From positions 62,001 to 126,000 of the forward strand of contig KZ537972.1 in the NCBI GenBank assembly GCA_000934665.2: DNA of 64,000 bases, in the 5' to 3' direction. The position numbers and the translations under genes are program-made. The notes under the pieces are model-generated. The model was given only the letters and a program-made list of their open reading frames with translations. It searched no databases and was not told where the DNA came from. This document shows, in pieces, positions 1-64,000 of this stretch (positions within the stretch are counted from its first letter, which is position 1; each line of letters begins with the position of its first letter). The DNA is from Catajapyx aquilonaris (Eukaryota).

Positions 1-3000
1 ATAGGAAATCCCCCCGTACATTTTTTTAAACTCCCCATCTCCACCCTTCCTGGTTCTACTCTCGGGGAAAGGGGCGTGATATATGGAAAGAGCGGCAGTG
101 CTGATCTGCGAAAATGGTCCATGTGTGAAGGGGAAGGTTGGCTAACTCTCTCTCTCCGGGACGAGGCTTTTCCTCCCTGTAGGATTATTCTGCTTTCAGA
201 ACCAGGAGCCGAAAAAGGTTTCTGTGGGCGGAAAATTTCGGAGGCATGGTTTTACGCAGCACATGTCAGGAAATGGATTTAACGCGCGGCATGAATGCTC
301 CCGTTTGTGCCGGGCCGAAAGAGGATTTAAGACCTGAACACTGGGCCAAGCTTTTCCTATATACTGGTGTAAATATACACTTGCTAATTAATTAGGTAAT
401 GCGGCATAGCTAGGGCACAAATTAGTTTGGCTGGCGATGCGAGCCTGTCGGATGACTATTTTTTATTCGCGCACAAACAGTCCGAAACAGTCCATGTTAC
501 CATATTCCCGTAGCGTCCGATTTCATTTCGCTTGACATGCTTCAAAGCCATGTGCGTGGTGCATTGGGCGTGTGGTTCCAACTGCGGGCGGATCGTTTTC
601 CCCCTCAGTCTGCCCCCTAAATAACTCGCCGAAATGGAATATGTCATAGGGGGCCTAAACTTGGGACACTGACCATAATGCTATGGGGGCGAGTTGGATA
701 GAGGGGACCAGGGGACGCTTGAAAATCGAGGGGGGGATGGTGCAATATGGTGTCTTCGCAGGCGGTCGTATTTGGGGTTTGGACTAGCGGATACCGAACT
801 TTGGGCTGTGAATAAGGCTGGTGCATCTTCGGTTATTGTGGTTCCAGATTGTTATTACAACTATTTTATAGTGCTGTGCCAGACCCGAAGCAAACTCGCC
901 GCGTCGTATGACGTAAATCTTGATATTTGTACAAACTGCATTAGCCTATTGATTTATATCGATTACTACAGGAGGGTTAGGCGAAAATGGGGCGACAGAA
1001 TGCTGGACCGAAAGAGACTTCGTGTGTTATTTAAATAGCATGTGGTTGTGCAACGTGACGCCGACCTAGATCTGTAAACGTGACTTTCCAGTCGTTCCCT
1101 TTGTTGGTACAATCCAATTTTTATAAGTTTACGTTACTAATTGCCACGCGAACTATTTTTGGCGTAATGTAAAATAATAATAAGCTCCCATGTACTGTTT
1201 GCGCCAAAGTACAAAATTGCTGTTGCTAAGTATAGCGAAACAAACGACTTCCCAGAAGAAAAAACAAACTTGGTATGAAACTGGTATTAAATAGGACCGA
1301 AATAGGATTAATATAATAATACTCTCATTTAGATTAACGGCATTAAAATCCGGGACGTTTTAATAGGCGGCATAAAAGCATCCAGTATGTGGAATTTATC
1401 GAGAACCGCATGGTATTTTGCTTCTTTCTACTCGTACAATAAGCTGGTGCAAAACTGAATGAGTTTATATACCGCATATAAGCCTGGTATTGGAGCCACA
1501 TGAGATAATGCCAGGCCCTATCAAAGAGAATCTAATTTGACAATTTAGGCAGGGAAGCCAGTTGCAGCAGGGGGGGGGGTCTCCATTTTTGATGGCGGAA
1601 ACTATAGTTTCCAAATTAATCTGGAAGCACGAGGGTGACATCGTACGTTTGTGTCGCGGACCATTTCGCCCTCCCTTTTCCGAAAGTGAGCATAACTTGA
1701 CGATATGGATCTGCCACTGAGAGGAGGATTTCCGGCGAGAAGTTGAGATGATCCTGTGAAAATCCGGCTGGAATGAGTCTGAGGGATAAAGCCCAAAAAC
1801 GGAAATGTGGGAGAGGTTTTTTGGGGGGGAACCGGAGGCTATGTGCGTGTATAGGCAGCAGGCTATACCAAGAGCACAGCATTTATTCATTACTAGTCAT
1901 CATGGAAGCCGGCCGGTAATAAAGAGGCTAATGTGGGAAGTTGGGTTTGTAGTTGAGCCCTAGCTGGAAGTCTAGCACTCCATTTCCATCCACAAGCTCG
2001 TGCTCAGTGTGCAAGTTGGCTTTGCCCAACTCGGGTGCTTGTCGGCATCATGGATCGCATTCGGTACGAATTAGGATGGTGTCGCACAGGCCGTCGCCTC
2101 TTGACGAGAACCGTCGACGGGGCGGATTTAGAGCCGGACCGACAGCACTCTGTGGCGCTAATCCGGACGTCATTTTCAACCTAACCGGATAAAAAGGATG
2201 GGGAATCAATCGCCAAATCCGAGGAGGGGTGTTGACAGTACGAGGCTGTACCGGATGGGCAGTAGTTCAATTGCGTTACCGGCTTGTCTGGTGGGAATTA
2301 CAGATGGGGTAGTGACGAAGTACCCGTCGAACATCCGTCTTCGATCTGGACGTATATAAACATTCGGAGCAGTTTTTCTCAGTATTGGCTCAGGTTTGGT
2401 CTATATAGGCGCCGATTTGCTCTTCCCGTGGTTTAACAAACCATGCATTGTGGGCATGGTCTTTCTATGGAAACCATGACATGAGAGATCACATGACCTG
2501 TCAGTGCACTGCATCGATTTTGCGGATAAGCACATCACTTGCAGCATGCAGATGCAACCGCTATGCACTTACCCAAGCCGCTTGTCCTCAGTAACCTTCC
2601 CAACTTTTTTACCCAGTCGGTCTGGCCCAAAGAGGCGTATGTAACGCAGAAAGACGAGTCAATATGGCTTCCGGCGGTTGGAAGAAGACGGAGAAATCAA
2701 TCTTCTTTTGCTGCACTGGGGAAAGAAGAGCAGGCCCTCGGCGGGGGTGTAGAAATGATGAAAACTTAGTCATGACCACAGTCCACTTTCGACATTTTAA
2801 TTACAGCATTGTTAACAACCCGGTGATTGCGCCGCATTTAGGAGAGGCATAAAGCCATCAGGAGTGCCAGGTGCAGATTCGAGTGCTTTTTCATACAGGA
2901 GCAGGCTCCGTAATTAACTTTGGTACATTTCCATGTGCTGTTGGAAACAGTAAATCCTAGTTGGGGGTGTCGGTGGGCCGCAAGTCCTCCCCATTCCTCC

Positions 3001-6000
3001 AATGATCCATTCGCGGAAAGCCATTTCTCCGGCTTAAATCTAGCGGTAACTCTGCCCGTGAGGGAATTTGTCCGACCAAGGGTGGGAGGTATTAGGATAA
3101 ACACGATTATAATGTATGGTTGCCTGTGGAGAGGACTCCCGGAAGGAAGCTGGCAACTTAACCTTTATCCGGTGCGGTTTGGAATCGAGATTTTGTCCTG
3201 GGAGCGGAACAGACTGCTCTGGAGCAGGATGGTAATGCAATCTGTTGCCAGTGTTTTAAGTAAGGGTGCCACAACCGGCTGTAATTAATTGCATAAATGA
3301 GAATCACTACATTTTGGAAATTTTCCTGAAACTATAGACAGTTTCGTTCTAACGTTCCTCCTTTCTTTATCTAACATGCAAGCTCAGCTTAATATATGGG
3401 AGGAAAGGCATAGCCTTCCCTTGCACCTCTTTTTCTGAAGGAATACGTGGGGACTGGTATTTGGGAGGCGCAGGGAGGCGAGTAGTTTCACGTTTAAATG
3501 TGTCGTGAAACCACAACCCACGAAAGAAATGTTACCTTTTACTGCCATTTTACGCTCGGGTCACAGTAGCCCCCGTGTCGATTAACTTGATGGAAAGCAG
3601 TATACACGTAGCATTAAAACTTGAGCTACGTGGGAGGTGGAAATTTGAACCGGATCCGGAGCTTCAGGTTCTATAAGGTGCGTAATGAGACTGGCAAGAG
3701 GAATCGGGTTCAAGTGTTTATGGAGGCCGTTTTTAGGGAGCCGAGGCAATTGAGAGATTTGTTTTAGTGATAGGTAAATTCGGCGACAGTCAGATGAATT
3801 GATTTTTGTTGATATGACCCAAGCCAGAAGAAAGGTTCCTAAGAAATTGAGTGGTCAGTGGCGGCTCTTCCTCGTGCCCGCGTGGAGATGAGATCAAGGG
3901 GATGTTCTCTGGAGAGGTCGGCGTCCCCCGTCCGCGGCAATTTGGACCCAAAGTCCTGCGGGCCGGAAAGAAATGGATCCAAATCTCAGGGGCCGAGCCT
4001 CGCCTTTGTGTACGGAGCCGTGATGGAAAGCTAATTCACTCCCACCCAAGCTTCCCAACCCCTCCTCTCGAAAAGTGAATCGCATGAATTCTTCATGTAT
4101 GGACAGTAGGGATTGCCTTACTAGCCAGTCTATTTTTTTGGGGGGGGGGAGCTGCCATATTTGTCAGCATCGTGTCGGTTATCCCACCATGAGAGAATAT
4201 ACTGCCTTTCACCCTTTTGCGTTGAATATGGCCGGAAAAAAAATGTGGGATCAATATTTGCACTGTGCCGTCTGTTATCATTCAGATATCAAAGGAAACA
4301 TTGGAAGCTGGTTTTAAAAATAGGGGGAGATGGAACAATAACGGTGTAACCTCCTCCCCTTTTGCCCCCGGAAGGATCATTATATGGGTTGTAAAATGCG
4401 GAAGGTTCTTTTTTTTCCATTGCAGGTGTGAGTTACATGTGCGTGGAATTTCTTTGACTGGAGGAGCGTATCTTCCGTTGGGAAATTCAAGGGGAATTTG
4501 ACTTTCAAAGCGGGATTGACGCGGTTATGGATGGTATCGAGTAGGACCTCGGAATTCATTGCAGATGGAATAAAAGACCTGAGCACTTCATGGAGCCGGG
4601 ACCGGTATTGGAATATGAAGTGGGAATTATCCGGTATTGATGTGAAATAAATGCTTTTCGCACACCCTACTTTTTTGGAGCTCAGTTAAAGCGGCACTTG
4701 CACCAGTGGATGTGCTGGTTATTCCAACAATGGCTATTGGAGAGTTCTGAATAAGCCGCCATGATAGAGTGCGACAGTATCAAATTAATTGCGAACTTTA
4801 CATCGATTCCCTCTTGCAGCATCTTGATAATAGCTGTTGTAATATTTCCTTTTCAATCGTGCGAGCTGGCAAGTTGCATTAATATAGAGTTGCATTTTCC
4901 CTCCTGGCTTCAGTGGTGCTCGAAACTTTAGTGCTTTGGATGGCAGTAATAAGAACAAGAGAGAGCCTCAAGGATTCGAGGAAAGCAAGGAGCTTCCATG
5001 ACGAGTGGAAAGGCAGAAGTGCTTTCTTTTTCAAGTGAGATTACATATTCTGTGTATGCCTGATTCTATAGGGCCATAATGTGGTAGAACAAGGGGCATA
5101 TACGACGGTATTGCTACATAAGTCCGTTGTACTGAGGAATTTGGGCAGGTACGTGAGAGGATTTTGTGCGGATAAGTCGGAAAGTGGTTAGGCCGAGAAT
5201 TGCTCTAATTTCTCTTACGCTCCAGTTGACTCATCTTCAGAGGTAATGAGGATAAGGCTCAGATCTCGGATAGTTTGCTAATGTACGTGGCTTGAGTATA
5301 GGTGTTGCCAGGATTAGGTCAATTTGCTTATCGCTATGTAGATGTTAGTGGTGTAAATGTTTGCTTGATAATGGGGATTCACCAGTACATCAAGGAGAAC
5401 AGCGCATACCTTGCTGGCACACTCTGCATATATTACCCGAGACGAAAGGAACAGCTGGCAACGCGCTTAATTTGCAGTGCAGCAGCGAGTGGTGCAAACG
5501 ATAACATTCCCAGTTATGACCTGCGGGGTTCTTCTGGGCTCTGGGGCTGCATAAATCGTGGGCAACTGCGTCTTGAAGACGGTGGCCATGTTTGGCATCA
5601 GCAAAGAGATGACCGGTTGGCATGGTGCTCATAATTAAACTGGCGGTTTAATTAAGCCGAAACCTCCGCATGGGGCAAGAAGAAGGCCTGATTTCGCAAG
5701 TGGAGATAACTGCGTTTCTCCCCCTGCGGATAAGGGTCGGGTTGACATTTCATTTATATTCCAAGCTTCGTATTATTGAGCGGCGACTAATTGCAAAACC
5801 TGCGTGTTCATCACCGTCGTAATCATACCTGCTATGTTTGGGGCATCCCTGTGGAGGCCTGAATATTGCATCGTCCTGTTTGATTCATGAGGAAATGAGC
5901 AGAGGTGAGGAGGCTTTAATTTGCAAACTGGCCGACTTTGTGATTTGGTCCATTGGGAGGGGTCTAAGGAAGGCGGAAGGAACAATATATAACAAGGCAA

Positions 6001-9000
6001 AAGAAAGCCATTCGTCTTAATATTCCTGTCACCTTTCGGTCTCTAATCGGAGTTTCCTGGGATGCAGGGCTAATGCGAGTCTTTTTCTCACATCACCCAT
6101 TTCTCTTCGTCGTTCGTAATCACGTCGATTTCCTCCGGGGACCTGCCTGGAAAGTTGCGAGAAAGAAGAGCACGGGAGAAAGGTCTCGTCCTATCCTGAT
6201 TAATAAAACCAGCTTTGTGGCAGGGTGGGGGTGGGGGATGTTGAACGAGGTGCTGCTTTTTCACGACGTGGGCTTAAATTCATATTTTTCCGGAAGCTCC
6301 AGGATGAAAGGAGGTGCCCGTGGCAAGAAGACAAAGGTGGTTCCCAAGTGATTGCTTAGAAGAAGAAAAAAAAAATGGGGGGAGGGGGGGGGGTATTTCT
6401 TTTGCGCAGGCTTTGATGTTGCACTGGATTTACTTGCGGAGGTGGTTAAATATTCTGTTTGAGAGTAATTTTCACGCCTTACCTGATTGTTATGAACTAC
6501 CAAGTGCTGACTGGGAATTGGGTATCCTGTCTGTTCTAATGGATATTAATCAGGAGCTTGATGCTGCAGCACCAGATTAGCTGCATGATTGTAATGAACA
6601 TTTGCACTGCAGTGATTGCGGAGTGAATAAGTAATGGCAAGATCACAGTTTTTGTGCTGTTGATTGCGCAAGGTGTCGAGAAACGAACCAGATTTAGCGT
6701 GTAGGTTTTTACATGAAAATGTCATTGAACTTTAAGGTCGTTTTGACTTAATGTGAAGACTTAATGTAAATTTTTTTATTAGAAATTCAAGTACTGTGCA
6801 ACTTCTGCGACAAGGGGAGAGAGGGTAAAATGAACTAATTGATTTGATCAAGACATGTTGGGGGGATGGCATCGTTGGGAAGGGCGTGGATAATTAAGTG
6901 AATTTCGGGGCTTTGCCCTAAAATCTAAAGACAGCGGCATTGCTTATTCATTGCCTGCTCCGCCAAATACACTGGAGGAGCTTGTTAGAAATTGAAAGCG
7001 GTCCATCTATTGCATACTTTTGTTCCTTATATTTCGTCTCCTCCCCCTGTATTCCAGTCCCCTCTCCTTTCATTCTACGGGATCCGATGTCCTCTGCATT
7101 CCAATCGGCTGTTTTCCCCCGCCGTAACGAGTTCGCATGCAGAGTGAAGTCGAATTATGCTGAATATTTCGCGCGAAATGGGTGCAATCTTGGAAATAGC
7201 CGCAAAATGCGGGTGCTTCTGTCGAGAAGCGTTATACATTAATGAGTATCTTACGGTGTCTGTTTGACCTCCCGATAGTTTGTATAGTATCTTGCAGAGA
7301 GAACTGGATGGGATATAGTCTTACAAGGCTGGCTTCTAGCGATGAAAGGATTCGTGGGATCCATCGTGGGTGGAGCTATAGCTACTGGCTTTTTGATCCG
7401 AGGTGCCTCTCGACAGGAGACATTTCCGACAAAAGCCCACAGATATTGACATCTCACACAGGGAGAGGGCGTTTATCCGGGGGAAGAAAGTTTTTGGAGC
7501 CAACATCGCGCCAATAGTTCCAACTTTGTAGCGCACTTTGCGCGGAACTTAACACCACTTGTTTTATTGCTCCAGAGTGCATTTTCCCCAAGTGTTTACG
7601 GACCATTTTAGCCAGCATCCCCCTCCGAAGTCCCCTCAATTGACACCTTATCTCGTATATCTCCGTGAATGCTGCAATTATTAGCACCGTCTATAATCTG
7701 GTAGCTGGATATGGACATGTGTTTCTCACTGACATTTGAAGCACCTTGTATAATGTGATTATTAGAAATTCTGCACCGGGTCTCGCACACAGATTGTGGA
7801 AAAGGAGTTTAATTTCTTGAGCAGGAAATAATGCATCTTGTGTGCCTGGCAGGAAATGTCTGAGATGCGTAACGCGACCAGAGTGGCATTAGTGCGGCAT
7901 AGTTAGATATCCTCAATTCCCAGTTTAATCACAGGTGGGCTCGGTAATGAAGCGTTGGATGGAAAATGAAGATGCTCTGGCGGCTTCCCTCCCGATACTT
8001 AATTCGCAATTGAGCGGCCGGAAAACCTTGCCTCTTGGCCCCCGTCTCCTTCCTTTCCCCAATCCTCCAGAAGCAGAAGCAGCCCCCTTTCCCCTTGTAT
8101 GTTATAGGCGACCGCCAATTACCGGCAGGAATGTCCTCTCCTGGGAGCAGTGCAGAGGGAGGGTACTTGCGTCAGCATGCGCAGGAAAAGCGAACGAAAT
8201 GAAGGAAGCCGAGCCTGCAGGTGAATTATGCATTCGTTCAGGCAGAGGGGGGAAGCTTGTTTTAAGACCACCTTGGCCCTCGCTGATATGTTGCATCCGG
8301 ATCAAGTGAGAAGCATCTGGCTACTCCCGGACCCAAATGGATGGCTATCCAATCGTCGTCGTATGCGTTATTCAGCGGGATCGAACAATGTGCAGGGCAC
8401 TGGCTAGGTTCACGCACAGGCGCGCAATTCTATACAGAGTGAGTCAGAACATCCTCCAACTTTGCCCTTTGTTCCACATAACTACACTTGAACCGACTTG
8501 AACTGAAGCCGTACACAAGCACAAGCATAAACGCGGAATTCAGGCTTAATCTCTGCCAGTGCCAGACTATACACACTGTATACCCGGCCTCTTATTCCAA
8601 CGACAAGCAGCACCGCAAATGGAGTTCAATTAAGGCTCCCATCAAGCATAGACCATCGCAGCTCATCGGGGAGGAAAAGCAGCTAGAAGGGGAGGGGAAA
8701 GGGAGAAAGATCCTCTTTCTGGGGGCTTCTACCAAGTTTATAGCTCATGGCAGTCGCAATCCCTCAATCAGCATTCCGAGTGCTTCGTTCCACTGGATAC
8801 TAACTTCATCCTACCGCCCCCCAACCCTCTTTTCCGGCTTGGCTTTTCTTTGATTGACCGACCCTGTCAGTTGGGGCTAGGGACATCCTCACTTTTAACC
8901 CGACGACGACCCTCAAAAGATGGGGCTGGACGGTTTTCTTGGCTCGGACAAGATAAAATCAGTCTCGTAAGCTGGGTACGTATAACATGGAGCAAGGTCG

Positions 9001-10933
9001 TACGTGACAAATGAGGTTTGGGTTAATAAGACTAATAACAATGAAGTAAGACGAGCTTCCTTTTGGGGAGGGTTTCGGGAAAAGCGAAAGTCCTCGCCGC
9101 ACCCCCCCCCCCTTTTGAAAGGTGGACAAAAGCGGAATGAGAGACTTGTGCCGGCGAAAGCACTTCTGCGGCACAATACATGCAGGCGAACTCCAAATGC
9201 AGGCGAGCTTTGTGAGTCGGTCTCATCCATAACGCTACCTTCAGCGTCTTCCTGCCTGGGCCTTTCAAGAGGGAATATCGGGACGGCGCCATTTTTGCAA
9301 TTAATGAGAAAGGCGGGATGTGGCTTCTTTTGCAGCAGGCAAACTTGATGGCGCTTTTGAATATCGGGAAGGATTACTTCGGGTCTTAGTGAAGACAAGC
9401 GGCAGGCGGGTGAGGGGGGTTAGATGCCTTTTTAAGGTAGGGTTTTCGGTAGTTTGCATCACACTGCCATCGGTTCTCGCACTTTTGGCGCGTTTTGTTG
9501 TCAGCTAACAATCGCTGGGATTATGTCCCGTATTGTCCAAAGTTGGTGAATTACAAGGTGTGATGGCAGGTGTAACATCTCAGTTGCTAGTCGTGTCATC
9601 ACTAGAGAGACTAATTTCTAGCTGCATTTGATAATATTACTCTTATAATTGTGTGGCTGTTCATTAGTTCCGCATATATTTACTGCAGAAATCATAATTA
9701 GCAGAGTTACATAGCTTGAGGATATTGTCAGGACCTACCTCGAAACATGGTAGCAATTAGTGGGAGCGTTCTCCAGCAGGATTGACTAACAGGGGATGGC
9801 ACAGTTATTTCTTCGCCCCTTATTCGCAACTGTGCTAAAAATCAATGGGCTGCTTCATATGCATCATCCGAGAAGATCCGTTTTCTTCCATCCATTTATT
9901 TTCCATTTCTTTTGGGAGAAATAAGGAAGCGAGGGGAAAACAACAACGGGTGCCATACTGTTTGAAGAGACGGCAGTCGCTGTCGCGAGGCTGTTTCCTT
10001 TCCCTAGAAAACCCGTCGGCGCTGCAGGGGCTCTCCTCTCATCATATGAAAAAAAAGAGAGAGAAAAATAATATTCGCGAGATATATTCGGAATATCAAA
10101 CCCCGCGATTTTACGAGTCCCGAACGGTGTAAAAGTAGAGGACGACTAGTCTGAAAAAATCCTCTTCTTTATAGCAGCCCCCTAGTACTTCCTGGAATCT
10201 TAGGCCCTGGCCAAGTTGAGCAGATAGAGTGGAGGGTTGGAGGAAAGGCCGCGGGTTCAGTGGAGTGAACAAGTCTCTCCCCAGCCTTTCTCCTCAATTT
10301 TCATTCCTGAGCTTCCTTCCACCTTGCGCTCGACTAGTTAGTTAACTCCCGAGCTTTGGGTTTCTCTCCCCACAAGAGTTTGAAGGGGGGTTGGGGGAGG
10401 CTGTGGGTGGGGAGGAAAGTGAAAGCCTACGGTCAAATACGTCCACTAATTTAATGCCCACCGCTAGTTGCGCTTAAGGAGTGGAGAGTCCCGACCTCAA
10501 TTTCGATGCCGCTGATAAACACAGGCTCTGGAAGTGGTAGGCGATGCCAATAGTATAGGGGAGATAGGCCTGATATTACAGAAGGATGAAGAAGACTTTG
10601 TGAGACTCTTCGTCTTATCATCCGGTTGCAGGTCCTCATATCGGGTACCTCACTTTGATCTCCGTGAAGCTTCCCTAGAGATTTCGAGGCTGAGGGACAG
10701 GTGGGAATGGAGGATCTGGCCCCTCCAAAAAAGAGGGGAACAAATGGCGAATAAAAATAGTCGGGGCTCCATGTAAACATGGGACGAGAGAGGCCATTTC
10801 AGATCAAAAGAGTTTGGGACTCCCGGTATGGACGAGCCCAGGGTGCCTTTGGGACTTGGAGACGGAAAAAAAACGACGGCCAATGAACGGCAGTTCTCGT
10901 ATGACAAACATGGCCCGTAGCGGTTGTTCCTGA

Positions 10934-11067
10934 AATGTTGGCAATAAGTGAGCCCAAGTTGCCTACGTGCCAGGATGAACAGAAGCTGAACTGCCCCTGT
11001 AATGCTGGCAATTTGTGAGCCAAGAGAGGAGCATACGTTGCCTACATGTCAGGATGAGCAGAAGCTG
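10934..11067. repeat. Imperfect local duplication containing GTTGCCTAC.TG.CAGGATGA.CAGAAGCTG twice
   Basis: 10958-10988 vs 11037-11067 match at 28/31. The upstream parts aatgttggcaataagtgagcccaag and aatgctggcaatttgtgagccaag also match. Confidence 0.85.
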
Positions 11068-12887
11068 TTGGTCTCTTGCGGACTAGCAATATTTTAATTT
11101 GACCTGAGCCCTAATGCTATGCAATTGGTCTTCGTACAGTGTGGCGTTGAAAGCACTGGGGGTAGTGCATTGCATCCCTGTTCGGCGTACGTCACATGCA
11201 GTCATTCCCCAAGGCAGCCGTGTAGGCAACATTGGTTCTAGGGCTTTTATCCTGATATGGCGTAAATTACCCGCCGCGGCCGGGGGGAAATTTATTGGGC
11301 GGAAACGAGTGTGCGAGCTGGAAAGCAAAGGGTATACTTTTTCGCACTTGGGACCCGCTGACGGAGATGGAAACCCGGGAATTAAGAAATAGATCTGCTG
11401 ATAGTGATAGTAGGAATCTGGCCGGCATATGAAGGGGGTGGAAGAGGGCGCCTCCCTGAAATCTGGAGATGAGGATTGCGGTTGAAGCGGAGGAAAAATG
11501 AGCGACAAATTCAAAAGGGAATGGCGTCGCTCTCGTTTCTCCCTCATCGAACCCACTCACTTCAGATATGATTTTCCGGGTGGTTGGTTTCCGGAGGAGT
11601 ATTTCGGCCCTTTATTCCTGCGGAGAATGCAGGCCAACACAATGTATGAGGGTTGGGAGGCGGGGGGGGGGGGGGGGGGAAANNNGGGGGGGGGGGGGGG
11701 GGGGGAATATAACTTGTGGTTTTGCCGAGTTGCAAGACTTTGGGGGGTAGCAAGCTGGCGCACAATGGCATGGAGTTAGTCACGTTCTACGTCGGTGTAT
11801 ACCTGACTGGGGCTATAGAATCGTTGGGGATTGATGAGGAGGGGGAAACTGGGATGGTATAAGAACTTCTCTATTATTTTGTACATTAAGTTGACCGAAC
11901 CGCTACTTATACTGACCATACTTGTCATGGCACACAAAGTAGAAGAATAGGCAGAAGTGGCAACTCCCAGAGACCGCGCCTTAATCGGGCAGGAACCCCT
12001 TGGTAATATTGCGAATGGGAATTGGCACATCACCCCTGTGTCTGGGAGCTGTGCGGCTTTCTCATGGCGGCTGCGCTGCAGGGCCCCCTCCCGTGTTCCG
12101 CCAGATGTGCCCAAAAAGATAGTTGGCCCAGGTCCTTGGCAGTGTCGTGACCTCTCCAGCTCCGGTGTTTGGCGACGCCCCTTTATTTGGGGCGCGTCTG
12201 TCTCGGACTGCGATACGGGCAGTGCAGTGACGGATTTCCAATAAGTGTCTCCGAGTGATTGTGGTATTCGTTCCCGTTCGCCACCAACGGGGGTCAGCTT
12301 GAAGTGACAGCAGCTTTCTTTCCCTTCCCAACATTTTCTCCGGATACTCTTTTCCTCCCGCTCGCGAAAAAAGGTTTATTGAATTCTGACTCATGCTTTG
12401 AATGCCCATTGTCCGGCTTTGGGTTGATTTTGGTCACAATGGTGCCCGTCCTAATTAATCGGGCTTGTTAGTGACGGGAGAGACTCGTGACCCGGTGGCA
12501 ACATATGGCCAAAATGGTGCTGATTGAGGACTGGGTGGGTATATATACGTGTGTGGTGGTGTGGGGTGGTGGGGGAGTTTCATCTTGATGCTGGAGGCGA
12601 CAGGCGTGGATTGCGCGCGATGTGCACAGCGCAGCACCTCCTCTCCGACACGGTACAGTAGTAGGGCCAACGATTTCGGCATTGATCTTCCAGCCTGCCA
12701 CCTGTATGGCCGTGTGTACTGCCACCGGATAAAAATAACTCCGACACGTCTCCGGTCCTGCCCCCTTAAAAAAGGCGGGCGCCATGTGACATGTGTGTTG
12801 CCGGGCCATGTGACTAGTGATCGGATTGCTCAAGGTGTAGTGTTTTGAAAGTGATAGTGTGTGCGGGTGGTGTGGTGCAGGAGCAGA

Positions 12888-13016
12888 ATGCCTGTGCTTT
12901 TCTTACCCAACGCTATGGCTACCAACGGCTATAGGCTACTATCAGCCGCCGGAATGGATACGTTACAATCCTTCCTGAAAGAACATGGCAACGAGTGCAT
13001 CCGACAATTCGTGCAG
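12888..13016 (+). CDS. Candidate alternative first coding exon of liprin-alpha: MPVLFLPNAMATNGYRLLSAAGMDTLQSFLKEHGNECIRQFVQ
   Basis: ATG at 12888 (also in-frame ATG at 12915), 43 open codons with a natural, helix-like composition, ending CAG|GTAAAA in phase 0, compatible with the 55694 exon. A promoter-like region lies immediately upstream. Confidence 0.65.
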
Positions 13017-16000
13017 GTAAAAAAAAAAGCTGATATTCTCTAAAGGACTGGGACGAATGTGTTATCGGAGATGCATCAGGATATCCTATGCATAACTTAC
13101 TGCCTTTTTCCGGGTTGGAAATAGACACGTTTCACTGTTGACATCCAGGACAGGCGGCGTTCCGGGATTATCCTGGAGGCTACCGTGTGTGTATATATAT
13201 CGACGGCAGGTTGTCAATCAAGAGGAAGCATTGATTAAAGGGGGCTTTGGATCTGGTTGTGGCGGGAAGGCTTGACGTAGATGCGGTGAGGCCGGGGAGG
13301 AAGTTACATCCCTCTCGGATCCGGTGCTTGCCTTGCATTTATGCAAAGGGAGCCCTTCTGGGACTTTGTCATGTCAACCTAACCTTCCGGGGTACAGTGT
13401 TGTGGAACGCCAGACGTAAACGCCGCGGTCTTGTTGTTTGTGTCCTTCCAGCAGACTTGGGGAATATGCGTGTTTAATTATTTGTGGGGCTACAGGAGTG
13501 AGGCATATTTCTTATAAGCCAGTTGGGCGGAAAATAGGAGGGTATATGTCGGGAAACTGACGTTTTCTATCAGGCGAAGTTTTTTAAAGTGGGAATTGTG
13601 CCAAAATTCGGCCGATAGTTGATCTTGGCTTGAGGGAACTTTTGCAGTGATTTCAGTGATTTTCAGTTACCACTGAATAGAATGGAAGTGTCTGATTCTG
13701 ATTGATTTAATCAATGATGCACTTATCGGGTGTGTCTTAGTGCAGTCCAAGTTACAATGCGTTCATTTTTATGTTTTGTGGATGTTATTTTTGGAAAGTA
13801 TATGTGAATGTTGCTAGTTTACGTTGCGTTATCAATTTCAGCACAAGCATGCCTAATAGGCTCACAAATTAAAATATTAATCATTTTCAACAGACTGCGC
13901 GTCCTGCACGTACGACCTAATGTCGGCTTATAAATGGTCAGGTACTTTTTCCCAAGTTTTTGCGAATTTTAAGTGTCACAGCAGTGTGAAATCCACGAAA
14001 GGTCTAGAGTTGAGTGTCTCTCTACACAGCAAACAGTTCCGGTACCGGCAGTGAAAACGGGAATGTTCTTACTACAGTGTCGGACTTAAATATTTATACC
14101 GCGTGCAGCTGGTGCATGTACGAGTAGCAATCAGAGAGTTGACTGGATGCTTCAAATTTAGTTTTTCTCCCCGGTCTGGAGCACACTTTGCTATTTACTA
14201 CTGCCCCGGTCCCTTTGCTGTTGTCTTGTTAGTGAAACTTGTTTAGCCGTCCTTTAAATCGTTTGAGTTTGAATTCAACGCGTGCAGTTACTCTCTGAAA
14301 GCGGGTGCACATCACATAAACATTATTTGGGGCACAATAAAGCTGCTCTGCGACAATACTAGTATATGATGTTGGATTTAATCGGTATAATAGAGCACAT
14401 TGTTGCAGAACCCTTATTGTGCAAAAATAATGCTTACGGGAAGTGTACAAATATGTAGCGGGACAAATAGTTATTTGAATAGTTAAACTGACTTTGGCTG
14501 ACTTTGTTATTGATGTACGAGGCTGATAATGTGTGGGTGGTACAAAAAGTCGGAAATGTGCTGATGGAAATGTCCGACATAAAACAGCACGCGATTTGTG
14601 TGGTTTTAACGAGATAATTCTGCATGTTCGTTGGAAGTTGCCGGAGTAGTTCGGTCGTTACAACACAACTTCTTCTCAACGTGTGCCCGCAGATATTTTA
14701 TCAGGTGGTCCACGAATTGCTGAGAGATAAAAATAATTGTTACGTTTAAGCCAATAATATTCACAGCGGTTTTGGTATAAAGGCTCTTTATGAACTACTA
14801 ACTGCACTCAATTAGCAGGAAAACATCGACATTTGTAGTCATGTTGTGATTTGCAGTCGCATTTTAACATTTTGCTCCAAATTATCCTTTTTTGGGGAAA
14901 TTTTTATTACCACGTTAATTGAAAGGTACAGTACATAGCTTGATCAAATGAAAACGAGAATTTTGCCATACAAAATTTAAAAGCCAGTATAGTGAAGATG
15001 TACCTTTCACACGTGATCACTTTGCAGTGTATATAGTGAAAGGCGAAGGGATTGTTTGAACTCTGAATTAGCGTTGAGTCCAAATAAAAAGGCTAAAAAA
15101 TCCATCCACACCAACAACCAATTCGGCATTAACAGCAGCCCATCAAGCAGAATGACGGAGATAACTGTCACATTCATGAATTTATCGATTATGCCACTAA
15201 GGAAGCGGTACTAACATTGCGACATTTTCATTTGGAATGCATACATAATTTAAGGGAAGTTGTGTTGTGTACTTGCGTAATTTTAATGCGATATTCACTT
15301 TAACGTGCAAGTGATTTTCTTGCAAATCAGCAAAAGACAGTTCTGTTCCTTTGTGCCATTAAATCCCTCTCCTAGCACGTCGTCTTAATTATCTGCAAAA
15401 CCTTTGATCAACAGCACTGAACGAAATCCTTTTCTCATTAAATCTCACCCCCTCCTTATCTGATAGTTAAGTCATCTTACGCAAATCTGACAGCCGTTAC
15501 AGTTACCCAACGAAAAGGCAACAACATATCAATCAACCCATGCAGATAATCGTGTTACTCACCTGACAGCCGCAATCATGCAGAGCACTCCTTGCAAAAT
15601 AATGCCTAGCACTTGGTTAAGGCCCGTCCCAGTGTATCCGATAGTCTCGAGAAACTTTTGAAGACCCTTCGGGGGGACCTTTGGTATTTTGCGAAAAGGC
15701 TGTAAACCGCATCAACCCTCCTCCGTCCTCAGTGCGTGGCAGCAAAAGTGGGCCTTGACTTAGTAGGTTTTCCTGGAAGGAAAATGAAAATCCTTCGCTC
15801 CTTACTATGATAAGGGGGTGAACTGGAAGTAAGGAGATAAAAAAAATAGAGGGAGGGGGGGGGGGAGATAAGGGAGGGGCGAAGAAGTGAAGTGGAAGAG
15901 TGGAAAATTTGTCGCCCTAGGTGACGTTATAAGGGAGGATGGGAAGTTTGTGAATACGGGAGATCATAAAATTCATGGTGGAGGGATTGAGATATGGAAC

Positions 16001-17103
16001 TTGACGCCACCGGGAGTTTGACTATGGTTGCTTTTGGAAGAAAAAAAAGAAGAGAAGAGGACAAGGGTAGCAGATGCAGATGCCTTTTGTTCCAGTAGCT
16101 GCGCCTGGAAAATTCCTGCCTGTTTCTCTTATTGAAAAACTTGGATTCGTCCCGCGATGGGAATGTGGCCCTCATTTTCAGAGTTGCATGGCGCGAAATG
16201 ATTCGATTTGGCAATAATTTACGAGGCGGGCCTTTTGCAGCAGGGAAAATCTTTCCGGAACAATAAGAAGCTACCAAGTAATTTCTAGGAAGGGCCGGAT
16301 TTTTGGGGCCTTCCCATACCTGCATGGCCCCCGCTTCCATATTCAGAAATGAATTTGACGTTTTATACATCCATTCTGACAGCCGTTAGGAAAGTTTGTC
16401 ATTTCACTTCCCTCTAAGCTATATCTGCGACCATATGTAGTAAAATGGACGGTTTATGTGGCTTTTCAGCCTTGGTGGTATCTATAAAAGTAAATTGAAC
16501 TCCCCACTTGTCTTCTACAAGTTTTAATTAAGCTACCGGGTTATATTCTAAGGGGTTTTTGTGCAGTTTGTTTTAACCAAGACATATTTGTTATACAGAC
16601 GTATTCTCCCCCATTTTTATGACTGGGAATGTAATACGCTGTAAAAAGTAAACGCATCTGCTGAAGTGGCGGGTCGGTTTTATATTTTCTAGGAAAGCCA
16701 TTCCTATAAAGGGATAGGCTGGCGAATGGTGATGGAAATGGACGAATTTACTATTACTGCCAGCTTTTTTTTCTCTCTATCCCGACTCATAGTGCGAATG
16801 CATTACTACTTTAATTGTGGTATTTCAAACGGTCCATTTCATGTCACTTCAATTACGTGATGGGTCCTTGCAGTTCCAATTACGTGCAGCGTTGGCACTA
16901 ATTTCCCGTCTTTGAGATTAGGGAAGAATAGGGACTAATGAGCCGTTTTCGTGAGGCAGGCTTGAGTGCAATCTTCACGTGGAAATCCAGACGTTAGGGG
17001 GAAGGAGAGAGAAAACGAGATTGCAGAAGAGAAATTGGTGGGGGATAATTTTTCCTCTCCCGTTGTAGAAATAAGTTGTCAACAAGCCCCTGATAGTAGT
17101 GCT

Positions 17104-17132
17104 CTAACAAATGTTTCTCGTTTCAGGTAAGC
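17104..17132 (+). other. Candidate recursive splice site (ratchet point): branch point, polypyrimidine tract, then CAG|GTAAGC
   Basis: CTAAC (17104-17108), TTTCTCGTTT, CAG (AG 17125-17126), immediately followed by near-consensus donor GTAAGC, on the sense strand of a very long intron. Confidence 0.6.
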
Positions 17133-20100
17133 TGCGTTGGACACCTGCTGGGAGCATGCATAGTTAAACCGACATGTGACGAACGTCATGTAGCGGTGAG
17201 CCTTTCGCTCCTGTGGGAGCTATTTTTTTTTTTTCGGACCAATATGTGCTTGAATGGGATGGTGTATTGCAGGCACCCTTGAAGGGGATGCAACCTGGTT
17301 GGTCCTCGCTTATTCACACACTTTTACGGCAAAATCAATATCGGCACGTGAGCAGTGCATCCACATTGCGTGGGAAAAGGGGTAAAGAGAAGCAAGATGC
17401 ATCGATTTTCCATCCGGCGCAAGTGTACCCAGGGTTCAACGATTTTCGTTGAATGGAATTCTTACACTGGATTCACAGAGAGGTCGGGCTTGCAGCACAG
17501 GTCTAGAAGGCAGGCTGAGCTGTGAGCTGATTAGAATATTACATGCCAGGTTTTTATGACCGAACATGCCCGTTAATTACGCGGTGAGAAGGGACAGGGA
17601 CAGTTTCACATCGGAGATGGGCATTATGGGTTAATCCCCGTTTTATTCGGCCCATGTGCTGCGCCTTGATGACTCCGCTGACATGCATTTGCCAGTCCCT
17701 TGGGGAGGAAAGAGCGCAGAATGCAACTAATTCCAAGTCCAGCTGGCATTCAGGTGGAAGTTCATATTAAAACTGTGTTTACCAGCGTAGATTTTCCATA
17801 TTACCAGGAGGAGCCTGGAAGATGAGATTCCTCCGGCTGGCATTTTCCTGCAGAAGAGAAGATTGGTGTGCTTCTTTGGAAGGAAGGGGGGGGGGGGGGN
17901 NNNCATAGTAATTAATTTGTACCTTGCTGTCAACAGGGGAAAGGTCGAGGCAATTCAACAGGCCTTGGGTCAGATTAAGAGGGGCGGAGAAACTTGTTCT
18001 CAGGGGATGATTGGGCCCGGGGGCGAAATAATTACAACCCGTTTTTGCTAGGGTTTTTTTCCCCAGGAGTCAATGAACCGCTTGAAAAAAGTTTCAGCTC
18101 CCCCCAAAAATTGGATCCGCTTATAACTGATATTTGAGGGGGACATACTGTAACGGCCTAACGTGGTGGCAGTGCGTGTGCCGGAGCCACGAGGAGGCTT
18201 ATTTATAGTCTGTTGTGGCGGAATTAACCCAGGGACAAAACAGAAATTAATTGCAGCAGGAAGCAGCGAAGGGGGCATCAGAAGCACCGGTCCCTAGAGC
18301 ATAAATTTTGTATAAATGGAGATCCGGGGCGCGGGCTAAAATTTTATTTTGCTTAACTGGATTTGCAAGTGTGCGCCGGTGTGACTAGTAATTAACGGTG
18401 TCGAGGCTCGCGGGCGCGAAAAGGCTCAGGTACTAGATGTCACGGAGCGGGCTTGGAAACGTCACGTTTTGTGAGTTGACAATGAGAGCACGGGGGAAAA
18501 AAGCAGGTCTTTTTACAGTGGGATAGGCTATTCGTTGGTGTCCCGCGGGCTCTTTTTGGTAGGATTGTACAGGGTGAGCCATCACGCGGCGCTCATTTCA
18601 CTAGGGACTAAATGGGGGAGATAATTAGATTCAGGGGAGGACAATATGAAGGTGCTGAGAAAGTGGTGGTATCAAGTGTGGGGATGGCCGCGGCAATTTA
18701 GTTTATGGGTATAAAGCCGGAGAATTTAAATTTGAACTGGGGAAGTTTTTTTTTTAAAAAAAAAGCATGACCTGTTTTCATAAGTTACTGTAAATAGGCT
18801 AGGCGGTGGAGGAGGCCTCGGAGAGATCAGATGCCTTGAGGGTTGTAAAAATATTGCTGGCGGTGCATTACAGTGCTAAAGGATGGCCTACTGTGTATAG
18901 ACTATGTCACTGTAGCCATCTCAATTGAGGAAAGTTTTTACAGGGTGTGCATAAAGGTGCTGTACACAAAACAGGGTTTAAAAGCCAGGTCAGGTAGCTA
19001 CAATGTTGTAGATGTTGGAGCTTTACAAGTGGCTATAAAAGTAATGGTGTTGCTTTTGAATGGACTTACAGTACATGTTCACATGTGTTTATGTTGCTCT
19101 GTAGCGTCTTCATAGAGTATAGTACAGTATAAGAATGGTGTGATGTAACACGAGTCAATGCTGTACATTAAATGCAGGATGCCTATTAGTCCTATTGCTG
19201 ATGCGGGGTAGTGAATGAGCGGCTTACTTTAGGATCACAGAGTTCCGGGGCGCATTGATGCATTGCGGTGTTCTTTTTCATGCTAATAACCTGGAAGCGT
19301 CAGTCGATTTGCGCTTCATTTATCCTGCAAAATGATTCATGGGATAATACATTACCGGCCAACACTGGGTAGAGGGTATGAAAATTGTGCGAATGATTCA
19401 AATGGTGATGCAGTTCGCGCTGCTTTTTTGTGTTTACAGAATGGCAGCAGAAAGGTATAGGCCCCCACAGATGCGAGGGTGGATTTCATTCAACCGGGTT
19501 TCCACACCCCCCCCCCCCCNCCCCCCCCCCCCCCCCCCATTTGAAAAACCAGTCTGTTGCGGTTGCAGGAACATGTTTTTCCGTGCCTGTTGGGATCATT
19601 GCATTTCTTGTTGTACGGAATGATTCATTGAATGGCCTTAAAATTCTGCCATATTGCACAACTCGATTTGAGAATGTTGCTGATTGGCTCCGGTAGAATT
19701 TAATTCACTGAATTGGAATTTTTGTACTTCATTTATTGTGAACTTTGCTGGAATGAGACTTGCGTCAGAGCGACGTTCCAGACTAATATCCAAATTGCGA
19801 TGCATAATGTAACTGATGAATATTGCAGGCAGGTAACTTATAGGTAATTCATGCTGCTGTAATCACCTTTGAGGACTGGTGCCGGCGGGAGAGTGTGCCA
19901 AAAGCGAGATGCCAACTAATAATCCGAATGCAAAACCGGTGCCAACTTGACTCCGGCGGCGCTAACGGATTTCCCCATTTTCTTTTTCCCTGGATCTCTT
20001 TCTCTTCTCATTATTTGATCAGGGCTTGTGGGGAAACTGAGAGGAGCCGCAGGGAATCGATCTGCGGTAGCTGCCGAAGCAGGAAGACGACAAAATGAAG

Positions 20101-21676
20101 CCCCCTACACACCCCCCCTTACCATCCCGAGGGGACCATCAAACGAACTTCCCTCAAGTAGTACCGGAGGAATCGGTTTACCTTTGCATTCAGAGACGGA
20201 AGCATAACTTCCCCATGCTGAAGAAAATGTTACTCGCCTGGAAACTTTCGATACTTTGGAAACAGTTTGAGGGGGTGGTAGGGTGGGAATGGCTGCTCAT
20301 TTTGGAAACAATTTGGCAAGTTACTCATCCACGAAGCGGCCTCCCCACCCCCCACGTTATGAACCGCAGGAGAATTTGTGGCGGAAACCACATCACCTTT
20401 CGCATGGATTGATTAAACGCTGGCCAGAGTGCTGATGAGAGGCTATTTGATTTAAACGCGGCCTGGGAAAAGCGCTCCGAGGTGTGGGTGACCCGTCTCC
20501 TAATGGGGCCGAGACCGAATGACCTCTAGGTGACAAATTATTTTATCGGTGATAAATTTTACTCACGTTCTGGTGTCTGATATGATGACTCCATTCGCAA
20601 ATCCACTTTGATGTCAAAGAAGGCCCAGTATTTCATCTATTACAGTAAGTCTACCTAGTATATTGGAGCTGGAATGTAGAGGAAAATTTTGCCACATTTC
20701 TGTAGGTAGACTGAAAATGCAGTCAGAAATATTTTGAGTAGTCTTAGGCTCAATTATAGTAATTTTTCACTCAATATTGCGTGATTTTTACCAGACAAAT
20801 CCGGTCAATTTTTGGTATGTCCGCTAGTGATTTCTACTAATTTCAGTTCAAGTTGAGTTGTAAAAGTTTTACACCCGGTACTCGAGTACGTATACTTTCA
20901 GAGCGTGGATAAATTTCCCTGCGCAGAGCACAGTCTTGGGGGTTCATGGGTTCAAACTTCGGTCCTTCTCAAAGGAACACCCTGTACTCTCGCATAGAAT
21001 TGATTCAATTGGACTGATTAAAGAAAAGGCCCGTTTGGTGCCATCAGCACCATTTTCTTTTTTTGTGTGTCCAGGGGGGGCCAAAAGTTAGAACTGCTTT
21101 CAAATGAGTCGTCTCGAGAATGACACGTCCGTGTTAATTATTCCGGTCGGAGCGTCGTAATTCCGGAGGATGTCAGGCGGACAAGAACGATCCCAAACTG
21201 TCTCCGGGATAAAGAGCATTTAAGACGCGTGGAAGATTGCGAGCGAAAAATTTCATTTTCTCCTCCAGCGGACAGAGAATAATGATGGAAGCCGCCTTCA
21301 CAAAAAAAAAACTGCTAGAAAAAAAAAAGTTCTCCACATATTACCCCTCTTTGTAGAACTGCGTCAGTACCTCTTTGGTAGATAAGCATTTTCCCCGGGG
21401 TCACACTCCATGGGAACTTGGGCTCAAAAAGTGCGGGTGTTCTTGAGATTAGACAGGTGAGGCCGGGGTCTTAATTAGGATTTAGGACAAAGTCGAATGG
21501 CACCGATGCTTTAGACTCCTTCGTACTTTATGTGCAAGCGGGCATTGTTCCTCGCGAGGGACATAAAGTGCCAAAGTGCCGCGCGAGATGAGGCATTTCG
21601 CCAAGGGTTTTGCGGGGAGATTAAACGTGTGAGACTTGGAAAGGTGAGGTTACGAGCTTTCAGAGTTGGTTTTTTC

Positions 21677-21696
21677 GGAACGTTCCGGAACGTTCC
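21677..21696. promoter_or_regulatory. Perfect four-unit heat-shock-element pattern (nGAAn-nTTCn-nGAAn-nTTCn)
   Basis: GGAAC GTTCC GGAAC GTTCC, inside the 22-bp perfect palindrome 21676-21697. Confidence 0.4.
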
Positions 21697-24600
21697 GGAC
21701 TACTTTTTGGCTGTATAATCTTCAGTCGCTTGGCTGGGGGGTTAATTTGCCTCTCCGGCTGGGGGACTGTGGACGCCCACGGGCGGATATGATCCCCAGG
21801 GCGCAGATGATGAAAATATTAGCCACTCGGCGTGATGATTGGCACAGCATTCCATAAAGGATCACCTCCGATGCGTATTCAGCCCCGTCACTCATCAGCT
21901 CGGCCAACCAACCGTTCCCCGCCTAGCCTACTGAGCAAGCCTCGTTCAAATTGTCCCCTGGACAAATTAAGCCGCCGCCATGTTATTTGTCACATAATCC
22001 AAATAATTGGTTCGCTCTGGATAATGAGCGCAGGGCACATGACAATTATTTACATAAAGGGCGCAATAACCGCGGCGTAATCGGGCAATAATGTAGTGAA
22101 GTACGGCGGACCCTGTTATGTTGTTTACATTTTTTTAAAGGTGCGGTTCGTTATGAGCCAAAAAAGTGCGACTTGGGATTTTTTGTTTTAGACCGAGTCG
22201 AAAGCAATGTCCAGCCTTTCAAAATGGCGAACGAGCCAATAAACGACACCGAACATTTTAATTATTTGCGCATCGGCCCCAATTTACTGCAGTTTCGGCA
22301 ATAAAACATATCTAGCACTATCGATCCTCCAGTCGAAAAGGGTTATGATGCAAAAATATATATATAGCACCGGGGATTCTTCCCAGCATCACTAGGTGCG
22401 GAACCAATAGGGGTTCTTAGATTTATTGACGTTTCACTCCAGAACAGTTGGCGCGCGAATTAGGAAGTGGATTCTAAAATGTCGAGATTGAGCCATGTAA
22501 GAAAGGCGTAAGTGGATCGCGAGTTTAGAGAGAGAGAGAGAAAAAAGGGGGCGCTGGGAATGAAATTGGTGCGATGTCGTCGAATGGAAGGTAATTTGGG
22601 GCTTGGCCACGGGAGCCTCTCGTTCCTCCAGGAAGAGAATGGCGAGGGGGTCCGGCCCCGGGGCCAGCACCCGCATGCTAATGGGCCAATTGCACTCCCC
22701 CCAATAAGCCTTCCCGAGTTCATGCAAAAGAAGAGAACCGGGTAGCGTGGGGGGGGGGGGGGGGNGGGGGGGGGGGGGGAAGACGGCGATGGGGACCCCC
22801 CCAAAGCGAAATGGCTATGGAATTCTAATGCCCTGCGTCCCGTCGCTTTTTCTATTCAATTCCGCTTCTCATCAGGCTTGCCAATGCTGGCTCGTTTTGC
22901 AGTGAGGGAGGAGGGGCGGATGGGTGCAAGGGGAGTCGGGGAGGATGACTCTCCAAGAATCATTTTGGGTTCGATGCTATTGGCTTGGGATTTGTTATGC
23001 AGCGTGTGCTTTGGGTGTACATGTACCTGCGTTCTCATGATGACCTAATTGTAATTGAGTTGGAAGCGGATGCCTGGAAGTTCAGCTAAGCCGCAAAAAT
23101 GGCGGTAGTGCCTGGCATGCAAGTAACTGTTAGAGAACATATCAGTGCAAAGTTCAGCATTACACGAATCCTGCTTATTACTAAAAGGGCTCAGTTTGGT
23201 TAAGTGACTAAACTGTTTGCATTCTCACACTATAGGTCTTCTGTAAATAAAAGTCAGCAACAAATGACTATGGGATTTTGAGATTTTAGCGTGAATTACG
23301 ATCCGTTTCTATCTTGGAGCTTAGAGCTTAAGCAGTGGCATTGCTTAAATCGAGTCTGTTTTTAGTCCCTTAGATTCATGGTCTGTTGTAGATTAGCTTG
23401 GGTAAACAAATGTAAGTTCACGTGCCGTAGTATCCGTAGGGAGATTTCCATCACCTTTTTCAGCTTTTAAGCCTCGGTATTTGAGAATCAGAGTTGGCTG
23501 CCTGAAGGGGGAAACTTTTGTCCTTGCTCAATACTAAAAGGAGGACTTTCCGCATCCTCGGTAAGCTTTTGGATGGGGGTTCTACTATTTTTTTGTGGAT
23601 AGAAGGGAGCAAGGGCTTGCATTTGCTGAATTCCTACCTTTGAATAGACTGTTTTTTCCCACTTTCCTTTTTTTGTGCGTAAACTTTCGAAACGCTCTGT
23701 CAGTCCGTCCTATCTGCAAATGAAACCAAACTTCTTCGGACACATTCAGCTTTTCATAAAGCCTTTATGCATTATTCAAATGCTTTTTCCTCTCTAGCAC
23801 CGGAATACATTTGTCTTACTGAACAAAAAAGGGGCACGCTGCGGTTTTCGACACCGTTGGTGCTAATCATCGATAAACTATCAGACTCTCTTTTTAACCC
23901 CCTCGCCTTTGCATTAGACGCGATCCTTTACTTCCAAACGAGATACTTATTTTTGAAGCTCATTTTCCGGAAGCTGGTGGTATCAACAGATAAGACAATC
24001 CCTGCCTCTGGGAAGCTCATTTTTGCTAAAGATCTGAAGCGACTTCGATCGGGCTAATATAGAAATCAATCCCTTTTGGGTTGGGGGAGGAAAGTTGAAA
24101 ATGTGCAGAGTAAGGGAGGAGGAATGAATATTATATGATTTACAGCTAAAGGGATGTGGGAATGCGAATCAGTTCGAACGATTTTGTTAGGAAAATGGCA
24201 TCTGCTTATCCCTAATGTGAATGTACAAGTTTTATGAATCCTTACAGTTCAAAATGCTGATTGGATTACGGTCATTACCACTGTCCAATCACCCACGACA
24301 TGGGTGCATGGGGTGGATTATGAGCTTTACCCATTTTTGCATATTTCTTACATACTTTACCCGATTAGTAGGATATGACAAGTTCAGTTCTGGAGAGTAG
24401 CATAAATGTTTTACCGGTTTTTTCCACTTTCTGTGCCAAATATGGGGTTCATATTTGCGTGGTGAACATATGTTTAAAAACGCTAATGGAACTCAAAACC
24501 TTATGTTTTTAATGAGTTGAAATCACTGTCTTTGCCACTTGCACGTATAGTGAAATAGGTTTTTCGATGGTTCTTATAGAAATGTAACTGCTTACAGTGC

Positions 24601-27600
24601 AAAGTCAATGCTATTTCTCATTATAGTACAGTATATATAGTGAATTCCCACTACACAAATCCTACACTGGAAACTGCAATTTGTATAGGCTTTCGCAGCA
24701 TCCACACCATTTATTTTCCTGGCAACAATCCACTTTCCACCTCCTCTGCCAAGAATGGTCCCATTTGCAAGGAAAAGTGATGCCTGATAACTCAGAGCGA
24801 ATTGTAATGGAGGATAGCGGAAATGGTACATCAGTCAATTCTTAGCGACATGCTCACCCTTTTCACCCCTTGGATCCGAGCTGAAGCGATGCTCAAAAAA
24901 TATTGATGGCACGTATTCTGCTACACCTATTAGGCCGCATAAAAGTTGCATTCTTGACTGTCATCTGGGATGCGAAGCCATAACCCAATTTGGGAAGGCT
25001 CCAGGCGCTTCGTTTTGCCAATCAACAAACGTATATACACACACCCTTTCTCGCCAAACAACTGTAATGAACTCCAAACGGATTTGGCCCGGCTTCACAT
25101 TTCAGCTCTGCACACATCAATAGGATGGTATCTTCCGAATTTTTTTTCCCCTCTCGAAAAGAGACGTATGTCTGCTGCCGTTTTTGATCAACGGTAGAGG
25201 GCAGGAAAAAGGCTGGGTAATTAAGCCGAAGTCCCCGAGGACTTGCTTACACCGTGTCCCAATGTGATTTGTCTGACTTTGGAAAGGTTGCCCCCCGTGC
25301 TACGTGTGTCGGGTTCCAATTGGTTTCGGAAGTACTGTAAGGGGTACATGGCGAGGTGAAACGCCAAATTGGGTTATAGACTACCAAATCAATCCTAAGC
25401 TCATTTTGTTGCCCTCTGTACCGTAAAGACAGCGACGCGGAACATGCATAGCGGGGTTAATTCTGCAACTAGGGTAACAGGTTTTCAACTCGATTTGGGG
25501 ATTACAGTGCTGCGGGATCGGGATGCGTTTCACGATCGGCTCGTGAAAGGAGATATCGATGGAATGGGAAGTTCGAAATGCCTGTAGTTCGTTTTCTGTT
25601 ACGCGCCGACTGTTGGGGGAAATGGGGTGCCAAGACTCTCTGGTTACAATATACAGTACGAACATGGGACATTGTCATCAAGTATTGTGGCGCTGCTAAT
25701 GTGAAGTGGAGGTCGCTTCCTAACTATCCTGGTGACAGTGTGTGTAATGAGCCGCGTAGGTAAAGAGCTTTTGCCAACTCTGTTGGATCAGTCCTACTCC
25801 TGGTCCAATTTTCCTACCACGTAAATTCCATTATCGGGGGGGAATGGAATGGGAAGCAAATGACCCCGAATGTTTCGCTCGCTAGGGTTAATTCTCTTAG
25901 CATCCGGAGTGAGGGACATGTTGTTGGATAGTATAAGGTCAAAAGATCCTGTGGCAACGCTGCATCTCTTGTTTTCCAAAGTCTTCCATACCGTTCTATG
26001 TTACAAATGGGCACTTTGTCTTGAGGGAGAGCAGTCGGTTGTGAAAAGTCAGTTACGGGAGATCCGGTTCTCCCCTGCCCCCATATCCTGGCTCCCTTTT
26101 CCGCCATTTTATCCTCCAGCAAATATTACGAGTCCGGATATTTGTAGGGACAAGTTGTCCGGCTACGAGGGGGAAAAGTGATGGCTTCATCACAGGAGCA
26201 GTGTAATGGTCTCAGTATTTAAACTCAGCAGGAACTGACACGGGTGGCGTGGGGATATCAAAATCTAATTGTGCCTCCGGATCCCCAGCTAATCCGCCCT
26301 GATGACATTATTTTTGCTCATCAAATCATTGTCGGCGAGTCTGACATGGTTATGGGGAAGGCTTCGGGAGGATTTGCAGCAAACAACTAAACACGTCTGG
26401 GGGTTGCTTTTCGACCTGGAGATTGGAGAACGCCTGATCCTGAACCGATGTCGTCAAGGCGATTCGAAATCCTGGGGAAAGTCAAAACGCAACGGGCACC
26501 TTCCATCGGATCCAATGAAGTTTGAAGTAAGGAAGTCACGTCGGCACATTCCCTCCACCTTTCCCTCCTCTTGTCATTTTCACCCCTAAAACCTTTTCTC
26601 CGCAAATCCGGAGTCGCTACTTACGGGCTTGTCTGCGCCCGACTAATGAGGAAGCTTCCAGTGATTGGGAACCTGGGGACAATTGGCTCAAAATGAACTT
26701 GATTAGCAGAATCCTTTTTTTGAGACTTGGGAGACTTTGTGGGGTTCCGTGAGTTTGTATGGACTTGCTGAGGGAATTAGTTGGTGCTGATACTGATTTC
26801 GACGTAGATGAGCGAATTTGGGAAGCATCTTCTCTCTGCAGTTCTATTGTCTCAAAGATGTTGGAGTATGGAAAATTTTTCGCGATTCAGAAAATGTACA
26901 GACATAGCAAAACAACTGCTTTGAGGTTATTTCATGAATAATAATTTTTGTGCTTTTTTTCATAATTGTGGTGGAAGCATCGCGTTAAAGGTGGCTTTGG
27001 AGTGCGCACTTTCAGCGTAATTTGATAGCACATAGTTAGTCCAAGTGGGAACATGAGTAGCCCTAAAATAATGGTGCGGTATTTTTATGGCCATTTTACA
27101 AAAAAAAAAAAAAAAAATGCAACTAACCAGCCAACATCGCGTGGCTACATACAGTAACTGCACTTCCCAAGTTGTACTCCCAATTAGGCTGAATCTACAC
27201 TAATGAGCAAAGTGGCAAGTTGACGAAATCACTGTTTTCGTTTCATCAGCAGGACCGGAATGAACAAGTCCCCTGGTGTATGTACTATATTGGTTGTATC
27301 CTCCGGGATGTGACTCCAGATGCTTGTTTACCCGCGTTCCTCCTACGTCTTGTTCGGCTGATGGCGCCGCTGCAGGCAAACACTTGAGCCTACTTCCGAT
27401 TGACGCCCGCACAATTAACGAATGCCACTCCAACTGCACCTTCAGAACATGGGACGGGGTTCAGGCGCATGCGCACCTCTGGAAAATGATGAAATTCTAC
27501 CAGAGTCGAGTGTTGACGTTGGGATCGACCAAGGAAAGGTTTGGTGACCGCCCGGAATCACGAACCAGTTGGACCATGGCTGCTGCATATTATTTGAAAA

Positions 27601-30600
27601 TGCTAACTTCTGGTGGTGATGTAACAGTAGTTTTTTTTTTTTTTTTTTNNNNNNNNNAGTGGCTTGGTTCATTCCGCACGAGTTGCGGATTTTTAGTCAG
27701 TTTATTGGATTTGTTTTGGTTCTGGGATGGGGATGGCCGCAGCTACATGGAAGTATACTAAAAGCAAGTCCGTTCCAACTGCATGGTGGGCGGTTCTGAT
27801 GGGTGCGTCAGTGTGACTTGCCTGATCCAATGATTTTGAGCTAGTCTGATTATTTGGATGGATCAGGCTGGGCCTCGTTACATAGGAAGTGATAATATTT
27901 AGTTTACAGACAGTTTAAAATGTCAGCGCGTAGGCATAAATTCTCGTCGTCTGAGAGTGCATCACATACGTCACTGGGTCCAGAAACATGGTCATAAAAT
28001 GAGCACAGCATTATATTTAAAATATATGCGATATCGCCTGATTCATCGACACTGAATACTGTACTTGTGTATAAATTCATTAAAAAATTAATCGCTGCAT
28101 GAAATTTATGATGTAGGCACATACAGCTAGTGCAGTGTGAATATAGTAATTTAGAATGGTAATACGAGTCATATGCTAGTCGATATTCAGATAAAAATAT
28201 GTAACTTCAAAATTTCATTCCCCTTTTAATGATTTTATAGATTTATAGTTTTCAGTCTATGATCATCTGGCCATACTTGTTACTGTGTTAATTAATTGCA
28301 GCCCCGGACATGCAGAACTGTTCCCCTACCAGTATATACGCCTTGTCTACGGATAGTAATTGCAGCTAAAATGGCGGAATAGTAAATCACTCCCGAGTTA
28401 CAAACTTCCGTGACGCATCCTCGTAGGAGGCAGAGTAGGATTAGGCTTGCAGTCAATCCATTAGACGTAATCTCGTCATTGGCAAGAATATGTTTTGATG
28501 GTGGATTTCTGCCCCGTTGCATTGTTGATTGGAGAGTGGTAGTGCATTGTTGAGTCCAGTGTTTCAGAACAGGGCAATTAGAGGGGACAAGTGCGTATGT
28601 GGGAGTGGGGGAGTTATTGTGCCTGGCAGGGAGGGAATCCTGATGGCTTGCCGGGTAATTGGCCAGCAGGCCGTGTTGACGCTGTGGCGTATGTAAACAG
28701 GGCCAGATTTCCAAATAACTAGCGACACCACCCACTCTGTACCCCTCCCTGTTTGAGATTCCAACGCCCGTAAAAATTCTGCCAAATGCTTGACATTGCT
28801 TTGCAACTGCTGTCCGGAACGCAGGCCGACACCATTTTTGTCAGCTATATAACCCCTACTGTATTTTTGCGATGCGGACTCCCAGTCATTTTTGTGACTG
28901 AGCATCATATTTTTTTTTCAGCCCGGGAATGGGTGCTTTGACGGCGAGTTTTATAGAGAGCACGTGGTCTCATTAGAATAAAAATGGAGGACGGCTGTAA
29001 TGAGGTGCTTGAAGTAAGGATGCAGAGATTGATCTCTTTTGTGCTCTGGAAATGGGGGACGGAAGGCTGAGGGTGTGCAGAAGGGCTCTTTTTCACTGGA
29101 GCATCACAGCCTGTTTTGCAAATACGTAGTTGTACTGCACAATAGTCATGCAGCCAGTACTGAATTGGAATGCATTTGTCGATTTCATGCGTGTCTGCAC
29201 GTGCCGAGGTGCGAATCCCAATTATTTGTACTTTGCTGTCAAAGCTCTGGGGCGATTTTATAGTCCTGAATATAACGCAGTGAATGGGTTTGAAAGCGGC
29301 GCCGCGGGTATCAAAAGGGGGAAAATACTGCTCAGCGGTTTTTTCACAGGAGGGGATGAAATTCAATTGTGTTTTTTTTGTTACTAATCGTTGAAAGTGG
29401 CAAAGAAGGCATCAAAGACTTATAACAACGTCAGAATTAATTATGCACTTTTAAAGCGGCAGTGCAGAAGCACATCATAGGTTTGCCCGAGGTAAAAGTC
29501 TTCCCTTGTTTTTCCGGAGAGTTAAAAAAATATAGCTGCGAATAATGTGAAAACCAAATATTTCGGAAGTATGATATTGAAATTGTGAAGGGCTTTAATT
29601 AAGTTGCTCCAGGTACGCTCTTCATATATGCAGGACTAGGATGTGTCAATAGCTCTCTTCCAACATTGACTTCACACGTTAATCTGCACCAGCCCGCACT
29701 ATATTAATATAGGGGAAGGGGCTTACATAGTTATTATACAGCACATGGAGTTTATCTGACGAGGAATATTAATTTTATTAGGTGCAATTTCATAATTGCA
29801 GCTTCCATATTTTATGAAACTCTTGACAGCAAGTTTCCTCTGCCTCGGAATTTTATTTCAGTAGAGGTAGTTGTAAACACCTTTGTGTCTGTGTGTAATT
29901 CTAGGAAAGGAAGGAAATAAAGTTGCCAACGCTAATGTCAGGGTAATAAGCTTGAGGAGTAGTCCCTTAGGCAAGACCCTTCCGGCAACAAATTGGCGAA
30001 AACTTATTTTCAGATGCGAGATCATTAAGGTGTGTAGGCGAGAGCCATAATTCCTGATTTAGAAATCCCTCCGCAGTCGGTTCCAGCCTTTTTCCTATCC
30101 CTGCGTTTCCGTGGAGAACGTTAGGCAATTGCAGTTTCATTGTAACTCTAACAAATGAGCCTTGAAAGCGGGCTCCAACAAGCTTCCTAGCCGTTTTTTA
30201 TTCAGCGACTTGGGCCACACGTATATCACGTGTAACACCCAGCCTCCTCCTCTTCCTTGCATCGATTTGATGCCGAAAATGTCCCTGTTCTTGGCCTTTT
30301 TTTTCGCAATTTATGTTCTGTCCAAACTCTTTCGGAGTTTCGGGTTATCGGGAAATTACTAGAAGAACATTTTGTAGGTGTGATTCACGATTAGAGAAGG
30401 TGGCGGTTAAATCTTAGGATTTTTTTTTTCTGAAAAGAAAAAGTGCGGGGGTGGTCTCTGGAAAGACGATTTATTTCAGATTAAGGGCTTTCTGAAGCAG
30501 CAGCTTGCTGTTCCTTATTCAGCTCTTTGTTGCTCGTATATATACATGGACCTGGTCCAGGTCAGGACCACTTAATCATGTTCATCCTGGAATGTAGATG

Positions 30601-33600
30601 ACCTGCAATGATGGCGAGTTCTTGGTCAAGACTCCTTTATATCGAGGTGATAGGCTTTAGTACATGGACAGGGCTGTGCGGGAACCGAAGTCGGGAGTAA
30701 TCTCTTCCGAGCCGTCGCAGGCTGTTAAGCCAAAGGACTCCCAAAAAACTGAACTTTTTTTCCCCCTCTTTCTCCTGGGTCGCCTTTTTTTTTTTGCTTA
30801 GAGACTTGGTCTGAAATGAGCACCTAAGTTCTTTCTCCCTCCCTGGGCCCGTCCTGCAATACGGGCTTTGCTTAATAGAAATCTGGACCTAGCTCAGCGG
30901 GAGAGAAATAAAAGGCTGGAGCTAACAGGGAAAGTTTTTGCCATGTTTTTGGAAACCCTAGCGTGCTCTCGATGCGTGTGATGCAGAATCGAGTGTGGAA
31001 ATGACTCAGGTGTGTCATCATGAGGTTAATGTTGGTTGGTCTTGCTTCAGTCCCCCCAGTCTGCCATCTTCTATTGCCTCGTAAAGCCCTTTTATGGGGG
31101 GCGTCGCAATTAATGCCGCGTCTTGTTTGTGACAATATCCATTCCCAAACCCCCATGGTTGGAACGCTGATGAGCACTTGTGATGGTGGGCAATGCCAGG
31201 ACAGGATGCATCATTTTGGTGGTACCAATCCCCATAGACTTGATTTTGGGGTCGTGATGAAATTTGGGAGGGTGGCCCATTGTTGGGCGGGGTCAACTGC
31301 CCCGGCGCCTAAATTGGAAGGTGCAGGGTTCATGGGTTGGCCAAAAGAGGGGCGGTGAAATTAGAGGTTTAAATATGTGTGGAATGCTTTTGTACATTGC
31401 GGTTGCATGTTGTATGGGCAGCTGGGCGTTCATTATGTTTATGAAGCTGTAATTTTGAATTCCAGGATCCTTAAAATGAAAATACGGTTATGAGTAGTGT
31501 AAATATGGGAGAGTAGGAAGGGGGGTGCCGTGAAATGAAAATTTTGCAGAGCAAACAGATCAAGGGCAGGGAGTAAATCAAGTTAGCCAAAAACACGGAA
31601 ACTCGATCCCACAATGGAAGCTCATTCATCATTCACCTGACCTTTTAACAAATTTGCTTCCAAGTCACAAAACAAACTATTGAGGGGAAATTGACTCGAA
31701 TCTGGCAGGCTGAAAATCAACAGCCCGCAGGACAGTCGCGAAATTACTTTCCCTTTTTGAATTTTTCAGGTCAAATTTTTTTGAGGGGACCAAGAGGATA
31801 CGCCCTCATTTTTTTTTCGATTCCTGGGAGAAGTTAGGTGCATTCCAGGCGGGGCTCTCCCTCTGGGTATGAAATATTGCGCCCCGGGGTTTCAAAACGG
31901 GGGATATTTCAAGGGGGCACATGTACATTAACTGGTGGGGGCCAACCAGCCAGGGGGAGACGACCATAAAGCATCCCCTTAAGTAGGCTTTGTCCATTTG
32001 GCCCCCCTGAGCAGCTCGCTTGAAATTAAATGCACGCACGATTCATAACCAGCCAGCCGTGTTTTCTGGCGGGTACCATTTCCGGCCTGGCGGTTCCGTT
32101 TATTTGTCATGTGATACAAATAGGTTCCAGTATTGATTGGCATCCCATATAGTTACGCTATGTAGATATGGACGTTTATGTGACATTTGATCGGATTTAT
32201 GCCGTCCGTTCTAGTGTGTACTTTGGGGGTACATAACGTAGCGTTAATGAGCCAGTTGCAAGCTACTGTAACGGGAGGGCATTTAATTATCTTGTAATTT
32301 ATAAAACTAACGGAAATTCAAGAGAGCTGATTACCCGAAACAAACCTCCATATTGGGCGCATGGGTTCATTATGGAGTGTGTCGCGGTCAGTGCCCGAAG
32401 CAGGTGCTGATTGCCACTTTTGTAATACTGCCAGTAGTTTACACCCGCAACTACAGGCGTGAGCATCGGGTAACGCAGGCAGAGTGTGGTTGTTTTGAAT
32501 ACAATGTTTTATAAATATTGCTCGAGGACACAAAACGTCAGCTTTTCCAATTTTCTAAAATTTTTGTGTTGATATGGTGGGCATGTACCGGACAGTCGTA
32601 ACCCTCGTGTATATGTATGGTCATGATGCTGATCCATCTGCTGGCTCGTTTTATACCCCAAGTTTTATCGTCGCGGGCCGGCAGATGAAAGTATACTGTG
32701 GTTAGGCTTTGTCGGGGAGTGTCCCAAAATAGATATATCCGGAGTCACCCCCACTCTCCCAATTCCCAACGTTCGTAATGGAACCACGGGTGTGAAGGGC
32801 AATTATTACCCCCAGAGCCAGAGAATGGGGGACGGGATAGTGTTGTTCACACGGTTTAGTTCGTGTCATGCACACAACCGGCAGAAGGTTCTGTGCTACT
32901 GGCGCCGCCTAACCAGTGGACAGGGGGTTTCCTAGTTTCTCCGGAAGATGTCGACGATTGCGAGCCAGGGTTGCGGGAGGCTCAAGTAACTCAATCGACC
33001 CAAGCCGGATGCAACCCTGCTGGCCTGGGTACAATGTGTCACATGAAAGGTGCAGGTCAACATCCAAAATTCAATTCGTGATGGCCCGTGATTGCGGCTG
33101 GTGGTGCTATCGATAATCTTTCGCCGCCTGTGGTTATATGAGAAATAGGTGGAGTCATAATTATTAAGAAGGGGTGGTGCATTGCCGCAAATTATTTTTC
33201 ACGTTAAAGCCGGGTTGTGGGCGTCTAATCGAAATTAAGTTCATTAAGGTTGGTCTGAAGCCAACATGATTACGAATGTAGAAGGATTTTATGGCGGTTA
33301 GAGGGGGGGGGGGGGAAGGTGGGCNGGGGAAGCTGGGCCGCTAAACTCTGCACCATTATCCCTCGATAGTCTGCAAGCCTAATGGACTGAAAACTTCACT
33401 CCCTGGTAATTCAGCCTGCGTTTTATACAAATTTTTTAGCCCCTTGTAGTTAACAATCCGCGGGGAAACCTCGAAACGCATACCTCAGTGCGGAAGGCTG
33501 GCTCTCTCCCCCTCCTCATCCAGCTTGTAATATCTGGGCATTTGAATTAATGGACACGATTTTTGTAAACGAGGAGCGTGTGGAAGATATTTTAGGTCGG

Positions 33601-36600
33601 TAGCCAATCGATAGTGCAGCAACTGTCGCACTTCTCTCTCTCTCTTTTTTAGCCTGAATTATTCATCAGCTGGAGTTAGAGCGTGGCGGTCAGATGAATA
33701 TTTGACCATTTACCTCGTGAGGGTGTCAACACTGGCTGAAAAAAAAGGTGTCGGGCCTTCTGATCGGTCGAAGTCTCATCCCCGAAGGTGCCAAAATGAC
33801 ATCTAGAAATGCCTTCCACAATCCGGACTACTTTTTTCCCGTGCCTGTAACTCACACTCCGGGGAGGTGACTCAATAAGGCAGGAAGCAGTGATGAGGAC
33901 AGCTCTTGAGAGTTTCATTTGGCGCAGGACGAGTCTCTTGGGGGTGTGCCCCCCTTAGTATATATCCGGGGGAGGGAAAAATGTAATACCCGGAAAATCT
34001 GCGAGTGTGGCCGTTATTTTGTATGCTGTTTGTCCCCTCTAGCCCCCTGCTTGCAAATAGATGGGAGCATCAGTGGGCATCTCCCCTCTCATAATTAGGA
34101 GGCGGATTAGGGTGCGGGGTGAGAAGAGCTGGTGTTGTTAATGCCAGATCCCCCTAGCCTTTTCGCTTATTATACTCGCAGTGTGCACAGAATTTTTAGG
34201 CGCAAAAATTGTGTGCAGATCGAGGAACCATAAGATGCCCTTTTCGGCATGGTGGAATCTGGGAGTTCTAAATCCGGTATACCGGAAGGCTCCCTGGAGA
34301 GAACCAGCGTTCCCTCCCCCCGGAAAATGTCAAGATGTTATGAACGTCGGTTCTATAGACTTCTCCAGCTTGTATGCCTTCCGACGCCGAGGAATTTGGG
34401 AAATGATCCTTGATATTGAATGGAGGCGAGGCCATGAGGCTCAAATGCTGGGATAGGGGGGGACTTTGCCATCTTCAAGAGCCCGAATATTTCAAAAGGA
34501 AGTGTTTCTGCAATGTGCCGGACACGTGTACAGTACCGGCCCAAGATTTTCAGTTGTGTGCTTCTGAGTTTGCATCTGTTTTACGATTCCTTCCCGTATA
34601 GCTAGAAGGAAATCCGAGATGATAACACACTCGGATCCATGGTGCGGGAGAATTTAATAGGCTCTTTGGCATGGCGGCCTCTTCGTGTTCAGCTGCCGGG
34701 ATCATTCATTATCCAAGCTCCCACAGATTATTATGAAATGCGACAGGCCGGCCGGCAGCCAAGAAGTCGTGAAAATGTATTTCCGTCATTTTCAACCCCC
34801 CCTTTATACCCCCTCCACCGTCGTCCTGCCATTACCCACACGCCGCACACATAATGTCTCCGAAAGGGGGGAAAAGTTTCCCATCGGTTGCCAATGACAA
34901 AAAGCGATCGGAAAATGGGCTGCGGAAAGGTTCATAACACTCTGGGGATTGGGAGTCATGTGCAGGGATTTATTCTGGTTGGGGGGGCTGACCACCTCCC
35001 GGAACTATTTTTTTTCTAGGGAGAGAGTTTCGTCGCGTTTGGCATTGTGTGAGAGAAAAAAAGTACACGACAGTTTGATTAATCGCGTACCGTTCGGAAA
35101 TGCAATTTCAACACTGGCATGGTTATAACGAGGGAAAGTCACCTTTCGTTGCGTCTTTTTCTGGGTGTTGGTGGAGCATGGAGCTGATCAAATGGTTGTT
35201 GCGCTTTTATTATGTCCTATTAATTATTATGGCTAGCTGTTAGAAGCTTCGAGGCCCATGTCGAGGGAGTGCATATTTTAGTAAGCGACTATAGGCTGTT
35301 TTAAGTGGAACTAATTGGCCAATGAATGGCAAATAAATTAGTCGGTTTCTGAATTCGAGCGACCTGCATTAATAGACAGTGACTATAATTGGGCAGGGTG
35401 CATAATGGGCGTATAACTTACCGTGTAAGGCAGCATGCATTTATCTAGGACTACTTAATGCCATAGCTGTTTATTACCTGCTCCAAATGCTGTTATGATT
35501 ACACGGGACAAATAAAATCCACCGATAACGACACAGCAGTAATGAAGCCTATTGTTGGGCAAGAGCTGCTTTTTTAAAAAGAAATTTTGGTGAGCCTGCA
35601 CGTGAACACGGTGATTTGGCGCAGAATTTTCCCTCTTGGAAATTGCAGCCAGAGTGTCTTTAAGTTGGGAGAGTTTTTGGAGTATCAGCAGAAGGGCTTC
35701 ATTAGCGTTTCTGCAGCATGTGTAGCTCAAGTAGTTAGCTTTCTTTAGCATTTCGTTTCATTGGATTGTGGCGGAAAGAAGGGCGAAAAAGGTGGGGGCG
35801 GAGGAGAATTTTCCCCCTTCCAAATGCTATACCCTGCATCCAAAGGAGCAGGATTTATTGGATTGCGCAGTGGTTGCAACTGCTGCTTGGAGCGCCCGAG
35901 TATACCGGAGTCTACATTCTTTATTTTTGTTTATTTTCATTCCGGAGCTGGAGAGTTCTTGTGAAGGTTTTAATACACGGCAAAAAGCACGGTTCTGGCT
36001 GCATTCGCCAATTATTCGATAAATTATTTATGAGAGATTTTTTTGATTCTCTGCGGGCCGGAAACACCGGCAAAATGGAGCCACCAATTACGTTACGAAG
36101 AAGAGAAAAGGGAGAAATGAGCACGGAAACCGATTGTTTCCAATCTGCGAAAAAAAAAAAAAAATTGGGACCGGGAGGGTAGGAACGATAATTCCGGAAA
36201 GGTTTTTTCCACCGCACTCTTTACAGCCGTGACTGTACTGCCAGACAACTTGGTTTATGGGGGGTACTGCGTATGCGGTATCTCCCACGAGATTTGGTTT
36301 TTATCAGTTGAGCCCCAAACCTGCATTGATTTGGGTTGCAAATTTGAAGCAAAATTAATGTTTTAAAGCATGTTGGTTGAACCTGCGTTTAGGATTAGCT
36401 GGACTGGGGCTTCCGAAATAACACCGTTTACCCGTACTTAAAGTTGCGTTAGGGAATTTATTACGGAGATGGCGCCAGGGTTGTTAAAAGTGGAAAATAA
36501 TAGGTGTATTTTTGTGCGTGTTATGTCCGGCTCGTTATCTCTCAAAGTAATTTTTGCGGAATTATTACCTGAATTAGATGCTCAAAGTACTCGGCTATAT

Positions 36601-37922
36601 AAATTCCAACCCGTTAACATAGATAAAGTATATTTTCATATTATTCTTGCAAATCACCTTTTCTGGTCACGTCGGGCGACGATTTTGAAGCTAGAGTGGC
36701 CCCTATTTGGAAGTGACCCTCGAGTAAAGATGTCCCAAACCGAGCGGACCAAAAGGTGTACAAGTCCGGTGGGAACCTTTTGTCTCGGGGACTGTACGTG
36801 CTGCAGTTGTTGTAAAATGCAGGAGGGACGTGCACTTCACATTTTTCTGCCTCGCAATTAGTCCTGGATGGTCGGAGGTAATCTAAAACCATTTTGTGCC
36901 ATTTTGGAAGAGGTCTCCCGTGACCTTTCCAAGCTGGTCACGTACGGGCTCGCGAAAGATTTCTGCCCATGGCCCTCTGGAGAATTTTTTGGGAAGGGAG
37001 GGGAGGGCGGAATAAGCCGAGATGAGGGAAGATGCTGCACATATGTGATCGATATCATTTTTCGCACATGTTAACTGATATTGCGATTTTGCCAATTTTA
37101 GGAACTGCTGTTTCCGATTCTTGATTTAAACTTTTGCTTCTGGTCCAGTATATTTCTGGCGATTTTGTGTGTTGAGACGTAACACGCGAAGGGTTTTATC
37201 GCCGGCCAATTGAGGGTGGTGTCCGCAGTTGTATCGCAGAAGTGGCGTGTTTCCTTGGACCGCAGATGTTACGGAAAAGGAGATAACGCAACACCACGGG
37301 AAACTCGGACCGTGTAATTCGCATCGATTGCGCTCTTTTAAGAATTTTTTTCTTTTTTGCCAAGGCCTCGTCTCGTTTTTTTGCTGCGGTACTTTTCTTG
37401 CCGAGTTTTTCAGACGACTTGCTCCTTGAGGAAATTGGTGTAATCTAATTGCCCAACAGTGAAACTTTGCACAAGTGGGCCCTAATAAAGCTCCATTGAG
37501 ATTGGCAACCGCTGTAGGCAAATCTGCAAATGTTCGATTCGGAAGTGTGTGGTGCACGTGTGTGGTGTTCATTTCATACGCGATAAAAGTTTACGTCACT
37601 AGCAACCATAACTTGCACTAAAGGCCACCTAAACATGTGGATTAAACTTAAAGGAAATGTTCGGGCCGGAAAATTTAATATACAGTAATGGATGCGAAAT
37701 AAGTCAGTTGCCTCCAGTCATTCACTTCCGAAACATCTCTAAGTAATAGGCCCCCTCCATCTTAACTTATTAATGGGGGCGCTAATTAGTTTAGGTGCTT
37801 AGCGGCTACCCTCTCAGTTTGCCCCCGAGCGCTCACTTTCATCCAAATGTAAATTTCGAAAGTACTTCACTTACGGGGATTCTGAAAATCAGACCCTGCT
37901 TCTAAAGGCTGGTCTATACTCC

Positions 37923-37982
37923 ATGGGGGATTCGTTCATCCTATGGGGGATTCGTTCATCCTATGTGGGATTCGTTCATCCT
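37923..37982. repeat. Tandem repeat, 3 x 20 bp (ATGGGGGATTCGTTCATCCT)
   Basis: Three consecutive units with one substitution in the third. Confidence 0.95.
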
Positions 37983-38386
37983 GGCAGTTGGACAACATGC
38001 ATCACAGTTGTATTGCCCCTGTGTGCTATACTTTGTGGTGTGCAAAAGAGGCTGATTGGTTGCCTACATGCCAGGATGCTTAGGTTACCTGAATTATCCT
38101 TTTAAATATTTTTGTATATTAAATATTAAATCCGTCTTCATCCTGAGCTGGGGCCATCCCACGTTTTCCCTTATAGAGCGTGCCAATATTTTCCGGTTGC
38201 AAAGTTCGCTCCGTGTTTTTATGATCCGCTTGTTACTTCGTGGCCGGACCCTGACATTACCTGCAGGCACTTTTCGAGTGCCAAGTTAGTTTCTCGGCTG
38301 GGAGCATAACTATTCTCATAATACTTGAGTGGGACGTGTGAGCAAGGGAGACCCTGAGTAGCACATCTGCCATGGAGCATCCCCAA

Positions 38387-38413
38387 GCCACGCCCACTTT
38401 CAGGGTGACGTCA
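38387..38413. promoter_or_regulatory. Adjacent KLF/Sp-type box (GCCACGCCCAC) and full CRE (TGACGTCA); candidate promoter or enhancer
   Basis: GCCACGCCCAC at 38387-38397 and TGACGTCA at 38406-38413 in a GC-rich patch. Confidence 0.35.
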
Positions 38414-41400
38414 GGCGGACTCCGGGTTCCCTTTCTGCCGGATTTCTGGAGTAAAGGGGGAGAGTAGTAGTGTGATGGCTTCGGGAGGACGTCGCAGGTT
38501 GAACCCTCGTGCTCTCAGGCCTTCCACGGGTGTGCACAAGTGTATGGCATGAGGAAGAGGAGGATTAGGAGTGTGGCGTTTTGGTGTGTGTGAAATTTAG
38601 GGTGTGCGACGTAATGTATTGTGTGCTGCCACCATCATAGCGCGGGTTTGTTTTGGTACGTGTGCATACAGGGGGAGAGACAGAGGTATTTTGGAGGGAT
38701 TATTTATACCCTGCTGGCGGTTCGTGTGAGAGTCAAGGTCTGCTTTGACGTTTATTGGAGCTGTCTAAAAAATTTCGTCTGCATGTAGTGACCAATTTAT
38801 TGACACCTGCACTGCTCGCGTTATAAGGTTATTAGAGTAGAAGCTTCCGGTGGTACCTAAAAGGGGCAATAATGGGCGATGGCCAAACATCTCGTTATAT
38901 TTTATGCGCCTTGCCGCAAAACGTTGAGTGCCACTTGTAGACCGTAATGACGTAGTTTGAGGAGAAAATAGGTCCACTTGGAGATGTTGCACGCACTAGT
39001 CCCATGTGCAAAAATTTCGCATGGCCCCAGCCGTGTAATTAGGGGTTGGGTGTGCGTGCTGGCCGATTGTTTTCGATCGCCAAACATGAAGCATGAGAAC
39101 AGCCTTGTTTGTCCCTGTTCTCATCTACGAGGGGGTTTTGGGGATGTGGGAATGGATAGGAGGGGGAAGGCGGATAATTTATTCCCATAATAACAAATTG
39201 GGGAGCTCAGCAGCGCACGTGTGGCCATCTTCCGGATCTTTGAAAGTGACATGCGGAGGGATTATTTGACGAGCCGATAAGGAGCAGCACTTTTAACCAA
39301 AGGGAAGGATGGAGGAAGAGAGAAAAAAATGGGCGACATCTTGAAGGTTTTTAATATATATTTTCTGGCAAAAGGAAGGGCTTCTGAAATTATGAATGTG
39401 CAGGCAGGGGAAATGGTTGTACCTAGATTGGTGGAAATGAAGGGATTAATTAATAATGAAACATCCAGGATTTCCCCAAAATGGAGCTCGCGAGTAGAGT
39501 GGGAGAAATTCCTCTCTGAAGTGAGAATGAAGAAGAGATGTACGGGAACAAATCCTCCCCGGAAGGACTTAGGCCGCAGCTTTTGGCGCTAAGGAAATTG
39601 GCACTTGAGTTGCTGGTATTAATCGAGAGCAAGTGGGGATTTAATTGCATTTGGAAGCTTATTCCCAGGCTGCTTCACAGGGGGTCACACAGTTTATCCG
39701 CAAGTAATGCAGCAAAATTTGGTAATAATCCGATAAGTATTCAATTTAATAGACGGTGTGTGCTGTGCTGTAGTCTAGGCTTTACTATTCGTATATTGAA
39801 TGTCTCAGGCCAATTTGTTTGAATTCAGATCTTACGTCGATACTACTAAGAGCTTGTTTGTTTGTTGTTGTTGGCTAGAATTTGCATGTTTTTATTGTAA
39901 TATAATAACGCAGAAATGTGTAATTTATTTGACGGATTGTCGCAGATACAAGTATAGTTTTCTGGCAAGTAAACAATCGAATTGTGGACCATGTACAGAT
40001 CATAATTTTTGAACTCCAAAATAGCCACTTGTTTAAGTGTAATTAAGTCAATTGCACAGCACTGCTATCTATTCGTGTCATTACATTGACCCTAAATGTA
40101 CAGTTTACTAGTTACTGGTGTGTGGATGACCTTCGTTAAAGAGCCACAAATGAAATTAAAGGCCATGCCTGCATTCGTCGTTACTTCAAATAACTGTGCC
40201 ACCTCTCGCCAGAACCCTGCTTAATTACATAGTGTGCGACGCACATGAACAAGTGGGGGGGACATTTTTAATTCATTGTGAGCAGCGGTAAAACGTTGAT
40301 TGCATTATGGCGCCTCATGCAGCCAGTGACGTGTGTCGGAATAATCTGACGGAATAATATCTCCCGTGTGTGTTGACATAGCCCTGGTTTTTACGATGCA
40401 ATTGCCTTTTATCTTGGTCTGGCAGTGCGCGTGGGTGCGGATGCGGTGGTTTAGCTTTTCAAGGCAGTGTGATTTCGAGTGCGTTGCAAAAATTTTTGGG
40501 TGCGTCTGGTCACTCTGTGCTGAGAGGGGAGAGAGAGGGGGGGGGGGGGAAATGGCGTCTGGGTTTAGCTGTAAAGCGCCAATGGGCATTGTGGTTGAGC
40601 AGGGAGCATGCATCCCCCATGCCAATTGTATCGGCCTACCCGATCTATTGAGCTGTTGCCTAGCTGACCAGCTTCCTACCACCATCCCCCGACTGACACC
40701 CGCGGTTCAGTTGCCAGACGGAAATTGCAGAAGGCGCATGATATAAGACCATTTTTATATCGGATTTCACGCCATTTTAAAATATGGTTATGGAGTTTAC
40801 CAATTGTGCACGCATAAAATGGGTGCCATGAGCACTTTTCACCATATTCGCACGGCCAGTTTCACACTTGACAGTAGGTCAAGGATTGAGTTTCATATCA
40901 ATCAATCTCTGGTTAATCCGGAATGGCTTTTCCGACTGTGTCACACTCGCTGCAGGATATAAGCAATTACCCCGTCATATCTGTGACGGCTGAAAATCTA
41001 AGGGCACGCAAAACTTGGGTGCTCTTTTATCCTAGCCGGTGCACAAGATGGCGGGCCCCTACACACACGCCCCTCCTGTGTCAATATTTATCGGAGGGGG
41101 GGGAGGGGGGGGGGGAAAGAACCCTCCCCCCCTCCAACACTCGTCCGGATGAGAAAAGGTCGCTGCCTTGAAACCCCCTCTGGAAGGGAATTAAGGCGTG
41201 TAACCACAGAGTGTTGTAAATAGGAAATGAAAGGGGAAGCCCCCCCAAATTCTGCGGGGGTGGGCGAAGAATCTTCTTCTCTCTTTCCCCACCCCAACCA
41301 ACCAACAACGTCTCGCAATCCCGCCTGTCTTTTGTTTTCTCCCGCTGCTCTCAACGAGTTTCCATGGCGACCCCTCGGATTATTTCCCTTCTTCCCACTT

Positions 41401-44400
41401 GGTCTGTTTTTAGGGGCGGAAATACTGCTGGAGGAAGCCTCAGTCTGAGGCCATAAGAGTGACCCTGTGTGATGGCCGCAACACTATTTCAAGTCAGGGG
41501 TGAAATAGCAGAGACAGGGTGTCCCCGATTTTGGACAATAAAAAAAGTCCGGGTTTATAAATGCGAGCCTGATGCTGGGGAAAAAAACCAATGTCATTTT
41601 CTAGTGTAGATAGGATATAATGCAAGGGGTGGTGGGGGATATGAATTTAAATCCGAAAATTCCATCTGGTGGCGTTGCGTCATGAATTCTGACACCGGCT
41701 GTATTTTTAGTTTCCGACCTAGTCCAACAGTGTGTATCGTGCGTGACGAAGCGATTCAATGATAAGCACTGACGCTGATGGACATGGAGGGGATGGAATT
41801 AGTGGCAAAGTTCGGCCACCCACCCTCCAGCCCCCATACTGTGAACCCTGGCATGACAAAAATTCCATGTACCGATCCGCTCGTGTCCGGTTTTTGTAGA
41901 TTCTGCATGGTAGCTAGGAGGAAGAGGAATAATGTTCCTCCAGAGTTAATCCCAGATAGTCTTTCATTCCGAGCCAATTTGGGAGAGATCCGCGCCCCAT
42001 AAATAACCCAATCATTTTTGTTTATGAACCTTTCCAGGGATCCCTGAGGAGCTCATCAAAACTGTCTTTTGAAGCTTCTTGCTGCGGGGGCCTGGGGTAT
42101 ATATGGATGGGGATGGAGGGATGCTGGAGATAGGATCGTTTAATCTGATCGGATCCACAAATTCTGATTTGACTATTATTCGATATCATCTAGGTGTTCG
42201 GAGTCAGAGGCAACATTGGAATTTCAAACAGGAACTGGTCAGCATCAATTTTATTCTGCGGGGAAAAAATATAGCACCTCCAGAGAGGTTGTGATAGTAC
42301 ACCACTAGGCTGTTAATATCATCCAACTTTTACACGGTCTGGTGCGGAAAAGTTTGCCAACACTTACCATCAATTTTGTACGATTGGAAAAAAGATTTCG
42401 GTGCGTAAAACCCCCTCTGTTTTACCGTGTCGGATTTTCGCCGGAACCGGAAACTTTTGGAGGGGGACTAAGCATCTGCCGAGTTGAGCCAGCTTCCTGT
42501 TGAAAAATTATGAGTTTTTTGCAGGTGCAATTTAGAGCGCTAATGAACTTTCCACCCTCCCCCCCTTAAGATCAGCGGCGCTTCTTCCGAAAACAAGAAA
42601 AAGCCGAAATCGATACAAAGCAACACCCGGAAAGTAATAAATGAAAAGAAATTATCCGGAAGCTTGGGGAAGCATCCGGGTGTATCTACTCCCCCTGTAG
42701 GGCTGGGCATGGAAACCTATACTAATCGGATTCTCAGGGAAGTTGTCCTCGAGGGAGAGTTCGGCAACGGGGATAAGGTGGCAAAGGGGAAAAGGTGTAA
42801 TCCGAACGCTCACAAATCAATAAAATGCGGGCCTCACAATCAAGTCAGTTAAGGAAACACAGCTTGGCGGTAAGCCCATTAGAGAGAGGATCCTTAATAG
42901 CTCAGGAATTGGCTTGGGGCCTGCCACAAAGTGGAGGAAAATGGCGCCGATATTTTTGCACCATTTTTGCGCTCGTTTCGTGTAGTTCTAAGAATTTCCG
43001 GGCTCTTTTTTTCCCCCCATAGCCTGTAATGACGACAATAAACCAAGACGAGACATAATCAGTTCCTTTAATGCTGTAATAGCACACCAGATGAACTCAA
43101 AAGGAAAATCTGCGCTCGCAAATTGAGTGCTAAACAGAATTATGGAAGTAATTGACTTTTAAATCTTCATTTAGGAGACAAAGGAATTCATTACAAGCTC
43201 GACTGCGCGTCTTTTGATTCAGGTTTCTCTGGCAAAAAATTGCAGTACACATGTCCACTGCGGTGTTTCCAGAAAATGAAGACAAATGTAGACACAGTAA
43301 AAAGAAGAGTAGCTGTAAATCTGAATACCAAAATGAAAACGGAGCTTAGTATTCCTTTCTGGGCTGTCACGTTGCACTCGCCGAACCCATTTGCATGAGA
43401 CAGATGCTACAAAAGGAAAAGGGGTTTGGGGTGTTGGGAGAAAAAAAGGCTCTTTTTGTTGTTGCCAGGCTTGGAAAACACATTCTGCTTTTCTGGGCAT
43501 GGGGCATCACGGTGCGTTCTAAAAGTCAGATACGCACCCGGATTTGTCACGCGGGGCTGACCAAGACTTGGCATTTACCAAGTCGCGGTTCGAAACCCAG
43601 CCCGGATAATTTCCGGACGTCTGTTCCCATTTTGTCAGAGGCAGTCAACAGGGCTGTTCTTCTCCAAGCCCTCCCCCTAACATTGCCTGCAATTAGGGCC
43701 CGGATTCCATTCCCACGACACCCCTTCTCAGGACCTTTATGGCTGCAGACAAGCAGACAAACGTGGAACCTTTTTTGGGGGGGATCCTTTTTTCGCATCC
43801 TGTGGTTAGGCATTTACCTTGGGGGTAAAACCGCCCGTTTTTTCGCTGTGGGCTAAAATCCGTCGCAAAGTGGTGGGGGCAAAGGCGGTTGCGGATAGGC
43901 CGGTAATTAGGTAATGGAGGAGGGGAAGGGGGAGATTTTTGTTCAAATATATAGAAGGTATAGCTTGGATCGATGGGTGGCATCTGCTTCTGACTTGTTC
44001 CTCTCGAATGTCAGCAGAGGGTGGAAGGAGAGGAACATCTCATGCGGAGAAAACTAATGTGCCAGCTTCACTCCGGACATATTTTATGTGTATTGAGAAC
44101 GTGTGTTGTAGTAATAAATAGCAGTCGTGCGCAAACGAGGAATTTATTCGTGTCAATTCTTGAGACCTGAAGTTCTTATATTGGAGCGTGATATTTGAGT
44201 GGCAGCTGTCGGTGCCGGGCGGGTACTGTATCAGGTGAAATCGTAACACTCGTTATAGTTCGGTCGTATGAGATCTGATGGGGATGAATTTGATGTAGGG
44301 CGATTGGAGGCTGAGGATTACTGGTTCTGAATACCAGGATTCATGCAGCCGGACTTAGGATTAATTTAGCATCAGTTTTAGCAATTTTGAATGAATCAGA

Positions 44401-47400
44401 TATACAGTATATGCAACCTTACAGAAGACTGCCATACAAAAATGAATATGAAACTCACGCATAAATACACACCGTATAGGAATTAACATATTTTACTGAA
44501 TCGTTAATTGCAACAAATCGGCCACGAATAAAATTTAAAAGCGTCAGTGGTGCTGCAGATGCCAATACCTTCAAAATGAAATTTAGTGGAAAAAACTCTT
44601 GCCTTCTTGAAAATGTGAACACTTAAATTTTTTTCTCTATTTCTCCATCTGGGAGAATCATTTTTTATCATGCTGCTTGTGCGCCGATATGGAATTCCAC
44701 GTCGCGATTCTATACGGGCTACTGCATTTTTCAACACGACTAGCAATGTACGGTACACACGGCAGTCCGCAGTATTTTGTTTTCTATGCAGAATGAGCGT
44801 GCCCAAAATAGCGGACCAGACATTTTGATGCCTGACGTTCTATATTAATTTTGCGTAGTACTATTACAATCACAAGTTCGTCTTCAGATGTTTACTCTTT
44901 ATAACCACGCGCTCAGTACCGCCGGTTCAATATTTTCGTTGCGGACCATATACAGTATATAATATAAAAACATAAATTAATGAGCTCATCTGTTAATCCT
45001 TGTCCATTACACTAATTAGACTACAGTGTAGCAAACACTGCAGCATTTATTACAGTAAAGTATGAATTTTCTAATTGCTTCTTCCAGTAACACTGACCGT
45101 GATTAAGCGCGTTTTAAAATGGGATAGATTGACCAGAGGACGTTCAAGAATAATGGCTCCAGCCAACTCACTGTTAGAATGAAGTGGTGAAAGTACGGGA
45201 TAGATAGAGCCAGATTCTAGTCGGGGGTTCTGGACATTGGCCTCTCTCACAGAAGCCGGTCCTGTCTATAAAAGGGCGCTAAATCCTTCCAGAGCAAGTG
45301 ACCAAAATGCGGATCCCAACAGCCGCTGATCCCCATCGCCCATTCGTCTCTCTTCCCACACACACACATACACACCGCAGCACTTTAGATCGCAGACCGG
45401 TTAGGTAAATGGGCCTAGAATAATTCACACCTGAAAACCCACAGTTTTTTTGTGTGTATAGGGGTGCAATCCGATGAGAGTTGGCAAACTCGCGTAATTT
45501 TCTTGTGCCACGTGCGTTCCCCCTTGCCGATATGGAGGAGAATGCGATTAACTGAAGCCATTAGAGAGCGATCGGGTTTTGGTTAGAAGCTTCGACATTT
45601 TGGGGAGGGGTTTCCAACCTTGGCTTCCAAAGGTGGGTTCATACAACGGCGCATTCCGCAACATGATTTGAGCTTTGGGCAAATAGATCAAAGTGTTTTT
45701 AGGCCCCGCACATTGTGATGTCGGCCTGTGTGAATTTTTGGGAGGGGTATATATGGTTGATACTCGGAATTATATCTGGGGAATGTTATAGTGATAACTG
45801 GGCTTTGATAAAGGGTGGGCGATATTTTAAATAGCTGAGAGCCGTTTGAATCGAGCTGTTAAAAAAAATGAAAGTATCGTTTTCAGATGTGGTATTAGTA
45901 TCAGCGAGCTAAATTTTTTTTTTGAAGGTGGGCTTGGAAAATGAGGCCACGCTTCTGCTGTTGCTACTCCAATCTTGCATTTATTTATCACTGGTGTCCG
46001 GGAGAACGTTAAGTCTGCTTCTGGACCCCCCTTCTGACTGGCTGGGAAGCCATTTTGGTCCCGGGCCCAGCTAATTGTGTTGACATAGACCGTCAGCTCG
46101 TTTAATGTCGCCATTACCCTCTTCCTTCCCTAGCCGGTCGTACATAGCTTGCATTAGCACCTGCACATGGCTCCATGGCTAATATTAAAAATTTCTATGC
46201 TTATTCCGGCTCGCCAACACGCAAAGGTCAGATTGTGGGTACAACTCGGTCTCTTTTATTTCTGTTCTCATGATCTAAAGTGAGACACATTGCAGTAAGG
46301 AAATCTTCTGGAGCACACGAAACGATACTGAAGGAGCAGGCCGTTTGCGTGACTTTGAACGATAATAATTGTGGTTCCATTTACCGAGTATTATCAGTGA
46401 TATCATCACTCACTGTACAACACTTGATGGCTGTTTTTTTCCCGGAGCAGCTCGAGAAATTGCAGAGTTTTTGAATAAGAATATTTGTTCCTATAGTGTA
46501 TACGTTAGGCTTTGGCAAAATGTAGCTCTTTTTATCAGTAGCGTCTGTCCCTTTGATCTTGCCTCGGCTTGTGTAGACTCTCACACTTGATCAGGCAAAA
46601 AGCAATGAAAGAGCTTAATGGATTGCGTCTATCCTGTGCGGCACTGATAATTTGTTTAACATGAATCGACTAGTCCTTAAAGGCAAGTGGAGCATGGCCG
46701 AGGTATACTACGTACGAGAATGGCGCCTGCGCTTCTGCTGGCCGCCAGATAAGCTCCTGCGATTTCGCCAGCCATTATGTGCCCGGATTTGTTCTTAACA
46801 CAAGGCCCCTCTATCGAAAGCAGCGAGAGTGGGTTGCCAGAGGAAACCCACTCCTTAGGACATAACTCCCACTGAATAGGACAAAGGCCAGCAGGCTTTG
46901 TCACCCACAGGTCGTCGCTTAAAGAGATATTACAGCCGTTGCTTCTGCGGCCACCAGGCGATAATTAATTGTGTATTGACAATTGCAATTCGTGCTCGGA
47001 CGATCATGGCATGTTGATTCGGGAGGAAAAAAATTAACACGATTACCCCCCATCCGTGCGTGGAGAGTGGCACAGGCACAGTAAATAATTACGAGCGTAT
47101 CGGTAATTGTAAAGCAGTGTAGTGATGCATTGGTGCATGATCCTCCCACCAGCCGAACCCCATTGACAAGTTAGTCTACCATGATTGATTTCTCCGGGGA
47201 CAAAAGTTGAGGCCAAGTGGCAAGTAGCCCTAAGGGGGGAGAGGCGGGGGACGATGGCAAGCGGGGAATCTTCTCCCTTTCTCGCCCACTCCATCTCGGG
47301 GCCCTTTGAAAGCCTCCAGAGGAAGGTCTCTCCCTGGAGCTGCTGCCTCCTCCCTATCGCACTCTCTTCGTCTCTTCACCCAGTGTCCGACCATGCTCTC

Positions 47401-49663
47401 GGCGGGCTCAAAGGATCCGCGGTTTCCACCCTCAAATCGGAATTCTTATTGATCAATCATTTTTGCTGGTTCAGTCTCTCGGTGCCTACTTGCAGAGAGT
47501 GCACTCGAGTGGGAGGAAAATGTAATGCAGGGGACTATAGGGAGTGCGGTTTTATAGGCCTATTGGTTTTCGGAAATTGTCATTTGGGGACAGCACAGTC
47601 GGTTTGTGGTCAATTAGGCGTCCTGTCCGATTGGCAGCCACATTTTGGCGTACTGTTCCGGATTGACTCTTGAGGTTGAAATCAGTTATGGAGGCACTCG
47701 ACTCCTCTGTACTGGTCAGTGGAAAGTTGAAATTGCAGAAGTCGAAATTGTGCCATGAAGCTGAAAATTTGGTATCTACCATATTTACAATAGGCATTCA
47801 TATAAGAAAGATTCAGCAATTATCTGCAATAATTTTATGCATCGAGTAGGGTTTAATAGCGAACGATAATGCGTGACGGAAGGTTCTGAATGGGCAGGGT
47901 GTGCCGTGCTTTGCATGCTGCTATTTTTTTGCGTCGGTCTGAGACTAATGAATTTAAACGCCGCTTGCAGATTTGGAGTGGGGAAAAAAAACTTCACCTG
48001 TTTCGTATCACGTTTTTGACGTGAAATAGTGTCACGATGTTTTAGGGGTCAGGAGAGATTGTGTGCTCCCAATTTGAATAAACACGCGCCGGACTGGGAA
48101 TTTTTGCGGGAGTGTAATTAGATGGTAATGGCTGAGTGGATCCTGTCCGTTTTTTATTGCTTTTTTATTCTCGCATTGCTAGTTTTATTCTATGGCTTGG
48201 AACGCGTGGAAAATGCAGGTAATTTATTCATTTCCTGATAAAATACTAAACAACCTGGTGACTATTGCATATGCATTCTCTTGGATAACCAGCAATGTAA
48301 ATTCAGTAATCCTAATTAGGGATTCATAATGCCGAATTTAATAGCATGCAGCGTTCATAATAAGTTTTACGTTGAAAATTGCCAGTATATATTTGCCATC
48401 ATGGCATGCATTTGTTCATCAGACTATTTTGCAGGTGACATTATTTATTCGCCATTAAAATGTTTAGTTTTTTCCCCACGTCCTGTGTCCAATTTATGAA
48501 TGCGGTGAAGCCTCTAAACGAAGAGCATGTAGTTTCAAATATGGCATAACCAAAGATAATGCAGTTTTATTAATTGCACATTATTTGAACAGGTTTACAG
48601 TGATGGCAACATCACAGTGTAAATTGCACTTGCGGGCAACACAATACAACCGCTCAACGTGGCAGTTGACATTTCTAAACGATCATGATTTCTTGGATAC
48701 CCACTCAGATAATTACAAAAATTTAATGCAGGTGTTTGTGACAATTTATTGCTCTCTCAATGATCAGCCAACTATAACCAGGAAGACATAACAGAAGGGA
48801 CAGTATTACCAGGATCTTTATTTACTTTTCCCAATAAAAAATATTCCGTATCAATTTTACTGACAAGGCAGGCGTGAGAGACATTTCTAGATGCCATTTA
48901 TTGGCACGTTCCGACACGAGTGTAAGAGCTGCGAAGTTTCTCACGCCGTCACCATTCCGCGACAAAATGCCTGCCTTCTTTTGAAACCGACAGAACCACA
49001 CAGAACCAACATAGGTGTACATAAGGACGATGTTTTTGACACTCTGGAAATCATGCAGTGCCAACTTCACTTTTTCGTGCCTCCGACATGCCTTGCCTGA
49101 AAGTGACGTATACATCTAGTTGGCAGAATTCCTGGGGATGGTGTGCCATTATTATTTTTTTATTTTTTTTTGCCTGCTGTCTCTCCCTTTATGTGGCTTT
49201 TAAGTAGAGAACTCATTTCTCTCCCCGGTTTCTCATAACCGGAACTTGACTGTAAAGTCATGCGTGATGGTGGCAGCTCAGGTGCGACGTTTGTGTGTGT
49301 GTTTCCACCTCTAGGAAGTAAAGAATCTGCAGAACTGGGGTATATCCGGAGAAGATGAAAAGCTTGATCCATCATTGGATCCGTCCAAGTGCGAGAGAGT
49401 CCTGAAGGAGCCGGGAGTGCCATCCCGCTGGGGATAAAATATGGTGGAGGAGGCGGCGGGAAAGCTCCCCGAACTCCATTTGCCGGGTTCCGGAGAAGTG
49501 CGGGTGTCACGGTGCAACCCGGATGATGGAGCGAGAGCGCCTCCGGAGTCCCCGGGCTCCTCCGGGGAGGCTGCGGCCTGGTCCGTGTGATGCCTCAGCT
49601 GCGGGTTTCCCAAGGCCTGCTGGTGGATGCCTGAACATGCAGCAAGCAGGCACTTGAGCGCCC

Positions 49664-49951
49664 ATGCAGGACTTTGAGGAGTGCGGGAGTCCACGTGTGA
49701 GCAGAGGTGGTGCACAAGTGTACGGAGGAGGGCGGTTGGTGCGCGAGGACAGTGTGCTCAATCTCCTCCAGTCGGTTTGCTCAGGGGAGGACGCCCAGAG
49801 CGTGACTGGGGCGGACATGTTGCCTCCCACTATGGAAGCTGTGCTCAAGCAGCTGATGCATCTCAGCTCCAGCACGCAGCATCCGATTCCAGGGGGAGGA
49901 AAGAATGGGGTTAAGACGTGCAGTTGCATCGTGCATCTGGTGTTGCTTCAG
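49664..49951 (+). CDS. Candidate alternative first coding exon of liprin-alpha (96 codons): MQDFEECGSPRVSRGG...KTCSCIVHLVLLQ
   Basis: Part of track ORF 49664..50023 in a conspicuously GC-rich, exon-like block. Ends CAG|GTATAT in phase 0, after which the composition turns AT-rich. Lies 5.7 kb upstream of the phase-0 acceptor at 55694. Confidence 0.5.
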
Positions 49952-52900
49952 GTATATATGGGGGAGATAATAACTATGGTAATAAAGCATTCTGTGAGAG
50001 GAAACTACAGCATTAGATGCTGAGACCCTCAATTTCCCTTAAATACGGAAATACGGAAACGTTCCCTTCTCAACCAGTTAGTCGGAATGTCAACATGGCC
50101 TTTATCCAAGGGCGACTCTCATTGGCAAGAGGGAGACTACCTGACTAATCACAGCGGGAGGAAGGACTTTCCCAGCAGCTTCCCGAAAGTTGGGAGCCTT
50201 TGTACTTTACAGTTCCGCGCAACTTTTCAGGGGAAAGTTTCGTCTCCTCTCGCAGTGGTCAGACTGTCCGCCGTCTGGCTGTGACAACCGCTCTTCCATC
50301 GCTCGTTACCGAAGTTGAAGTTGGCATTCCAAAGACGGGAACAGGGTGTTTACTTTGGCTTCACTTTTGTCGGTGTAAAAAAAAGAGAGAGGAAAAAAAT
50401 GGCAAGTGAGCTGCATTTATAATACTTTCACGATCAGCAGTAAAGCTTTGGTCAGCCGTCGGATTTCTTCTGGTCGTCTTAAATCCGCCCACCCTTTCGT
50501 TTACGACTGACTTGCCTCCGGGGATTACAAACTATAGCTACTCGTAGCTCTTTAATTGATTATGTTTGGCTACTGCTACCTGAAGGTACTAGAGATGTTT
50601 TTGTACACTCTCTGGAGTGGGTTAATCTGTCCAGTCTCTCAGTCTTCAGTACTGTTTTTCAGCTCTCACTGATCCTGCTGTAAATGGTGCTTCGACAACC
50701 CCAATCATTTTAGTAAGCTATAGCTTTTAGTGCAGCACGTGCCATACAATACTGAAATTTTTGCACCAGTTCCTGTTGTGGCCCTCACTAGTCGGTTAAC
50801 CATTGCCCATGTTCATGAATTTCTAACCGGAGACCTGTAATTTTGTGTCCTGCAGTTGTTATTACGCCCATTTACGCCGGCTCCATTGGCCAACTGTCCC
50901 GTGAATTGCCGTTTTGTTAACGTTTTCCCTGCAACGCGCTCTACAGTTTTTGAGCCCATCTCTATGCCCTATTATTGCGAACGTCAGAGCGTCACAACCG
51001 GTCGTTGGCAGCACCCGGAATCGGCCACTGCGCCCGGTTTTCGACGACATCCCAGGTCGACCCAACTCGAGCGTGATTAAAATACGAGCATCGTGCTCGG
51101 CCCATTTGGAAAGTGAAGCTTCCATACACCATACTCCCGGTACTGGTAAGGCTCCTGTACACTGCGGTTATCTGCGGTCGAATTAAGTGGAAAGCCCCAT
51201 CCCTTAGAATGCAAGGATGAGAAGAGAGGGCTTTGATCCCCCGGATTCGAGATAGCAAGCCCTTGGCCGGCTTCATCTTTGGCCGTGCAGCTTTTCCGCT
51301 CGAATATTCCGCAGAGTTAGATGCCGGGGAATCCCCGCAGGGACAAAGGACTGAGGTCCTAAGACCCCCTCCTTCCGATACTGCCTATGGTTTGTAGGGC
51401 CACCAGACTTGACTGCTCTTTCCCCCTCTCTCCCCTTACCATCTCGAAATGGCTCCACGGCAACAAAGATCCGGAGTGGTGGGGGATTATGGAGACAGAT
51501 AAGCACTGACTGTCACTGCCTTTCCTCCGGACATTCCATGCATTTCTAACCAGATTCGTTCCCTCCCCACAGCAAATCACGCCATGTTGCGTTGCAGACC
51601 CCTCACCTGCAGGCACTGTAGATCCTGCTGCTGCAGTCGACAAATCGATCAGGGTTGATAAGGTCGCTTAAATGGCGCCAGGAATTTCCTATGTTAAGAG
51701 ACTCGACCGGAGTATTTTGTTCCAGGGTGCTGCTGACCAACCTACGCAAAAATTTTGTATGCGGAGGATTTGGTCGATACGGTCGTGAAGCGAGGAGAGA
51801 AAGTACGCAGTCGTGTAGGGAGGAGGAAATATGTGGGAATTCCGGAGACTAAATTGTTGTGGGTTAAGGGCAAGGGATGGGAAGATGAAACGAAGCAATT
51901 CGTCGAGTGCGAGAAGCTGTGTCGACATTGGAATTCCAGTCAATCGAGAGCTGGAGGGGAGGGAAGTCTTCTGGACACGCGACTGTCTTTTTTTTTTCCT
52001 TCTGATTTTTTCTTCTCTATTTTCTTCATATGGGCAGAGGGGGAAAGCCGAAGCGGGTTCCGGGTCACGTAGCTCTCGTCGCGAATTCCGGACTCGTTCC
52101 TTTGGCCAGACACCGGAGACTTCTGGTAATTTTTTTCCGGCCCGATGCACCTGCCAGGAGCCTCCTGGATGTTGCCAAGGTGTTTTCCTTCTCAGGTCCA
52201 AGGGACATGACGGCAGTGAGAGCCCAATGCTGTTCAAGGGGTTTAAGCCTCGTTAAGGTAGTTTACCTCCCGCCTTTTTGTGAAGCCGGCGAGTTTGGGC
52301 CCGGTTTTGTCGTCGATTCAGCCAGTCTGGAGCATCTCATTCAATTACGCCAGGATTGTACTGGCATGCTTCCTAATCCACTTGACCATTAGTAGATAAA
52401 GAATGGCGTTGCGTTAGTGGAAACGGGAGTGTCTCAGTTCCCTAGAGCGCTCTGTAATCGAAGGGATAAAAAGGATAACGATGTATCATAGCGATACAAG
52501 GAACTTGTCTTTTACCTGTTAGCGAAACTACAGCAAGGATCTAATGATTGGAGCAACTTTGCACTTAGCGAAACCCGGTCTTTGGAAGCGGGGATTATAG
52601 GAAAAGGAGCCTGAAGCGAAGCATGCAGTTATGGGCTGGTGCCTAGCGTTTATGCAACAAGTCAAAACCCATTTTTGGACTCCACAGTTGGAGTGATGTT
52701 GCTTGGCGTGGAACTGAAATTGCTATTCTCTATTTGCACAGGGTTCGCTGTGAGCCAAATGCGAAATTGGAGGACCGGGTGGATTCAGAATCAATAGTCA
52801 ATACTTTGGATGCTGGGAGTCAACACAAACGCGATGCAAAAGGCAGCATCTTGGCCGCGGGCTAAAATAAAAGGAGGAGCAAAAAGAGAAGAAGAAAAAA

Positions 52901-55693
52901 ATTCTGTAAAGGGCCAGGAAATGAGAAAGCAGCACATCTGCGGTCCTCGGGATTTAACTGGGTGGAAAATCAAAGCTAAGATGGCCGAAGGGAACTTGAA
53001 TGCCCGCTAAATCCGGCGGAGCATGTGCCAACGGAAAACGTCCATTGCGCTCACTTAGGCCCGGTAATCACGGGAGTCGTAATCGGATGGGGGTTGCTAA
53101 CTGCATGACCCCAGCAATATCAAATGCCTCGGCGGTAATTATAATCAGGAAAGTCCATTTCCGCTTCCATGTCGCGTCATTCGTAACATTCGGAGACGCC
53201 GTTTTCAAGGCGGGTGTATACAAAGAGTTATGGGCACGGTTTTAGTCACTTGGTGTTAGTCAATGGGACTCTGGGTTAATAAAAGAATTAGTACCGTTGA
53301 AGCTCGGAAGATAATTTCTGCCTAATGCCATACGCCATGACCGTGATTTGCATGCTGAATATTCTCGTCTCATAAATTTCTCTTAATATTCCCGGCCCCG
53401 TCTCGAGAGGAGGATGTAACTCCCTGCTCTTAATTGCCAACAAAATTGTGGCGGAGCTTGTGCGCCTCTTGGCCTTTCCTACACCGGCGGAAAATGAGGC
53501 CTAAGGGATGAAATTGGAGGCAAGAATGCGTGAGAGGTGTGCCATAACGCAAGCCCATTACGAATCCACTGTCGCAAACCAAAATAAGGCATTACAATTT
53601 AACGGCTAGAGCGTGTCATGTCAAGCAGTCTCATTTGCATACCGGGACTACTAGGAGAGACTGGAATGCATTCCGTGTCGTTTTAGCTCCAAGGGTTTAT
53701 GCACTAGTTTACATAGACTCGGATGATCGGATGCCGCCAGAGAGGAAGACCGTGTGGGTAAGGGTCAGAGTTTCAACATGAGCAGCTAAATTGCAAGCAC
53801 ATAATGTCACAGACTGAAACAACAGCTATACTCCTGAATAATGAATTTTTATATTGTGTGCATAATAATTGTGAGCACACAAAATATGTTGTGCTGTACT
53901 TACTGGGGCAGGTGTTAATTAGCCTCGTAGCGATGCACAATTTGGCGTATAAAATATACAGCCCGCGTCCATGTTTCTAACAGGTCGGTGCTCTGGAGGG
54001 GCGACTTCAAAAGAAATATTAATAACTGAAGTGCTGCTCTGGCGCTATGGTTGGAACATATTGCAGTAGATTAACGTAGTTAAAAGCGAAATTTGACAAA
54101 CTATATAGAGTGAGGGTAGTGAAATTTTAGGTGGCGGAAGCTAAAAATGGTTGGCTCATATTTTACATGCTCTTACGGATTTATTCAGTGCGGAAATGTG
54201 GCTTACACAAACATTGTGCTGAATGCGACATGTGTTACAACATTAATATCAACATATTTGTGTAATACTGTGCAATGAAAACTACTGTACATGGGAAGAA
54301 TTTTTGTTTGGTCCCGGCTGATAGTTTCGTTGGTATTTTTGTGGCATGTAACGGAAACGTGTATGGTACGGATCTACAGTACCTAGCTAGAAGCATATTT
54401 CACTGTAATAACAATATGTAAGTGTGCCTGCCAGCACTCTCCCCTATAAGTGGGCTAAGGTGTCTGCATCTCACTAAGTAATTACGGAGTGTCATTGGAT
54501 AGCTCATTCATGTTGGTGATTTACTTCTTGAAAGTCAACATGCAGTGTCCTGGACGCAGTTGACCACAACAGTTTCATCTGCGCACTTTCCAGGCTGAAG
54601 GGCAAATTCGTTCGGATTTCAGTAGGTACCGCAGGTTTAGAATTGCAAAGCCATGCCCGGGCAGTGTGGTTCTACGCCTGCAAGTTCTACTTTTCGTACG
54701 ACAGGGATGAAGTTGCATACAAGCCAGGATGAACTTTCCAGTGTAGTTTATGCGACTGTTTGAATCAACTAATAAGAAGAGAGAGTAATTACATGTATCG
54801 TACCAATCGTGAGTTATGGCATGCCGCAGTTAGCAATCTCAAAAATGGATCTTCAGTTGCAGTGTGCCTTTAAAATCGGGTTATCCTAATCCCATTTTCT
54901 GCCTCTGGGCCACTGGGAAACCTTCTGGCAATTTTGCATATGTTGCCTGTGCAGAACTGCGTGACGTATCCTCCGTCTGTACGACGCTAGAATATTTCCG
55001 TTGACGAATAGGTTTGCTGGTTTTTTTTAAAAAAAGGAGTGACACGCTGTTGCAAAATACCCTGACTTAAAGGAAGTCCAGATTGTTACACACATTTTAG
55101 TGTGACAAAATCAGACGTTTTGGAAGTCTACTTTCGGAATTAATAGCCTATTCCATATTCTATCTAGTGGTTTCGGCTGCACGTTTGTTAGCTGAGCCCG
55201 ATGTCGATCATCTATGAAGCGTCTAACGATGTGACACATTGCCAGACAGTTTGGGTACTCAAAGGGGATGGCACCACACATAGTCAGCCGATGTCCAAAA
55301 GTGCACGCGAGGCAGTATAAGGGGACAGCCAGGCGATAAATCTGGAATGGCACATGTTGACACTCTCGACTTGTCAAAGCTGCTTACGAAGATGGCTGAC
55401 GCTGTCAGTACGTCCAAATATTCCCGATTCCGAACAGGACCGCGTGGCCGCTGTCAAAGGCAAACGAATTACTCTTGCCAGGAAGAATGTTTCCTCAAGA
55501 TCGATGGAAACTCTCACGGTCTTTGAAGTGGACCCATCTTTAAAATTCGATCGGATCATAATTGAGCCGGAAAAAATCGGCAAAAATTGACTATTGGAAT
55601 TGGGGCCAAAGTGCAAGGTCCGATGTTACAATGCTGATTACAATTACCGTGTGTACAGAGACTCATTGTACCTCTTGTTCATTCTCCCCATAG

Positions 55694-55795
55694 GAATTTG
55701 CCACCCTGACCAAAGAGCTGAACCAGGCCCGAGAGCAGCTGCTGGAGCGAGAGGAAGAGATCGCCGAGCTCAAAGCCGAGAGGAACAACACCAGG
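55694..55795 (+). CDS. Liprin-alpha: Liprin-alpha internal coding exon (102 nt, phase 0/0), N-terminal coiled coil: [34 protein letters not shown]
   Basis: Acceptor ttctccccatAG (AG 55692-55693) and donor AGG|GTGAGT (GT 55796). The translation matches the recalled liprin-alpha/PPFIA/SYD-2 motif EFA.LTKEL...[22 protein letters not shown] and joins in frame to the next exon. This frame is not in the ORF track. Confidence 0.96.
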
Positions 55796-61964
<6,169 letters not shown>

Positions 61965-62674
61965 TAATAATATGTGCAAAAAAAAATTTTATTGGGTAAG
62001 GCGAATACACCCTCCTCTAACTGGACAATTGTTAAGGTTATAGTCAGTACACTTGGTGCTACATTGTGGGGGATTTAGCTCATAAATAGTTGATGTCTCT
62101 CCAGTTGGAGTGCCAAAATTCCGATCTCCTTGTTAGAGGGTGATGGACGAATCCGAACTCTTGATCTAGCTACAACGCCTCATCCATCACGGCTAATTAA
62201 TTTTGCAGCGACCAAAGGCGTGTTAACAATGGCCGGGTCATCTGTTCCATTATGGGCTGCGGAACAAAAGCGTCGGGGAGATTATCTCTCAGCGGCATAA
62301 CTTAAAACCAGTAGAAGCAGAGTTATGCGGACGGATTTATAGATAGTGGGAAGGGTATAAATTTCTTTCTCTCCAAAAAATCGCGGGTCCGGCCCACCTC
62401 CATCCCCAGCCTTTAAAAACCCAATAAATTACCTTCCACTCGAGATTTGTTGGCTCGGGAGAAATTCCTTCTCCTCCTCCTCCTACCACCCTCCATCTTT
62501 TTCTTCTTCTTCTTCCTCCGGAGATGCCACCAGCACCACAACTTAAATCAATACTCCTGCAGCTTCATCAGCATCTTTTCCAATCTCCGCGGTGTTTCTT
62601 CGCCGGAAGGGAACCGTCACCAGTCCTCCGGTCCTTACCGTTTGATATCAAAGTGCAACAGGGTGGCACACAAA

Positions 62675-62843
62675 GACAACCAAGGCAGAATTAAATATCG
62701 GGTGATTACGCCAGGGCATGTAGTTTCTGGTTGGGTTCGCTAGAGGGGGTATGGCGCCTACGAGTGCTGCACTCGAGCGAATCCTGGGCGGAACTATATG
62801 CCCTGGCGTAATCAACCGATATTTAATTCTGCCATTGGTTGTC
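62675..62843. repeat. Long imperfect inverted repeat (about 70-nt arms); MITE-like or fold-back hairpin
   Basis: Left arm GACAACCAAGGCAGAATTAAATATCGGGTGATTACGCCAGGGCATGTAGTT... pairs with right arm ...AACTATATGCCCTGGCGTAATCAACCGATATTTAATTCTGCCATTGGTTGTC. Confidence 0.9.
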
Positions 62844-64000
62844 GGATACATCCAAATTTCTGGGTTTAGCGTGATATTCATTGTTGAATCATATTAGAAG
62901 GTAGTTAACTAATTATACTACCCACAGCCTAGCATCTTAAAAAATAGACATGTCCTTAATATTGATGCCTCTGTGGGACGGTAGGGTTTCATAAGAGGAT
63001 TTCTTATGGACCTCACTATATACCCACCATTCTGCTTGGTGGAGCAGCGGGTGGCGGGCCTCGGCTCCACCAATCAGATCGCTTTTGGTGTCGGTAGGGG
63101 CAGAGGTCGCCGCCTACTTTTTGATAAGTTATGCTGTGGGTACTGTAGTAGGCCTGTGCCGGAATTCTAACTTAAACTCTCGGTTAAAAATCGTGTGATA
63201 TGATTTAAATGAATATTTTACATGCACCATACTTTAAGTTACATGATACGTAAGTTCTAAACACTGCTTAAGTGCTGTCAAAGTATTATAAACTCTGCTT
63301 GCCTCTCCGTATTCCACGCTTAATGTGCTCTTAGTCAGGCTTTTTCGATCGAGTCAGTAAGATGTAGTGTGACACCCTGTACTTTTCCACAGGACCGGAC
63401 CCAACAATTAACATCGATCAGAGAGTGCCATTGAAAGCGCGTCAGATTTGAGGGTTTGGAAATATGTGGTGTTTTGGCAGATCGTTTACCGGGGAACTAT
63501 TAATTACTAAAGCCCCCCCCCCCCCCTTTCTAACTCGGGATGACGTGTTGTGGGATCATAATGCACTGGGACCACGGTTATGTGGTGTGCAGGGGGGTAT
63601 GGGCATGAAAAAGTCTGTGATTGGATTATTTGCATACTATATTCAGAGCCGCACTATACGTCCCCAGGCCTCCCCACCACCCATCCCCACCATAAACATT
63701 CACCTTTGTTATTGTTAATTACTTGTGGCGCCCTCAAAATCCGGCATCAATCATTTCGGCTCCCATTGTTTCAATTTGTCTTCTTTGTCGGACGTATTTT
63801 TCACACGGCGGATCAATGTCCGACCTTTTCAAAATTCTGCTCATGTACCAGACGCGAAACAAGGCCGAAATGCAGTACAACGTTGATTTGAACCGCATAA
63901 AAGCGTCGCGGTGAATGAGGATAATGGCGGATACAGGAATGAATTTAGTGTAATACGAGCAATTTTTGCGGGTTTTTATTTGACTCTTAATTACAGTGGA

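Follow-up and report, generated by a model that had tools for sequence, protein, structure and literature searches.

A putative recursive splice site with a short cryptic downstream exon in the giant intron of an arthropod liprin-alpha gene

We detected an acceptor motif abutting a strong donor motif at position 17127, on the + strand of the window (the whole stretch of DNA that was analysed, 64,000 nucleotides), inside a giant liprin-alpha intron. The elements of a recursive splice site exist here in the right order, with the right spacing and on the right strand. We suggest, at odds that fall a little short of even, that 17127 is a fly-type intronic ratchet point, a zero-length recursive splice site whose short cryptic exon would be used for recognition only. 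The main rival reading is a chance juxtaposition: the AG|GT would lie unused in neutral DNA of the intron, and the second donor, the CTAAC motif and the open frame would all be coincidences, of the kind that picking the best motif from 64 kb tends to produce. Chance is a strong contender in its own right, and the zero-length recursive site plausibly stands nearly level with it, at best slightly ahead.

The features of the site are given below; splice-site scores here and throughout are approximate, being taken from a hand-made log-odds matrix of approximate splice-site base frequencies and not from MaxEntScan.

A at -34 from the acceptor, + strand: second branch-like motif, CTGAT (motif only)
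17104-17108, + strand: branch-point-like CTAAC, its branch A (17107) at -20 from the acceptor
17109-17126, + strand: acceptor half AAATGTTTCTCGTTTCAG, with TT at -6/-5 and C at -3
17127-17132, + strand: donor half GTAAGC (putative ratchet point), directly abutting the AG, donor score 11.2-11.4
17127-17195, + strand: putative cryptic RS-exon of 69 nt, open in phase 0 over 23 codons, composition not coding-like
17196-17201, + strand: downstream donor GCG|GTGAGC (GT at 17196-17197, score 7.8), which would define the cryptic exon
17223-17234, + strand: T12 run, 27 nt past the second donor

CTAAC, the pyrimidine tract, CAG|GTAAGC and the second donor 69 nt further on were all found on the + strand at the coordinates given in the original prediction, and translation of 17127-17195 in phase 0 (VSCVGHLLGACIVKPTCDERHVA) bore out its claim of 23 codons free of stops. 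The acceptor end reads ...CGTTTCAG|GT, with TT at -5/-6. Purines interrupt the pyrimidine tract, which has 13 of 20 pyrimidines at -23 to -4; in the acceptor half, 10 of the 12 bases at -15 to -4 and just 7 of the 10 at -16 to -7 are pyrimidines, and this weak tract speaks for the chance reading. With the interrupted tract as a qualification, the site was also confirmed as the best AG|GTRAG motif in the window. In the 220 nt downstream of the putative ratchet point, no donor other than GCG|GTGAGC reaches a score of 7. A U-rich run after a weak donor may serve as an intronic enhancer, a role that the T12 run could have here; the whole window holds 7 T runs of at least 10 on the + strand. The site region is single-copy, with no repeat copy elsewhere in the window, and it gave 0 matches in Rfam and 0 genes in a tRNA scan.

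The host gene was located by tblastn of 120 liprin-alpha proteins against the window, with matches at 55.6-55.8 kb and 61.7-61.9 kb only. Two coding exons were defined from tblastn and the sequence:

55694-55795, + strand: liprin-alpha coding exon 2 (EFATL...NNTR, 34 aa, phase 0), which closes the giant intron
61776-61940, + strand: liprin-alpha coding exon 3 (...ALDEK, 55 aa)

Exon 2 is bordered by the acceptor ...CCCCATAG|GAA and the donor AGG|GTGAGT. The conserved N-terminal exon of the homologues, MWNMMCDVMPTISED...NLPQ, is absent from the window (tblastn at E<=50 returned noise, with a best E of 0.3, and a motif scan returned nothing relevant). Since the N-terminal exon falls outside the window on the 5' side and exon 2 starts at 55694, the intron that ends at exon 2 has a length of at least 55.7 kb, in agreement with the earlier claim of an intron of more than 55 kb around the site. 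The 17127 site is in the sense orientation and precedes exon 2 by at least 38.6 kb. Transcription of the + strand is supported by strand skew over 32 bins of 2 kb, with more G than C in 30 of them and more T than A in 28, as is expected of the non-template strand in a long transcribed region.

In the proposed mechanism, CTAAC, the pyrimidine tract and CAG would be recognised together with the donor at 17196, so that the 69-nt exon is defined. The liprin-alpha exon 1, located off the window, would be spliced to 17127; we infer that this exon ends in CAG or CAA, because it ends in ...LPQ in the homologues. The junction would rebuild a strong donor, ..AG|GTAAGC, which would outcompete the weaker GCG|GTGAGC and be spliced to exon 2 at 55694. 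The result would be a zero-length exon, with nothing of the site left in the mRNA, and the intron would be removed in at least two steps.

Splice-site scoring gave the 17127 site the 4th rank of the 208 AGGT sites on the + strand by combined score. Four + strand sites reach at least the combined AG|GT score of 17127, against 0.65-0.72 in Markov simulations of 300 each (P(>=4) = 0.003-0.007), and the best - strand AG|GT site scores below it. The ratchet donor GTAAGC beats both real liprin-alpha donors in the window (9.8 and 8.3) and is one of only 2 donor-like sites scoring at least 11 on the + strand. The crude acceptor score is 2.7, compared with 9.4 for the real exon 2 acceptor. At a score of 8, 28 donors were counted on the + strand against 34.6 ± 5.7 expected, so that a strong donor-like site is not remarkable in itself, a point on the side of chance; the shortfall, considered as a background argument that cryptic donors are depleted on this strand, was not significant and was dropped.

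The core motif alone is found at the level that chance gives. YAGGTRAG was observed 5 times against 6.05 expected on both strands (68 of 100 shuffles reach 5), and TTNYAGGTRAG once, at the 17127 site, where chance predicts 0.47 over the two strands and 35 of 100 shuffles yield one or more. A stricter pattern, YYYNCAGGTRAG, misses the 17127 site because position -7 is G. We applied the criteria of the fly literature (AG|GT with TT at -6/-5 and Y at -3, and no fewer than 7 pyrimidines among the 10 bases at -16 to -7) together with a donor score of at least 5, and three sites were found on the + strand (4426, 17127 and 55994) and none on the - strand. The simulations expect 0.66 such sites per strand under these neutral thresholds, a point in favour of chance, but the excess is confined to the sense strand (P(>=3) = 0.037), which argues against chance. 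With a donor score of at least 9, 17127 is left alone, against 0.098 expected per strand (400 order-3 Markov simulations).

Of random positions, 9.5% are followed by a GTRAG at a distance of 25-100 nt and 15% at 25-150 nt, the latter figure being in favour of chance; the CTRAY branch motif is found at -18 to -40 of 7.3% of random positions and CTAAC of 1.2%. The probability of an open 23-codon frame by chance is about 0.33, which also favours chance, and that of a frame-preserving length together with an open frame about 0.11. Against the chance reading stands the joint occurrence of the strong donor, TT, tract, downstream donor and branch motif, for which the separate chance rates, multiplied under assumed independence, give about 7e-4 (roughly 1e-3) per strand, for features picked after the site had been seen. 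The true surprise is smaller than this figure suggests, because the thresholds were set after the site was seen; with neutral thresholds, the expectation for the composite is estimated at about 0.1 per window. The combination of features appears to be rarer than chance would readily give, under thresholds that are post hoc.

Comparison with Drosophila was used for evaluation of the recursive-splicing reading. Duff et al. (10.1101/006163) described 197 ratchet points in introns of 11-133 kb, with TT at -5/-6 in 196 of 197, a prominent pyrimidine tract, strong site conservation, branch points mostly at -36 to -21 and removed segments of 18 kb on average. In the same work only 6% of fly introns longer than 11 kb are recursive, a low rate that favours chance at 17127. 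According to the available part of Pai et al. (PMC6110457), 63% of fly introns longer than 40 kb contain a high-confidence site and the 3' motifs at recursive sites are very strong; unusually strong 3' sites at ratchet points are emphasised in Duff et al. (10.1101/006163) and in this part of Pai et al. (PMC6110457) alike. According to Joseph et al. (PMC8605326), a fly ratchet point depends on a short cryptic RS-exon, about 50 nt long, and a ratchet donor stronger than the donor of this exon causes the exon to be skipped.

The 18-mer TTTCTCGTTTCAG|GTAAG, with 13 nt before and 5 nt after the junction, is identical to site 2821707 in the D. melanogaster intron 3L:2796678-2851558, in the available part of the S1 table of Pai et al. 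(PMC6110457). There, the fly site is a high-confidence one in a 55-kb intron, with junction reads of 94, 66 and 35 and a motif score of 0.93, and the 18-nt identity to a validated site counts against chance. Pyrimidines at -16 to -7 number 7 of 10 at the 17127 site versus 8-10 in the first 20 rows of S1 part 2, counted by eye; one other high-confidence row in the part of the table at hand also has 7 of 10 (PMC6110457). 'Liprin' and two tentative FBgn numbers (for Liprin-alpha and Ubx) gave 0 hits in the accessible portion of S1, which is FBgn-indexed and based on S2 cells, and this result is uninformative. Metagenome scans returned 0 matches for a 23-nt stretch spanning the ratchet point and 0 for a 26-nt stretch of exon 2.

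The 17127 site shares with fly ratchet points (kuz, Bx, Ubx-RP, Tet) a sense-strand AG|GT in an intron longer than 40 kb of a neuronal gene, the TT at -6/-5 with a CAG|GTAAG core, an upstream branch-point motif and a short cryptic exon downstream (69 nt here versus about 50 nt), the donor of which is weaker than the ratchet donor. It differs from typical fly ratchet points in its weaker pyrimidine tract and in the frame-preserving length of its cryptic exon, as most fly cryptic exons do not preserve the frame. At -20, the branch A of CTAAC is just beyond the fly range of -36 to -21 and that of CTGAT is at -34, both being motifs only. On the features that sequence can address, the 17127 site appears to agree with fly ratchet points in all except the strength of the tract, which is borderline.

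The host also differs, being an arthropod other than Drosophila and very likely non-dipteran, so that the fly splicing rules are an extrapolation here. The exon 3 protein sequence is identical in many insects. Exon 2 is closest to the cricket Gryllus (33/34), with moth and sea urchin also at 33/34 and no 34/34 match, among the best 120 of 4318 matches, and it differs from mosquito sequences at several positions. From the exon sequences we place the source among the arthropods, outside the mosquitoes and, very likely, outside the flies too. A literature search found no report of recursive splicing in non-dipteran arthropods.

The original prediction had also proposed a switch between the zero-length exon and an in-frame insert of 23 aa, and this part of it found no support. 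GC3 of the 69 nt is 9/23 (39%) versus 27/34 and 43/55 (78-79%) in the two real exons. In the liprin-alpha proteins longer than 300 aa among the matches listed, ...LPQ directly abuts EF in 38 of 41 and three other N-termini abut EF, so that 0 of 41 carries an insert between ...LPQ and EF.... Fragments of the 23-aa peptide were found in none of the proteins from the exon 2 search (best 120 of 4318 matches), and a 40-aa translation across the site (17100-17219) gave nothing at E<=10 against proteins of 71-2000 aa in a collection of 5.8 billion clusters, which is weak evidence. With a score of 11.4 versus 7.8, the ratchet donor exceeds the downstream donor, and the fly model of Joseph et al. (PMC8605326) therefore predicts constant skipping. 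We regard the open frame as a coincidence. The recursive-splicing interpretation finds partial support, in that the anatomy fits a fly ratchet point with a cryptic exon, with a borderline tract, but this support does not extend to the in-frame insert switch.

These data bear on two further readings. In the first, a regulated RS-exon that codes for protein, as in Ubx mI/mII, would add 23 residues after ...LPQ and before EFATL... in a subset of isoforms. Its length is a multiple of 3, phase 0 is free of stops and, in the available text of Joseph et al. (PMC8605326), frame-preserving expressed RS-exons are known in flies, Ubx m1 and m2, of 51 nt each. As in the Ubx case, the exon would start with a donor sequence and keep the frame, with skipping or inclusion both possible. 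The Ubx microexons are ultraconserved and coding, whereas the 17127 segment has non-coding-like codons and no counterpart in the 41 homologues. We consider this reading very improbable: the low GC3, the missing insert and peptide fragments, the empty search of longer proteins (weak evidence) and the stronger ratchet donor are all against it, a frame-preserving open segment is expected by chance at the rate of about 0.11 given above, and the Cys-rich hydrophobic peptide would fall within a conserved coiled-coil stretch.

An ordinary unannotated exon that happens to start with GT is a less remote alternative and is still unlikely; it could belong to liprin-alpha, as a rarely included cassette exon or poison exon, or to a different + strand transcript. 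A 3' splice site, 69 nt, a 5' splice site and then a U-rich run form a standard exon-definition unit, and the window contains further AG|GT sites that resemble acceptors and are followed by donors, for example 55994. The non-coding-like GC3, the empty search for proteins of 71-2000 aa with the peptide and the 0 of 41 homologues with an insert are against such an exon, and its first six bases are donor-like and outscore the real donors of the gene; on the available part of Joseph et al. (PMC8605326), they would compete against inclusion.

Vertebrate recursive splicing is not known to follow the TT rule at -5/-6 or to use the fly-type motif. Like vertebrate RS-exons of the cadm2 type, as described in the available parts of PMC6110457 and PMC6224609, the 17127 exon, in a long neuronal gene, would first be defined as an exon, and a regenerated 5' splice site would then be used to splice it again; in these sources the vertebrate RS-exon sites are few and inclusion typically yields unstable products. 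Recursive splicing is described as rare in mouse brain in the accessible text of PMC8797253, and a genome with large introns may for this reason have a low prior.

If the 17127 site is used, fly-type recursive splicing (TT rule and cryptic RS-exon) would be extended to a non-dipteran arthropod and would reach liprin-alpha, a core synaptic active-zone scaffold gene; a literature search found no paper linking recursive splicing with liprin or PPFIA. An unused site would be no more than an ordinary chance motif. In flies, a weakened ratchet donor forces inclusion of the cryptic exon, according to the available part of Joseph et al. (PMC8605326); at a used 17127 site, a weakened ratchet donor would insert 23 in-frame residues with no frameshift, potentially producing a milder, tunable allele. 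A far-reaching extension, which we rate as very improbable, is that the giant intron is removed stepwise, outside Diptera, at 4426, 17127 and perhaps 31770 (13-24 kb apart), with 17127 also acting as a regulated RS-exon that adds 23 frame-preserving residues in the N-terminal coiled-coil region in some cells. Elsewhere in the same intron, the candidate upstream donor that the original prediction places at 13016 (CAG|GTAAAA) has a score of 7.6.

We detected a second ratchet-like site in the liprin-alpha intron, 12.7 kb upstream of the candidate recursive splice site at 17127, and further splice-site-like sequences in the window, as follows (a slash marks the junction).

4401-4433 (junction 4426), + strand, second ratchet-like site, TTCTTTTTTTTCCATTGCAG/GTGTGAGT
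12980-13030 (junction 13016/13017), + strand, possible upstream donor, GTGCAG/GTAAAAAAAAAA
31745-31777 (junction 31770), + strand, good acceptor with a poor donor, CCCTTTTTGAATTTTTCAG/GTCAAA
55969-56060, + strand, very strong acceptor, TTTCTCTTTCCCTTGCATTTTGCAG/GTGGAT

The 4426 site carries TT at -6/-5 and pyrimidines at 9 of 10 tract positions, a tract much better than that at 17127, while its in-register donor is weaker than the one at 17127. A perfect GTGAGT lies 2 nt beyond this donor, and no donor scoring at least 5 on our approximate log-odds scale was detected within 25-260 nt downstream. If the putative sites at 4426, 17127 and 31770 all served as breakpoints, the intron would fall into segments of roughly 13, 15 and 24 kb, sizes similar to those of fly recursive segments. 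The putative donor at 13016/13017, named in the original prediction as a possible partner of 17127, scored 7.6 on the same approximate scale.

The very strong acceptor is located 199 nt past exon 2, inside the following intron, with a donor-like CGG/GTGGGC 60 nt downstream. The segment between them contains stops in all three frames, and the unit at 55969-56060 could represent an alternative or poison exon. Past exon 3, in the next intron, about 170 nt (62675-62843) match their own reverse complement at 76% across 178 columns and form an extended, imperfect palindrome or hairpin.

Short N runs (1-49 nt) were found at six places.

11662-11705, stretch with N
17886-17903, stretch with N
19507-19538, stretch with N
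22749-22779, stretch with N
27631-27657, stretch with N
58419-58467, stretch with N

The N runs are within or adjoining long homopolymer runs, an arrangement that appears to stem from assembly or masking; homopolymers of 10 nt or more number 31 in the window, and 12 of these are G runs. Strand asymmetry is strong and almost uniform over positions 1-64000: of the 32 bins, 30 show a GC skew near +0.1 and 28 have more T than A.
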